Part shown: positions 1-50,855 of the stretch, in pieces
How the letters are laid out: every line of letters starts with the position of its first letter
Numbering within the stretch: the stretch's first letter is position 1
DNA from: a virus
Lineage: Duplodnaviria > Caudoviricetes
Length of the DNA stretch: 50,855 bases
IMG/VR virus record: IMGVR_UViG_3300020045_006039
Span: 1 to 50,855 of that record
Direction: 5' to 3' (one strand)
Made by a program: the position numbers and the translations under genes
The notes under the pieces: model-generated
The model's input: the letters and a program-made list of their open reading frames with translations, nothing else
Told to the model about the DNA's origin: nothing
The model's database searches: none

Positions 1-121
1 AATTCAACCTTTGTTTCATTGACCGGCACAACATCGAAGTACAGATCAACTCCGCCGTTGCGTGATTCCTGCGCCAATGATACGCACAGATCGTATAGAT
101 TCTTGGCGTAGCCGTTGCGAG
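1..121. repeat. Terminal direct repeat, copy 1 (assembly overlap of a circular/permuted genome)
   Basis: 1-121 is identical to 50735-50855, and an ORF reads in frame across the join. Confidence 0.97.
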
Positions 122-608
122 TTGTTGACGATGCGCCCTGCGCTAGATCGGCTTCGACGCTGAAATAGTCGGAGAGTATCTCGCGGCCTGTGTCTGGCCC
201 CGTCACGTCTGGCCCGATATTCTCCCTGACAAAAGCCTTCATCAAGTCGTCTTGGTAGCCGGTCTTGTCGGTGTAGGCCGTGCCAGCGGTATACAAAACA
301 CTGTGGCCTTTTAAGATGTATGGAAAGTTATAGGCCATCAGCGCATAAACGGGATACGTGTCGCGCGGATTGCGACGGCGTATCACACCGTAAAACTCAC
401 GGTAGGCGATCGAGCCGGGCGGCGTCCGCCAGATCGAGATGCGTTGATCTTGCGTAATCAGTGAGAAGTTAAAGTTATTTGGCATGATCAGCAGAGCCGA
501 GCCAACGCCATTAACCGTTTTGACCCACTCAAAACTAATGACGTTAGAGAGCGACATGATCTTCGTGCCGTCATCTTTGTGTAGCCACAACGAGTATCCA
601 GCGCGCAT
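1..608 (-). CDS. 5' part of baseplate hub/Tal-like minor tail protein (ReqiPepy6 Gp37-like); continues at 50734..50245, 365 aa in total
   Basis: ATG at 608 lies just after the Dit stop. My translation MRAGYSLWLHKDDGTKIMSLSNVISFEWVKTVNGVGSALL... stays open to base 1 and joins the 50245..50811 ORF in frame (1098 nt). Confidence 0.8.
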   Translation of the reverse strand, partial: MRAGYSLWLHKDDGTKIMSLSNVISFEWVKTVNGVGSALLIMPNNFNFSLITQDQRISIWRTPPGSIAYREFYGVIRRRNPRDTYPVYALMAYNFPYILKGHSVLYTAGTAYTDKTGYQDDLMKAFVRENIGPDVTGPDTGREILSDYFSVEADLAQGASSTTRNGYAKNLYDLCVSLAQESRNGGVDLYFDVVPVNETKVE

Positions 609-609
609 G

Positions 610-3090
610 TTAAGCCGCTACCCCATCGGCGGATATAAATGTTGGTGTCCAGTGAATTAACGCCGTTGCGCCGGTCACCGTGCCGGTTGCAAAAACATTG
701 ATGACATTATCGCCGGGCAGCAAGGCGAACTTTTCAAATTCAGACGGCGAGTCTAGTTCTGGCGTGCGATCTGTTGAGCCGCCCGACAAGGCTATGGCCT
801 CGGAGGTAGACGTGATGCGCTTCGATCCCGGTCTAAAGTCAAATGTGACAACCTCGTTAGAGTTGATCACCATATCGAGATAAATCCTCACGCCCAGCGT
901 ATAATTTTCGATCCACTTGAGGGTATACTGCGCGTTAGCCGTGGTTGATCCCGTGAAGGTCATAAACGGATAGGTGATCGCCGTGCTGGTTGGCACAACG
1001 GTATTTGCGCTCACGGCGTTTGCGATCGAAGCCGTGCCGGTGGTGTCATAGCCTAAGTAAATATCGAAGCCGTTAAACGCGCATGAATAAATAATTGCTG
1101 TGCCCGGTAGATCAATATCCATCGCCACCCATGACGAGCCTGTCCAGTAGGACATTCGATCGGGAAGAGTTATACCGCCCGCTGTTGTGAACTCGCCAGC
1201 AGCTAACAGCAAGCCGTCTTTTCTAAAACCCATTTGGTGGCATGTACCGTTAAGCCCTGTCCCCAAAGCCTGCCAGCTTGTCCCCGTCCACTTTGCAATG
1301 TATGAAGTTGTCGGTGTGGTACTAAACGCGCCGCCGACATAGATTGTTTTGTCGGGGTGGCGAGCGATAGTGTATACTGTTGAGTTTGCTCCACTACTCA
1401 TAGTTGAGGTTGCGCTGCCCGTCCATTTACAGATGCGCGTCGCGCTCGTGCCGTTAAATGTCGTGAATGAACCACCGATATAAACTTCTGTGCTTTTTAT
1501 AGCAAGTAGTGCGTATATTACACCGTTTGCTCCTGTGCCCACTGCTACAAAACCCGCCGCGCTAACGTCGTACATGATCATATAGTTACTAAGGGCTGAA
1601 CTAAAATTTCCAGCACAGTAAATATCCGAAGTGTCAGGGGCTATCGAGAGTGCATAGAATGATGTGAACGCAATGGTCGATGGACTAAATGCCGTCCAAG
1701 TTGATGCGGAATAATTCCAGCGCGCCAAGCCAACGCACGCCGTCGCGCCCGATCCAATAGTTAAGAAGTCGCCGCCGATCCAAACATTGTGACTTGAGTC
1801 AATCACTATCGAATGCACGGTTCCGCCAACGGCTACGCCTGCATCCATCGCCACGAAGGTAGCCGCTTCATTGTCCCAATACCCGATGCCGTTAAGGGTC
1901 ACGCCGTTGCCCGTTGCGAACACCCCTCCGAAATAGGTACGGTTCAAGTCTTTATCAACGGCAATACACCGGACTGTGCCGCTAAAGCCTGTGCCTAAGT
2001 TTTGCCAAGTGCCATTGATACGCGCGGCAACGCGATTATTCGAGGCAAGACTACCCGTCAAGCCGAGCGCGGCATTTTCCTGATTGTCGGTTGTCAGAAA
2101 CGGAACATCTTGAATCAGCCTAACGGGAATGCGTTCGGTCAATGCGCCGATAACCGATTGCACATCAAGCCCGCCATCGAGCCGGAAATCGCCGTAGACA
2201 TACTTGCTTGTGTTTGCGCCCGCATACGCCAGCGTAACAGGCTGTGAGTCCCTATATTTATCGGGGTTGAATAGGTTGACTAAGTTTTTTCGGATCAGGT
2301 GCAACGCTGAAAGGCTTGAGCCGACGCCGGTTAATGTATCCAGCGTCAAGGTTAAAACGCGGGACTGAAACTTGCTAAAGTTGAATTGAGCGCCGGGCTG
2401 TAGCGCGGTGGGCTGGTAGTCGTTGGTGATCGGCGGCATCCCCATACCATCCCAACTATGCGCCTTGACGTTATACGTTGATTCAATGTCGATCAACTTG
2501 CCGCCGTTGCGATACTGAGCATCGCGGGTTGAGGTCGAGCCGTGGGCGGGGCCGTTCCAGATACAACCCGATTGCGTGCCGTCGATGTAGGTAGTCAGGT
2601 AGGATAGTTTTTGCAACTGCCAGCCGTCGCAGTAAAACGTAGAGGCTTGCTGACTGGCGGTCTTGACCCGTAGCATGGCGACCGCTGATGAGGCAGGTGC
2701 CGTGGCCGTAACGGAATAGCGCACCCAACTTGTCGTTAGGGTAATCGTCGAGGTGGATGAATTTGATAACAGCGCGCCCGCCGCGTCTCGCCATGATATT
2801 TCAGCGATGACCGTACCGGCCCCAAACACATAAACGCTGAAGGTGTAACTCTCTGCTACGGTGACGGCAATCCCGCCCGCCGCGACAGTTGAGGGGGTAA
2901 TCACGCCCTCGCCCGTTGCCGCATTCGGTGTGACGGTTCTAACGCAGGCCGTTCCAAAACGCGCATACGTGGTGCTGCGCGAAATAGTCGCACCTGTTCC
3001 AGCGAAGCCTGTTGTATTAAATTCAACACTGGGGTTTGTCCACAGGTTCGTGCCCGCTTCGGGAATGATCGCATACCATAAGCCTGACAT
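610..3090 (-). CDS. Distal tail protein (evolved Dit) with N-terminal carbohydrate-binding-like domain and inserted beta-propeller
   Basis: Follows the tape measure. Contains Dit-like segments (GMGMPPITN...GAQF...SRVLTL; C-terminal F.LLPGDN.I) and repeated 'IYxGGxFT...IAKWxGxxW' blades. Confidence 0.75.
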   Translation of the reverse strand: MSGLWYAIIPEAGTNLWTNPSVEFNTTGFAGTGATISRSTTYARFGTACVRTVTPNAATGEGVITPSTVAAGGIAVTVAESYTFSVYVFGAGTVIAEISWRDAAGALLSNSSTSTITLTTSWVRYSVTATAPASSAVAMLRVKTASQQASTFYCDGWQLQKLSYLTTYIDGTQSGCIWNGPAHGSTSTRDAQYRNGGKLIDIESTYNVKAHSWDGMGMPPITNDYQPTALQPGAQFNFSKFQSRVLTLTLDTLTGVGSSLSALHLIRKNLVNLFNPDKYRDSQPVTLAYAGANTSKYVYGDFRLDGGLDVQSVIGALTERIPVRLIQDVPFLTTDNQENAALGLTGSLASNNRVAARINGTWQNLGTGFSGTVRCIAVDKDLNRTYFGGVFATGNGVTLNGIGYWDNEAATFVAMDAGVAVGGTVHSIVIDSSHNVWIGGDFLTIGSGATACVGLARWNYSASTWTAFSPSTIAFTSFYALSIAPDTSDIYCAGNFSSALSNYMIMYDVSAAGFVAVGTGANGVIYALLAIKSTEVYIGGSFTTFNGTSATRICKWTGSATSTMSSGANSTVYTIARHPDKTIYVGGAFSTTPTTSYIAKWTGTSWQALGTGLNGTCHQMGFRKDGLLLAAGEFTTAGGITLPDRMSYWTGSSWVAMDIDLPGTAIIYSCAFNGFDIYLGYDTTGTASIANAVSANTVVPTSTAITYPFMTFTGSTTANAQYTLKWIENYTLGVRIYLDMVINSNEVVTFDFRPGSKRITSTSEAIALSGGSTDRTPELDSPSEFEKFALLPGDNVINVFATGTVTGATALIHWTPTFISADGVAA

Positions 3091-4974
3091 TTATAATCCG
3101 CCTTCCAGTGCTTTAAGCGCGCCGAAATCACGCGCGGCATTGCCTACCATTTGGCCGAAATAGTTTAGGTTGAAAATCTTGGTCGTGTTGTTGGTGTTCG
3201 TCGCGCCCGCTTTGCTTGGCGCATTGCTCGTCGAGCCTCCCGTGTCCTCACCGGTCGGCGGCAGATCGGGGGGGAAGCCCTCGGTACTGTAAACCGTCTT
3301 GTAATTCAGAACAAAATCCCTATAGGTTGGCAGGCCGAATATAGCCGCGCTGAGGGCTTTAGTTGCAAGCGTGGCTGAATCAATCGTTTGTTTCATGCGC
3401 TGTGCGGGCGTACTCGCAGCCTTAACGATTTGAGTGTCGCTCATCTCGCTCATTCGATCCATGCGGCTATGAAATTCCTGCGTTGTGCTTATACCGAACT
3501 CTTTGAAATTAACAATTCCATCACGCGCCGCCTGTGGCAGTTTAGCCAGTGATGCCGTGTATTGTTCTGGTGCAATCGCGCCGGAGATCAGCGCATCGTT
3601 AAGCATTTTCATGCCGTCTACCAGTGCGATCGATTCCTTTGTAGCCAGCCCGTTTTTAAGTTGTATCTCTTGAATCATTGCCGCGTAACCAATGCCTGGC
3701 CCTTCCCCTGACTTCATCGCCGCTTCAAGATCGCTGATGGCTTGTTTGGCAATAGCCAGCCGATCCGCGCCCTTGAGTGATTCGGCTAGATTGCCTTGTG
3801 AAATGGCGCTATTGATATTCGATTGCGTTACCGCGTCAACTGACTTTTGATAGGCGGCTAATTCTTTCGCCGCTGCTGCTGCCGCTTCTTTTTGCGCAAT
3901 AAGGTTTTGCTCGATTTGAGCGCCCGCCGTTAGCAGCGCGGTCTGCCCTTCGCCGCTGTTGCGCGTGGCTTGATCGAGATCGACGGTAGCATCGGCTAGT
4001 CCGCGCAGGTGTGCAATACGCGCATCTTCGGCGCGAGAAACGGCGTCGGTAACTTTGTAGGCGTCTTGGATTGTCTCGGTCTGCTTGAGTTGCGCCCGCT
4101 GGTAGTTGATAAGCAGGTTGGTTGCTTCTTTGACCGCCGCGCTATTTTCGCCTTGAGACAAGGTTAGCAATACAATCGCGTTCTTTAGTTTCTGCTCTGT
4201 GTCCGTGGTTGGCGTCATGGCGTCGGCTAGATGCTCGAAACCGTCAACCGCATTATTCAGCACGGGGATGACCGCTGTACTAAATTTGACCCTGAGGCCA
4301 TTTAGCCGATCGCCCAAGTCATCAGCGGCGCGGGTTATTTTTAATGTTGAGTCCAGTAACTCTTGATTGAGTACAAGGCCGGTCGCTTGCGCCTCGTCTC
4401 CAAGCGCCTTAATGCCCGCCGCGCCCTTCCCCATCAACGCGCCCAGATCACTGCCAGAGCGCCCGAAGTTCTCCATCAGAAAAGCAGCGCGCGCGATCGG
4501 GTCTTGGATTGATACATAGCGATCGGCTAATTGCCCTATGCCGTCAATGGTGGGTTTAACGCCTTTACGGATTGCGGCTTCGAGCGCCGCTTGAATCGAT
4601 TGCGCGGAAATACCAACGTCATCGGCGGCTTGAATTAGTTTCGAGGATTCCTCGGCGGATGCGCCGATCGTGCGGGATAGATCGCGGACTTGTTTAGCAT
4701 ACTCGACGGTGTAACCGATCGTGGCGTCAAGCGCCTTGCCCACGCCATCGATGATCTTGCCGCCGAGTGCCAGCGCCTGATTCGCCACGACGACGGCTTT
4801 GCCCATGTCGATATGAGACTTGGCAACCTTATCGCCGCTGTCGGCTAGTTTATGCTCCGCAACCGCCGCCGCTTTTTCGGAGTCAGTCATCTTGTCAACG
4901 GCGTCACGCGCCGCTTTCATTTTGGCGGTGAGTTCGTCTTTAAGAATGAGGTCTACTAGAATGTCATTCGCCAT
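3091..4974 (-). CDS. Tape measure protein (627 aa)
   Basis: Ala-rich helical protein downstream of the frameshifted chaperone pair. Confidence 0.85.
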   Translation of the reverse strand: MANDILVDLILKDELTAKMKAARDAVDKMTDSEKAAAVAEHKLADSGDKVAKSHIDMGKAVVVANQALALGGKIIDGVGKALDATIGYTVEYAKQVRDLSRTIGASAEESSKLIQAADDVGISAQSIQAALEAAIRKGVKPTIDGIGQLADRYVSIQDPIARAAFLMENFGRSGSDLGALMGKGAAGIKALGDEAQATGLVLNQELLDSTLKITRAADDLGDRLNGLRVKFSTAVIPVLNNAVDGFEHLADAMTPTTDTEQKLKNAIVLLTLSQGENSAAVKEATNLLINYQRAQLKQTETIQDAYKVTDAVSRAEDARIAHLRGLADATVDLDQATRNSGEGQTALLTAGAQIEQNLIAQKEAAAAAAKELAAYQKSVDAVTQSNINSAISQGNLAESLKGADRLAIAKQAISDLEAAMKSGEGPGIGYAAMIQEIQLKNGLATKESIALVDGMKMLNDALISGAIAPEQYTASLAKLPQAARDGIVNFKEFGISTTQEFHSRMDRMSEMSDTQIVKAASTPAQRMKQTIDSATLATKALSAAIFGLPTYRDFVLNYKTVYSTEGFPPDLPPTGEDTGGSTSNAPSKAGATNTNNTTKIFNLNYFGQMVGNAARDFGALKALEGGL

Positions 4975-5284
4975 CGGGGTTGTTTAGCCTCATTGCCCAC
5001 ATGAGCAATTTATTGAGCGCAAGATTGTGCTTTGCCCATTCTGCCCAGTTGCCGCTTTGCGCGCGCGACTGGTAGCCACTAATAATCGCGTGCGCTTCAT
5101 GGCCGCATTGAATCCGCTGCAACAGATCGAGTGACAGCATCCCGCCGCCTAGCACCGCCGCCACGCTGCTGTTATCGATGTCATTGACCATCTGATATTC
5201 GAGCGGCAAAGGTTCAAGCGGCGGATCGTTTTCATCATCGGCATAGCGGTACGCTTGCGCCGCTACTCGCTCGCGTCTTTTGGG
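4964..5284 (-). CDS. Tail assembly chaperone, GT-like extension reached by -1 frameshift
   Basis: In the -1 frame of the upstream ORF, with slippery heptamer C CCA AAA at 5284-5278. Confidence 0.7.
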   Translation of the reverse strand, partial: PKRRERVAAQAYRYADDENDPPLEPLPLEYQMVNDIDNSSVAAVLGGGMLSLDLLQRIQCGHEAHAIISGYQSRAQSGNWAEWAKHNLALNKLLMWAMRLNNPDGE

Positions 5285-5631
5285 TCGTGGCCTTTGTTGA
5301 GCAGATCGGCCACTTCGCCGATCAACCACTTCGCCAATTCCATCGCCTCTTCAAACGGAGTGGCGGGAAAGTTGTCGGCGGTTAATTTCGCGGGCAAGTC
5401 TTTAAGCGTGTGAGATTCAACGCAAGCCAATGTACCCGCGAGCATGGCGTAGTTATAGCGGATGCGATCAACGACGTAGCGATCGGTCGAGCCGTCGGCC
5501 ATTGGCGCAGTATATGGCCGCGCCACTTGATAGCCGTCATCCCACGCGATGAGTTGCGGATAGGTGAGTGGCGAGATCAGGATAACCTCGCCACTCCAGC
5601 GGGCGATCGGGCTGGTGATTGTTTTACTCAT
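5263..5631 (-). CDS. Tail assembly chaperone (G-like)
   Basis: Between tube and tape measure genes; ends ...GHDPKDASE over the slippery site. Confidence 0.75.
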   Translation of the reverse strand: MSKTITSPIARWSGEVILISPLTYPQLIAWDDGYQVARPYTAPMADGSTDRYVVDRIRYNYAMLAGTLACVESHTLKDLPAKLTADNFPATPFEEAMELAKWLIGEVADLLNKGHDPKDASE

Positions 5632-5639
5632 ACGTTAAA

Positions 5640-6137
5640 TCACGTTAGCAGCGCAGTACCCCAGGCGGGAACACTGCCGGGGTAAGGTACAGCGCGGGCG
5701 CTATACCTTTCACCCTCTACGGTAAACTTCGTAACGATGTAGCCGCTTGTGGCTGACGGCGACACAATTCCGAAGGCAGGATCGCCGGTGGTGTACCAAC
5801 CCCTTATCCCGAATGCGATACATAAACCTAGCGGCGTGGTGAATGTCGGGGCTGTCAGTGGAACTAGCACGGTGTGAGAACCCGATAAGACGGGCGCAGC
5901 GCCAGAAGCCGCAGCCGCAGCCGCAGCCGTGGTGTCGAACGCCCCGCCGAAATCAATCGCCGCGTCTGGATGTCCTGACAAAAAGCCCTTGACCTGATCT
6001 TGATACGAGGTCAACTCCGTTTCGTCATAGGTAAAACCAACGGGCGAAATCGTATCGACCGGAATCTCGCGGGGCGTGCCAGCGGAATCATCGATCAAGA
6101 AGCGCGTCCATTTGCTTACTGTTCGTCCTGTAGCCAT
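5640..6137 (-). CDS. Tail tube protein (paralogue 2)
   Basis: Position before the chaperones; tube-like motif 'YDETELTSYQDQVKGFLSG'; SD AGGAGA. Confidence 0.65.
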   Translation of the reverse strand: MATGRTVSKWTRFLIDDSAGTPREIPVDTISPVGFTYDETELTSYQDQVKGFLSGHPDAAIDFGGAFDTTAAAAAAASGAAPVLSGSHTVLVPLTAPTFTTPLGLCIAFGIRGWYTTGDPAFGIVSPSATSGYIVTKFTVEGERYSARAVPYPGSVPAWGTALLT

Positions 6138-6168
6138 GTTGTGTATCTCCTATCTTGCTGATTTGCTT

Positions 6169-6942
6169 TTACGGATAATTTCGCGCAAACATTAGTACAA
6201 ACGTCACGGTGGTTGCCGTGCCGAGCGCCACTTGCCAGCGCAGATAGCGCCGCACAGTTGCGGTGGCGGTTAATGCGACTAAGCCGGATGTAACGGCGGT
6301 GCAGTTGATCGATCCGCTGGTCGCGCCTGACAAAGCCAGCCATGTACTATTGTTTGCGCTGTCATCAACCGATAGTGTAGCCGTGCCGTCACCGGCTAAC
6401 ACTTGATAGCACAGATAGCCGCCGCTGGTCGTTGCGCCTGCTGTTGGATTATCAATGCCGCTGTTGGCAGAGTTTGCTCCGGTCTCTGCGCCGCTGGCGT
6501 GAAGCAACGTCCCCCACCCGATCGAATAGATCAGACTTGACGCCGACGCGCTCCAACCAGCAAACGGCACACTCACCACCACGCCGCCACCGTCATCTTG
6601 CGGGGCGTAGGCCGACTGAATGAACGTACCGCCAAAAGCCGGATCGCCCGCTGCTGGTACAGCGCGTATGCCTTGTGCCACAATCACATTGCGTTCACCG
6701 CCCGCTGCTGGTAACACTATATGAATACCCGTTGTGGCGGTGTTATCGAAAACGGCGTTAAATGTGCCGATGTTGGTTTGACTGTGACTACGCAAAAATC
6801 CGTGAGCGGTATCAGTCCACGCGGTAAGATCGGCCTCGTCATATTCCACGCCGATCGGCCCACAACTGCGAGCGTTGCCGCTTAGATCGTAGCCGCCGAT
6901 ATAGATACGTTTATGCTTGTCTAATGTTCGTCCGGTTGCCAT
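6169..6942 (-). CDS. Tail tube-like protein (paralogue 1) with C-terminal extra domain
   Basis: Shares the MATGRT start and 'YDEADLTAWTDTAHGFL' with the next gene. Confidence 0.6.
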   Translation of the reverse strand: MATGRTLDKHKRIYIGGYDLSGNARSCGPIGVEYDEADLTAWTDTAHGFLRSHSQTNIGTFNAVFDNTATTGIHIVLPAAGGERNVIVAQGIRAVPAAGDPAFGGTFIQSAYAPQDDGGGVVVSVPFAGWSASASSLIYSIGWGTLLHASGAETGANSANSGIDNPTAGATTSGGYLCYQVLAGDGTATLSVDDSANNSTWLALSGATSGSINCTAVTSGLVALTATATVRRYLRWQVALGTATTVTFVLMFARNYP

Positions 6943-6948
6943 AGGCTT

Positions 6949-7395
6949 TTACACCTCTGAAAATTCGAGTACCTGAAATTGCAGTGTTGCGCCGAAATAC
7001 TCTTTGCCTGCCGGGTCTTGCACAATGCCAAATGAGGGCGGGGCAATCGGCGTAATATCGATCGAGCCGCTTACCGCGTCGTTTGAAATGATCGCGTCCC
7101 AAATCGCGCAAGCCATAATTACCATCGATTGATAAAGTGTATACAGGCCGTTGGTCGCATTGACCGGCGCATATAGAAAAACATAGTTGAGCGTGTAGCC
7201 GATGTCCTTACGATCGCCATTCATCGATTGCCGCGTCACGGTTAGACCGGTCATGAAATCCGCCGGACTTGGGAACAAGATCGGGCAATCGCGCGCGGTA
7301 ATAGTCTCGCGGATCGTTGCCAAGTCCTTGATCGTCAAGCCTGATACCGACAGCGCGGCGATCGAAGTTGCGATAGTGTCTGCGCTAATGCCCAT
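6949..7395 (-). CDS. Tail terminator/completion protein (putative)
   Basis: Size and synteny between neck and tube genes. Confidence 0.55.
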   Translation of the reverse strand: MGISADTIATSIAALSVSGLTIKDLATIRETITARDCPILFPSPADFMTGLTVTRQSMNGDRKDIGYTLNYVFLYAPVNATNGLYTLYQSMVIMACAIWDAIISNDAVSGSIDITPIAPPSFGIVQDPAGKEYFGATLQFQVLEFSEV

Positions 7396-7827
7396 TTATG
7401 ACCCCATGCCCGCATTGCGAATTGCGTTTTTGATTGTGCTTGGCACAGTGGCTAACACGCGCTTACTCGCATCGAATACTGCGTCAAACAACTTGCGCCA
7501 GCCCGTCCGCTTGTGTACCGCGACTTGCATATTACCCTTGCTGTCGCCGCCTACCCATTGCGCGTAACTGCGGCCTTTGTAAACCGCGCGCGTCGATAGT
7601 GTGTAAGTCCGTTCGCCCTTTGTTGTTTCCAACTTCACGCCGCGCCCATAGCGGCCCGTGCGTTTGTATCGATCCGATGGCGGCGGCGGATAGGTCGCTA
7701 CTTCTTTCTTGGCCTGCGCCATTTCCTTTTTAAGACCCGCCTTCGTCACGCCAGGGATCGATTCGCCTAGCACCGATAGCGATTGCACTACTTGCTTATT
7801 CTTGATCTTGAGTGTGATTCGCGGCAT
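7396..7827 (-). CDS. Neck/tail-completion protein (HK97 gp10-like)
   Basis: Basic protein with 'YPPPPSDRYKRTGRYGRG'; likely ATG 7827 overlapping the upstream TAA. Confidence 0.6.
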   Translation of the reverse strand: MPRITLKIKNKQVVQSLSVLGESIPGVTKAGLKKEMAQAKKEVATYPPPPSDRYKRTGRYGRGVKLETTKGERTYTLSTRAVYKGRSYAQWVGGDSKGNMQVAVHKRTGWRKLFDAVFDASKRVLATVPSTIKNAIRNAGMGS

Positions 7828-8744
7828 TAAGTGATTAGCCTCGTCACATCGCCTGTTACATTGCACAGTGCGTTAGTCAATGTCGTTGCGCCGCTGGCCG
7901 TAATCATCTGCATATCGTAAACCAGCGCGCGGCGATGTGGCAGGTTGCGCGTGAGTGCCGACTTAAACACGATCGTTACCGCGCCCGTCGTTGCGTTCGT
8001 CACGGTGATTGAAGCATCGGCGGCAACGGGCGCTGTAAATAAGCCTGTGCCATTGAATGTTCCAAGCCCCGCCGTTTCCTCGATCTGCACAATCGCCGCT
8101 TCGTCCAGATCATCGACATTGTATTTCAGCGTGAAATATAACTTCGTGCGCGTCGAGATGTTGCCAAGTCCAGTAATTGAGGCCGTCACATAATCGCCGC
8201 GCTGAATTGTAAGCAATGAACCCGATATAGCCGACGATCCAGCCGCCGCGCTGGTCGTGAGTGTACGCGTTGTGGAAACCCAAACCGCTGTTCCTAGTTC
8301 TGTACCAACATCCGCAGCCACGGCATCGGCGTCGATCGCGTCGGTTGCAATGACCGCCGCCGTAATCGCGCCCGTCGCCAATGTCATGGCCGCGCCCGCC
8401 GCGATGTCTTGCAGGTCACCGATGCGTTTGGTGTCGATGCTAAACGTATGCACCTCCACGCCCGTTACCGAGGCCACAACGCCGGTAATACGCACGCAGT
8501 AGGACTTGCCCGCCTCGAAGCCATTGCCGGTTGTGACCGCGATTTGCTCTGAATAAAAGCCGGTGGTGTTCGCGTCGTCGAGCAGTGCCATGCTGCCTGT
8601 CAAAAGTGGCGTGGCTGTCTCGTCCTCGTACACGCGATAACCCGGCACGGCATCCGCGTCAACCGCCGCGCCCGTCGAGGGCGTATGCGTGTTGGCGTAG
8701 AATGTCAGGTTGTCGCCTAGTTTGATCGTGCCTAGAAATGCCAT
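7827..8744 (-). CDS. Virion structural protein (Ig-like/BppU-like domains)
   Basis: Thr/Ala/Gly-rich beta protein; C-terminal 'TIQRGD...LVYDMQM...VTGDVTR' resembles BppU-type domains. Confidence 0.5.
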   Translation of the reverse strand: MAFLGTIKLGDNLTFYANTHTPSTGAAVDADAVPGYRVYEDETATPLLTGSMALLDDANTTGFYSEQIAVTTGNGFEAGKSYCVRITGVVASVTGVEVHTFSIDTKRIGDLQDIAAGAAMTLATGAITAAVIATDAIDADAVAADVGTELGTAVWVSTTRTLTTSAAAGSSAISGSLLTIQRGDYVTASITGLGNISTRTKLYFTLKYNVDDLDEAAIVQIEETAGLGTFNGTGLFTAPVAADASITVTNATTGAVTIVFKSALTRNLPHRRALVYDMQMITASGATTLTNALCNVTGDVTRLIT

Positions 8745-9646
8745 TATCTAATCAGTGTCCCGCCAAAGATAGCCGATCGATCCACTGCCGATTGAAAGAT
8801 GTTTCCGCCGCCGGGCAGCGTATACACCACCGTCAGCAGCGGGCGATGTGCGCTAGTTGCATTTTCCGCCGACGCAATGTTTATAAACTCATCTCCAACC
8901 GGCGTTGTATTACTAAAATCGAGAGACGAACGCAATGAGTAATATGTGTTCCCAGTACGATTTATCCACACTGTATTAAGATTTCCGCCGGAATAGGGGG
9001 TGTTGATACTAATTCCGCTAGTGTTTCTCCAAATGTTGTCATCAGTCGCACCGGAAAGGCAGTTATCGAAAACCGATTCCTCTCTGCCACCCGAATTGAT
9101 CGGGTCTTGTGCGCTCCAGTCATGTTTAATAATCTGAACATCGAAATCCGTGACTGATCCATTTGTTTTAACCGTCAGACTGAGATTAACCTGAGAAATA
9201 CTTGCCGCCAGTGTCAACGAGGCAGTGTCAAATTTTAGAAACGAACGATAAACAAAGTAGGTTGGTGATGAAAATTGCTGCCCGACAGTAAATACAGTAA
9301 GCCCCGTGTCGCCGCTTGACGAAGTGGATCGCGCAGATGAATATGTTGTAGATTGACCGTAAACTCTTGCGTCTGCCGCATTACTGACTTGATTAAGCGT
9401 AGTCAGTAGTGGTGTCATTGCCAGCATTAGTGCCGTTTGCCGCCAGCCAATCGAGCGAATCATCTGGAATGCCCTAGCAGCAAAATTGATTGGCGCAACA
9501 ACGGGCTTAACACGAAAGAACGCCTGCATGACCCGCTGATCGCCAACCTGATCGCGCTCAAAGTGGATCGAGTTGAGTGAGCGTTTAACGATCGGCGCTC
9601 GCTTTAACTCTGGCTGTTTGCGGTACAGGTCTAAAATAAAACTCAT
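8744..9646 (-). CDS. DNRLRE-like (carbohydrate-binding) domain virion protein
   Basis: Motifs 'YRSFLKFDTASL...ISQVNLSL' and 'SAENATSAHRPLLTVVY'. Confidence 0.6.
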   Translation of the reverse strand: MSFILDLYRKQPELKRAPIVKRSLNSIHFERDQVGDQRVMQAFFRVKPVVAPINFAARAFQMIRSIGWRQTALMLAMTPLLTTLNQVSNAADARVYGQSTTYSSARSTSSSGDTGLTVFTVGQQFSSPTYFVYRSFLKFDTASLTLAASISQVNLSLTVKTNGSVTDFDVQIIKHDWSAQDPINSGGREESVFDNCLSGATDDNIWRNTSGISINTPYSGGNLNTVWINRTGNTYYSLRSSLDFSNTTPVGDEFINIASAENATSAHRPLLTVVYTLPGGGNIFQSAVDRSAIFGGTLIR

Positions 9647-9648
9647 GT

Positions 9649-10164
9649 CTATATCGGATCGGAATCATCAAATATGTTGTTAAAGTTCCCGCGCTGAAAG
9701 ATCGGCGAGACATCATTGCCGGCATTGTCCACATCGCGGTATGACATGCCCGACGTTGCGCTGTATGCGCGCGCCGCGCCTAGCCGCTCGAAGCCTGCGG
9801 CGTTGGCTGTGATGAAAGCCTTAATGTCATCGATCAACACCTTGAACCCGCCGCCGCGCCCGAACTCGTTTGGAATCAAGCGGCCTGAGCCGTTCGACGC
9901 ATCGCACAGCAAGCCCGCTTCCATGTTGACAAATAGATCAAGCACATTGCGGACATCGTTATCGGTAACGGGAATAGTCAAGCCCGCTTCGGCCAACATC
10001 GCATTGACCATGCCGCTAACCTGATCGATGAAGGCCTCAACCTGCAAAATGGTTGGCCGCGTGGTGGTAGTGAAGGCCAGCGTATCGCCGCTGCCGTCTG
10101 CGTAACGCGGGGCGATCGAGGCCACGCCTGCGGTCGAGCCGTAACTATTCGCGCCGATGCTCAT
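9649..10164 (-). CDS. Head-tail adaptor (Mu gp36/gp6-like)
   Basis: 'YGSTAGV...TRPTILQVEAFIDQVSGMVNAML...GLTIPV' and synteny. Confidence 0.65.
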   Translation of the reverse strand: MSIGANSYGSTAGVASIAPRYADGSGDTLAFTTTTRPTILQVEAFIDQVSGMVNAMLAEAGLTIPVTDNDVRNVLDLFVNMEAGLLCDASNGSGRLIPNEFGRGGGFKVLIDDIKAFITANAAGFERLGAARAYSATSGMSYRDVDNAGNDVSPIFQRGNFNNIFDDSDPI

Positions 10165-10556
10165 TAAATCTCCAAGACAAATGTCACGTCGATGCTATCG
10201 GCGTCGTTGGCCTGCTCGATTTTGACGTTGATCAAATCGCTAATCGCCAATTCGTGAACCATCGTGCGTGTACCATCCAGCGTGAGCAACGCGCCCGCGA
10301 CTGAATGAACTTGAACACGCGGATAGAACCAGCCGTCGGTTGCGGCATTGGCAAGCGTCAAGAATGTAACGGCGGGCATGTTCGTGCCGACAGTCGCCAG
10401 CGTTACGTCGGTCGTTCCGGCGGGCGGACTGTCGTTGTATTTCACATACACCGCCAGAATCTTGCCAGTCAAGCGCGGCGTATTGGCGTTGGCCGTAGAT
10501 ACACCCGCGCCGCCAGCGCACACGCCGCTGTTGTAGGGGCCTGCGATTGAGATCAT
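10164..10556 (-). CDS. Small virion structural protein (beta-sandwich)
   Basis: Clean ORF in the head-neck region. Confidence 0.5.
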   Translation of the reverse strand: MISIAGPYNSGVCAGGAGVSTANANTPRLTGKILAVYVKYNDSPPAGTTDVTLATVGTNMPAVTFLTLANAATDGWFYPRVQVHSVAGALLTLDGTRTMVHELAISDLINVKIEQANDADSIDVTFVLEI

Positions 10557-10560
10557 TGTT

Positions 10561-10857
10561 TTATCCTTTCGCCTTGCCGCGCTTTTTATTACTTAGTGGC
10601 GCGGCCTCTTCGGTTTCCAAATCGGCCTCAATTGCCTTAATCATCACGATCGGCTTAACCTCAACCGGCAACGCCGATGGAATATCAACCGCGGCGGGAT
10701 CGCCCGCGAATGGATCGCGGATGTCTAAAAACGGGTGACGCTTTGCCTCGGCTTCGTGGCCGATCGGCACTTCGCTGTAACTTTTCTTGGTGTAGACCTT
10801 GCCGCCAAATGCGACGATGGTTGATTGTGGGCTGTTCGTTTTAACGATGGCTTCCAT
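10561..10857 (-). CDS. Hypothetical protein with basic C-terminus (post-capsid small protein)
   Basis: SD AGGAG precedes ATG at 10857. Confidence 0.5.
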   Translation of the reverse strand: MEAIVKTNSPQSTIVAFGGKVYTKKSYSEVPIGHEAEAKRHPFLDIRDPFAGDPAAVDIPSALPVEVKPIVMIKAIEADLETEEAAPLSNKKRGKAKG

Positions 10858-10876
10858 ATTGCGCGCTCCTTGCATA

Positions 10877-10922
10877 AAATAAAACGGCGGCTCGAAGCGG
10901 CAATCCGCCCCGCGCCGCCGCG
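10877..10922 (-). terminator. Rho-independent terminator after the head-fibre gene
   Basis: Minus strand GCGGCGGC...GCCGCCGT stem followed by TTTATTTT. Confidence 0.7.
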
Positions 10923-10950
10923 TGTGTTAATCGTGTTGCTGATTACTTAT

Positions 10951-12129
10951 CTATTGCAAAACATACGACACCACAACATCAACGCCGGTACAGGTTGTCA
11001 CGTTGGATCCAATGCCCTTGACGCGAATGTCTACACCATCCGACTGGACAACGAACGAGGCGTTATCGGCCAAGACCGCAACACCAACCGCATTTATCAA
11101 TAACGGGGTGCTTTGGGTAAGATTAGCCGCAGTATATGAGGTTAGGGTAACGCCGGTAGTTGTTGCAAAATCAACCGTAGTTACACCGCCGCAGGTTCCG
11201 CCGCCGTAAGCCGTTGCAACGACATTGACCAACCGAAAGGCGTCCGTTGCCGGTACGGTAACAATTGTTTTACCCGCGTCAATCTCAGCCGCCGTTACGC
11301 GGTTATAGGTATTGATAACGACATTGCCCTCAGCGGGGCCCGATGCATTACCACCAAATGACAGAGTGCCAGCCGTCGCAACATTGCCGCTAGTGTCGGC
11401 AACGGTGAAAGCGGTAGAGTCTACCGTGATTCCAGCATTGGCCGCCAGCGCGCCGGTTGAAGTCGTTGCGCCGTCGAAGGTTGCCGCGCCATTGCATTGC
11501 AGGACGCCCGCCGCCGATAATGTACAGCCCGTAGCGCCATAACCGCCGCCAACTGTAACAGCCGCAATAGCATCGAGTTGACCCGTAATCGTAGCCGCGC
11601 CGCCAATGGTCGCAGCACCATTACATTCTAAAACGCCCGCTGCGCTAAAACTACAGCCGGTATCACCAAAGCCGCCGCCGATAGATAAGGTATTCGTCGC
11701 AACGATAGCCGCGCCGCGAACTGAGGTTGTACCAACCAGATCGGCAGAGGAATAGGTAGCGGGCGAAAACGTATCGGCGGCCAGCGTGCCAACTACCGTA
11801 ACGCCAGAGGCGCCAACATCTACGATCTTCGTGCCGCCCGCCGCAATACCGATGTTATTCGAGCCGATGCGATACAAGCCGTTGTCGGTGTCATCGGTAA
11901 ACGAAAAGCCGGGCGCTGAGGCAGAGCCGTCACTGACTTGCAAGGCGGAGAAGTTTGACGCGCGCCCGCTTAGGGCTTGCGAGCCTGCCGCCACGGGCGC
12001 ATTAGTAGCGGCGCCGCTCAGTGCCAGCGTACCGCTTATCAGCAGCGCCGCGCCCACGATCGATACGGCTAAGATCAAGGCCACAAAGTTACTGGCATTG
12101 CCTTTCAGAAAGTTCATAATGCTCTTCAT
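10951..12129 (-). CDS. Head fibre/decoration-like protein with N-terminal hydrophobic segment (392 aa)
   Basis: GGAG SD before ATG 12129; fibre motif 'DGSASAPGFSFTDDTDNGLYR'; two GGG(F/Y)GxTGC repeats. Confidence 0.6.
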   Translation of the reverse strand: MKSIMNFLKGNASNFVALILAVSIVGAALLISGTLALSGAATNAPVAAGSQALSGRASNFSALQVSDGSASAPGFSFTDDTDNGLYRIGSNNIGIAAGGTKIVDVGASGVTVVGTLAADTFSPATYSSADLVGTTSVRGAAIVATNTLSIGGGFGDTGCSFSAAGVLECNGAATIGGAATITGQLDAIAAVTVGGGYGATGCTLSAAGVLQCNGAATFDGATTSTGALAANAGITVDSTAFTVADTSGNVATAGTLSFGGNASGPAEGNVVINTYNRVTAAEIDAGKTIVTVPATDAFRLVNVVATAYGGGTCGGVTTVDFATTTGVTLTSYTAANLTQSTPLLINAVGVAVLADNASFVVQSDGVDIRVKGIGSNVTTCTGVDVVVSYVLQ

Positions 12130-12143
12130 GTTTTTCTCCATGA

Positions 12144-13121
12144 CTAGGTCTGTCCCTGGATCGCATTTCTCCAATTGCCATAAAACGGCTGGTAGCGCGC
12201 GTACCACTTGTAATACCGAATGCCGCCGCCGCTCTGAGACTCTTCGTCCCACGTGGATAAGCGGGGGGCCAGTCGCTCTTGCAGCATGATCGGCTTTTCG
12301 ACGTTCGCATCGACCAAGAACCACGCGGTCGAATCCAGCCAAGTGCCGGGGGCGATAAGCGGCTTGATCTTGCTGTTATAGGGGTTCTTTTCAGGATTGG
12401 CCGTGTCGTAGGCGTCACCGTTGCTGGTGATTTGATGAATGGTATATTCCAGGTCAATCGGCCCGATCAGCAAATTGTGATTGAAGGCCGATGAGGGCTG
12501 GCCGCGATCGTCCAAGAACTTTGAGGCCGCAACGCGCGCCGCCGTGAAGTTCACGAGGCTGAGCGAGGTAGCCAGTTTGTTGTCTTGCGCCGTGACGTAC
12601 TGCCCGTTCGGGTCGATGTGGCTGTCGTTGAAGAACGACAATCCGTCATAGCCAGCGCCGTAAGTGGTCACAGACTCACCCTGATTCAAGGCGTCGAAGG
12701 CGAGGAAATCTTTGTGTTGCTCGAAGCGCAGCGCGCCCGCTTTAGCCCACGCCTCCAATTCGCCTACGCGGTCATCGTCGATCGCGTCATGATAGATACC
12801 GATCGCAATTTCGAAGCCGCCGTTATAGACAACGATCGCACGTTCGCTGCCGCCCAAAACCTGGATCGGCCCGCCGTTGCCGAGGCCGTTGACTTTCGGC
12901 GCACCGGTACGAGCGTCTGTACCTTGTCCGCCAGTCGTCTGCCCGCCATTGCGGACAGGCCACGGCGTTGCGCCCATCGCGCCGTAAGTCTCAGACGCGC
13001 CGTCGCTTGGTGCAACTCCGCAAAAGGCGGAGCGCAGCGGGGTATAGGCTTTTTGCCCGGCCATAAATCCGGCTTTAATTCCGCGCTCTAAATGCGCTGC
13101 AATGTCGCTTCGTGAAATCAT
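12144..13121 (-). CDS. Major capsid protein, Mu gpT-like
   Basis: Motifs 'YDGLSFFNDSH', 'WLDSTAWFL', 'KPIMLQER' and 'YGNWRNA'. Confidence 0.9.
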   Translation of the reverse strand: MISRSDIAAHLERGIKAGFMAGQKAYTPLRSAFCGVAPSDGASETYGAMGATPWPVRNGGQTTGGQGTDARTGAPKVNGLGNGGPIQVLGGSERAIVVYNGGFEIAIGIYHDAIDDDRVGELEAWAKAGALRFEQHKDFLAFDALNQGESVTTYGAGYDGLSFFNDSHIDPNGQYVTAQDNKLATSLSLVNFTAARVAASKFLDDRGQPSSAFNHNLLIGPIDLEYTIHQITSNGDAYDTANPEKNPYNSKIKPLIAPGTWLDSTAWFLVDANVEKPIMLQERLAPRLSTWDEESQSGGGIRYYKWYARYQPFYGNWRNAIQGQT

Positions 13122-13143
13122 GTTAGTGTCATCCTTTCGATTT

Positions 13144-13167
13144 GCCCCGCCGTTTTACCGGCGGGGC
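13144..13167. promoter_or_regulatory. GC hairpin upstream of the capsid gene (mRNA stabiliser/processing site?)
   Basis: GCCCCGCCG-N6-CGGCGGGGC with no U-tail in the sense direction. Confidence 0.5.
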
Positions 13168-13203
13168 GTCTCGATCAAAGTTTAATCAGTGAGCCGATCG
13201 GGT

Positions 13204-13704
13204 TTAACCGAAGGTGCTCAGGTTGGGCTTGCCAGCGGCGCGGCTAATATCGATCCACGCATAGGTCGCATCGACTTCAGTCAGATCGCCAATCCATAAG
13301 GTATTGCTTGAGGACGAGCCAACTACTGCGCCGTCGTCTGTTGCATAAACGGGCGCGCCAACATCGGTTTGAGCCAGTGAGTTTTTAGGGAAGCCCCACA
13401 CACCGTCAACTGCAACGGAGACCAACACTGATCCATCCGCCGTGTTGTCCGATGTGACCGCTTGCTTTTCCAGTGCAACGCCGCCGAAAATATCGCCGGA
13501 CGCCCATGTGACGCCGCTATCACCGTCGCGGAAATAGCCGTCGGTGTCGCTTACATCGCAGGCCACTACTGCGCCTTTGAAAACGGTGAAGGCCGTTGAT
13601 CCGCCGCCGAAGTTGGTATAACCCGCCAGCGGCAAAAGACGAGTCGTTAAGCCGCCCGCCGGTAAGCGGACTGGCCGCTGTACGTTTGCAGTCATGTTAG
13701 CCAT
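13204..13704 (-). CDS. Capsid cement/decoration protein (DUF2190-like)
   Basis: Between protease and MCP; 'DVGAPVYATDD' motif. Confidence 0.7.
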   Translation of the reverse strand: MANMTANVQRPVRLPAGGLTTRLLPLAGYTNFGGGSTAFTVFKGAVVACDVSDTDGYFRDGDSGVTWASGDIFGGVALEKQAVTSDNTADGSVLVSVAVDGVWGFPKNSLAQTDVGAPVYATDDGAVVGSSSSNTLWIGDLTEVDATYAWIDISRAAGKPNLSTFG

Positions 13705-13706
13705 AG

Positions 13707-15080
13707 TTATTTGCTCTCCTTGCCAGCCCATCGGCTGAGGTCATATTGAGTCAGATCACCCAGGTCGCTAGCCGCGATCGGATTCGACCGATCGCTGATA
13801 GTCAACTCTTGGTTGTCCAGTTTCTTGGCGTATTCAGCGGGTAGTGCCAGCGTGCCACTCGCCTTGCGGTTGTGGCCCAACTCTTTGTAGTTGACGAAGC
13901 CATTAACCTGCAAATTGATCAGCAGGTCGCTGAAATACTTTTCGTCATCTGGGTCGAGTTTCGCCAGCCGCTTCGACAACTCCGCCGCATCCGTACCACG
14001 CAAGCCGCGCGGCGCATCGGGCGTACCGCCCACCAACTGAGCCGACAAATTGGCGATGTTGCTTTCGCGCTGCCGCTTGGCAAACACTTGGGCATACTGC
14101 AATTCAGTCGCCTGTTGCATCTGTGAGACTGCCGCCTCGATCGCTTGCATCTGCTTGGCTTTCGCCTCATCGCTCAAGCCTTCCAGATTGATCATCTGGG
14201 ACAGGTCAAGCAAAGTTGGCGAGGCCGCTGGACTAGCGATGGGCGCAGCGGGCTTTGAAAACTCCGCAATCTTTGCCATCAATGGCGCGATCATGGCTTC
14301 TACTTCTTCTTTGGTCATTTCGATAACTCCTTGTTGCTGTTTGTTGGCCGAAGCCTCAACATAGGTTTCAACTACTTCAACCCATTCCGCAAATGGCGCA
14401 AACGCAATCGCGCCGGATTCATCGGCGGAGTAGGCAACTTTGAATTTCTTGTCGCCGCTTTTGACAATGACATGATCGGCGAATACTTCGTCACAATACG
14501 GGCTGTCCATCGGCTGCATGAACGCAGCGCCAAACGCGCGCCGCACATTCATCGATTGATCGTCAAGGCTTTCGCCTTCCTGCAGCGCAATCAACGGACT
14601 GGAAAGTTCAATCGGGCGCAATAATATCTCGCCGTTCTTTTTGCGCGTGGCAGGCCAGTTAGTTAGCGAGCCGCCCAAGATCACCTTGTTGACAGTATCG
14701 ACCGTCGCGCTAAACCAGCGGCGAATCTTTTTGCCGATAACATCCCGTCCGATGTCGTTCCAGGATGGGGTCAGCTTGATCTTGTTACCGTCTGGCTGCG
14801 CATCGAGAATGTAGCCCGCGCCATCGCCCTTGTCGTGCCCCTTCGCATCAATCGGCAACCCGGCTAACTCGCCTGATTCGCCGCGTGTTGACTCGATCGC
14901 TTTTTGCGTATTGGCTAAATAGGTCGGCACATCTTCGGGCGCGATCGTGATCACGTGTCCGGCCATGTCAACGAAATCAACGCCGGGCGCAAAGCCGTCA
15001 AATGGCTTGTCGCTGGCGTCGCTTAGTTCGACGTATTGAAAGTGGCTCGGATTGAGGTTGATCGTTTTTGTCTTGGACAT
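13707..15080 (-). CDS. Mu gpI-like prohead protease with C-terminal scaffold (possible internal start at 14318)
   Basis: 'LPIDAKGH', 'RWFSATVD' and 'GGSLTNWPA' motifs; internal AAGGAG SD before MTKEEVEAM. Confidence 0.85.
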   Translation of the reverse strand: MSKTKTINLNPSHFQYVELSDASDKPFDGFAPGVDFVDMAGHVITIAPEDVPTYLANTQKAIESTRGESGELAGLPIDAKGHDKGDGAGYILDAQPDGNKIKLTPSWNDIGRDVIGKKIRRWFSATVDTVNKVILGGSLTNWPATRKKNGEILLRPIELSSPLIALQEGESLDDQSMNVRRAFGAAFMQPMDSPYCDEVFADHVIVKSGDKKFKVAYSADESGAIAFAPFAEWVEVVETYVEASANKQQQGVIEMTKEEVEAMIAPLMAKIAEFSKPAAPIASPAASPTLLDLSQMINLEGLSDEAKAKQMQAIEAAVSQMQQATELQYAQVFAKRQRESNIANLSAQLVGGTPDAPRGLRGTDAAELSKRLAKLDPDDEKYFSDLLINLQVNGFVNYKELGHNRKASGTLALPAEYAKKLDNQELTISDRSNPIAASDLGDLTQYDLSRWAGKESK

Positions 15081-15088
15081 TGGCAAAT

Positions 15089-15121
15089 AAAAAAGGGCAA
15101 AGTCTGGTTAGACTTTGCCCT
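15089..15121 (-). terminator. Terminator immediately before the protease start
   Basis: Perfect 12-bp stem AGGGCAAAGTCT/AGACTTTGCCCT followed by a T-run on the minus strand. Confidence 0.8.
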
Positions 15122-15171
15122 GATCGGAATTGCTCAGAACGTTGTTATTCGATTGTCTTGCTCTGACTAAA

Positions 15172-15199
15172 ATAATACCACTTTTCTTTTGCGTGTCAA
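15172..15199 (-). promoter_or_regulatory. Sigma70-type promoter for the head genes
   Basis: TTGACA-N16-TATTAT with extended -10 TGn. Confidence 0.7.
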
Positions 15200-15426
15200 G
15201 TGGCAGTTTTTGGAGCAGTATCAAACCTTACAATAGACACAATCTTTCCGCTCTGGGCCAGAATCATCATGTTGTCTGGAACGTATTTTCTTACAATAAA
15301 TTCAACGCCGAAATAAATAGAGGCGTCTTTTTCGACAGCAACTTGATCTTTTATTACATTCCAGTAATTATCGGAAATGGTTACTGAATCGAATTTAGGC
15401 AAATCAACTTGACCGAGCAGGTTCAT
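15196..15426 (-). CDS. Hypothetical protein
   Basis: ATGA-coupled start (MNLLGQVD...). Confidence 0.5.
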   Translation of the reverse strand: MNLLGQVDLPKFDSVTISDNYWNVIKDQVAVEKDASIYFGVEFIVRKYVPDNMMILAQSGKIVSIVRFDTAPKTAT

Positions 15427-16058
15427 CCGCGCACCGCCTTCAACGCCGCGCGGCAACGATCGGCGGGCGAGGCGGTAAACACACCGAACATTGTATACTT
15501 GCCATACTCCCACCACGGCCAATCAAGGGGGTTGCTTGGCGCGGGCTTGTTTTGTCTGCAAAGAATAGTTAAGTATTCGCCTTGCAATCCCCGCCGCTCG
15601 ATCTCCGCTTCGACCTCGCGCGCGGCGTTCGCGTTGACGTCCGGTAACCACTCGTAAAGCCATACCTCGCGGGTAGCGCCAACGTAGTAGCGCTTATTGA
15701 TGTTTGCATTGATGGCGAAGTGTTCACTTTCGTCAATAGACCAGCCCATCACCATGTCGGCAACAGCCACACGCAGCGCCTCGCCTTCCAGCGCGTCGAT
15801 TTCGGCATCGGTTAGTTTTAGTTGTGTGTCGCTCATGGCTTGTTTGTCCGTTTCAGGAATTGGGGGATCGACAAGAAAGAAAGGGACTGGTACAACAACA
15901 TTTCCGCTGCCATCATTTGCGCCGTACCCTATCAGAATCAAGTTACCATTTTTGCCTAATTCGTTTTCGTGGAATACTTCACCTGCGCTATCGGTATAAG
16001 CCGGTTCACCAATATCAAATTTATTTTCGCCAAAACCAACGATCGCGTATCCGCTCAT
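15423..16058 (-). CDS. Hypothetical protein with C-terminal phage ABA-sandwich-like domain
   Basis: 'IDALEGEALRVAVADMVMGW...NAAREV...ASPADRCRAALKA'. Confidence 0.55.
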   Translation of the reverse strand: MSGYAIVGFGENKFDIGEPAYTDSAGEVFHENELGKNGNLILIGYGANDGSGNVVVPVPFFLVDPPIPETDKQAMSDTQLKLTDAEIDALEGEALRVAVADMVMGWSIDESEHFAINANINKRYYVGATREVWLYEWLPDVNANAAREVEAEIERRGLQGEYLTILCRQNKPAPSNPLDWPWWEYGKYTMFGVFTASPADRCRAALKAVRG

Positions 16059-16387
16059 AACCCAAACGCCATCCCGCCGTTACCGAACAGCGCCCGATCG
16101 GTTTCGGCTATATTTAGCGCTCGCTCAGTCTCGCGGATCGCAAGTCTTTTGTTAAATAAACCGACATAGGTAATCCACTTCGCTCTAATTATTTCACCAT
16201 TGCGCCTGACCCAAATTTCGCAGCCGTAACCAAAATCCCTTTTTGATAATACAAAATGCCAGCCGCGCTTGTATTCTGTCTTTGATTCAATCCGCAGCCC
16301 GCGCGATATACCGGGCGCGTAAACGTAATCGCCGACGTTTGCCGCAGACGGATTATAAAGTGTGTTATACGCTTGCGGTAACATCAT
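16055..16387 (-). CDS. Hypothetical protein
   Basis: ATGA overlaps on both sides. Confidence 0.55.
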   Translation of the reverse strand: MMLPQAYNTLYNPSAANVGDYVYAPGISRGLRIESKTEYKRGWHFVLSKRDFGYGCEIWVRRNGEIIRAKWITYVGLFNKRLAIRETERALNIAETDRALFGNGGMAFGL

Positions 16388-16653
16388 CGCCGCTCCCCGT
16401 CCTTATCGATCTTCAGCGTCCGAACTCGATCGACGCGGCTGATCGTCACGTCCAGCGCGTCCTTTGCATACGCGGGCTTTTCCAGTTCGATCACATACGA
16501 GCCAGCCGCCGCGCACTGGTTCTGCATCACGCGCGCCAACTTGAGAAACGCGGGCGATAGTTCGCTCGTCTCGATCGCTACCGGGATCGCGTGCGAGGTG
16601 CTGAGGTTGTAGACGGGGTGGGGTTCGGTTATTTTGTTAGTGTTAGTATCCAT
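16384..16653 (-). CDS. Hypothetical protein
   Basis: ORF in the operon direction, coupled to the next gene. Confidence 0.5.
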   Translation of the reverse strand: MDTNTNKITEPHPVYNLSTSHAIPVAIETSELSPAFLKLARVMQNQCAAAGSYVIELEKPAYAKDALDVTISRVDRVRTLKIDKDGERR

Positions 16654-16768
16654 ATTATCGCAGTAAGAATCGCTGGAAGAATTGCAAGCATATCAAAAAG
16701 ATCATCGAGGCTCGATGAGCCTGTGTATCGATAGTCGATTAGGCCTGGATCGGGCGGCGGGAGTTCGG

Positions 16769-17044
16769 TCATAAGACTCCTGCCATATACTGAGTTCTAG
16801 CCATCATTCTTTGGTAGCGGTTCAAGTGCCGCGCCTTTACCTTGCGCGACTTGTGCGCGGCGTTATAGCGGTCGGCGTAGGCGCGGTAAATGTAATGTGG
16901 AGCAATTTGATCCCTGTAGTTTTTCATGGATTCGGTAGCCGCGCTGAGCGTTGAGGATAATTCATCGAACGCATACGCCAAGTGCCTTGCCGCCATTGCT
17001 AATGATGAATCTATAAATAGCCCGTCGGTTTTTGATTCGCTCAT
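16769..17044 (-). CDS. Hypothetical protein
   Basis: GGAG SD and ATGA overlap (MSESKTDG...). Confidence 0.5.
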   Translation of the reverse strand: MSESKTDGLFIDSSLAMAARHLAYAFDELSSTLSAATESMKNYRDQIAPHYIYRAYADRYNAAHKSRKVKARHLNRYQRMMARTQYMAGVL

Positions 17045-17355
17045 CTGTATTCTCCGCCGCAGCCCGCGCACACGGCGCGGCTACGATCGCGCTCGCGTCC
17101 GCAGTAGTGGCAATGCTCCGGCGGGGTTGACCATTGTACCGAATCATTCCATGAAGCGCCGAGGGCATTCCATTGTGCGATGCCATTGCATACCCGACCG
17201 CTGGCGAGCGATCCGCTGTTCCAGACATCATTGTCGGGTTTCCACTCATTGCCGCGATGAAGGTCATTGGCCGCTTCTATAAATTGATCAAGCGCGATCG
17301 CTCCGTCATTGTGTGCTTTGTTTAATGCGCTAAAGGCTTGATATGCTGCGCTCAT
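17041..17355 (-). CDS. Hypothetical protein with C-terminal CxxC-CxxC zinc ribbon
   Basis: CHYC...CAGCGG. Confidence 0.55.
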   Translation of the reverse strand: MSAAYQAFSALNKAHNDGAIALDQFIEAANDLHRGNEWKPDNDVWNSGSLASGRVCNGIAQWNALGASWNDSVQWSTPPEHCHYCGRERDRSRAVCAGCGGEYR

Positions 17356-18047
17356 TCGATCGCCAACTCTCCGCTATCGTAGTAATACGAATGCGCGCAC
17401 CCGCCATCCCACCGCCCGCACTCGAAATTCTCGTTGCCGTTTCGGTCCAACAACCCGCGCTTAGCCCACCATGATCGGCGGTGACGCTTGCCCTTATAGC
17501 GCGCGCAGGTTGCACAATTTTCAAGCCCGTCATCTCCCAACAGCGTAAGCACCGGATCGCCCTTCGCTATCACCGCCGCCTGCTCCGCAATGCCGCGCAT
17601 TGCCTCGACCCATAGATCGATCCGCTTTAGAATCGAGGCTCGCTCAAATGCCGCCGCCCGCTTATCCTTTTCATCCCGTACATCCGCAACCGCCGCCGCG
17701 AAGCCGTCAACGTGCGACGTTTGGCCGGTGATGAAGGTAGCCAGCATGTCGCGGTTATCCTCAACGAATGACGGCGCGTCTTCGTCGGTTGCGCCGCCGT
17801 CGCGTAAGCCCGCCATGAACGCATCGGGCGCGATCGAGCGGATCAGCGCCTTGTGCGCGCGTCGAAAGTCTACTTCGCTCATGCGGCCATTCAGTGCGTC
17901 ATATACGAAATTCGATAGCGTGTCGCGGTACACTGTGATTACACTGCCAACGATCGAGAGGTTGACGAGGCCGCGCCACGTCCGCAGCGTGTGGCGCGTG
18001 ACAGCAAGCGTGATGGCGTAGTCGGCTAGTAGGCGGGATGGGTTCAT
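17352..18047 (-). CDS. Head morphogenesis/minor capsid protein (Mu gpF/SPP1 gp7-like)
   Basis: C-terminal 'ENCATC...FECG...CAH' and position after the portal. Confidence 0.7.
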   Translation of the reverse strand: MNPSRLLADYAITLAVTRHTLRTWRGLVNLSIVGSVITVYRDTLSNFVYDALNGRMSEVDFRRAHKALIRSIAPDAFMAGLRDGGATDEDAPSFVEDNRDMLATFITGQTSHVDGFAAAVADVRDEKDKRAAAFERASILKRIDLWVEAMRGIAEQAAVIAKGDPVLTLLGDDGLENCATCARYKGKRHRRSWWAKRGLLDRNGNENFECGRWDGGCAHSYYYDSGELAIE

Positions 18048-18268
18048 TGCTCGCTGCTCATTTTTACATCAATGCCGCCAGTCGGTAGTGTAATTTCAAG
18101 CATACGGCTATCGCCCATCATTTCAACATAGACTAAAACAGGTTTTTTCATATCCACATCTATAACAATTCTGCGGACGCGATCGGGGCGCAATCCCAAC
18201 TGAGCGCAAAGCCTAATCGAGTAATCTCTGGCCAGGATAACCTTGTCGAGTTTCGCTTGTTCGTTCAT
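18044..18268 (-). CDS. Hypothetical protein
   Basis: ATGA-coupled ORF. Confidence 0.55.
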   Translation of the reverse strand: MNEQAKLDKVILARDYSIRLCAQLGLRPDRVRRIVIDVDMKKPVLVYVEMMGDSRMLEITLPTGGIDVKMSSEQ

Positions 18269-18501
18269 GGCAATGGAGTCCAGGTAATCTTAGTAGTCAC
18301 CGCCTCACTTTGAGGCAAGCCCTTGATCTCTAGCCAAACAGTATCGGCGTCCATGTGCGCTGATACGATGCGCGCTTGCTCGCCGTTTACCGTAGCCGGA
18401 TCGCCCGCCTGTATACCGGCGGGAATGGTAAGCGTGGCTGTACTCGCTTTGTTGTAAACTATCTTTCCGCTAAATGTATTGGCGGGCTTGCTATTGCTCA
18501 C
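18265..18501 (-). CDS. Hypothetical protein
   Basis: ATGA-coupled ORF. Confidence 0.55.
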   Translation of the reverse strand: MSNSKPANTFSGKIVYNKASTATLTIPAGIQAGDPATVNGEQARIVSAHMDADTVWLEIKGLPQSEAVTTKITWTPLP

Positions 18502-18791
18502 TGCTCATCGCTCCACACGATCTTGCCGTCGCGCTCGATCGATTGCGTCCTGCCTGTAATATAGTGAGTGCGGATGATGTCTCCTTTCTGCAACTCGATC
18601 GACTCAGGGATAACAACTTCACCGCCCCCGCTGCCGCTTGTGCGTATGATTTCGTCTATCTGATTTGTGTCTAGACTGGCAATTCTTAAAATATCTTTAC
18701 TCATTCTGCTATACCTTTCGTTAAACGTCAGTGTTGATTTCGCCGCACCTGCTACACCACGAATCACCGCCTTCATCACCGATCCAATCAT
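18498..18791 (-). CDS. Hypothetical protein
   Basis: ORF in the operon direction; start uncertain. Confidence 0.45.
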   Translation of the reverse strand: MIGSVMKAVIRGVAGAAKSTLTFNERYSRMSKDILRIASLDTNQIDEIIRTSGSGGGEVVIPESIELQKGDIIRTHYITGRTQSIERDGKIVWSDEQ

Positions 18792-19074
18792 GGGCGCAAT
18801 AGATTACTTTCCCGTTTCGGTGAACGCTAACCAATTCGCCGTCTCTAATCTCGATAATGTCACTGTATTTCACCAACACGATTTTACCGGACGCACTAGC
18901 GGGAATAAACCAGCCCGTCGGATCGATCCACTCACTCGATACTACGCCGACCGACTTTTCATATCTAGTAAACAATTCAATAAAAAACTGCCGGTATATT
19001 CCGTCAAACAGTCCGCCTAAATCCCACTCTGCCTGAATTTCTTCCGCAAGTTTTTCGATTAGTTTTTCGTTCAT
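18721..19074 (-). CDS. Hypothetical protein with C-terminal C/H zinc-finger-like motif
   Basis: ATGA overlap with the portal stop; CAHDW...CSRC. Confidence 0.55.
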   Translation of the reverse strand: MNEKLIEKLAEEIQAEWDLGGLFDGIYRQFFIELFTRYEKSVGVVSSEWIDPTGWFIPASASGKIVLVKYSDIIEIRDGELVSVHRNGKVIYCAHDWIGDEGGDSWCSRCGEINTDV

Positions 19075-20480
19075 TCTCTCAAACTCATCTCGTTATATCG
19101 CGCCGTCATCCGATCGATCGACTGCGCCAACTGCGAGAGCGCCGCCGGGTCTTGCGGCTGCTGTGCCACTTGCGCCGCGCCGGGCTGCGCGATCGTCGTG
19201 CCGTCTTTGGGCAAACTTTCCGGCAAGAACTGCGTTCGCTTGCGGATCGCAATCATGTCATCTTTGCCGAGCGGTAGAATGTCCTTGATGCTTTGCAGAA
19301 ATGATCCGATGTCGCCTAGCGCCACATTCTTATCGGGATGCTTAACCACAAGACGGGGCCGCTTCGTCATGCCAGGGAACGCGCCGTCATTGACGCGAAA
19401 CAGCCAGCCGCCGTATTGCTGATCAAGTTGCTTGACAAATGAGTCTTGCATCGTGTTGAAGCCGAGCAACCACATATCGGTCGAGGAGTCCATCGAGGCG
19501 TAACTACCTTGACCCGAAATGGTATTTTGGGCCAACCACGCCATGTTGAAAATTGCAAGTTTCAATAGGCCGTAATATCGGACGGTTTCAAGAAGCGCTG
19601 ATGCCGCGCTGAATGGAATATCTTTAACGTCACTTGTAAAACCGTATGGATTCAAAACATAGTTGCCTTCTTGTGCCGTCAATACCGCGCGCGCCAATGC
19701 TCGCACGTTGCTTTTATCTTCGGTCGTTAATGCGCCTTCACTCGTCTTACTCACTTCTAGGTAACCGGCAGCGTGTTCGCTGCCGATGCCAAGCACGACT
19801 TCATAGCCATACTTGATACGCTCAAGGCGATAGATCGCTTCGAGCGTCGCTAGACCTTCGGGCGAATTTGGATCACCGTGCGTGAAATGGACGCTTTGAC
19901 TACTGGGTAACAAAACCTCTTCATTCGGTGGATCGCTTTGCCACATCCCCCTGACCTCGCCGGTTGTCTGTTGCAACTCCCAGCGGGAGAATGTTGAATG
20001 ATCGCGGAAGGCCAACTTGCGGCAACCGATCAAGCCGTCATTGAATTGTGATCGCCAGTCGCTTTCGTCCGGCGCCTGCCAGTCTTTTTTGCGTAAGCCC
20101 GCAGTGAGAGCAAAATACGAGAAGCCTAAAAACGGGGTGTGATTGACGTTGGTATCTAACGCAGCAGCCAGATCGTGATTTTGCAAATCTGAGTTGTAGA
20201 AGTCAACCGCCCGTTTGTCATCGTCGGTTGGATGCTCGACATCGGCGGGCGTTTCGGCACGCACTGATAACCGCGCCGTCAATGGCGTAAACACGCCGCG
20301 CACCATCGAGACTTCGGGATCTGATCGCCGGATGCGATTCAAGTCCGGGAAACATTGCGGCCACATCAGTTTCGTGTCATAGGCTTTTTCGATCAAGCCG
20401 GACATAGCCGATATGCCGAGGCCGGGCGTGCCGAGTTCTTTGAATTGATTTTTGCTATCGTCCTGATTTGTCATCGCCAT
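19071..20480 (-). CDS. Portal protein (Mu gp29/DUF935-like)
   Basis: Directly after TerL; 469 aa; 'SPEGLATLEAIY' and 'GSYASM' motifs. Confidence 0.85.
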   Translation of the reverse strand: MAMTNQDDSKNQFKELGTPGLGISAMSGLIEKAYDTKLMWPQCFPDLNRIRRSDPEVSMVRGVFTPLTARLSVRAETPADVEHPTDDDKRAVDFYNSDLQNHDLAAALDTNVNHTPFLGFSYFALTAGLRKKDWQAPDESDWRSQFNDGLIGCRKLAFRDHSTFSRWELQQTTGEVRGMWQSDPPNEEVLLPSSQSVHFTHGDPNSPEGLATLEAIYRLERIKYGYEVVLGIGSEHAAGYLEVSKTSEGALTTEDKSNVRALARAVLTAQEGNYVLNPYGFTSDVKDIPFSAASALLETVRYYGLLKLAIFNMAWLAQNTISGQGSYASMDSSTDMWLLGFNTMQDSFVKQLDQQYGGWLFRVNDGAFPGMTKRPRLVVKHPDKNVALGDIGSFLQSIKDILPLGKDDMIAIRKRTQFLPESLPKDGTTIAQPGAAQVAQQPQDPAALSQLAQSIDRMTARYNEMSLRE

Positions 20481-22054
20481 CTTGATTCGTATCCTTCCAC
20501 TGTGCCGAGTTCGTCAACGCCTTCCCACGAAACTATGCCGGTTACTAATTTGCTAAATGCACGCCCCGCACATTCGATTTGATCATCATGCTTGCCGTCT
20601 GGAAAATCAAGCGCCTCGCTAATAAATTCCGGCGTCCATTTTGCGCGCAACACTCTAACATTTCCCGCTTCTGCTTGTGCAGCCAACGGATCGATCGCGC
20701 TGATCTTGCTGCCCGTTGTCGGCTCGGTGTGTACCGTATGCCCTGCCAGCAATCGCACGAATGAAGCCGCGCTATCCTTGCCGCCGCTACCCGGCTCTTG
20801 TTCGCCCCATTGACCAACATTGCCCGCGCCGTATTTTACAGTGTCCTTGTCGGCGGTGAGTTTGATTATCTGATCGCGTTCACCGCTTGACCATTGGCCG
20901 CGCACCACGTCCTCGATATAGATCGTGCCGTTTGCGTTAGCCAGCAACACGCCCGCCGTATAATCGCCGCCGCCCTGGGTAGCGGCTTTATCCCACCATC
21001 GCACGCGAGTTGCACCCATCGGCACAGCATCAGCGATCGTTAGCCATGACTCTTTGAACATTCCACCCTCTCGCGGGCGCGGGCGTTGCTGATAGAGTGA
21101 CGCCCATTGATATTGACCGATCGCCGCTTTGATTTTATCGAGCGCGGTTTGATCGTATTTGTCAATCCATAACGGATCGCCTATCTCTCGCGGGTCATCC
21201 GCCGCCCCGATCGTATCGCACACTGCCGGAAACGATATGATTTTCCAGTCATCTGCATCCGCCGATTCCAAGATGCGCCCCATCACGTCGTTGATATGCC
21301 AGCGCGTTGTGGTTAGCAATATGCCAGCGTTCTTTTCGGCGCGGGTGTAAAACGTACTTTGCCACCAATCCCACACCTTGTCACGATAGCGCGGGCTGTC
21401 GGCCTCTTCACGATTCTTAATCGGATCGTCTACAATGCCGTAATCAAACCCCATGCCGCCAATACCACCACCCACGCCCGCACTGCGATATGTTCCACTA
21501 TGATTGACAATCTCAAATATATCAGAATTGCGAAGCCATGAGCCATCGGCGATGGTTCTGATATTCTTGCCGAATAGCCGCGTGCCTGGAAACACCGCCG
21601 TGTATTTCTCATCATCCATAATCCGCTGCACGTCTCGATTCATGCGTTGCGCTAAATCTGCGCTATAACTACAGGCAATGATTCGCGCATCTGGCTTGCG
21701 CCCAAGAATATAAGCGGGCAAACGCCGGGATACCAATTCACTCTTGCCGTGTCTTGGCGGCATACACACGATAAGCCGCTTACATTCTCCCGCTACAAAA
21801 CGATCAAGCCACTCGCACAAAACGCGGTGATGCCAGTTGACTTGATAATCAGGCTTGGTTGAAATTGTAAAATCAAGCAAGTCGGCAACCGAAATCGGCG
21901 CAACCGCCGCCGCCCCGCCCGCGCGCGCGTCAAGCGTCTCGCGTTCCGCTTGCTGGTACGCTTCCGCCGCTGCCTGATTCAACCAATCTTCGTCTTGCGG
22001 CTGCAACCATGTCGTTGTAGAGTTCGTCTGGATCATAGCCTCGTTGCTTTGCAA
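20471..22054 (-). CDS. terL: Terminase large subunit (start uncertain, 22054 or 22036)
   Basis: Walker A 'MPPRHGKS', Walker B 'GIVDDP', 'TRWH', nuclease 'WDKA...DYTA' and 'HDDQ'. Confidence 0.95.
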   Translation of the reverse strand: MQSNEAMIQTNSTTTWLQPQDEDWLNQAAAEAYQQAERETLDARAGGAAAVAPISVADLLDFTISTKPDYQVNWHHRVLCEWLDRFVAGECKRLIVCMPPRHGKSELVSRRLPAYILGRKPDARIIACSYSADLAQRMNRDVQRIMDDEKYTAVFPGTRLFGKNIRTIADGSWLRNSDIFEIVNHSGTYRSAGVGGGIGGMGFDYGIVDDPIKNREEADSPRYRDKVWDWWQSTFYTRAEKNAGILLTTTRWHINDVMGRILESADADDWKIISFPAVCDTIGAADDPREIGDPLWIDKYDQTALDKIKAAIGQYQWASLYQQRPRPREGGMFKESWLTIADAVPMGATRVRWWDKAATQGGGDYTAGVLLANANGTIYIEDVVRGQWSSGERDQIIKLTADKDTVKYGAGNVGQWGEQEPGSGGKDSAASFVRLLAGHTVHTEPTTGSKISAIDPLAAQAEAGNVRVLRAKWTPEFISEALDFPDGKHDDQIECAGRAFSKLVTGIVSWEGVDELGTVEGYESRWR

Positions 22055-22535
22055 TGTCGCGCCAATTTAATTCAACAACTGTCTTGCGATGTCCAAGTTC
22101 TTTTGCGATGTCATCCAGCACGCCGCGATACTCTTTGACTTCTGCGGCGTTAAACTCTTCGTAGTCGATGACCTGCATAAACTCGCCACTACCCAAACCC
22201 TTGACTTGATCGAGCCACAAAAACCCGCCGGTCAAGTCTTTCCACATCAGCGCCGCGAGTATCTGTAAACTTTTGACGCGCTCAGATTTTATAGCAAGCC
22301 CTGTCCGCAGTGCGTCAAACTCACCAACGGATTTAATCGCCTCAAGATCGTGCTTGCGAGTTGATCGGTAATAATCAACCTGCGTGCGCGTCACGTCGAA
22401 CACGGGTTTGAAATTAGCCGCCCGCTGATTGATCTCGTCTGTCTCTAATCCTTCGGCTATCCATTGGAGTAGAGCCTCTTTTTGCTTTTTTCTTAGATGC
22501 TTGCTGCCCACTGTTACCGTCCGGTTTTGTCTCAA
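21930..22535 (-). CDS. terS: Terminase small subunit (DUF2280-like)
   Basis: Immediately upstream of and overlapping terL; N-terminal HTH-like region and 'LDDIAKELG'. Confidence 0.75.
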   Translation of the reverse strand: MRQNRTVTVGSKHLRKKQKEALLQWIAEGLETDEINQRAANFKPVFDVTRTQVDYYRSTRKHDLEAIKSVGEFDALRTGLAIKSERVKSLQILAALMWKDLTGGFLWLDQVKGLGSGEFMQVIDYEEFNAAEVKEYRGVLDDIAKELGHRKTVVELNWRDIAKQRGYDPDELYNDMVAAARRRLVESGSGGSVPASGTRDA

Positions 22536-22704
22536 TTTGTGTTACAGACTTAGCGAAACTACCCTGCTTTGTTAAAAACCATGCGGCCTGATTGATGCAA
22601 TTTTCTGGAATGTTGAACGTCACATCAACCGTGTGATCTTCAAGCGTTCGTACCCGCTTGATCAGGTGCTGATATTCCACCGCCGCTATCTTCTGCCCGC
22701 TCAT
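22414..22704 (-). CDS. Hypothetical protein
   Basis: SD GAGG; overlaps the terS 5' end. Confidence 0.5.
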   Translation of the reverse strand: MSGQKIAAVEYQHLIKRVRTLEDHTVDVTFNIPENCINQAAWFLTKQGSFAKSVTQIETKPDGNSGQQASKKKAKRGSTPMDSRRIRDRRDQSAGG

Positions 22705-22711
22705 CGTCGCC

Positions 22712-22810
22712 TCACCGCGCCCCGCACGACGCCGCGACGGCCAGCAGCGAGAGCAGCAGGCACGCGGCGAAGAGGGCGGCGTAACGGTTAGCGGGCGGGA
22801 GTGGGGTCAT
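22712..22810 (-). CDS. 32-aa hydrophobic peptide with lipobox-like VAASC (not in ORF track)
   Basis: My translation MTPLPPANRYAALFAACLLLSLLAVAASCGAR; ATGA overlap with the upstream ORF. Confidence 0.5.
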   Translation of the reverse strand: MTPLPPANRYAALFAACLLLSLLAVAASCGAR

Positions 22811-23022
22811 GGGTCTAGTAGTTCCCACTTTGCGTTTATGGAACGCACGCCGCTCATCTCGCACACTTCGTAATCTAACGCCTGTTTTTTATTTTTATAA
22901 ACAGGAATTACAGATAGATCGCCAGAAACGCCTATTGTCTTTATACCGCGCCTCTCAATTTCATCCGCGAGTGAGCGTAAGCGATCAACAAACAACTGGG
23001 CAGTAGTTTTCTCGTCGCTCAT
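22807..23022 (-). CDS. Hypothetical protein
   Basis: ATGA-coupled (MSDEKTTA...). Confidence 0.5.
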   Translation of the reverse strand: MSDEKTTAQLFVDRLRSLADEIERRGIKTIGVSGDLSVIPVYKNKKQALDYEVCEMSGVRSINAKWELLDP

Positions 23023-23303
23023 TTCTGCTCTATCTCCAATTCCTGAAGCCATTTCAGATTACTCCTCGCCGCCGCCAATTCCGATCGCAGTTTTAGCACC
23101 GCCGCGTATGCGTTGCGGCAATGCGTGAAGCAGTTTTGTTTCCAGCCGGGATCGGCGACTTGATCGCGCATCTCGAAGCCGCACTCGTACTTAACGAAAT
23201 GCGACAGCCCGCTTCCGCTGTCCCACGATCCCATAACCGCCGCGCCGCAGATCGGGCATGATGATAGATCGATGACAAGATCGGTGTTGATAGCGTTAGT
23301 CAT
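23019..23303 (-). CDS. Zinc-ribbon protein
   Basis: CPIC...ECG...C..HC. Confidence 0.55.
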   Translation of the reverse strand: MTNAINTDLVIDLSSCPICGAAVMGSWDSGSGLSHFVKYECGFEMRDQVADPGWKQNCFTHCRNAYAAVLKLRSELAAARSNLKWLQELEIEQK

Positions 23304-23313
23304 TAGTAATCAA

Positions 23314-23580
23314 TTAGTTCAGCGAGACAATCTCTAAATCATCTCGCGTTAAATCTTTTACGACAATTATATGCCGTTCGTGTTCAGCGCACCATTCTTG
23401 ATACCAGTTGTTACTCAAATCGCCTGCAAGCATTTCGGCAGTAATAAGATGACGCCTAGCCGTGCAATTTACATCGTGTGTAATTGATTCAGTCTCAAAA
23501 TTAACGCGTCTCGAATTGATATAACCAAACACAGAAAGATGTTTTATTTTAACAAGTTTTCCAAACGGATTATCGCTCAT
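23314..23580 (-). CDS. Hypothetical protein (AT-rich)
   Basis: ATGA-coupled ORF. Confidence 0.55.
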   Translation of the reverse strand: MSDNPFGKLVKIKHLSVFGYINSRRVNFETESITHDVNCTARRHLITAEMLAGDLSNNWYQEWCAEHERHIIVVKDLTRDDLEIVSLN

Positions 23581-23900
23581 CGCCTCTTACCCTTTCGCGC
23601 CGCCGTGACGATCGCCGTCGCAAGCGCCGCAATCGCTAAGACGACCAGCGCCGCAATGACTTCGGGCGGCTTGTTATTCGCGCAGCGCGTCTTGAGCGGA
23701 AACGCGCGATCGAGCGTGCGCTTCGATTCCGCCGTCACGTCAATGTGTGCCGATTGCGGTTGCAGACACCAGCGGCAATGCTCGGCCATCGATCGGCACA
23801 GGCAGCGCTCGTAATGAGCGCACGGCACGCGCTGCCACGCCGGATCACCGGCTTCGGGTAGACGAAGCGTCTCAATCATACTTGAACTAAGCCCATTCAT
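23577..23900 (-). CDS. Cys-rich protein with C-terminal TM helix
   Basis: Several Cys residues; hydrophobic VIAALVVLAIAALATAIV followed by a basic tail. Confidence 0.5.
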   Translation of the reverse strand: MNGLSSSMIETLRLPEAGDPAWQRVPCAHYERCLCRSMAEHCRWCLQPQSAHIDVTAESKRTLDRAFPLKTRCANNKPPEVIAALVVLAIAALATAIVTAARKGKRR

Positions 23901-24091
23901 TTCGCCGTCACCTTCAAGGCATGTTTCAGAGCGTAAGCCTTAGCCGCATTCGCGCCGCTTGATTTCAGCACGCGCTTGTATTTGTTATACTCGCGTGCCT
24001 TAGACGCCTTGTATCGTTCGCACTTCTTTTTGTTGCGGCCAATCTTGCGGCCTTTACCGCGAGACTTGGTACTAACGTCACTCATGCCCAC
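23897..24091 (-). CDS. Small highly basic protein
   Basis: Lys/Arg-rich; GGAGG SD; overlaps both neighbours. Confidence 0.6.
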   Translation of the reverse strand: MGMSDVSTKSRGKGRKIGRNKKKCERYKASKAREYNKYKRVLKSSGANAAKAYALKHALKVTAK

Positions 24092-24720
24092 CTCCAGTCA
24101 GGCCAATCGCCGCGCTCGATCCGCTCGATCTTGGCATCGTTATTCCGTACCGGGCCAGTCGGCGCGACGGGCGGCGGCTTGACGGGCGCGCGATACTTGC
24201 GAATCGCCAATAGCGGATCGATGTAGTTAGCCTTGACCCGCGCTAAATCGGTGCCCGGCCAATCCCACGGCTTGTCACCTAAGTTAATCCGCGCCATGTC
24301 AAAATGCAGATGATCGGCCTGCGTGTTCTCAGCATTGCCGACTGTGCCGATCAAATCGCCGCGCTTAACGGGTTGACCCGCCTTAACTAAGATGGTATCG
24401 CCGTGTGCGTAGCGCGTCCAGATCGGATACTCAAGCGCGTTGAAGTGCTTAATGACGATCACCTTGCCCCACACTTTCAGCAAGCCCGCAAAGATAACCT
24501 CGCCATCGCCCGCCGCGTAAAACGGCGCGTGCCGATCGGCGTTGAAATGGGGGTGATTCATGTTTAGATCAGCGCCAGTGTGAAAGTGCCACACGCCTTT
24601 TCTGATCTCGTATCGCGTCGCGTAACCTGTCGCGTCTACCCAGTGACCGGGCCAAAGTTTTGGCTCTGCGCGTTCGTCGGCTGCGCCGATCGGCGCGTCG
24701 AAGTAGGTGTAGTTGCTCAT
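24082..24720 (-). CDS. M23 family peptidase (endolysin)
   Basis: HxxxD (HTGAD), YAH and HLHF zinc motifs. Confidence 0.92.
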   Translation of the reverse strand: MSNYTYFDAPIGAADERAEPKLWPGHWVDATGYATRYEIRKGVWHFHTGADLNMNHPHFNADRHAPFYAAGDGEVIFAGLLKVWGKVIVIKHFNALEYPIWTRYAHGDTILVKAGQPVKRGDLIGTVGNAENTQADHLHFDMARINLGDKPWDWPGTDLARVKANYIDPLLAIRKYRAPVKPPPVAPTGPVRNNDAKIERIERGDWPDWRWA

Positions 24721-24932
24721 GCTATCACCAATAAATTATTTGCCCGATGCGTATTAACGGACGCCACTAGCCTGATGCTTTCAACCCGATCTGTATATTT
24801 CCACTCTAACGATTTCATCAGTGCCAGTGCTGCCGATTCTGCCTGTAGGACATCTTGAGCCACAACAAAAACGTCAATAGTATCAATGCCTGAAACGCGC
24901 TGATAAACACAAGTAACAAAATAAAGATTCAC
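24717..24932 (-). CDS. Hypothetical protein (AT-rich insert in the lysis cassette)
   Basis: GTGA/ATGA overlaps on both sides. Confidence 0.5.
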   Translation of the reverse strand: MNLYFVTCVYQRVSGIDTIDVFVVAQDVLQAESAALALMKSLEWKYTDRVESIRLVASVNTHRANNLLVIA

Positions 24933-25465
24933 GCCATCACCGCCGAATACGTCGCCACCCAACCGCCTTGCAAGTGCCTGGGCGCGATGACCAACTGCCT
25001 GAACTCCACCGTGCCGACTCGCACTGGCGCGCCGAATTGCAACTGCGGCAAGAGGTAATCAACGCCGTCGCTGAATTGCGCTTGCAGGAATCCCATGATA
25101 CCGTGAACGAAGTCCGACTGGCGATAGACTGTGGCAAACGATGAACTGAGAATAATGATCGGCACATGGTCATTGGTGGGCTGCGGGTCAGGGACGGGGA
25201 TCGGTTCGGGCACGGGCGGTGGCGTAACAACTGGCGGCGCAACGACATCACCGATCGCCTCAAGGTAGCGGGTAACCGGTGTGTGGTCGATGATCCACGA
25301 AATGCCATAAGCCCGCCAGATCGCGCCGTCAAATTCGCGGGTGCTGAGCGAGGCGTTGATAACCTGCCCGGCGCGTAGCGGCTTGCCGGTATCACGACTC
25401 AGATCGGGATCGCCGTCATCGTTGGGGCGTATCGGTTGATCGATCAAGCATTTGAATTGCGGCAT
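24929..25465 (-). CDS. Two-domain protein with Pro-rich linker (possible SH3-like cell-wall binding)
   Basis: ATG 25465; linker PPVVTPPPVPEPIPVPDPQP; lies between holin and endolysin. Confidence 0.45.
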   Translation of the reverse strand: MPQFKCLIDQPIRPNDDGDPDLSRDTGKPLRAGQVINASLSTREFDGAIWRAYGISWIIDHTPVTRYLEAIGDVVAPPVVTPPPVPEPIPVPDPQPTNDHVPIIILSSSFATVYRQSDFVHGIMGFLQAQFSDGVDYLLPQLQFGAPVRVGTVEFRQLVIAPRHLQGGWVATYSAVMA

Positions 25466-25593
25466 GTGTTTTGAGTTTGCCGCCGCCGATGCTGGAGGAG
25501 GGTACACCGGCGGCGGCCAATAAGTAGCGGGCAATGCGTTACCCGCCTCGATCAAGCGCCGCTAGGTGAGATGGTAAACGGCGCGAATCGGCA

Positions 25594-25911
25594 TTACTGC
25601 GGCTTGACTTCGCTTACCGTCGTTGCCACTTGCGTGCTAGGTGATACCTGTCGCGTCGTGGTTACCGAGGTAGTCAGGCCGCCGATCAACTTCGCCACAT
25701 CATAAAAGCCAGCCGCGCCCAAGCCGCCCAGCACTCCGATGAACAAAATGCGCCCCACGCCATCTGGCAACAACTGAGCCGCCAAAGTAAAGATGAGGCC
25801 GACAACAACAGAGAGCAGCGTCAACAACTTGCCCGCTGCCCCTAATTCCTTCAACAGATTAACCGTGCCGACAATTGCCGGTAACGCTAAAACCATCAAG
25901 CCTGAATCCAT
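25594..25911 (-). CDS. Holin
   Basis: Three hydrophobic segments, 'GLGAAGFYD' motif, SD AAGGA, upstream of the M23 lysin. Confidence 0.8.
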   Translation of the reverse strand: MDSGLMVLALPAIVGTVNLLKELGAAGKLLTLLSVVVGLIFTLAAQLLPDGVGRILFIGVLGGLGAAGFYDVAKLIGGLTTSVTTTRQVSPSTQVATTVSEVKPQ

Positions 25912-26067
25912 TATGATTATCCTTTCGTGAAGTTGTACCGCGCCCGATCGCGCCGCGTTTACGGCTGGCTGCTCTACGTCAATAACCCGAATATCGCCGT
26001 GGTTGCGCGGGCGAGACATACGTCAATAACCAGTAACGCGATCGGGCAGCCAGAGAGATGCACGTTT

Positions 26068-26096
26068 AGTTTATACCAAATCATATCTCAAGTCAA
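26068..26096 (-). promoter_or_regulatory. Putative late-operon promoter
   Basis: TTGACT-N17-TAAACT upstream of a structured leader and the holin. Confidence 0.6.
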
Positions 26097-26177
26097 CTGG
26101 CAAAAAGTGACGCCGCGAGCGCCGTAGACGCAGGCGAGCGGACGGCTAAAGCGTAAACGGCGGCGGCGCTTGGGGCC

Positions 26178-26825
26178 CTAGTCCGTTTTTACAAATAATC
26201 GAGCGGGCTTACTACTGCGATCAACGGTACACCACGGCTCGAACGATTCGAGCGATTGAAGTAGACTACCCATAAATGATCTGGCAGATGAATAATGTTT
26301 TTTACCCAGTTGACCATAAATATCCCTAACGGTACAACCGGGATTATTTGAAATGAAGTTTTGTACATCGAGCATTGTTTGACGATACGGGGTTAAGTGA
26401 TGCCCGCTCTGTGACCCTGCACGTGAATAGGTTTTATGAAGGTCGGTAAGTTGATCTAAGTATCTTTTAACAATGCCTTGATTTTTAACAAAGATGGGCG
26501 GGCGAGCCAACTCCTCAACGCCATCCGATTTCACTTCCAGTATACCCACCCTGAAATAATCTCTTGCAACCCTGAAGTTGCTGCGATGCTTTGATCTAGG
26601 TATTCCGATTGATCGATAGTGCACAGGCCATGCGGCGGCTTGGGTCAACACGTCTAACCCATAATGTGTCTTGGTTTCAATAATCCACATGATGCCATTA
26701 CGCACAGCCACTATATCGGCGACTTGATTTCTTGAATCAAACTGGACTTCCTGATATATTTCCCAATATTGATCCGTTAGCCATGCAATGATTTTAGACG
26801 CTATTTCTGTTTCTTGATGTTTCAT
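26178..26825 (-). CDS. PD-(D/E)xK nuclease-fold protein with C-terminal winged-helix-like region
   Basis: 'YQEV...ADIVA...IIETK'. Last early gene before the late promoter, so a regulatory role is possible. Confidence 0.6.
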   Translation of the reverse strand: MKHQETEIASKIIAWLTDQYWEIYQEVQFDSRNQVADIVAVRNGIMWIIETKTHYGLDVLTQAAAWPVHYRSIGIPRSKHRSNFRVARDYFRVGILEVKSDGVEELARPPIFVKNQGIVKRYLDQLTDLHKTYSRAGSQSGHHLTPYRQTMLDVQNFISNNPGCTVRDIYGQLGKKHYSSARSFMGSLLQSLESFEPWCTVDRSSKPARLFVKTD

Positions 26826-26887
26826 TTCAAATTACCCCTGCCTATCGCCGCGATCGCCGCGCCGGGGCGTGTCGCGCGGCGGGCGTG

Positions 26888-27247
26888 TCACTCGTTTGCT
26901 ACCCTCAACTCAATATCCCCGTGGCACGCCTGATTGAGTCCGCAACAACAGGCCACATTACAGCCACGAAGATCGCGCTTGATCCGCTCTTTCAACTCGC
27001 GGCCAATTTCCAGTGTCAAGAAAATCTCGAATGCCTCTAGGCAATCCTCGCGGGTAAGCGTTGCGCCCAATTCGTGCTTAAAGCGCGACGCCACAATGAA
27101 CGGCAGTTCGATCGACGGCATACCGATCTTAAATCGATTGCCGTAGCGTGTGCCTCGGTAGATACGCTTGATCGGCAATCCGTTGGGCGATACGAGGTGC
27201 GCGCCCTTGCGTCGGCTGTGTTGCAGGCGAACGGGGTGAATGGTCAT
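26888..27247 (-). CDS. DUF4326-like protein
   Basis: 'IYRGTRYGNRF...LRGCNVACCC...CHGD'. Confidence 0.8.
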   Translation of the reverse strand: MTIHPVRLQHSRRKGAHLVSPNGLPIKRIYRGTRYGNRFKIGMPSIELPFIVASRFKHELGATLTREDCLEAFEIFLTLEIGRELKERIKRDLRGCNVACCCGLNQACHGDIELRVANE

Positions 27248-27594
27248 ACTAAATCCAGTGCCTCGATCTCTTCTTTGATCTTATCGATATTCCAGTTATA
27301 TAACCCGGCTTGCGCCGTGCGTTTGATTACGATCGCTATCTGGACATCAAGGCGAATCACAAGGTATAGCCCGCCCGCTGCCTCGACCGCCGCCTTCACT
27401 CGCTTCTCATTGGCTGTCAATGTGCCGTGCGGTTGCTTGTATTCCATCACGATCGGAAACGGCAACAGGCCATGCACGAGCCGATCGAATCCGTCCTCGC
27501 GTCGCATCGGTTGCGGGTAGGCTTTGACCGCGATCAGCATTTCGTCAAACTCTTTGGCGTTGCTGTCCGGTTTCTGAAATTTGTAGTTGGTCAT
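27244..27594 (-). CDS. VRR-NUC-like nuclease (degenerate)
   Basis: 'DGFDRLV...MEYKQPHGTLTANE...GGLYLVIR'. Confidence 0.6.
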   Translation of the reverse strand: MTNYKFQKPDSNAKEFDEMLIAVKAYPQPMRREDGFDRLVHGLLPFPIVMEYKQPHGTLTANEKRVKAAVEAAGGLYLVIRLDVQIAIVIKRTAQAGLYNWNIDKIKEEIEALDLV

Positions 27595-27790
27595 GGCTTC
27601 TATGCTTTATAGACTCATGGATGTCATACCGCACAACTGGATACTTGCCCGTGCCGTTACAAGTCGGACAGGTTCCTTTTGAAAAGTATCTGCTCTTGCC
27701 TGTGCCATTGCAGAATCGACACGGCTTAAACACGGTGTACTCGATAACCTTATGGCTTGTGTGTGATTCCTTTTCTTCGCAGTCGCTCAT
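27545..27790 (-). CDS. DnaJ-type CxxCxGxG zinc finger protein
   Basis: CRFCNGTG and CPTCNGTG. Confidence 0.7.
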   Translation of the reverse strand: MSDCEEKESHTSHKVIEYTVFKPCRFCNGTGKSRYFSKGTCPTCNGTGKYPVVRYDIHESIKHRSHDQLQISETGQQRQRV

Positions 27791-27969
27791 GGCTCATCTA
27801 TCCATTTCTTGACCCGATCGATCATGGCTTGATTTGACTGAGCGATTAACTCTGCAATCAATTCAAATTGTTCATCGGCTGATAGGTCACCGATAATTTG
27901 CGACAGTTGTTTCAGCGATAACTTTGATGCAACCTCAATCTTTTCTGCGTTCCAATCTACTTTGCTCAT
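27787..27969 (-). CDS. Hypothetical protein
   Basis: ATGA-coupled ORF. Confidence 0.55.
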   Translation of the reverse strand: MSKVDWNAEKIEVASKLSLKQLSQIIGDLSADEQFELIAELIAQSNQAMIDRVKKWIDEP

Positions 27970-28271
27970 GCCTCATCCTTAACCCAATGATTAGCCACAT
28001 CGATTGGCGTTGTCTTGATCGGCTTACGATGCGCCTTTGGATCGAGCGCCGGATCGTAATCAGGTGTTGGCTTGCCGTGTTGCCGCCGATAGCGATAATG
28101 CAACGTCGGTATCAGCGCGGCTTGCTTGAGCGTGATCTCTTGCCCCGATCGAATCGCGTCAGATACGCACCGCACAAAGCGCTTATCGAACGAACCGACC
28201 GCGAAGGTGCATCGGCGCAAGTCTCCAAGTAGTGATTTTTCCATGCCTGTGGCGAGTCGTTTGTCGCTCAT
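27966..28271 (-). CDS. Hypothetical phage protein
   Basis: ATGA-coupled ORF. Confidence 0.6.
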   Translation of the reverse strand: MSDKRLATGMEKSLLGDLRRCTFAVGSFDKRFVRCVSDAIRSGQEITLKQAALIPTLHYRYRRQHGKPTPDYDPALDPKAHRKPIKTTPIDVANHWVKDEA

Positions 28272-28810
28272 GCCTTCAACTCCTCGATCATCTTTGCCAG
28301 GAGTTTGATCACGCCCTCAAACTCTTTGCGCTGATAACTGGGCACATCTTCCAGCATCTTTTCAGCAGACGAATGTAGCCGGTTCAGTTTGCGCCCCCAC
28401 CTCGATCGATATTCGGTCGGCTCTTGTTCGCTCTCGATATAATCCGCCATCGACTCAGGCGACCAGCCTTCTTGTTTCGCCGCCGCCAAGTAGCCGATCG
28501 CCTCAAGCGGGCCAAACTCGTACCGCTTGATCGCCTGCCCCAACTTCCAAAAGTGGGCATAGGGCAGACAAAAACGAAGTTCCGACGTTTGCGGTAGTTC
28601 GCGCCGGAGCGACAGATACACCACCGCCGCCGCTGCCATACGCTCGATCGTGTCCACTGAGCGACGCAAGCGCAACGCCAGCCCGATCGTATCGCCGCGC
28701 TGGTACTCACCGACGATCCGCCGCGCCGCAAAGCACACGCCCCACTGTGCCGCGTCACCATTGCCTGCGTGATGGACAGCGCGTTCGATGAAGTAGGCCG
28801 CGCCGGTCAT
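28268..28810 (-). CDS. Hypothetical helical protein (possibly DNA-binding)
   Basis: ATGA-coupled start (MTGAAYFIE...). Confidence 0.55.
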   Translation of the reverse strand: MTGAAYFIERAVHHAGNGDAAQWGVCFAARRIVGEYQRGDTIGLALRLRRSVDTIERMAAAAVVYLSLRRELPQTSELRFCLPYAHFWKLGQAIKRYEFGPLEAIGYLAAAKQEGWSPESMADYIESEQEPTEYRSRWGRKLNRLHSSAEKMLEDVPSYQRKEFEGVIKLLAKMIEELKA

Positions 28811-29193
28811 GCCGTCACGCTTTCGATCTCTATCAAGTTCGCGATCTCGGGTGGGAGCGCAATGCGAGGATAAGGTTTGCCAACAACTGATCGGTAGCAT
28901 TTTCTAAACCACTTCTTAGCAGATTGATACTCGATCGAGTTGGCTAAAATGGGCAGAGACAAGCCCGTCCATATTTCCGGCCTGCGATTTGCTTCTGATA
29001 ACAACTTTCGCGCTAATCCGTAGGGCAGATCATCCCCTAACCCGTAGCCCGATCGAACGTGCGTAATTGTCCAGCCTACGTCATGCTCAAGCGATCGGTG
29101 CAATGCCAACTCGCCGTGAACATCAGCCGAAATTTTAATTTTCATTTGTCGGCGCGAATTGCCATGCAAAATAGAAATTGTTTGTTTGCTCAT
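28807..29193 (-). CDS. Hypothetical protein
   Basis: ATGA-coupled ORF. Confidence 0.55.
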   Translation of the reverse strand: MSKQTISILHGNSRRQMKIKISADVHGELALHRSLEHDVGWTITHVRSGYGLGDDLPYGLARKLLSEANRRPEIWTGLSLPILANSIEYQSAKKWFRKCYRSVVGKPYPRIALPPEIANLIEIESVTA

Positions 29194-29744
29194 CCCGCCT
29201 CGCTTTCGTCCGCGCCGCCGCGCAACGACGCAGGCAGGATAGACCGTAATTCACCGATCGGAATGTTTGGTAGATACTTTGCCTTGAACTCAGTAAGCGT
29301 CATGGCTGATATTTTGTCGGCAGAGTCGGGTAGCACCGCCGCCAGTTGATCGGCTAAGTGGTGCAACGTTTCAATAACCGTTTGATCATCAACCATGCCG
29401 AGGATACCTTGAACATCGCTCAGACTTTGATCAATGACTCCCCGTAGTTCGCCTATGATTTCGCTAGACTCTTCTGATTCGCTTGTCAACACGCTGACTA
29501 GATCGTCCGCCGCCTCCGCCCGCCGCACGGCGGCGGACAGCGCGCGTTCGAGTGCGGCCTCGCGGCGGAACTTCCACATGATGCGGCGAAATGTCTTTTT
29601 CTTTTTCGTAAACGGAAGTTGCCGATAGTAAAATTTCCACCTTGCCTGAGCGTTACTGCTCGCGCTCCGCGTCTCATTGCGCTTGCGGATCGCGTCGAGA
29701 TCGGGCGCGGCGGTTTCGGGCGGGCGGTTCGGTTGGCCGGTCAT
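29190..29744 (-). CDS. Hypothetical mosaic coiled-coil protein
   Basis: ATGA-coupled; alternating GC-rich and AT-rich blocks. Confidence 0.55.
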   Translation of the reverse strand: MTGQPNRPPETAAPDLDAIRKRNETRSASSNAQARWKFYYRQLPFTKKKKTFRRIMWKFRREAALERALSAAVRRAEAADDLVSVLTSESEESSEIIGELRGVIDQSLSDVQGILGMVDDQTVIETLHHLADQLAAVLPDSADKISAMTLTEFKAKYLPNIPIGELRSILPASLRGGADESEAG

Positions 29745-30082
29745 CTGGTTTGTCCTTTCGTCTCGCCTTCATCCGCCGCCGTGAGTGGCGCGTCTGGAAC
29801 GTAATCAGCAAGCCATTTACAAATTTGCCTGATTGACGCTTCGCCTATATTGTGAATATCCCAAAGTTTACCATTCAGTAAATCACGGTATACGGCCTGC
29901 TTATCAATTACGCAATTTGTCCAATATGAATCTAGGTCGATAATATACTTAGCACGATACAAAGCCCTTGCAACTTTTACCGATAGTCCAGATTTATCAA
30001 AGTACGATCCATCCTTCGACCTTTTGCCAGATCGGTTTTTCGATATTTCGTATAACTCGTCTGCCTTTGTCTTAATTGCCAT
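29741..30082 (-). CDS. Hypothetical protein (helix-hairpin-helix-like C-terminus)
   Basis: 'LSVKVARALYRA...IHNIGEASIRQI'. Confidence 0.5.
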   Translation of the reverse strand: MAIKTKADELYEISKNRSGKRSKDGSYFDKSGLSVKVARALYRAKYIIDLDSYWTNCVIDKQAVYRDLLNGKLWDIHNIGEASIRQICKWLADYVPDAPLTAADEGETKGQTR

Positions 30083-30326
30083 TGTCGCTCTCCACCGCCA
30101 ATTCGACGCGCGGCCATGCCGACCAGTCGTTGACCCTGCCATCAACTCTTGCGCCGTTTCGTTCGCAGAAGTCCGGCAAGTCGTTAAGCATGACGCGCTG
30201 TACCGACTGCGGCTTGACCGGCGCGATCGGCGTCGAGGTCGTGCGGTCGATAATCGGCGTACCCTGCCAGTAGTTGATCATGTCACGCCGCGCTTGATCG
30301 GCGTTGGGGTTGGGCTTGACGTTCAT
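30072..30326 (-). CDS. Hypothetical protein
   Basis: ATGA-coupled start (MNVKPNP...). Confidence 0.45.
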   Translation of the reverse strand: MNVKPNPNADQARRDMINYWQGTPIIDRTTSTPIAPVKPQSVQRVMLNDLPDFCERNGARVDGRVNDWSAWPRVELAVESDNGN

Positions 30327-30781
30327 AGCAGCGCCGCCTGTCGCTCGATCGTTTCCGGCAGGCCCCAACCCGCGCGCCATTCCCGATCGAGTTTGGCGAG
30401 ATAGGCCGTCTGCCCGATCCGCTTGAGTTCGGCCATTTCGAGTTTGTATTCTTTTTCGGCCTGATCAAACTCAGCGTCGGTATAAACGCGCGTCGGCGGC
30501 TTTGTCTTTTCGATCTCTTCCAGATGCTGCCAGCCAACCGAGCGCCAGAACCCACACCACAGAAACGCATAGCAGATTTCAGCGTACCAGAGATTGCGGG
30601 TGTTCTCGCTTTTGAACGATACGATATACGCCTCCTCCCACTCTCGGACGTTGCTCTTGCCGGTCGGCCAACCGCTCGCGTCGAGTTCGGCGCGGATGAC
30701 GCGGCCTGCGATCGGCAGGGTCTTGAGTGTATCAAACTCCTCTTGCGAAAAGAGGATCGAGACTTCGGTCATTTTCTTCAT
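30323..30781 (-). CDS. Hypothetical protein
   Basis: ATGA-coupled start (MKKMTEV...). Confidence 0.55.
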   Translation of the reverse strand: MKKMTEVSILFSQEEFDTLKTLPIAGRVIRAELDASGWPTGKSNVREWEEAYIVSFKSENTRNLWYAEICYAFLWCGFWRSVGWQHLEEIEKTKPPTRVYTDAEFDQAEKEYKLEMAELKRIGQTAYLAKLDREWRAGWGLPETIERQAALL

Positions 30782-31212
30782 GCTATCTCGATCTCCCCTC
30801 TGCGATACGCCCGCAACATTTTCAGCGCATAAGTATCGGCGTCTCTCTCGCTGAATTGGCCGCGAGCGCCCCACACACGCCAGCCGCGCGGATGCTTGGC
30901 TTGCCACAGATGGCGGAGTTCGTGCGCTGTCACGGTTAGCAATGCCTCAAGCCGACTGTAAAATACCATCGGCAGATATGCGCCATGCTCAGGCACAACG
31001 ATCGGGTATTTGTCGTCCTTGCCGATCGAGACAATGACCAGCGGCGCGGCGGTGGCGTGATACGCACAACCCTCACTGTAGGCCATGCCCCGATACGCGC
31101 CGCGACAATTCTTGATCGAAATATCGAAGCCGCTTACATCGGCGGGCTTGACTGCCCGAATGATGGCGCGGATCGTTTCGTCTGGAATGTCGGTATAGTT
31201 TTTGAGTTTCAT
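30778..31212 (-). CDS. Zincin-like metallopeptidase
   Basis: HExxH (AHELRH) plus downstream 'ERDADTYA'. Confidence 0.7.
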   Translation of the reverse strand: MKLKNYTDIPDETIRAIIRAVKPADVSGFDISIKNCRGAYRGMAYSEGCAYHATAAPLVIVSIGKDDKYPIVVPEHGAYLPMVFYSRLEALLTVTAHELRHLWQAKHPRGWRVWGARGQFSERDADTYALKMLRAYRRGEIEIA

Positions 31213-32669
31213 GCCTTCACCCCCTGCGGCGCGGGCAGCGCCTCGATCGCCGCGATTCGCTTACCAAGCCATTCCGAGCACGGCACGGCGACCGCATTGC
31301 CAGTTTGCCGATAGCGGGTTGAATCACTTTGACCCGCCGTATGGTTATCGGGGAAGCCCTGCAAGCGTTCGCACTCGATCGGCATCAATCGACGAACGCC
31401 CATGCTACCCGCGATAGCATCCTCGCGGCCTGACAGTTGAGCGATACCGTCCTTGCGATGAATAACAGTTCGATCACTACCGCCCATAAATGGATCGAAG
31501 GCGATGATCGGATTCTGATAATTCAAAGAATGACCGCCCGTCTTTTTGCTTTGCAGTGTACCGCTGATACCGTCAGGTTGCTCTCGCATATTTCGCACAT
31601 CGATCGCGGAGACAATAAAAGTTTCTTCTGACCCATCTCCTAGCCTCTGATTCTTTGCCGTCAATGCTTTGGCGATATAGTTCTGCTGTTTCATGCCTGC
31701 CTCAGCCGATAACGCACCGACGATAGCGCCATCGCCGTTGATCATTCGTACTTCGTCGCGGGTGTTTTGCTGAAAGGCTACCGCATGAACTTCGCTGGAA
31801 TTAAGAGTGTAACTCGAACCGTCGGTAATCACCTCGCCATACTGCGGGCCGTTCTGAGGCTCACGACCTATCGACGCGCCTTTTATAACCGCGATCATCT
31901 TTTCGGCTTCGGTTCGTGCGTTGCCCGTGCGACTTGTTCCAGCGCCGCTTGCAGGAATGGCGGCAACAATTTGCCGCGCTTCTCGGCTCGGCGCAGAATC
32001 CCACGCGCCGCTTTCTGACTCAAATAATACTTGCGCGGCGCGTCCGCTTCCAAGACTTCCGACAATGAACACACGGCGGCGGCGCTGGGCCACTCCAAAG
32101 TATTGAGCGTCAAGTATCCGCCACGCGACGCCATACCCGCATTCGACCAACCCGCGAAGGATAACGGCAAAATCTTGTCCGCCGTTGCTGGATAAAAGAC
32201 CGGGGACGTTCTCGATAACAACCCATCGCGGGTTAAGGTCTGCAAGAATGCGATGGAACTCAAACCATAGTCCGCTTCGCTTTCCAGCCAATCCCGCGCG
32301 GAGTCCGGCCACCGATACGTCTTGACAGGGGAATCCTCCGCAAATAAGATCAACTGCTTCGACTGCTTGGCTGTTGATTTCTTTGACATCGTTAATCCTT
32401 TGGGTGTGGGGATAATGACGCTCTAAAACTTTTTCAGTTGATCGCCCGTAATTATTCAACTCCGCCCACTTCGATTTTATTTTCTTGACTTGCTTTGGCG
32501 ATGTTGCCGCTTCAATCTCTGCGTTGTGCTCAGACAGCGCATAGGGAGATTCGTCAGGACGGAATAGATCGCACTGAAAAGCGCAACGCATTCCAGCGCG
32601 ATCGAAGCCGACATCGAATCCGCCAATGCCTGTAAACAAACTACCGTAAGTAAGTGGCCTACCAGTCAT
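31209..32669 (-). CDS. dcm: DNA (cytosine-5) methyltransferase
   Basis: Motifs I (LFTGIGG), IV (GFPCQ), VI (ENV), VIII (QRRRR), IX (RRLMPIECERLQGFP) and X (GNAV). Confidence 0.95.
   Translation of the reverse strand: MTGRPLTYGSLFTGIGGFDVGFDRAGMRCAFQCDLFRPDESPYALSEHNAEIEAATSPKQVKKIKSKWAELNNYGRSTEKVLERHYPHTQRINDVKEINSQAVEAVDLICGGFPCQDVSVAGLRAGLAGKRSGLWFEFHRILADLNPRWVVIENVPGLLSSNGGQDFAVILRGLVECGYGVAWRILDAQYFGVAQRRRRVFIVGSLGSGRAAQVLFESESGAWDSAPSREARQIVAAIPASGAGTSRTGNARTEAEKMIAVIKGASIGREPQNGPQYGEVITDGSSYTLNSSEVHAVAFQQNTRDEVRMINGDGAIVGALSAEAGMKQQNYIAKALTAKNQRLGDGSEETFIVSAIDVRNMREQPDGISGTLQSKKTGGHSLNYQNPIIAFDPFMGGSDRTVIHRKDGIAQLSGREDAIAGSMGVRRLMPIECERLQGFPDNHTAGQSDSTRYRQTGNAVAVPCSEWLGKRIAAIEALPAPQGVKA
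31895..32389 (-). CDS. Overprinted +1-frame protein inside the C5 MTase (putative accessory subunit)
   Basis: Own SD AAGGA 7 nt before ATG; 164 codons open; 'CSLSEVLEADAPRKYYLS..AARGILRRAEKRGK.LP'. Confidence 0.6.
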   Translation of the reverse strand: MSKKSTAKQSKQLILFAEDSPVKTYRWPDSARDWLESEADYGLSSIAFLQTLTRDGLLSRTSPVFYPATADKILPLSFAGWSNAGMASRGGYLTLNTLEWPSAAAVCSLSEVLEADAPRKYYLSQKAARGILRRAEKRGKLLPPFLQAALEQVARATHEPKPKR

Positions 32670-32700
32670 TGATAGTTACCCATGCTTGGATGCGACATAT

Positions 32701-32834
32701 AAAAAAACCGCCTCACTCAGATTTGTTTCTCAGGCAAATCGGCAGGACGGTTAAGTCTTGGAGTAAGGCGGTTTGGTAAAACCTATTATTCAATTGACAA
32801 CAAAAAACCGCCTAAAACCGTTCGCCTGAGATGA
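32701..32834 (-). ncRNA. Attenuator/antisense-type leader RNA upstream of dcm
   Basis: Terminator stem 32705-32718/32761-32774 with U7; the 5' end is complementary to three internal segments. Confidence 0.65.
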
Positions 32835-32838
32835 CTTA

Positions 32839-32866
32839 ATTATATTCAGATCGCGCTAGAAGTCAA
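32839..32866 (-). promoter_or_regulatory. Sigma70-type promoter of dcm
   Basis: TTGACT-N16-TATAAT. Confidence 0.75.
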
Positions 32867-32911
32867 GAAGCAATTTCAATAAATCAGGAAAGACTATATC
32901 TATTCCCGCCG

Positions 32912-33307
32912 CTACTTCTCCCCGCCCCTCACCGCGTCCAGCCCCAGCCGCCCGCGCCGCACGTTCCACGCATCGGCGCAGCGAATGAGCCGCAGGGCGT
33001 GCGCGGCGTCGGCCTCGTTGCGGTTGCGGACGCGCAGCACGCGGATGCCGCTCGTCACATAGTCCAGTTCGTCGCGTTCCTTGTCGCGCGCCCGATCGTG
33101 TTCCGGGCCGTCTACCTCGATCGCAATGCCTAAGCGTGCATTCCAGAAGTCGAAGATACGATAGCCCCATACGGCTTGTCGTGTCCAGCGGTAGCCGGTC
33201 GCCCTCAACTTGTCGCGCAGCCAGTTTTCGTTCGGGTTGCGGCGGGCTAGTTCGAGGTTCTGCGCGCGGCGGCGTTGCATGTGGGGGGTTATCGGTTGTG
33301 GGGTCAT
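32912..33307 (-). CDS. DUF559/Vsr-like endonuclease
   Basis: 'IFDFW...IAIEVDGPEH...DKERDE...GIRVLRV.N'. Confidence 0.85.
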   Translation of the reverse strand: MTPQPITPHMQRRRAQNLELARRNPNENWLRDKLRATGYRWTRQAVWGYRIFDFWNARLGIAIEVDGPEHDRARDKERDELDYVTSGIRVLRVRNRNEADAAHALRLIRCADAWNVRRGRLGLDAVRGGEK

Positions 33308-33510
33308 GCAACAGCCCTTTTTAGTTCATCGAATATCTCGTTCTTGATTTCATCCTCGATGTCGTGCCACCACCAATCGAACCCCTTGCGACTATTGAGA
33401 ACTTTGTAAGCCCTCCAAGCGCGTTGAGTTTCCAAGTCTTGTCGGCCTATCTTTTCATCATAGTTCTGAGTGCCGTCATACATCAGTTCGTACAGATCTA
33501 TAAAGTTCAT
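33304..33510 (-). CDS. Hypothetical protein (68 aa)
   Basis: ATGA overlap with the RNase H stop (MNFIDLYE...). Confidence 0.55.
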   Translation of the reverse strand: MNFIDLYELMYDGTQNYDEKIGRQDLETQRAWRAYKVLNSRKGFDWWWHDIEDEIKNEIFDELKRAVA

Positions 33511-33902
33511 TGTCCCAACCTCGCCATATTCGACAACTCGTCGCACCGTTCGTTTTCGGGATGGCCGGTATGCCCGCGTATCCATTCGGTCGTGACGCGG
33601 TGCTGACTGACCAACGACTTGATCCGCAACAGTAGTTCGATATTCGCCTTCGGTTTCTTCATGCCTTCGATCGCCTTCTGTGTGTACTCGCTGTCTGTCC
33701 AGATCGTCACGTCGTGCGGCCCGCCCTTGAGTGCCGATAGCGCCTCGATCACGGCGGTCAATTCGGCGGTGTTGTTCGTGGCGATCGGTAGCCGTCCGCT
33801 GATCTCTTTCGTCTGCCCGTTGGCTTTCAGGATCGCCGCCCAGCCGCCTGTACCGCCAGGGTTCGGCCATACGCTGCCGTCGGTGTAGATGTCGATGTGC
33901 AT
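33507..33902 (-). CDS. rnhA: Ribonuclease HI
   Basis: All catalytic motifs present: YTDGS, NNTAEL, TDSEY, WIRGH, NERCD. Confidence 0.95.
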   Translation of the reverse strand: MHIDIYTDGSVWPNPGGTGGWAAILKANGQTKEISGRLPIATNNTAELTAVIEALSALKGGPHDVTIWTDSEYTQKAIEGMKKPKANIELLLRIKSLVSQHRVTTEWIRGHTGHPENERCDELSNMARLGQ

Positions 33903-33960
33903 TTGTTCGTTGTCCTTTCAGGTAGTTTGTTTTGGATAATCATTGTTGTGGTGTATGCGT

Positions 33961-34256
33961 AATCCTCCTATCACATGATCAATGGTGCCGATCACGGATA
34001 GAAGGATTGATCGATAATCACCGCCGTGGAGTGCTTTACAGGAACACTCACCCGATGCCGTGGCTACGTGTGCCACAAACGATCCAGCCGCCGCTTACAA
34101 GAGACTCAACGCGCTCAGGTGGTTGAATTTACCGCGTAGCCATTCGGCTTCGTCTCTTGCATCCTGCCCAAAGGCAAACCGACGGAGGTTAACATGTTGA
34201 TCTGAGTCGGCGGATTTGGATACTTGCACACGGACTTTGACGCGGTGATCAACCGC
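33961..34256 (-). ncRNA. Large multi-stem non-coding RNA upstream of rnhA
   Basis: At least seven stems in a gap with no credible ORF; their mismatches resolve as G-U pairs on the minus strand. Confidence 0.65.
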
Positions 34257-34271
34257 AGTATTGATCAGTCG

Positions 34272-34280
34272 TGCTATAAT
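34272..34280 (+). promoter_or_regulatory. Extended -10 promoter of the antisense sRNA
   Basis: TGCTATAAT. Confidence 0.65.
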
Positions 34281-34285
34281 TTAGT

Positions 34286-34362
34286 TGTGAGTGTGCAGAC
34301 TCACAGCGTTGTAAAACGCGAACGGCGGCTACTGACTTACGTCAGCGGTCGCCGTGTCGTTT
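34286..34362 (+). ncRNA. ~77-nt three-hairpin antisense RNA
   Basis: SL1 34286-34305, SL2 34306-34319 (GUAA loop), SL3 34322-34355 (G-U pairs on +). Confidence 0.65.
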
Positions 34363-34888
34363 AATGTTGCTTATACGGGTTAGACTCTGCGATCTGTAAA
34401 TACAAGTTGCCGCTACATCCATCGCTAACCCCGCATTTCCAGTCACACTTCACTTGTATCTTGACTTCCATCTTGACTAAAATATCAAGCCCGCTAATTT
34501 GCATTTGCTTATCTTCAACAATTTCAGGCGCGGCGTTCATGGGGAACAGGCCGCGATTCAATAAGACCCTAACAACTTCAACTGCTTTGTTACCCTTTGA
34601 TGTTGTGTTGTCCGCCTTGTTAAAATCAACCGCTGCAACCACGTCGGCGGGGATGTCCACAACTCGCAAGCCATCAATGTCGAAAGGCGGGACAAGCAGC
34701 CCCATCGCCGTTAAAATCGATCCGGTGTAAGCTGGTGCTTCGTGGTAGTGATGAGACTTAATTGCCCGCACAGCACTAGATGTCTGAAATACATAAACAC
34801 ACTCACCAACTACTGAGACATGCGCCCGCAGATCGCTCTTTTCTTGAAGTATTCCATATTCAAACAGGCTCATGCTTGATTTCCCCAC
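34361..34888 (-). CDS. Restriction-endonuclease-fold (PD-(D/E)xK-like) protein
   Basis: 'QISGLDIL...KIQVKCD...GNLYLQ'; overlaps the MT-A70 stop. Confidence 0.55.
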   Translation of the reverse strand: MGKSSMSLFEYGILQEKSDLRAHVSVVGECVYVFQTSSAVRAIKSHHYHEAPAYTGSILTAMGLLVPPFDIDGLRVVDIPADVVAAVDFNKADNTTSKGNKAVEVVRVLLNRGLFPMNAAPEIVEDKQMQISGLDILVKMEVKIQVKCDWKCGVSDGCSGNLYLQIAESNPYKQH

Positions 34889-35862
34889 ACATCCCAGCCG
34901 ATATGTTGCGCCCGCGCAAATAACTCGATGCGCTTGCCGTGTGTGTATATCTCGTCAATGATCGATCTAAACTCTTCCGGCTTTTCGCTATGCTTTTCAG
35001 TCCGTTCGATTTGCTGAACGCTATCATGCAGTTTTAGATTATCGGGCGTGCAACTGCCTCGCGTACACACTAACAAAAACTCGTGACGAACGCTGTTGTA
35101 ATGCCCAAAGTTATGCTTGACCTTATCCCACACGAAAGACGTTTTATACTCAAAGCCCCATGCCTTGATCACGCTGAAAGATTCTTCGAGTAGTGGTGAG
35201 GTTGTCCACAAAAACAAAACGGCGTCATCTTCAACCAGTGACTTGATCGGCAACAAACAAAGTTGCTCGATCGTCATGGTCGGATAATGCCGCTCGGCAT
35301 GTCCATAGTTATCATTGTCTGTTATCACGCCGGAGTCATTGTACTTCCACGGTGGATCAGCATAAACGATTCGATACTTCGCATCGGGCAGATCGGGCGC
35401 GTCGCTCATGGCTTGCCGCCGATCCTCTCTGTCAATTTCTTTAGCCAGCCTCAGCACGCCGCTGGTTGTCATCTCTTGATCTTCGTCTCTGGATTCTGAT
35501 ATGTAATTCTCGAAGGCTTTAGCGGGGAGTTGTGCGATCTGTTGCCAGCGCGAGGAATCGGCTTTTTCAATTCCTAAATCTGAAAGGGTCGGCTTGGAAA
35601 CGGTATCATCTTGTAACCGTTTTTCTGGACGCCCGCCGTTCTGCCGATCCATCTTGATCAAAATCTCACCGGCGCGACGTTGCGCCCGTAACTTGATCTC
35701 CGCCGCGTGGTTCTGTGCCTCAAGCCCTAATTCAACCTCGCGGGCATAGACACGAGCGGCCTCGGCTAAGTTGATGATCTTCTTAGCGTCATCGACTGTC
35801 TTGATCTCTGATAGCATCCGCGTGGCGTCTGTTAGTTTTTGAAGTCCGGTTTGTTGTGTCAC
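34870..35862 (-). CDS. MT-A70 family N6-adenine methyltransferase
   Basis: 'IVYADPPW', 'HYPTM', 'LFLWTT', 'HSEKP' and 'IELFAR...GWDVWGNQ'. Confidence 0.93.
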   Translation of the reverse strand: MTQQTGLQKLTDATRMLSEIKTVDDAKKIINLAEAARVYAREVELGLEAQNHAAEIKLRAQRRAGEILIKMDRQNGGRPEKRLQDDTVSKPTLSDLGIEKADSSRWQQIAQLPAKAFENYISESRDEDQEMTTSGVLRLAKEIDREDRRQAMSDAPDLPDAKYRIVYADPPWKYNDSGVITDNDNYGHAERHYPTMTIEQLCLLPIKSLVEDDAVLFLWTTSPLLEESFSVIKAWGFEYKTSFVWDKVKHNFGHYNSVRHEFLLVCTRGSCTPDNLKLHDSVQQIERTEKHSEKPEEFRSIIDEIYTHGKRIELFARAQHIGWDVWGNQA

Positions 35863-36098
35863 GTTGTCCCCACTATCTTAAATTTCTTCACTGCCCACCA
35901 CGGGCGCGATCGTCCATCTTGAGATAAGAAGCAATTTGAATGAATAGACGTAATCGAGTAATCGAACCAGCGATCTTCATCGACGCCATTCTTGAGATCA
36001 ACAAACCGGCAAAGGCATTTCACCTTGACCGGCTCACTCAGTTTATTGTTATTCGTTTTTTCTTGCAATAATTTCTGTAACTCGAATCCTAGTTCCAT
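35859..36098 (-). CDS. Hypothetical protein
   Basis: SD GAGGA; overlaps the MT-A70 start. Confidence 0.55.
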   Translation of the reverse strand: MELGFELQKLLQEKTNNNKLSEPVKVKCLCRFVDLKNGVDEDRWFDYSITSIHSNCFLSQDGRSRPWWAVKKFKIVGTT

Positions 36099-36107
36099 GT
36101 GTCCTCA

Positions 36108-36240
36108 CAAAACAAAAGCGCCTTTCACCTGCGTCTGTGCCTGTGCTGTGGAAGTGCCAATCGAGGAATGGCATTAGCAGAACACAGGCGCATGTGAAAA
36201 GCGCCTATCCCCGATGCTTTACGGCTTCCACACCGTTATA
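36108..36240 (-). ncRNA. C4/CI-like attenuator leader RNA
   Basis: Terminator stem 36118-36128/36194-36204 with U-tail; its loop and bulge are complementary to two upstream segments. Confidence 0.6.
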
Positions 36241-36328
36241 CACAAACATTATACACCCGTTGTCAAGTGCCTGCAAGTCAAAGTGTCTACAACATTTCTT
36301 TTACGGCCTTTGCACATTTGGTCATCTT

Positions 36329-36396
36329 TGCCGCCGCCGGAGTCGAACCGTTTTATCGGACTGCAAATCCGATCTCGTCCCACGTCTATCAGCGGC
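36329..36396 (-). ncRNA. tRNA-like element (degenerate, UGC anticodon loop)
   Basis: Acceptor-like stem GCCGCTG/CGGCGGC, anticodon arm TCGGA-TTTGCAG-TCCGA, T-loop GGTTCGACTCC; D and T arms shortened; no CCA. Confidence 0.5.
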
Positions 36397-36451
36397 AAAC
36401 ATGCGCGATGCCGTGCGCGATATTCTCCTGTGGCTCAGTATACCTCATCTG

Positions 36452-36745
36452 TCAACTGACAAAATACTTGACGCGGGGAGAGCCGTCTGGTAGCATTACG
36501 GTCGCCACTTTCGCCAGATACTTTTCCATTTGTTCTTCGTCGAGTTGAATCTGTTCTTCGTATTGCTTTCTGGCGTCGTTTACTTTTCCGCTGCCGTCGC
36601 ATTCTTCGCACTCCATATCGCCGCCGCAGTGTGGGCATTCGTCCGTGCCAGTTCCGCGACATTCACGGCATTCGACTTCTTGGAGTAACACTTCTGGATT
36701 TTGCTCGATCCATTCTTCGTAGGTTAGGTGCTTAAATGTGCTCAT
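36452..36745 (-). CDS. DnaJ-type zinc finger protein
   Basis: CRECRGTG, CPHC and CEECDGSG. Confidence 0.7.
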   Translation of the reverse strand: MSTFKHLTYEEWIEQNPEVLLQEVECRECRGTGTDECPHCGGDMECEECDGSGKVNDARKQYEEQIQLDEEQMEKYLAKVATVMLPDGSPRVKYFVS

Positions 36746-36822
36746 CGTTTTTCCTTCCCCGCCGTGTCAACTGGCAAAATCGCGCCGCTTGTCAAGCCGC
36801 GCCGCCTTAGCCCCGCCCGCTG

Positions 36823-37071
36823 CTACGCATTGTTGGCGCGGTCAAATTCAGCGTCTCTTAGCGCAATCAATTCATCCGCATGTTCCATCGCTTCATCATA
36901 CACTTTCTTTGCGGACTCGTCTATCCATATGTTTTCCATTGCCACGGCCTCGCCCGTTTCTTTATTCACTGTGACTCGTGGCAAGCAAGACATGGAGTAT
37001 ACCTCAGCCGCCGCATTAACAATTAGATCAATGTATTCGGTATAGTGTTCTATTTTCGCATTGGTTATCAC
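36823..37071 (-). CDS. Hypothetical protein
   Basis: AAGGAG SD, GTG start. Confidence 0.55.
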   Translation of the reverse strand: MITNAKIEHYTEYIDLIVNAAAEVYSMSCLPRVTVNKETGEAVAMENIWIDESAKKVYDEAMEHADELIALRDAEFDRANNA

Positions 37072-37178
37072 GTCACCTTCTCCTTTATCGTATCGCCCGC
37101 TGCGCCGTCGCTAGTCGCGCCGCCCGTCAAGCCGTCACCCGCCCGATCGTCCGGTTCAAGCGGCGGCGCGGGCGTGGG

Positions 37179-37592
37179 TCACTTTAGTTTATCCGGGTCA
37201 AACTCATCAAAGACGATCCTCGCCTTTGCGGTTTGCGTCTTTCCGTTAAGGTAGTATTCATTCCACAGATCGCCAGTTTCATCGCCTTCGCCGTGAAGCG
37301 TAAATAGAATCGACCTAAATTTATTGCTCAGTGCCAGCATGTCAAGTTGATGATCATGCCACTTGCTGGCCTCGCCGCCTTCTCCGTCGAGTTCGTCACC
37401 GAGCGCATATTTCATTTCGGCGGTTATTAAATCGCTAGATAGCAAAACTTCTATCAACGACATTTCGACGTTGGGCTTGCCGCAAGTTGGGCAAAACATC
37501 GCGCCCGCCGGTTTTTTGTGGTCGCACCTTTCGTGCTTTGTTTTTTCGTCGGTGTCTTTCCATGTCAGTGTGTAGTGTGTGTAATATCCCAT
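37179..37592 (-). CDS. Phage hypothetical protein with zinc ribbon
   Basis: AAGGAG SD; FCPTCG; 'KWHDH...TLHGEGDE..DLW'. Confidence 0.7.
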   Translation of the reverse strand: MGYYTHYTLTWKDTDEKTKHERCDHKKPAGAMFCPTCGKPNVEMSLIEVLLSSDLITAEMKYALGDELDGEGGEASKWHDHQLDMLALSNKFRSILFTLHGEGDETGDLWNEYYLNGKTQTAKARIVFDEFDPDKLK

Positions 37593-37632
37593 TTCGTTTT
37601 CTCCTTAGTGGTTTAATTTCGTCGTCTCGTCG

Positions 37633-37911
37633 TCACCCGCCCGCCGATCGCGCAGCCTGTAACGCTTTCAGATACGCCACAAACTCATTCATGTGTTCAA
37701 GCGTATCGCGCGCAACCGATAGCCGCATGTCGTTAAGCCGCGCGTCCGGTCGGTGCCCAAGCGCCTGCGCTAACTTTTCGTATCCCTCGATCTCGATCTG
37801 CTTGAGCGGGATTTCCGTGAGTGTATCGGCTAAGTCTTTCGCTATTTCGTCGTCCGATATATGCGCGTGCGCTTTCAGAATTTCAGGGGTAATTACTGTT
37901 GGGTAACGCAT
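37633..37911 (-). CDS. Hypothetical protein
   Basis: AGGAGG SD. Confidence 0.6.
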   Translation of the reverse strand: MRYPTVITPEILKAHAHISDDEIAKDLADTLTEIPLKQIEIEGYEKLAQALGHRPDARLNDMRLSVARDTLEHMNEFVAYLKALQAARSAGG

Positions 37912-38002
37912 CTTGCCTCCTAGTTATCTATCGCCATGATTTCGTCAGAATGTGCGTCTGCGTTGCCGCCCGCCGCCGCGCGTCCGGCCACGGGGCGGGC
38001 GG

Positions 38003-38188
38003 CTAGTCGGTTTCCGTAGGGTAGTCAACTTGATCAGCAGACCATTGCATCAATTCAAGTACGCTTGATGTGCTTGGCCGCTTCGATGTGTGCATAATAA
38101 AGTCTGCGACAAGTTCATCAAGCATCTTGTGTAATTCTGCATGACGCTCTTTGTGCAGTTTGCGATCTTCGTCGTTGTTGCGCATCAT
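38003..38188 (-). CDS. Hypothetical protein
   Basis: TAATG coupling. Confidence 0.55.
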   Translation of the reverse strand: MMRNNDEDRKLHKERHAELHKMLDELVADFIMHTSKRPSTSSVLELMQWSADQVDYPTETD

Positions 38189-38445
38189 TATCCTTTCGCC
38201 GCGCCCGCGTCACGCGCTGCGAGCGGCGGCGGTTGGTCTGCTAATAACTCTCTCCAATACTTGTACTGTTCAATTGCTTTTCGTATTGCGTCTGATTCAG
38301 ATTCAGCACTAACGCCCATCTTGTCGCGCCAGTATTTTCTATCTGGATCGGAAAGTGTATCAAGCCATCCCATCAGGCTATTTGCGGATTCCAAGAACAG
38401 ATTAAGGTGAATCGGATCGATTCTCATTACCTTGTTGTCGCTCAT
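38188..38445 (-). CDS. Hypothetical protein
   Basis: TAATG-coupled start (MSDNKV...). Confidence 0.55.
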   Translation of the reverse strand: MSDNKVMRIDPIHLNLFLESANSLMGWLDTLSDPDRKYWRDKMGVSAESESDAIRKAIEQYKYWRELLADQPPPLAARDAGAAKG

Positions 38446-38651
38446 TATCTCATCCACCCGATCGCCGTCGCGCACCACGCCATCGCCGCGCAACTGCATA
38501 GCGCCGCGACGAACAGATACAGCCGCACGCGACGCGACACGCCGGGCAGTTGCGAGACGACGCGCCCGTATTCATCGACACGATCGCCGAGCGCGTGGCC
38601 GAGTTGCAGGTAGGTGTGAATTTGATCGCGGTCGTGTTCGTTGGTGGTCAT
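38445..38651 (-). CDS. Small protein with C-terminal TM helix
   Basis: Hydrophobic C-terminus; ATGA coupling. Confidence 0.5.
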   Translation of the reverse strand: MTTNEHDRDQIHTYLQLGHALGDRVDEYGRVVSQLPGVSRRVRLYLFVAALCSCAAMAWCATAIGWMR

Positions 38652-38854
38652 GATTCGTTCCTCAGTGCTTCCACGGCCAATTCCTCAATGCTAGTGCTAA
38701 TGATCACCACAGTCTTTTTAGCATACGGTTTGCGCTCGTAGACCGTAAACACGCGACGGCCTTCGTCGTCCTTTTCACCAATCAGCCAGCGCGAATGATT
38801 TGACAATCGGATGTGTTCATGTTCATCAAACAGGATGCTAACTATCGCGCTCAT
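38648..38854 (-). CDS. Hypothetical protein
   Basis: ATGA-coupled ORF. Confidence 0.55.
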   Translation of the reverse strand: MSAIVSILFDEHEHIRLSNHSRWLIGEKDDEGRRVFTVYERKPYAKKTVVIISTSIEELAVEALRNES

Positions 38855-39099
38855 CGTTTCGCCTCGCTATCTTCCATCTGTTGCGCTAACGGCGTGTCCA
38901 TCGCGGCCAACTCGCTGCGCTCCCGATCGCGGCGGCGCTTGATCTCGCGCTTCGCGTCGCGCTGAATATCCGGCGTGTTGCCATAGCGCGCAAGTTTATT
39001 CAATTCGTGCTGAGTAAGCACATGCCAATCGATTGCGGCTTTGGCCTTGTTTGAGTTGTGCCTGACAATGCTATGAGCGGCAAAAGTTGAGAATTTCAT
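38851..39099 (-). CDS. Hypothetical protein
   Basis: ATGA-coupled; AAGGAG SD. Confidence 0.55.
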   Translation of the reverse strand: MKFSTFAAHSIVRHNSNKAKAAIDWHVLTQHELNKLARYGNTPDIQRDAKREIKRRRDRERSELAAMDTPLAQQMEDSEAKR

Positions 39100-39659
39100 T
39101 TTGGCTCCTTCATCGTTACCACAAATGTCTTGATCTGCCGATCGATGTTGTGGTTAAAAATCACATCGCCGTCGTTGTCCTCGCGGGCGTTTGCCAAGCC
39201 GTAAAAATGTAGAGTATCAATTACAGTCTTGACCCGCAACTCATGCGCGGCGATGCGTTCGAGTTTTTCTTGCTCCCGCTTGCGATCGTATTCTTGATCG
39301 CGGGCTTTCAGCGCGGCGCGGTGGTCTAGTTCAACTTGCTGAAAGGCCGACAGATTGCCGCAATGCGGACAGAGTTTTGCATCGGTGAAGTCTGTGCCTC
39401 TTTTCCACATGTCGAGGCTAGAGTCCATTAGCCTACCGCAGCGTGTGACGTAATACCGCCAATCGTAATGAAACGGCTTATTTGAATCTGGATTCTTGAC
39501 GACTGCATCAAAATCCATGATGTGCCATATCTGCGGCTTCGGATCGGGGGCATTCCATCTTTTAGATGTGCGCTGGAAAGCAGCCTCAATGATCGGCATG
39601 TCGCGCTTCGTGATCGTGCCGTTGGCCGATTTGATGTCGGCAATGCTTCGATGTTTCAT
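39096..39659 (-). CDS. Hypothetical protein with Cys motif and coiled coil
   Basis: TRCG...CPHC. Confidence 0.6.
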   Translation of the reverse strand: MKHRSIADIKSANGTITKRDMPIIEAAFQRTSKRWNAPDPKPQIWHIMDFDAVVKNPDSNKPFHYDWRYYVTRCGRLMDSSLDMWKRGTDFTDAKLCPHCGNLSAFQQVELDHRAALKARDQEYDRKREQEKLERIAAHELRVKTVIDTLHFYGLANAREDNDGDVIFNHNIDRQIKTFVVTMKEPK

Positions 39660-40024
39660 CCCTGCACCGCCTTGCTGTCCGGTTCGAGCGCGGCATCGAC
39701 CGCCGCGAGATCGGCGGGCGTGAGATCGAAGTCCGCATTGATCATTTTGATCTTCTTTGATAAGTCGCTGGTGCTGTCATTTACAACGTCATGCGCGGCT
39801 TGAGTGAACCGCGCGATCGTCGCCGTTATCGTTGCGGCGGGCGGCGCGGTGTGACGCTGTGCCGTCTCAAGTTTTTCAACCCGATCGATCAAACTCTGAA
39901 CCTGAATTGCCAGAGCCATTTCCGCCCAAGTTACACGCGGAGCATCCTTGCTGGTATTGATGTCGTGTTCTGGGTTGTACCGATCGAAAATAGTTTGTAG
40001 GTCGCTCATGTTATCATTCTCCAA
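39656..40024 (-). CDS. Hypothetical protein
   Basis: GGAG SD before ATG 40009; ATGA coupling downstream. Confidence 0.55.
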   Translation of the reverse strand: MENDNMSDLQTIFDRYNPEHDINTSKDAPRVTWAEMALAIQVQSLIDRVEKLETAQRHTAPPAATITATIARFTQAAHDVVNDSTSDLSKKIKMINADFDLTPADLAAVDAALEPDSKAVQG

Positions 40025-40083
40025 GTTCCCCTCGCTCCGTCGCGCGGTCGAATCGAGCGCGGCGGAGCGGGGGGCGGTGTGGG

Positions 40084-40923
40084 CTACAGGCCGGTATCGT
40101 CTCGGCCTAGTTGTTTCTTGTTCTTGGCGAGAGTCGCCATTGATTTGGCAGTAACGGGATCAGCGCCCGCGTCGTTCAGGAATACGTCTGCCTGCGCTTT
40201 TTTGAATCCCATCTTTTCGGCGTCGATATAGAACTGCGCGGCGGTGTATTCCTTAGCGTCGTGATCAACCACCTCTGATCCTTCGAGTTCCCAATCGCCA
40301 GGGTATACCGCTTCGTCGTCCGCATCATTCGCCGCTGCCATGCCGAACGGAACATCGAATCTCCGCTTGAGCGCGTCGGCCTCGGCTCGTTTCATCGCGC
40401 ACTGGACAGGCTTCATTTTGGTATTTTCACCGCGCTCGATCATTCCGATTCCAATCGTGTACGGCTTACTTCCAACCATGTCCTTGACAACCTCCCACGG
40501 CAAGCCTGCTTTCGTCAAGCGTTCAACCGTGCCGGTGTACGAAAGAATGTTCGATGTATCGTACAGTCGGGCTTCGTAAGCCAGCGCGCCATCTGGTATC
40601 TGCAATTCCTTTCGCTCGTCAATATCTTTGATTGCTCGAAAGTCAATCCAGAAGTTACCCTTGTCTTTCATTTGCTGTCGCGCACATTTACGCAAACCCT
40701 TGACGCCAACCATTAGCCCTCGATTCGGGATCATCCATATTTCGCCATTGAACGGGTCAAGGTTGTGAGCGATTGCAGCCTGAGCAAGTGCTAGACGTTG
40801 CGATTGATCGAGTTTGCCGGGGAGCATCAGCGCCAGACGCTTGTCGAGTTCACGCAGGTCTGCGCGCGTGCCGTAAAGATCGATTCCGTTTTGTTGCGTT
40901 GTTGCGATGTTGGTAGTAGTCAT
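40084..40923 (-). CDS. RecT/Red-beta-like single-strand annealing protein
   Basis: 'NLDPFNGEIWMIP...VGVKGLRK' and 'MKRAEADALKRRF'. Confidence 0.75.
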   Translation of the reverse strand: MTTTNIATTQQNGIDLYGTRADLRELDKRLALMLPGKLDQSQRLALAQAAIAHNLDPFNGEIWMIPNRGLMVGVKGLRKCARQQMKDKGNFWIDFRAIKDIDERKELQIPDGALAYEARLYDTSNILSYTGTVERLTKAGLPWEVVKDMVGSKPYTIGIGMIERGENTKMKPVQCAMKRAEADALKRRFDVPFGMAAANDADDEAVYPGDWELEGSEVVDHDAKEYTAAQFYIDAEKMGFKKAQADVFLNDAGADPVTAKSMATLAKNKKQLGRDDTGL

Positions 40924-41101
40924 GTTGTCCTCTGTTAAAAGTTTAAGATCGAGGCCGATCCCTGCGGGCGTCCATGCCGTTTGATTGCGGCCTCGATTTT
41001 GTTACGGTGTCGAACGTGTTAATTTTCAGTCACGCGCCTCCGTTACTTGAGTTGAAGTATGCGCCGCCTTCGCTAAAGCCAACGGCGCAACGAAAAGATA
41101 A

Positions 41102-41338
41102 TTACTCGCCTCGATGATTCATAACCGGCTTGTGCTTCCACTTGTCTTTAATCTCTGCCGGTTCAAGCCACTTCATCCACGCGCGCCCCTGCTTGTATTC
41201 CTTGAATTGCTGTTCGCTCTCGAACAGGTGCGGCTGAATTTTGTATTGATGCTCTTCATTGACGCGCTCGAATTTCAATACCTCGCTGTCGCCTAGTTGA
41301 TTCTTGCCGCCGTTGTGGAGTACGAGAAGTTCACTCAT
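41102..41338 (-). CDS. Hypothetical protein
   Basis: TAATG coupling. Confidence 0.55.
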   Translation of the reverse strand: MSELLVLHNGGKNQLGDSEVLKFERVNEEHQYKIQPHLFESEQQFKEYKQGRAWMKWLEPAEIKDKWKHKPVMNHRGE

Positions 41339-41769
41339 TAAAAGATACTCGGATCGAAGTCGGTGTGGTATGTAATTTCTTCGCTGTCCGGCGTTACGCC
41401 GTTCGCCGCGTCGAGGTCGACGGCAACGGCGGCGCGGGGGGAGGGCGCGATAACCTCGCGGGCTATCTCGCGGATGCTATTCAGCAGATCGCCGCGCCTC
41501 TTTGCGGATCGTTCGCCGTTACCAATGCTGTGATCAACATTGCCTAGCAGTCCGCAGATCGCCTTCAATGCGTTTTGCGCTTCGTCGCGCTGCGCGGTCA
41601 GGCGGGCGATTTTCTCGTCTCTATCGTCAACCATTTCAAACGTGGTTGTTTTCCATTCTTGCTTTCGATCGAACGGCGCTTCGCGTCCACCAACCGGACA
41701 TTGATCAGTTTGATAATGATGCAATGCGTAATCGCCACCACAATTTTTGCACTTGTCCCATGAGTTCAT
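41338..41769 (-). CDS. Hypothetical protein with N-terminal Cys/His motif
   Basis: GGAGG SD; CKNC...HH...CP. Confidence 0.6.
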   Translation of the reverse strand: MNSWDKCKNCGGDYALHHYQTDQCPVGGREAPFDRKQEWKTTTFEMVDDRDEKIARLTAQRDEAQNALKAICGLLGNVDHSIGNGERSAKRRGDLLNSIREIAREVIAPSPRAAVAVDLDAANGVTPDSEEITYHTDFDPSIF

Positions 41770-41770
41770 G

Positions 41771-41926
41771 TCAATCCTCCAATCGATCGTATGTGCTCGT
41801 TGCCGCCGCGTCGCGCTCGGCTTGCTCCGCCTCGGCGTTCGGATCGCCCGCGCCGAAGTCCTGCGGATTGTCGCGCATCGCCCGCGCGATTAAGGCGTCC
41901 ATCTGCTCGTCAGTCCATTTGCTCAT
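41771..41926 (-). CDS. 51-aa acidic protein (not in ORF track)
   Basis: MSKWTDEQMDALIARAMRDNPQDF...; GGAG SD. Confidence 0.5.
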   Translation of the reverse strand: MSKWTDEQMDALIARAMRDNPQDFGAGDPNAEAEQAERDAAATSTYDRLED

Positions 41927-41967
41927 TTCGTTGCTCCGTCGTTCGTCTCGCGTCCGTGAGGGCGCGG

Positions 41968-42096
41968 CTATCCAGCCTCATACCCAAGTCGTCGCGCGGC
42001 GTTATATTGGCATTCGTAGCAGTTACAGCCAAAGAATTGCAGCGCATACGCCTTCATCTCAACTTGGTACAACTTGATCGCTTGTGATGCTGTCAT
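41968..42096 (-). CDS. 42-aa Cys-containing protein (not in ORF track)
   Basis: MTASQAIKLYQVEMKAYALQFFGCNCYECQY...; GGAG SD. Confidence 0.5.
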   Translation of the reverse strand: MTASQAIKLYQVEMKAYALQFFGCNCYECQYNAARRLGYEAG

Positions 42097-42144
42097 CGTC
42101 GTTCGCTCCGTGTCGGGCCGCGCTGGGCGGCGGCACGTTGATAT

Positions 42145-42357
42145 TTAGCCAATGTCGCCAGACTCGGCGAGGTCTCGCGTGATCAGCCGCTTGCCGCGAT
42201 AGATTTTTACGCCTCTGTCTAAATTGTCCCTAGCTGCCTCGCCGATCGTGCCGTAGTCTCGATTGATTTCTCTCTCGCCGTTATTCCAAACCTCCACGGC
42301 GCGATGTGTGTCACCGGTGTCACTGTTTCGGATTTGGATTCGCAGTAATTTAGCCAT
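42145..42357 (-). CDS. First gene of the leftward early operon, hypothetical
   Basis: AGGAG SD before ATG 42357. Confidence 0.55.
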   Translation of the reverse strand: MAKLLRIQIRNSDTGDTHRAVEVWNNGEREINRDYGTIGEAARDNLDRGVKIYRGKRLITRDLAESGDIG

Positions 42358-42402
42358 TTCGATTTCTCCTGTAGGTGTGGTGTGTCTGTCACTTACACTT
42401 AT

Positions 42403-42430
42403 ATTATACATATATCCCGCCAAAAGTCAA
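42403..42430 (-). promoter_or_regulatory. Leftward early promoter
   Basis: TTGACT-N16-TATAAT. Confidence 0.75.
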
Positions 42431-42448
42431 GCCCCAATTTCAAGACTC

Positions 42449-42485
42449 TAATTATTCATATTATGTAAATAGTTATGAATAATTA
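42449..42485. promoter_or_regulatory. AT-rich 12-bp inverted repeat (operator candidate)
   Basis: TAATTATTCATA-N13-TATGAATAATTA between the divergent promoters. Confidence 0.6.
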
Positions 42486-42493
42486 ACTGGCTA

Positions 42494-42521
42494 TTGACAC
42501 GCGGCGAATTATGAATATAAT
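42494..42521 (+). promoter_or_regulatory. Rightward early promoter
   Basis: TTGACA-N16-TATAAT with both hexamers at consensus. Confidence 0.8.
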
Positions 42522-42538
42522 GAAGGCGAGGTGATTAG

Positions 42539-42817
42539 ATGAGGAAACCAAAGCCACAATCGAAGTATAAAGCAATTCTCTTAAAGCGCGAACGGGCCGA
42601 CGCTCTGCTCGCGCTGTTCGCGTCTGTCGGCTTGCGGCTCAAGCGCGGGCCGAGCGGCGAAACCGGCATCGGCTTTGATGCGCTGCTTATGCTGGCCGCG
42701 CAACTGCCGACGAATTTTGGAACGTGCATCGTTCAGGCACGAGGTAATGCTACACAGCCCGCCGCCGCCTCTCACCGTGGCGGGCCGAAGCGCAAACGAC
42801 AAGGAGTAACGCAATGA
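42539..42817 (+). CDS. First gene of the rightward operon; small basic protein, possible regulator
   Basis: GAGGTG SD; basic; no clear HTH. Confidence 0.55.
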   Translation: MRKPKPQSKYKAILLKRERADALLALFASVGLRLKRGPSGETGIGFDALLMLAAQLPTNFGTCIVQARGNATQPAAASHRGGPKRKRQGVTQ

Positions 42818-43116
42818 GAGAAATCGCTGGCTACATTGTACTTAATAGCAACATGTCAGATACGCCGTTGTATCTTTCAGTTGACGGCGTTCTGTATATC
42901 GGCAGCAAGATAACGCTATTCAAGGATCGAAAATCTGCGCGTTTGGCAGTGCGTCGAACAATACGATATGCAAAGCAGAAAGGGTATATGAATAGTGTTG
43001 AAACCGTTTGGGGCAAATACAGCATACGCAAATTGTCGAATGTGCCATCATCTAAACCGCCCGTAACGCGCCCCGCGCCGAAGCGGGCGCAGGCGAGAGG
43101 AGCGACGAAGGCATGA
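42814..43116 (+). CDS. Hypothetical protein
   Basis: AAGGAG SD; ATGA coupling. Confidence 0.6.
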   Translation: MREIAGYIVLNSNMSDTPLYLSVDGVLYIGSKITLFKDRKSARLAVRRTIRYAKQKGYMNSVETVWGKYSIRKLSNVPSSKPPVTRPAPKRAQARGATKA

Positions 43117-43334
43117 GCAGTTTACTACTCGACAAGGACAACCTAGACCGCAAGCCGCACAACATTACAGATGATGTGTGGTATTACGAAGATAAAAAAG
43201 GGATTGACCTTTACGTCTACGGTAAAAGTTATATGATTCCCGTTCGACAACTTCGATCGTATCTGCGGCGTCTTGACGCCCGCAAGCGTCGCACCGCGCC
43301 TCGACCGGCGGCGCGGCGAAAGGCGGGGCGATGA
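43113..43334 (+). CDS. Hypothetical protein
   Basis: ATGA coupling. Confidence 0.6.
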   Translation: MSSLLLDKDNLDRKPHNITDDVWYYEDKKGIDLYVYGKSYMIPVRQLRSYLRRLDARKRRTAPRPAARRKAGR

Positions 43335-43657
43335 GCGAACCACACACGCACGTTTTGCAACTGTCTACACCAGACATGGATGACGGCAGCCGCGATATTG
43401 AGTGCTCGATCTGCTATGAACATTTCAGTACGCAGCAATTGATCGATGCGTACAACGATCGGCGCGTCGTTGCGATGCGGGCGATCGAACTGACGATCAA
43501 GGCGTGCGACAAAATAGTAAAGGTTGAGTACAACTATCAATCGCAGTTATCGCTAGTGGCAGCACAAGCCTGCTCAGATATACGAGATGGATTAAAAGAG
43601 CGCATCGACCGCGCTGCGATCGTTGAGAGCGCGATGAGCGAGGCGAAAGATGCTTGA
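43331..43657 (+). CDS. Hypothetical protein with CxxC
   Basis: ATGA coupling; CSIC. Confidence 0.55.
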   Translation: MSEPHTHVLQLSTPDMDDGSRDIECSICYEHFSTQQLIDAYNDRRVVAMRAIELTIKACDKIVKVEYNYQSQLSLVAAQACSDIRDGLKERIDRAAIVESAMSEAKDA

Positions 43658-43742
43658 GTTTATCATCGGCCTACTCATCGGATTCGTAGCGGGCGGCGCG
43701 ATCGGGTGGTGGGCAATTACGCAATACTTCAAAGCCCCGTAA
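43650..43742 (+). CDS. 30-aa single-TM peptide (not in ORF track)
   Basis: MLEFIIGLLIGFVAGGAIGWWAITQYFKAP; GAGG SD. Confidence 0.55.
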   Translation: MLEFIIGLLIGFVAGGAIGWWAITQYFKAP

Positions 43743-43800
43743 CAGCCGCCTCGCCTGAGCCGGTGACGGCGGGCGATGAGGATAACTAAACAGGAGAATC

Positions 43801-43989
43801 ATGGACGAGAAAACAGTAAGATTTAGAGTAGAGCGACATCAAGATAAAATTGAAATTGAACTTGTAAGCGGACAAGACTCTGCGACATTTACCGCGCCCG
43901 CCGACTCGTTCGTTGAGTTTGATCAAGCACTACATGCCGCAATCCTAGAATCTCAAGAGTGGGATCGCGTGCAAGAAGAAATCCGGTAG
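43801..43989 (+). CDS. Hypothetical acidic protein
   Basis: AGGAG SD. Confidence 0.6.
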   Translation: MDEKTVRFRVERHQDKIEIELVSGQDSATFTAPADSFVEFDQALHAAILESQEWDRVQEEIR

Positions 43990-44063
43990 CCCGCGCAGCG
44001 TCTCGCGGCGCAACGGGGCGGCGCGGGCGGTAGCGACAAACTTTTATCACGGAGGATAAAATA

Positions 44064-44492
44064 ATGTCAGATGAAATCAAGCAACACGCAATCGTTGAAC
44101 TGTTCGGACACAAAACCCTAGCAGGCTGCGTAACGAAAGACACTTCGGTCTTTCCGATGTTGCGGATCGATGTTCCGGCAACGAGTCAGTATCCAGCCTT
44201 CACAGCCGAGTACGGGCCGGGCGCGATCTATGGTATCCGCTATGTCAGCGAAGAAGTTGCGCAGCGCACCGCCGAGGCCATCAAGGAAAATCCTGTCACG
44301 GTGTACGCGCCCGATCTCGTCACGCGAGAAACATTCGACAGGACGATCAAGGAATACCAGGATCGGATTCGAGAGGCGCGGGCGCTATCGTCTGGCGATC
44401 ATGAATCCGATTTAGATGATGCCAAGATCGAAGATCACGGAATTGACGAAGATGAAATCGACGGCGTTGATACCGAGTTGATACCGTTTTAG
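44064..44492 (+). CDS. Phage hypothetical protein with acidic tail
   Basis: GGAGG SD; 'AIVELFGH..LAG...RIDVP...YGPGAIY'. Confidence 0.7.
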   Translation: MSDEIKQHAIVELFGHKTLAGCVTKDTSVFPMLRIDVPATSQYPAFTAEYGPGAIYGIRYVSEEVAQRTAEAIKENPVTVYAPDLVTRETFDRTIKEYQDRIREARALSSGDHESDLDDAKIEDHGIDEDEIDGVDTELIPF

Positions 44493-44520
44493 CCCGGAGT
44501 GGGCGGGTTAAAAAAACAAA

Positions 44521-44916
44521 ATGAAATCTAAAATCACTGCTAACGCTGGTAACACCAACACCCGCAAGATGGGCAATCGATCTTATCGGCGTTATCTGTC
44601 TGCTAACAGTGGTAACATTTCACCCCACGAAAAACGGGTATTAGTACGGCTCATTAAAGAATGCTACGCAATGGGCAAGACGTGGGAAGAGATTGCAGAC
44701 ACAGCTGGACATTCCGGCGGGTGGTGGAATGCAGTATCGCGCGGTGTTGGGCGCAACAAACCAACGCGCGCCGATCTTGACGCGATACGCATTGCATCGA
44801 ATATCTGGAAACACCAAAACAAGCGAGGCGCAGAAGTTAGCCGCCGCATGGTTGAGATTGCATCACACACCGCGCAGATACGGCGATTGTTAAATGAGTT
44901 AGTCGAAGTCATGTAG
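44521..44916 (+). CDS. XRE-like helix-turn-helix protein
   Basis: 'GKTWEEIADTAGHSGGWWNAVSRG...KPT'. Confidence 0.55.
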   Translation: MKSKITANAGNTNTRKMGNRSYRRYLSANSGNISPHEKRVLVRLIKECYAMGKTWEEIADTAGHSGGWWNAVSRGVGRNKPTRADLDAIRIASNIWKHQNKRGAEVSRRMVEIASHTAQIRRLLNELVEVM

Positions 44917-44982
44917 CGTACCGCCGCCCGCCGCTCGAAGTCGGCGCGGCGGGCGGGGGCGATGAAGCGAGGTGAATAAAAA

Positions 44983-45189
44983 ATGAAAGAGTCAATTTGT
45001 CCTAAGTGTGGAAATAAATTTAGCATGGGCTACAACGGTACGGTAAACGGTTGCGATAACTGTACCGGTGTCAAGCGTGACGCGGAGGGATTCGCGTGGT
45101 TTCCCGGTGAGGCAGAACACAACTATCAACCAAACGACAAAAGTTTATCAGAGTTTACAGTGTCGCGTGTTGTCGCTGGCGTTATTTAA
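44983..45189 (+). CDS. Small zinc-finger protein
   Basis: CPKC...CDNC; GAGGTG SD. Confidence 0.6.
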   Translation: MKESICPKCGNKFSMGYNGTVNGCDNCTGVKRDAEGFAWFPGEAEHNYQPNDKSLSEFTVSRVVAGVI

Positions 45190-46370
45190 TGATCAAGTTA
45201 ATCGCTCTCATCCTCATTGCCGCCGCGCTCTCCGCCTGCATCGTCGCGCCGGACGCGACGCCGCGCGCCGAGGCGCTGCGAGTTGCGCCGCCGGGGTTCA
45301 CGCCGCGCTCACTCGCGGGTCAGGACGCGGTAGCAAAAGATGATCTAACCGCCGCGCAACGACAGGCGAATGAAGTAGCCTATGCGATTGCCGAGGCGAC
45401 GGCACAGGCGCAGGCAACCATCGACGCGCTAAACTTTTCGGTCCAACAGTCAGCCGCAACCGCAACCGCGCAGAGCATGGCGATCAACGCGACGGCTACG
45501 AAACGCGCCGATGACATCATGGCAACTCAGCAAGCCATTGACGCACAGGTCAAGGCAACCCAAACCGCCGTGTCTATCGGCGCGGCGATTGAGGCGACGC
45601 GGCAAGTCGCGCATGAGCGGGCGGTAGCGTTCGATCTGTCCGCCGCGCAGAATCAGGCGGATCAGAGTCGGGCGCGTGAAAGTGCCGACATCATGGCGTG
45701 GATTTTTCGTTTCGGCGCGTTTGGAATCATGTCATTGATCGTCGTTCTGGGTTATCGATTGGCGCAATCGTTCAGCGATGCCGCGCAGTCCCGCGCCCTT
45801 GCCGCGAAATTAGTCTATGATGAATTTGGCCGTTACTTTTTAGACCGGAACACGCAAGGTCAAGTCACCATGACGCCGGTGCAATTTCTGAATGGCAACG
45901 TACCAGCGTCTCAGCAAGTGCTGGACAATGATGATGAAGAAGATGAGCCGGAAACTTTTCTTGACACGCGAACGAATACAGACGTCGAACGGGGTAATAA
46001 CGATTACTGGCAAAATGAAAAAGTCTGTCGCACAAATGCCTGTACCTTGCTTGAGGCCTCGATCGATTATTGGATTGCACAGAGCATTGACGGGCAGGCA
46101 TACAATATCTTGCCGTCCAGCCGCAACATGAAGCAATGGTCAACCGATTGGCGGGGAGCCAGTAAGCATGATTGGTATAGCAAGCCGATCGCAAAGTTTT
46201 TTGTTGAGGCGAAAGGCGAAGGGGGCAGGGTATTGGTAGACAAGAACTATCGATCCCTGAACGAATTGCTAACGGCTATCCGCCGCCATCACGCGCAGAT
46301 CGATGTGTACGGGCGCGATATGAACGGCAAACCCGTACCGCTCTCCCCGTCTGGGTCTGTCGCAAAATGA
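45189..46370 (+). CDS. Lipoprotein with Ala/Thr/Gln coiled region, internal TM helix and cytoplasmic domain
   Basis: Lipobox LSAC; ATAQA-type repeats; TM WIFRFGAFGIMSLIVVLGY. Confidence 0.7.
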   Translation: MIKLIALILIAAALSACIVAPDATPRAEALRVAPPGFTPRSLAGQDAVAKDDLTAAQRQANEVAYAIAEATAQAQATIDALNFSVQQSAATATAQSMAINATATKRADDIMATQQAIDAQVKATQTAVSIGAAIEATRQVAHERAVAFDLSAAQNQADQSRARESADIMAWIFRFGAFGIMSLIVVLGYRLAQSFSDAAQSRALAAKLVYDEFGRYFLDRNTQGQVTMTPVQFLNGNVPASQQVLDNDDEEDEPETFLDTRTNTDVERGNNDYWQNEKVCRTNACTLLEASIDYWIAQSIDGQAYNILPSSRNMKQWSTDWRGASKHDWYSKPIAKFFVEAKGEGGRVLVDKNYRSLNELLTAIRRHHAQIDVYGRDMNGKPVPLSPSGSVAK

Positions 46371-46384
46371 AAATCGCAAGCGTG

Positions 46385-46431
46385 GGAACGGAACGGATTC
46401 AATCGGAACGCATAATCGGAACGGTGGAACG
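46385..46431 (+). repeat. Five GGAACG direct repeats
   Basis: Copies at 46385, 46390, 46405, 46418 and 46426; AATCGGAACG occurs twice. Confidence 0.8.
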
Positions 46432-46451
46432 ATGAGCGAGGTTCAAAAGTA

Positions 46452-46856
46452 ATGAGTAATATCAACGTTATTAAACCGAAAGGTGAATTGTGCGAGTTGC
46501 GCGAATGTCCAGTTGGCTTGTTTCTGCATGGCGATACGCTTTGTGTTTTAACAGAATATACTGGCAACGTTTTTATTGTTGAGTCAGGTGAGGCGTTTTG
46601 GGCTGGAACAAATAATAATTACGATCGATATAGCGTTACGGTTCAGCCCTGCGAGATCATTTCAGAAGGTAGCGCCTTTCGAGAATTATTCCCAAAGATT
46701 ATGGCCTCGCTGCTTAAACAGATCGATCGAGCGGAGCGAGCGGAACACATGGTTGATTTAATGATGCTGAATGCCGAATCAAAACTAGCCGAGCGAATAG
46801 CGGGCATGACCTTCGCTGAATTTCAGGCGGAGTTTGGGCCGAAAGAAAAACCATGA
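46452..46856 (+). CDS. Hypothetical protein
   Basis: GAGG SD; ATGA coupling downstream. Confidence 0.6.
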   Translation: MSNINVIKPKGELCELRECPVGLFLHGDTLCVLTEYTGNVFIVESGEAFWAGTNNNYDRYSVTVQPCEIISEGSAFRELFPKIMASLLKQIDRAERAEHMVDLMMLNAESKLAERIAGMTFAEFQAEFGPKEKP

Positions 46857-47422
46857 CAACTGGCTTTGAGACTTACGCGATAATCTGCATTGTGATGCTG
46901 GCTATCTTTGCTCTGGCATGGCGGGCGCTTGGTCGGCACGTCACGGTCAACAACCACAACGCACCCACTGCCACAGCCAACGCCACAAGCGAAGCGCCTG
47001 CCCCCGCCTCACTCAAGCGCAACCTGGCGGGCGGCTTGCTGAGTGTGGCGATCGTTGCCGCGGTCGTGTTGCTGGTCGGTACGATGCTAGGCACGCAGAT
47101 AGCCGCGCCTGCTAAGCAACCCGCAGTTGTGCCACAGGCCGCGCCGGTCGCTATTCCGATTGAGATTGAGGCGGAGTATACGCCCGTTCAATTGCCGCGC
47201 TATGAGTCGGCAACCGATCTGGGGCAGATAGCGGGGCTTGCGTTTGTCCTGTGTGTTCTGGGCGCGATTCTGTGGGCAGTGTCGCGCCGGACGCCGAAGG
47301 CGCAGGCCGCGCCGCCTGCCGTTCGACGTGGATCGCGGATCACGAAGATCGAGCGGGTTGATGGGTTGCAGGCCGATCTGTTTACGCAGGCGGCAAAAAA
47401 ACTGAATGCGTTGAAGAAGTGA
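46853..47422 (+). CDS. Three-TM membrane protein
   Basis: Three hydrophobic segments with Pro/Ala linkers. Confidence 0.65.
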   Translation: MTTGFETYAIICIVMLAIFALAWRALGRHVTVNNHNAPTATANATSEAPAPASLKRNLAGGLLSVAIVAAVVLLVGTMLGTQIAAPAKQPAVVPQAAPVAIPIEIEAEYTPVQLPRYESATDLGQIAGLAFVLCVLGAILWAVSRRTPKAQAAPPAVRRGSRITKIERVDGLQADLFTQAAKKLNALKK

Positions 47423-47480
47423 GCCGCGCCGATCGCTAACGACGGCGGCGGATAAAACGTATCAATAAGGATTATGAAAA

Positions 47481-47678
47481 ATGTATTACGAAGAAAAGAT
47501 AATCAACGGGGTTTTGTCGCATCGAAGCACGCCTGATGGGGAGTGGATTCCATTTACAATCGAGGCGCTATCAATTGCCTACATCTCGCAGCAGAGTACC
47601 ATTAACTCATACGGATTTCAGATCAACAACCTGAAAGAAACTCTCGATCGAATCAAGAAACTATTACCGCGAGACTGA
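47481..47678 (+). CDS. Hypothetical protein
   Basis: AAGGA SD. Confidence 0.6.
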   Translation: MYYEEKIINGVLSHRSTPDGEWIPFTIEALSIAYISQQSTINSYGFQINNLKETLDRIKKLLPRD

Positions 47679-47754
47679 CTAGCCGCCCGCCGCAGTCGGG
47701 GCAATGGGTGCGACTGCGAAACGATAACGATACGAACAAATAGGAGAAAATTAA

Positions 47755-48069
47755 ATGTCTGGAAATGATTTTGAGGTATTCAAGGCAAACCAGTATTCTT
47801 TTCAGGGAGTTGTATTTCACCCGCTCAAGCGTCCAAACATGCGCGCCGAAATTGCAATAAAACTGGCGGAGCATTTCGCCATCGTCGCCGGTCAAGAGGA
47901 TGGAGAAGATTCGGCTGGACGCCGCGCCTTCAAATTGCAGTCACCCGATCAGGTTGTAGCACGCGCATGTGGTATTGCTGATGGGTTAGTAAATGAATTT
48001 GAGTCTCGCGGCTGGATTGTGGATGTGCCTGCATACAATGATATTGGCGTTTTAGAGAAAACTAAATAG
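47755..48069 (+). CDS. Hypothetical protein
   Basis: AGGAG SD. Confidence 0.6.
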   Translation: MSGNDFEVFKANQYSFQGVVFHPLKRPNMRAEIAIKLAEHFAIVAGQEDGEDSAGRRAFKLQSPDQVVARACGIADGLVNEFESRGWIVDVPAYNDIGVLEKTK

Positions 48070-48103
48070 CCCTCCGTCTATCGCGGGTAAATCAAAATAA
48101 CAG

Positions 48104-48138
48104 AAACACGACACCTAACAGGTGTCGTGTTTTTATTT
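48104..48138 (+). terminator. Terminator between convergent operons (likely bidirectional)
   Basis: Perfect 13-bp stem AAACACGACACCT/AGGTGTCGTGTTT with a T-rich tail. Confidence 0.85.
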
Positions 48139-48399
48139 CGCCCGCCACGCCACCACGCGCCGCCCGCGCGCGTCGTACACGAACCCCGCAACCCTAGCCA
48201 GCCGCTTGTCACGATCGAGCCGCCGCGTGATCGTCGTGTCGGATAGCGGACGCAAGCCAGCCGCGATTAGACCGGCGTTGTAGTCTGCGATCGTGATGTC
48301 ATCGGGCTGCAAGCGGGCGGCGGCTTGCTCGGCAATGAGCGAATCGAGTAAAGCAAATGGAGACGCGGCTTTAGTATGCCTTGATGTTTGACGAGGCAT
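48133..48399 (-). CDS. Small winged-helix-like protein
   Basis: Overlaps the phosphoesterase stop; last gene of the late operon. Confidence 0.45.
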   Translation of the reverse strand: MPRQTSRHTKAASPFALLDSLIAEQAAARLQPDDITIADYNAGLIAAGLRPLSDTTITRRLDRDKRLARVAGFVYDARGRRVVAWRAK

Positions 48400-49150
48400 A
48401 GAATTTACCCCCTATCGATCGAGCCTGATAAACAGCGTATGTGCCATCACTGAATAACCACCCGTAAGCAAAGCCATGACTCCACTTCAACTTCCCAGTT
48501 TTTCTATTGATGTAATCTTGATCGAGTTTGCATAGGCAACCGATCGATCGAGCCTCGCGTTGATCGAGTCCAGGCACTTGATAAGATTCGATCGCGTGTG
48601 TATGGCCGAATATACAATTGTTGTAAATGCGCGCGTGCTGGACACATGCATTAAGCCCCGCATGGTAGCCATGAATAATCTTGAGGTGTCCAAGTCTTAG
48701 CACGCCCGCGCGTGCATCATACGGCCAAAGTGTAGCATGGTGTTTTTTGACCAACGCCTTAATATCATTAACCGCAAATTGGCCTAGCGCCCGCCTCTCG
48801 GCGTATGGCGATTTTAGCAAGTCCCACACTCGTACATCGTGATTGCCTAGCATTAAATGATTTGCGGACTCACTCGAAAAGAATGAATCCGCAAACTTTT
48901 CACCCGCTGTATAATCTACGTCTAGCAATTCCGCGCGCTCGTCCTCGCTTGCCCCCTTGCGTAACGCCGCGAAGTTCCACAAGTCACCTGCGATAACTCT
49001 CACTTGTGGCTTGAAGTCACGCGCAAACTTTAACGCCGCCTTGACCGCTCGTGGGTCTTGCTCTGAGCCGTGTATATCAGCAACAGCCATGAAGCGGCGC
49101 GGCTGTACACTACTGCGTACAGATCGCGGGCGCGGTTTTGGATTGGTCAA
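48371..49150 (-). CDS. Calcineurin-like metallophosphoesterase
   Basis: DIH, GD, GNHD, HG and GHTH motifs. Confidence 0.9.
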   Translation of the reverse strand: MTNPKPRPRSVRSSVQPRRFMAVADIHGSEQDPRAVKAALKFARDFKPQVRVIAGDLWNFAALRKGASEDERAELLDVDYTAGEKFADSFFSSESANHLMLGNHDVRVWDLLKSPYAERRALGQFAVNDIKALVKKHHATLWPYDARAGVLRLGHLKIIHGYHAGLNACVQHARIYNNCIFGHTHAIESYQVPGLDQREARSIGCLCKLDQDYINRKTGKLKWSHGFAYGWLFSDGTYAVYQARSIGGKFYASSNIKAY

Positions 49151-49509
49151 CGCTGCCCTCGATTGCGCGGCAAGCGCAATAACGGATCGCTGTCGCGCAT
49201 CTTGCGGCGAATAGACGGCGTATCGGCGGCCTCAATTTCGCCGCGAGAAATTGCTAAGGCTTGCTGGATAATAGCGGGGTGGTCGTGCGCTAAATGCGCC
49301 ACGACAAATGATAGCGCGGCTTCTGAATTGTCGCCATCCGTTATCCGCTCGCGCAGTTCGTCACGCTCTTTTTTGAGGCGATCGTAATCGTCGCGCAGTT
49401 CGGAGCGTTGCATCTCTCGATCCTCTTTGCGAAACTTCCGCAAGTTAAGATACAAGCCGATGACGATACCCGCGCCGGTCAGCAATTGGATCGTGGTGGA
49501 CAAGTCCAT
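49147..49509 (-). CDS. N-terminal TM plus coiled-coil protein (holin/lysis accessory-like)
   Basis: One TM helix followed by a charged coiled coil. Confidence 0.55.
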   Translation of the reverse strand: MDLSTTIQLLTGAGIVIGLYLNLRKFRKEDREMQRSELRDDYDRLKKERDELRERITDGDNSEAALSFVVAHLAHDHPAIIQQALAISRGEIEAADTPSIRRKMRDSDPLLRLPRNRGQR

Positions 49510-49511
49510 TA

Positions 49512-49808
49512 TCAGCGGCCTATGCGTTTGAGTAATTTATTGATCGCGTTGTTAAGCGTACCGTTGAACAGAAACAGAATCATACACAGGCCGCTCATCA
49601 TATTCGCCGGTCTAAATATAGCGATCCTGATTTGCAACGATTCGGCGCTGTGGGGGTCGGCCATCAATAACAGGTAGTAGGCCGCCAGAAACACTTGTGG
49701 CAATATCCAGGCGGCAGTCAGATAGTTTTGCTTGTGTTTGCTATAAACAAACAACAGGCCAATGATCGCTAGTGTTTCAGCCAGAGCAAACCAGTCAGAT
49801 ATTAGCAT
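49512..49808 (-). CDS. Three-TM membrane protein (holin-like)
   Basis: Three hydrophobic segments, basic C-terminus. Confidence 0.55.
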   Translation of the reverse strand: MLISDWFALAETLAIIGLLFVYSKHKQNYLTAAWILPQVFLAAYYLLLMADPHSAESLQIRIAIFRPANMMSGLCMILFLFNGTLNNAINKLLKRIGR

Positions 49809-49822
49809 TTCATGTGCCTACC

Positions 49823-50245
49823 TTAAGATAACCGCGCGCACGTCATATACAGCGCATAGGCCGACGTGCCGAAAATGCCCGTATGCGTTACGGCATAAGT
49901 AACGTTACCGCTGGCGAGTTGTATCTCTACCGTGCCGCTTGCGCGCCCCACTGCGGTTAGCGCGATCGTGCCGGTCGCTGTCGTTGCGCCCGCCGCATCT
50001 GTCCAGGCGATCGTAACTGTGACCGTGCCCGCCAAAACATCGGCGGTGGTTGCCAATAAAACGTAATGAATGAGATATGTTCCAGCCGTACCCGCGTCGG
50101 TAAAATTCGTTGCGCCGATGTCCGCCGTTTGCGCCGTCAGCGCGATCGTGTCGGTGATGATCGGAATGTCGCCAACGTCAGGTATAAGCCGCGTCTCTAA
50201 ATCGTCCAGCCTACGCAAGATGTCCTGATAATCTAAGTAATCCAC
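49823..50245 (-). CDS. Tail tip/short fibre-like protein
   Basis: N-terminal 'ILRRLDDLETR' coil then a Thr/Ala/Gly beta domain; follows Tal. Confidence 0.55.
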   Translation of the reverse strand: MDYLDYQDILRRLDDLETRLIPDVGDIPIITDTIALTAQTADIGATNFTDAGTAGTYLIHYVLLATTADVLAGTVTVTIAWTDAAGATTATGTIALTAVGRASGTVEIQLASGNVTYAVTHTGIFGTSAYALYMTCARLS

Positions 50246-50855
50246 TAATAGACCTCAAGCGCGCCCGTGATTTTTTCCTGCCCGGTCTCGCTAACCTTGC
50301 CGTTGATCTGTCGAATCATGGCGCTATTTTGCTGGCCTGCGTAGGACGTTTTTACCTTATCGCCCAACCCCCAGACAACGCCATAGGGTTGCGCGTCGGT
50401 GCTGATCAACGTCCCCTTGAACACTTGCCGCACACGCCCCGCAACTAGGGCGGAATCGGCCAACGCCTGCCGCTGTGTTGCTGTAATAACCGACTTGGCG
50501 TCAATCACCTTTTCGCGCCACGCCCAGATCGAGGCCGTATTGCGCGCCGTGTCGCTGGCTGTCTTGGCGTTGGTTGAATCCTTTGGGTGATTGCCGATTG
50601 CGTAAATAAAGTTAGCCTCGTCGGTTGCGTCGATATTCAGATCGGGTGTTTCGATATTGCCAAAGTCAGGCGAGATGCTAAAGACATTGCCCGCCGCTGT
50701 ACGATCGACGCCACGCTGATCTTTGTAAGTGCGAAATTCAACCTTTGTTTCATTGACCGGCACAACATCGAAGTACAGATCAACTCCGCCGTTGCGTGAT
50801 TCCTGCGCCAATGATACGCACAGATCGTATAGATTCTTGGCGTAGCCGTTGCGAG
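50245..50855 (-). CDS. 3' part of baseplate hub/Tal-like minor tail protein (joined to 1..608)
   Basis: 'YGVVWGLGDKV' motif; in frame across the terminal overlap. Confidence 0.8.
   Translation of the reverse strand, partial: RNGYAKNLYDLCVSLAQESRNGGVDLYFDVVPVNETKVEFRTYKDQRGVDRTAAGNVFSISPDFGNIETPDLNIDATDEANFIYAIGNHPKDSTNAKTASDTARNTASIWAWREKVIDAKSVITATQRQALADSALVAGRVRQVFKGTLISTDAQPYGVVWGLGDKVKTSYAGQQNSAMIRQINGKVSETGQEKITGALEVY
50735..50855. repeat. Terminal direct repeat, copy 2
   Basis: Identical to 1-121. Confidence 0.97.

Follow-up and report, generated by a model that had tools for sequence, protein, structure and literature searches.

An EGFOA-family RNA beside rnhA in a tailed phage and its plausible role as a replication primer

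Introduction

At the R-loop origins of phage T4 (oriF), replication starts from a persistent hybrid of transcript and DNA, is carried out by the phage's own replisome and needs no large folded RNA. Phage lambda makes OOP, an antisense RNA that lies beside the replication region and overlaps a coding region.

Among plasmids, ColE1 is described in sections of two papers as relying on the primer RNA II, the antisense RNA I, host RNase H, Pol I and an n'-pas (PMC3167613, PMC3035462). The Vibrionaceae replicons MRB and pB1067 are presented in part of the latter paper as RNA-based and Rep-independent, with a 68-nt antisense RNA in pB1067 (PMC3035462). Three plasmid motifs, ARRPOF and PAGEV among them, may serve replication according to the main text of Weinberg 2017, which does not name EGFOA (PMC5737381).

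EGFOA (RF02955) is an orphan family with cryo-EM structures. In the available text of a recent preprint, EGFOA RNAs are putative small RNAs of unusually large gene-free regions, and two of them were resolved as a trimer and a strand-swapped dimer, both stable in vitro (bioRxiv 10.64898/2026.07.01.735769). That same text assigns the family no function, and the terms plasmid, replicat, RNase H and antisense have no matches in it. No function for EGFOA was found in the literature, with the proviso that the original description in the supplement of PMC5737381 may already remark on an association with plasmids or phages.

An earlier note on the phage considered here had proposed that it may replicate without a Rep protein, from an RNA primer encoded in a large gap upstream of its own rnhA gene. 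This locus was compared with the systems above and with its homologs in viral, plasmid and bacterial sequences.

Results

Layout of the locus

The window is the whole stretch of 50,855 nucleotides that was analysed (IMG/VR record IMGVR_UViG_3300020045_006039, Caudoviricetes). The record carries 121-nt direct terminal repeats, yet its completeness was estimated by CheckV at only 59 %. At 458 bp, the gap 33903-34360 is the largest intergenic gap in the genome, the second largest (353 bp) containing a tRNA-like gene. The only ORFs within it are of 34-64 aa, in agreement with the earlier description of a gap of about 460 bp without a credible ORF. A blastn search of the gap against phages gave no match. 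The gap and its flanking genes belong to one long leftward operon, the features of which are collected in Table 1. The 175-aa ORF that precedes the gap looks, by eye only, like a PD-(D/E)XK nuclease.

Table 1. Features of the EGFOA-rnhA locus, in coordinates of the window
Feature	Position	Strand	Basis
Genes coupled 3' of rnhA	32912..33510	-	68-aa ORF 33304-33510 and DUF559 endonuclease-like ORF 32912-33307 (DUF559 by Pfam)
rnhA, ribonuclease HI, 131 aa	33507..33902	-	Pfam RNase_H 5e-29; NCBIfam PRK00203 2.6e-35
TTATCCAAA, one mismatch from DnaA box	33931-33939	-	Chance-level
Long 3' hairpin	33961..34008	-	Predicted fold; 3' arm AGGAGG (33969-33964), a broken G-run
Two small hairpins between EGFOA domain and 3' hairpin	34026..34076	-	Predicted folds, without comparative support
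EGFOA core (RF02955)	34098-34211	-	cmscan 47.7 bits against a gathering threshold of 37.7, E 1.3e-5, model positions 1-108
Extended -10 promoter TGCTATAAT	34272-34280	+	7 nt 5' of the three-hairpin unit; no good -35; predicted to drive the antisense RNA
Predicted antisense RNA, about 76 nt, three hairpins	34287..34362	+	Folds; complementary to the 5' domain of the long minus-strand RNA
175-aa ORF	34361..34888	-	Ends at the gap; no Pfam, PHROG or NCBIfam match
Weak candidate promoter of the long RNA	34370..34400	-	TTTACA, 19 nt, TATAAG; within the upstream ORF; read by eye

The candidate promoter of the long RNA was not called by a promoter scan, and read-through from the operon promoter (TATAAT at 36253) is an alternative source of the minus-strand transcript. 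Promoter-like sites elsewhere in the phage are of the sigma-70 type. An inflection of GC skew, which the earlier note had suggested looking for at this locus, is absent at 34 kb; the turn falls near 42 kb, at the switch in transcription direction, and skew at four-fold sites is about 0.01-0.03 in leftward genes and +0.11 in rightward genes.

The RNA in the gap

The minus strand of the gap is predicted to fold at -155 kcal/mol, more stably than 100 of 100 shuffles (z -3.9), in keeping with the multi-stem minus-strand RNA of about 300 nt described earlier. Its centre is an EGFOA core, the sole match in the window at the gathering level of Rfam, with no other Rfam match at the E-value level either. 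Judged by this match, the RNA is a member of a catalogued family and not a novel RNA, which the earlier reading had missed.

The core of the phage copy is a multi-stem junction in which the terminal loop pairs with two upstream segments. In the first pseudoknot, CUCAG (34206-34202) pairs with CUGAG (34118-34114), in keeping with the family rule of a 5' CYCAG and a loop CUGRG. The second is formed by GGUU with AACC and follows the rule that the loop pairs with the bases after CCGUC. The phage copy reaches about 140 nt beyond the Rfam model on either side. When the 5' domain was blocked in silico, the core stayed intact and the predicted downstream fold changed.

The long 3' hairpin sits where most homologs pair a C/U-rich arm with a run of G's, and when compared by eye it resembles the hairpin of two homologs (L067 and L239) in position and flanking letters. 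We infer that it is a candidate site of R-loop entry.

Homologs and their neighbourhoods

Viral, genome and metagenome collections were searched for homologs in six pattern scans (28, at least 120, 3, 8, 33 and 57 stretches), and plasmids by BLAST. A filter for the closing stem and the loop pseudoknot left 78 distinct cores, the phage copy included, among the matches listed, with two loci (L149 and L160) left out as chance matches and two further hits standing outside this count. These 78 cores are not independent, about 21 of them forming one Bacillales-like clade. Rfam confirmed 8 of 10 sources and five of five genomes; for viral records the figure was nine of 11 at an E-value of 0.001 or better, seven above the cut-off.

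The CYCAG/CUGRG pairing was not used as a filter and covaries across the 78 cores: 58 cores combine G with CCCAG and 12 combine A with CTCAG, four have both and four neither, and none cross. The second loop pairing takes 31 sequence types among the 78 cores, a count which is not an independent test because this pairing belonged to the filter. In the hairpin that follows the CYCAG/CUGRG pairing, tetraloops are of the GNRA or UNCG type in 21 of 78 cores and of the reverse motif in one, a bias indicating that the molecule is RNA and is made from this strand. The next downstream ORF lies in sense in 32 loci and in antisense in 34, which argues against EGFOA being a leader.

Genes near EGFOA encode ParA, TubZ, SSB (beside one viral copy), Zot, nucleases, and excisionase-like HTH proteins with serine or tyrosine recombinases; repA and integrase genes were also seen. 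No family of plasmid Rep proteins was found in the scanned genome and viral flanks, nor any shared protein family linking most loci. Two loci have a protein with Phg_2220_C, a domain of phage replication proteins, on the opposite strand at 1.2-2.3 kb. In a complete 10-kb virus that carries both Zot and EGFOA, no Rep family was found. Orthologous copies hold their position between strains, and in one clade there are about ten copies per organism, at least two of them apparently on one 403-kb contig.

Origin-like anatomy and plasmid carriers

At 60 of 77 loci the core is followed, at a distance of 15-175 nt, by a run of at least five G's, compared with 7/77 upstream, 6/73 further downstream and a base rate of 8 %. 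This run is the 3' arm of a hairpin, and its G's are kept even where they face U, the 381 positions of the partner arm comprising 91 U, 279 C and 11 other. Downstream on the same strand, GCGNAGCG/AGCGNAGC pas-like repeats are present at 22 of 76 loci, mostly Bacillales, compared with 6/76 on the other strand, 3/76 upstream and 153 of 3230 background windows. The ColE1 record follows the same succession, with gtcagggggg, a DnaA box and gagcgtagcgagt, the last of which we take to be a primosome site.

The phage copy has the downstream hairpin of this extended unit, though with no run of five or more G's in it. Its longest G-run is three, so the earlier statement that a ColE1-like G-tract is missing holds; fewer than four G's were found in four of the 77 loci. 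No GCGNAGCG/AGCGNAGC pas-like repeat occurs within 420 nt of it.

The DnaA-like site noted earlier beside the RNA is present (TTATCCAAA), and as evidence it is at chance level. There are 18 one-mismatch boxes in the phage genome, with eight expected in shuffles, and the chance of one in a stretch the size of the gap is about 16 %. DnaA boxes are not enriched downstream of EGFOA cores either (3/76 loci against 82/1449 background windows), and the box was rejected as support for an origin.

Four complete small plasmids carry EGFOA above the cut-off. It lies near partition genes or repA on three of the four, and no Rep was found on three of the four. For the plasmids of Paenibacillus durus (15 kb, with Zot) and Brevibacillus borstelensis (30 kb), the latter with EGFOA 1.2 kb from parA, no Rep was found by annotation, tblastn or Pfam searches of unnamed ORFs. 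The P. larvae plasmid (61 kb) has a TubZ homolog 1.8 kb from EGFOA, no annotated Rep and no RepA match. On the P. urinalis plasmid (62 kb), EGFOA is located between parA and a repA with direct repeats. A divergent, sub-threshold copy lies near tubZ on a P. amylolyticus plasmid, for which no Rep was found.

The order of core, G-run hairpin, pas-like or GC-rich block and DnaA-box-like sites is shared by the P. durus, B. borstelensis, P. urinalis and P. amylolyticus plasmids. In two EGFOA-free plasmids the same downstream block stands behind a different folded region without an Rfam match. Of five megaplasmids, two have one EGFOA copy each and three have none. EGFOA was not found on the experimentally studied Rep-less or TubZ plasmids pLS20, pBsph and pBtoxis, and the EGFOA-free plasmid L217 also has no annotated Rep, which indicates that the lack of a Rep is common in these hosts.

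The antisense unit

The plus-strand three-hairpin RNA of about 77 nt claimed earlier matches a predicted unit that has a well-placed promoter (Table 1). Its fold energy is -39.2 kcal/mol on the plus strand against -31.5 kcal/mol on the minus strand, and the plus strand of 34270-34362 gave a shuffle z of -5.4. The 3' U-tail is short and weak and was not called by a terminator scan. TGCTATAAT is the only TGnTATAAT in the genome; about 0.9 would be expected genome-wide by chance, so that its weight rests on its position and not on its existence. The unit overlaps the upstream ORF by the stop codon only.

Across EGFOA homologs, neither antisense promoters (19/73 against a background of 640/1964) nor antisense terminators (22/70 against 35/122) are enriched, and an antisense unit as a feature of the whole family is not supported by these counts. 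An upstream antisense unit of about 105 nt, 400-530 nt upstream, is present in 15 of 24 metagenome loci, with a promoter, a U-tail, conserved stems and variable loops. In the clade with this conserved unit, a sense terminator-like hairpin lies between the unit and the core.

rnhA and its linkage to EGFOA

The rnhA gene was earlier described as intact, and the search results support this. An alignment to structures of the E. coli enzyme shows D8, E46, D70, H110 and D120 in register, so that the catalytic residues and active-site His are kept; the basic protrusion is absent. Among six close RNase HI relatives D8, E46, D70 and H110 are invariant and D120 is kept in four, and five relatives have 62-73 % identity.

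A conserved link between the RNA and rnhA, for which the earlier note had proposed a survey of relatives, was not borne out. An RNase H gene adjoins one of 11 other viral EGFOA copies (L091), in convergent orientation. A further RNase H gene lies 2.5-2.9 kb from EGFOA on a bacterial contig; absences of a neighbouring RNase H gene are soft, because ORF picking can hide genes under longer spurious ORFs. Conversely, EGFOA was found in none of 62 rnhA-bearing viral records (29 + 33). RNase HI itself occurs in 1099 of 50,697 phage records, the 30 matches listed being mostly large phages or metagenome fragments. When the regions upstream of viral rnhA were folded for conserved structure (47 + 29 loci), only L013 and L014 combined a gap with a z below -4; the low z of L358 and L360 falls in coding sequence.

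Search for a replication initiator

Searches of 100 ORFs with Pfam and PHROGs and of 55 ORFs with NCBIfam turned up no initiator, helicase, loader, primase or polymerase, and a six-frame search of the phage genome for DnaB_C, IstB and Toprim_2 was likewise negative, with positive controls. The earlier statement that no such gene could be recognised agrees with these sequence-profile and homology searches, in a record that is 59 % complete by CheckV; in two relatives the same methods do reveal one. The initiators of relatives, used as queries, had no match in the phage genome except a weak DnaC match near 16.8 kb, dismissed as a chance CxxC match in an antisense frame. Two candidates for a hidden initiator (28268-28813 and 29190-29744) gave only unnamed clusters in Atlas look-ups. 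The phage encodes a weak RecT-like match, and with this protein as query no relative was found.

Among related phages, the complete genome G012 (major capsid 52 %, portal 42 %) encodes ParB with a detectable initiator next to it (phrog_1032, 2.7e-8) and has no EGFOA. Two others, G050, which has a terminase (42 %) and MT-A70 in common with the phage, and G052, which has MT-A70, carry a DnaC-like loader directly before rnhA, followed by MT-A70. The gene before DnaC looks by eye like DnaD, with no HMM support. The slot before rnhA is filled by the EGFOA RNA in this phage and by a DnaC-like loader in G050 and G052. In these two genomes rnhA belongs to a protein-initiator module, and in a tree their RNase HI is not sister to the phage enzyme.

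EGFOA and replication proteins were also found together. An EGFOA-like copy coexists with a DnaD-like initiator in G001, where it is a pattern match only, without an Rfam score, and with DnaB and primase in G009, where it scores 37 bits, just under the cut-off. None of DnaB_C, IstB and Toprim_2 was found in the EGFOA-carrying G008 (143 kb, 97 % complete).

Discussion

The locus is a real feature that belongs to a known RNA family, and a primer role for its RNA is plausible but unproven. The ColE1-like anatomy of the family, with its G-run, pas-like repeats, position on plasmids and lack of a Rep, makes that role the best reading. Tentatively, then, the EGFOA RNA of this phage may act in cis as a replication primer. 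What stands of the earlier proposal of RNA-primed, Rep-free replication is that the RNA is real, that its family has an origin-like anatomy, that the predicted antisense RNA has a well-placed promoter motif and that the initiators of relatives are absent; the DnaA box, the link to rnhA, the skew and a family-wide antisense RNA are not supported. Also against a primer are the lack of a G-run and pas-like repeats in this copy and the initiators encoded by some EGFOA carriers, such as RepA on the P. urinalis plasmid.

In the proposed mechanism, a leftward transcript would start at the weak promoter (34400-34370) or reach the gap by read-through from 36253, and would fold into 5' hairpins and the knotted core. 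It would stay hybridised to the template at the purine-rich 3' hairpin, where RNase H would cut the hybrid and host Pol I and the host primosome would extend it. Pairing of the predicted 76-nt antisense RNA with the 5' domain would block this and so would probably limit the frequency of priming. Transcription of both RNAs, the R-loop, cleavage, priming and antisense control are all inferred. The weakest step is the maturation of the primer by the phage's own RNase HI and not by that of the host, which we regard as unlikely; the enzyme could offset the weak G-tract or might merely clear hybrids.

Of the other explanations, the one that survives best, and which we would still call somewhat unlikely, is that EGFOA is an accessory RNA cassette acting in trans or as a scaffold, for example by binding or decoying a host protein. 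The proximity of rnhA would then be incidental, and the phage would use an unrecognised initiator, or recombination and host factors. The stable trimers or dimers formed in vitro by two EGFOA RNAs, in the available text of the preprint, would fit such a role (bioRxiv 10.64898/2026.07.01.735769), as would the carriers with their own replication genes, the roughly ten copies in one organism, the lack of rnhA linkage, the weak RecT-like match and the partial completeness of the phage record. It leaves unexplained, however, the strand-specific G-run that is kept against U partners, the pas-like repeats, the place of EGFOA in plasmid replication and partition regions, and the antisense units.

With distinctly lower probability, EGFOA could be a single-strand initiation signal that primes the second strand on ssDNA during conjugation, inovirus or rolling-circle replication, without opening a duplex. 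Many carriers, namely Zot elements, conjugative plasmids and integrative elements, pass through ssDNA, one viral copy has an SSB gene beside it, and pas-like repeats are treated as single-strand signals in part of one source (PMC3167613). The GNRA/UNCG loop bias and the G-U pairing nevertheless indicate an RNA, the phage copy has no pas-like repeat, and the Rep-less plasmids and the phage would be left without a leading-strand origin.

We consider it very unlikely that the plus-strand RNA works in the manner of OOP or of an attenuator, controlling how far transcription of the methylase/nuclease operon reads through into rnhA and the genes behind it, with EGFOA only as the leader on which it acts. 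The antisense unit does lie inside one long leftward operon, blocking the 5' domain alters the predicted downstream fold, and a sense site 131 nt ahead of the core is picked out by a crude hairpin-plus-U test; yet in homologs the next ORF downstream is in antisense as often as in sense, and the overlap with the upstream ORF is limited to the stop codon, unlike OOP. That EGFOA is a selfish element spreading with adjoining homing-type endonucleases is the least credible account, despite the HNH genes on both sides of L067, the DUF1064 or LAGLIDADG/HNH-like genes near L091, L093 and L239 and the DUF559 ORF downstream in this phage, as no protein family is common to most loci, plasmid and integrative-element copies have no endonuclease, and orthologous copies stay put between strains.

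If the RNA is a primer, the EGFOA family gains a function, and the replication of several Rep-less Bacillales plasmids, inovirus-like elements and small integrative elements is explained. Priming of the ColE1 style, described for plasmids of Enterobacteriaceae and Vibrionaceae, would also extend to an unrelated fold, to other phyla and to a tailed phage. A broader version of the primer reading, which we regard as unlikely, is that RNA-primed, Rep-free origins of plasmids, inoviruses, integrative elements and tailed phages in several phyla form a new class with EGFOA at its core. This phage would then represent a self-contained form, with a pseudoknotted primer, its own antisense control of copy number and its own RNase HI as the only replication module. 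Should the RNA have some other role than priming, the locus would simply add a further phage copy to a catalogued RNA. Testing the claim would cost little, as EGFOA is carried by complete plasmids from culturable, non-pathogenic hosts. What is new here is the family's extended anatomy, its association with replication regions and the function proposed for it.

Comparison with known systems

The phage copy agrees with EGFOA RF02955 in its full-length match above the gathering threshold, in the conserved loop and in both pseudoknot pairings. It differs from the family in its extensions of about 140 nt, its antisense unit, the adjacent rnhA and the presence of AGGAGG in place of the G-run.

As in T4 oriF, replication in the proposed model would start from a persistent transcript-DNA hybrid, whereas this phage has no detectable replisome. 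The phage resembles lambda in having a predicted antisense RNA about as long as OOP next to a putative replication region; unlike for OOP, the overlap with coding sequence is limited to a stop codon, and the RNA opposite the unit is structured and non-coding.

Common to ColE1 and the phage are a long folded RNA, a three-hairpin antisense RNA (predicted here) over its 5' end and the lack of a detected Rep, and EGFOA homologs add a G-run followed by pas-like repeats. In contrast to ColE1, the phage RNA matches RNA I and RNA II neither in sequence nor in Rfam and adopts a distinct pseudoknotted fold, this copy has neither a G-tract (six G's in the ColE1 record) nor a pas, and EGFOA is found here in a tailed phage with an RNase HI gene of its own. 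MRB/pB1067, PAGEV and ARRPOF, in the portions of the two sources that describe them, provide a precedent for structured-RNA plasmid origins without a Rep (PMC3035462, PMC5737381). MRB, PAGEV and ARRPOF differ in host and in fold, and neither PAGEV nor ARRPOF gave an Rfam match in the window. On this analysis the phage RNA is not a member of the ColE1, MRB, PAGEV or ARRPOF families, though it may work like them.

EGFOA in integrative elements and viral records

The pseudoknotted RNA family EGFOA (RF02955) was found in a series of small Bacillales integrative elements (L086, L099, L119, L131, L134, L300-L302 and L309-L319), in which it was accompanied by a gene for an excisionase-like HTH protein, a short ORF, repeats resembling primosome assembly sites (pas-like) and a recombinase. 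No plasmid Rep or relaxase families were seen within ~2.5 kb of EGFOA in this set, and in L317 and L319 a Phg_2220_C protein was encoded close to it. At a further locus, L135, the EGFOA core adjoined a convergent reverse transcriptase gene, with an integrase alongside.

Among the viral records, G008 (143 kb, locus L089) was large, near-complete and held an EGFOA-like copy. Six-frame family searches of this record gave no match to DnaB, IstB or Toprim_2, and it is a second candidate for RNA-primed replication. Two large viral contigs (L013 and L014) had a structured gap ~270 nt 5' of the RNase H gene rnhA (folding-energy z -4.7 and -4.0); this gap is not EGFOA.

Plasmids with a different folded region

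Two Paenibacillus plasmids (L218 and L217) carried the downstream block common to EGFOA plasmids, comprising a GC-rich block, a pas-like element and DnaA-box-like sites, preceded by a folded region that differed from EGFOA and had no Rfam match. This region is possibly a second, undescribed primer-like RNA.

Additional features of the window

The 164-aa ORF within the cytosine methylase gene may be a real nested gene, as it matched a PHROG family of its own (phrog_16143, 7.7e-9). The ARAGORN-called tRNA-Ala(TGC) had no score above the Rfam cut-off; downstream of it, at 36253, is a strong promoter-like site. The related pair of TTGACT-spacer-TATAAT sites were 76% alike across 41 nt, and the GC-skew turn was attributed to the transcription switch at the promoter-like sites near 42 kb.

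Locations of features in the window and compared loci
Feature	Location	Strand	Remark
164-aa ORF	window 31895-32389	-	second frame
Promoter-like site	window 32839-32879		related pair
Promoter-like site	window 42403-42443		related pair
Promoter-like site	window 42494-42521		divergent
tRNA-Ala(TGC)	window 36327-36398	-	
Reverse transcriptase gene	L135:5218-6789		
Folded region, downstream block	L218:20400-21100		
Folded region, downstream block	L217:13950-14420		
Thiol-activated cytolysin gene	L347:15600-17129		end of provirus record G006

Multi-copy EGFOA and antisense units

Bacillales-like metagenome contigs with genes of megaplasmid type (L237-L267) held ~10 diverged EGFOA units per organism, each at a separate locus and orthologous from strain to strain. 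A predicted antisense RNA unit of ~105 nt lay 5' of EGFOA at 15 of 24 loci, forming a three-way junction with variable loops and having its own promoter and U-tail. In appearance, this unit looks like an incompatibility-type RNA.

Follow-up and report, generated by a model that had tools for sequence, protein, structure and literature searches.

An extended EGFOA-type RNA beside an RNase H gene in a tailed phage and its possible role as a replication pre-primer

We found that an intergenic RNA of a tailed phage belongs, with near certainty as judged from its sequence, to the EGFOA family (Rfam RF02955), and that it is an extended EGFOA variant and not a new class. The window, meaning the entire stretch of DNA analysed, is a whole virus record of 50,855 bases with direct terminal repeats at its ends, and its gene content is that of a tailed phage (terminase, capsid and tail genes in profile scans). 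The original prediction could assign the RNA to no known family; however, the Rfam EGFOA model matches 34098-34211 of the minus strand over its full length (model positions 1-108) at 47.7 bits against a gathering cut-off of 37.7 (E = 1.3e-5), which excludes a new RNA family, and EGFOA was the sole family to reach gathering level in the Rfam search of the window. Our own model R1 scores the same copy at 54.8 bits, the copy being within the training set of that model. As for function, we regard it as an even call whether EGFOA RNA acts as a ColE1-like pre-primer that starts phage DNA replication. This is the best supported of the functions considered, although most signals in its favour come from relatives and few from the window copy itself. 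What is new here is the 3' anatomy and the genomic context of EGFOA.

The RNA occupies a 460-base gap in the minus-strand early arm, flanked by a methylase and a conserved unknown gene on one side and by an RNase HI gene on the other. Its parts and neighbours are as follows.

34870-35862, minus strand: MT-A70 methylase, upstream of the RNA (profile match)
34361-34888, minus strand: conserved unknown protein, between the methylase and the RNA
34272-34355, plus strand, within 34264-34360: extended -10-like motif (read by eye), then two hairpins
33935-34270, minus strand: extended EGFOA-type RNA of about 335 nt, with ends estimated from folding and two relatives
34098-34211, minus strand: Rfam EGFOA core, full model
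34202-34206, minus strand: 5' strand of pseudoknot 1, pairing with 34114-34118 in the large loop (covariation)
34177-34185, minus strand: near-invariant CCGUC and 5' strand of pseudoknot 2 (34177-80 with 34121-24)
34165-34176, minus strand: short hairpin behind CCGUC (Rfam model and constrained fold)
34096-34161, minus strand: three-way junction of helix 34152-61/34096-105, hairpin 34138-49 and helix 34133-37/34109-13
34026-34093, minus strand: 3' extension beyond the Rfam model, with arm 34088-93 (pairing with 34208-13) and hairpins 34059-77 and 34026-51
34013-34029, minus strand: repeat copy R1, 17 nt, 5' of the terminal hairpin
33961-34008, minus strand: terminal hairpin with a purine-rich 3' arm and no U-tail; a GGAGG-type tract replaces the G-run of the family
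33935-33951, minus strand: repeat copy R2, identical to R1 at 13 of 17 nt
33931-33939, minus strand: single DnaA-box-type 9-mer (sequence match)
33507-33902, minus strand: RNase HI gene (PF00075, E = 5e-29), with its own ribosome-binding site at 33912-19

Compared with RF02955, the window copy has the same full-length core above the gathering level, the conserved core residues and the three-way junction, but it is about three times as long as the model, its G-run is reduced, and its 3' extension recurs in only two of the relatives fetched, both metagenome loci (L259 and L250). No viral contig carrying the extension pattern was matched in a pattern search, and no cultured phage resembling the window RNA or that of L336 was matched in a search.

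We examined the proposed fold and its strand. The original prediction listed eight stems and placed the RNA on the minus strand. Seven of the stems pair as given, and across their 53 positions we observed seven A-C oppositions on the plus strand, each a G-U pair on the minus strand, with no plus-strand G-T and no other mismatch; minus-strand polarity is therefore confirmed. The remaining one, the long-range stem 34082-93/34208-21, had arms of unequal length, and the region consists of two helices separated by an internal loop. Stem 34105-10/34122-27 can be paired on paper but was rejected, as it conflicts with pseudoknot 2 and the covariation-backed helix P4. The minimum-free-energy fold pairs CCGUC with GGCGG further downstream; the family at large does not share this pairing, which we likewise dropped. 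The folding z-scores of 33961-34256, a check suggested with the prediction, were -3.98 on the minus and -2.72 on the plus strand; most of this signal comes from the 48-nt hairpin 33961-34008 (z = -6.9 on the minus strand), the remainder giving only -1.0 to -1.6, and 4 of 54 GC-matched genome windows fold at least equally well. Beyond that hairpin folding energy is thus weak proof of structure, and the real evidence is covariation. The region is intergenic and holds no coding frame, with no stop-free frame running across 34096-34206 on either strand.

Pattern scans of viral, genome and metagenome contigs yielded 193 matches, of which 145 passed helix filters and 93 remained as loci that are not near-duplicates. 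Across these 93 homologous loci two pseudoknots covary, both entering the large loop closed by helix 34133-37/34109-13, and neither helix is in the printed Rfam structure line. Pseudoknot 2, which was not a selection criterion for the 89 loci tested, pairs at all four positions in 79 of them, compared with 11.9% when strands are mixed across loci, and pseudoknot 1 alternates between two matched forms in 79 of 83 loci. In alignment A3, which comprises 63 of the 93 loci, 84% of cells pair versus 66% after shuffling, and two-sided changes number 354 versus 142. The window copy pairs fully in both pseudoknots, using its own letters. Family members contain GNRA- and UUCG-type loops, and invariant unpaired residues are packed between the two pseudoknots. 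A selected minus-strand RNA fold is thereby supported. The supplement of a 2017 study reportedly describes the EGFOA family. The main text of PMC5737381 makes no mention of EGFOA, and the pseudoknots may already be described in its supplement or in the figures of a recent cryo-EM preprint (bioRxiv 10.64898/2026.07.01.735769).

Next, we investigated the region 3' of the core. At each locus the most stable hairpin 20-190 nt behind the core was chosen regardless of sequence. Its 3' arm contains a G-run of at least four in 70 of 88 loci, compared with 10 of 88 for hairpins upstream and 7 of 70 for more distant ones. A U-tail follows this hairpin in only 6 of the 88 loci, so the 3' hairpins are not ordinary terminators; in the window, a test for intrinsic terminators likewise found no U-tract after the terminal hairpin. 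The window copy has no G-run, its longest run being two within a purine-rich arm. In ColE1 RNA II, a G-run lies near the 3' end of the pre-primer.

In 23 of 86 loci (p <= 0.01) the hairpin sits between two copies of a short direct repeat. The window is among these loci, and none of 100 shuffles reached the score of its R1/R2 repeat. All four differences between the window copies have G in R1 and A in R2, and among 33 related loci 35 differences are of this wobble-tolerant kind (G first, A second) versus 15 of the reverse. This bias fits re-pairing of the RNA with template DNA, yet does not count as independent evidence for it. R1 and R2 can also each pair with a duplicated 5' segment in the window, which would explain the repeat without DNA invasion. 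We call the 9-mer at 33931-33939 DnaA-box-type on the consensus that we take to apply, and five such 9-mers occur in the whole window genome. As a family feature DnaA boxes were rejected, since they show no enrichment (3 near the RNA versus 28 in the background, 74 loci); DnaA-type boxes are confined to the Paenibacillaceae plasmid type.

A second signal behind the core is a primosome-like motif, AGCG[ACT]AGCG, which we derived from the loci and the ColE1 record. Of 30 low-GC loci, 15, all of them related Bacillales, have it at a distance of 80-380 nt behind the core; of 46 high-GC loci, none has it. Hits behind the core number 24 sense and 6 antisense in 9 kb, compared with 0 and 3 in 127 kb of flanks. 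In ColE1, one of two positive controls, the motif is found once, at position 1333, about 150 nt past a G6 run. That run lies shortly ahead of an A-run, which we take to be at the position of the origin. pAMbeta1, the other positive control, has one sense-strand copy, which lies about 190 nt beyond the origin sequence as published, and one copy elsewhere on the opposite strand; on the primer strand of both plasmids the motif occurs only past the origin. The accessible parts of two papers describe the primosome site ssiA downstream of the pAMbeta1 origin (PMC5703833) and the order RNase H, Pol I, ssiA in ColE1 (PMC3167613). AGCG[ACT]AGCG may be the functional part of ssiA. The motif is absent near the window copy, which is thus without both the G-run and the motif, two of the signals that carry the case in relatives. 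Six loci (L160, L190, L191, L226, L267 and L331) have facing primosome-like hairpin motifs on both strands 100-300 nt behind the core, arranged as for a two-way start site. A similar motif region is found on a Lysinibacillus plasmid (L364, 4000-4100), in a 900-base gene-free gap and with no EGFOA core.

The window RNA ends 60 bases before the RNase HI gene, on the same strand, and the translation of this gene contains acidic motifs at what we assume to be the active-site positions. An RNase H-type gene lies directly downstream of EGFOA in three other lineages, on the same strand in two (L257, L424) and facing the RNA in one (L336); the adjacency was seen at none of 185 chance-match loci (p ~0.03, roughly 82 loci). 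None of 35 RNase H-bearing viral records contains EGFOA and only one of 10 EGFOA viral records has an RNase H-like gene, which rules out an obligate partnership; a non-obligate link would be expected if a host enzyme usually serves. No initiator, primase, helicase, polymerase or integrase was detected in the window in 50 Pfam, 93 PHROG and 18 NCBIfam scans, but 79 of its 93 ORFs have no PHROG match, so a divergent initiator could be missed. A genome with the same layout of RNA then RNase H (G071) has no initiator, primase, helicase or polymerase in 32 ORFs. In a capsid relative (G066), EGFOA and RNase H are both missing and a lambda-O-like initiator is encoded, and another genome without EGFOA (G069) also shows no initiator in the 17 ORFs scanned.

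When turning to other mobile elements, we observed that EGFOA frequently lies next to genes for integrases, serine recombinases or excisionase-like proteins, and that ParA, FtsK, Zot and SSB each turn up as a neighbour in single cases. In Bacillales islands EGFOA sits just behind excisionase-like genes. Att-like repeats surround EGFOA in 4 of 10 tested regions, delimiting islands of 2.75, 5.2, 7.7 and 8.1 kb, and no Rep was found on any of these four. One genome (G010) has two EGFOA copies (L345, L346) 17 kb apart, each near a tRNA gene, and one of them lies within a 2.75-kb att-flanked unit in which no integrase was found.

One EGFOA variant query matched 10 plasmid records; five other EGFOA-region queries returned no EGFOA plasmid, one of them matching just the downstream motif region. 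Complete circular Paenibacillaceae plasmids carry EGFOA cores, mostly beside ParA or tubulin-like partition genes, the latter presumably of TubZ type. Six plasmids carrying the core or its surrounding block were read, and in four of them (P. durus, 15 kb; B. borstelensis, 30 kb; P. larvae, 61 kb; P. amylolyticus, 69 kb) Rep is absent by annotation or Pfam, within PLSDB gene tables that are incomplete; those of P. durus DSM 1735 and B. borstelensis CP19 are complete and from cultured strains. The other two have RepA directly upstream and ParA directly downstream of the EGFOA block, and the Brevibacillus plasmid has a backbone in common with a RepA plasmid, yet is without RepA. The Rep-less P. 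larvae plasmid encodes a DnaG-type primase. On the P. amylolyticus plasmid the core is divergent, scoring 13.6 bits, and behind it come a G8 hairpin, DnaA-type boxes and the motif. Replicon typing with MOB-suite gave no result for all six plasmids, RepA-bearing ones included, so its silence is uninformative, and a literature search found no papers on Rep-less Paenibacillus replicons. On P. peoriae pPlas2 (L450, 14170-14310, minus strand) the block that follows EGFOA is kept together with ParA, with no EGFOA core and no Rep; another RNA may occupy the EGFOA slot. A 6.8-kb contig from a Legionellales bin (L153/L356) has ParA and an EGFOA region matching Paenibacillaceae plasmids, and is probably misbinned. 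GC skew was set aside: in the window it follows gene strand, and gene strand also confounds the detrended minima that two plasmids show near EGFOA.

If EGFOA RNA is a pre-primer, the steps that we infer, namely transcription, hybrid formation, cleavage and priming, would run as follows. Around the terminal hairpin, the folded minus-strand transcript would remain paired with its template as an RNA-DNA hybrid. RNase H would cleave this hybrid, and host polymerase would start phage DNA replication by extending the cut end. More speculatively, the RNA copy of R1 might re-pair with the template at R2, where the four G/A differences would form rG-dT wobbles. Strict sequence conservation of the core appears to exceed any obvious need of a primer and would count against this mechanism. 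The likeness to ColE1/pMB1 RNA II, as described in the accessible parts of PMC3167613 and PMC6380287, would lie in a structured untranslated RNA, RNase H and the lack of Rep, if the reading holds, and EGFOA relatives add a G-run together with a primosome-like motif, comparably spaced. The differences are that here RNase H is phage-encoded, that the window copy lacks both signals, and that as a candidate counterpart of antisense RNA I the window offers just the plus-strand -10-like motif and the hairpins 34272-34355. Model R1 had no hit in the ColE1 record, so EGFOA is not a member of the ColE1 family and would at most work alike. The pAMbeta1 (Inc18) origin with ssiA resembles the EGFOA arrangement, going by the part of PMC5703833 available, in its same-strand downstream motif and a primer made by transcription, but replication of pAMbeta1 depends on RepE, and an EGFOA core is absent from it. 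Rep-free plasmid replication supported by structured RNAs with no relation to ColE1 is described for the Vibrionaceae MRB replicons and for ARRPOF (accessible parts of PMC6380287 and PMC5737381); ARRPOF is a different family, with no Rfam match in the window, and MRB is set apart by description only.

A wider reading, which we rate slightly below an even chance, is that EGFOA forms the core of a widespread protein-free, RNA-primed replicon that shares no sequence relationship with ColE1 and serves tailed phages, Paenibacillaceae plasmids, inovirus-like elements and very small integrated islands, and that this phage swapped its initiator gene for EGFOA RNA and an RNase H of its own. Were EGFOA a pre-primer, an orphan RNA would gain a job, the replication of several Rep-less plasmids and small islands would be explained, and an RNA-only origin would exist in a tailed phage.

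The strongest competing explanation, possible though we doubt it, is that EGFOA is a trans-acting structured RNA of mobile elements (a scaffold, a protein decoy or a self-assembling RNA) that has nothing to do with replication, its terminal hairpin merely protecting or ending the transcript. For some homologues a promoter of their own, sigma-70-like, was read by eye; Rfam types EGFOA as an sRNA, and the available portion of the preprint (bioRxiv 10.64898/2026.07.01.735769) cites EGFOA members as putative small RNAs of large intergenic regions and reports cryo-EM structures of one trimer and one strand-swapped dimer formed in vitro; no function is stated in the literature found, that portion included. 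EGFOA is also present in phages that encode replication proteins: an EGFOA-like RNA lies alongside a replisome organiser in G046 and a DnaB helicase in G073, and three further carriers (L233, L196, L198) have replication proteins of their own; such carriers also count against the pre-primer reading. A trans-acting role gives no account of why the primosome-like motif is strand-specific, why plasmids carry DnaA-type boxes, why EGFOA sits between rep and par genes, or why RNase H genes are neighbours.

It is improbable that EGFOA acts as a ribozyme, with the double-pseudoknot core cleaving or otherwise processing the transcript, whether replication follows or not. The invariant unpaired residues between the two pseudoknots speak for it, and such residues resemble catalytic cores. 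However, an Rfam search of 33000-37500 with a limit of E = 10 gave no ribozyme family, no known self-cleaving ribozyme or riboswitch matched at the site, and the preprint, in its accessible part, reports no cleavage of purified EGFOA RNAs (bioRxiv 10.64898/2026.07.01.735769). Somewhat less probable again is a signal acting as single-stranded DNA (sso-like) for complementary-strand synthesis, in which RNA would play no part. EGFOA does occur on Zot-bearing inovirus-like elements, beside primosome-like sites, and such motifs can act as ssDNA (PMC5737381, accessible part); the GNRA- and UUCG-type loops, the G-U polarity, the RNA folds seen by cryo-EM, the upstream promoters and the occurrence in tailed dsDNA phages all argue against it. 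Two of the inovirus-like elements, the 15-kb P. durus plasmid (L448) and a locus of G059 (L352), bear Zot and EGFOA and have no recognisable rolling-circle Rep. Least probable of all is that the RNA regulates the RNase H gene in cis, as a riboswitch or attenuator in its leader, a role of the kind that the original prediction had offered. The RNA lies 60 nt ahead of the gene on its strand and the order is repeated in two other phages, but none of the helices of the constrained fold includes the ribosome-binding site, and no U-tail follows the terminal hairpin. Downstream neighbours are also diverse, and of 77 first ORFs picked mechanically about 34 point towards the RNA, which disfavours any such role.

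For the EGFOA RNA as a candidate pre-primer, we also considered its promoters and neighbours. A promoter scan gave no consensus match for a sense promoter on the minus strand. The plus-strand -10-like motif at 34264-34360 is directed away from the RNA and is also present in L259; no full promoter was found there in a consensus scan, and the motif with its hairpins could serve to terminate the upstream genes, or could give a short antisense RNA. The MT-A70 methylase and the unknown gene behind it are upstream neighbours of the RNA by position only. The unnamed protein has 45 listed homologue clusters, itself counted, and contains a D...QVK motif that we take to be nuclease-like, and together the two genes (34361-35862, minus strand) are a possible restriction-modification pair. 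Further genes observed on the minus strand are a C5 cytosine methylase (31209-32669), inside which a second long same-strand ORF runs (31895-32389), a tRNA-Ala(UGC) gene (36327-36398), and a RecT-like single-strand annealing protein (40084-40923), missed by Pfam and PHROGs and recognised by Atlas features with a score of 0.94.
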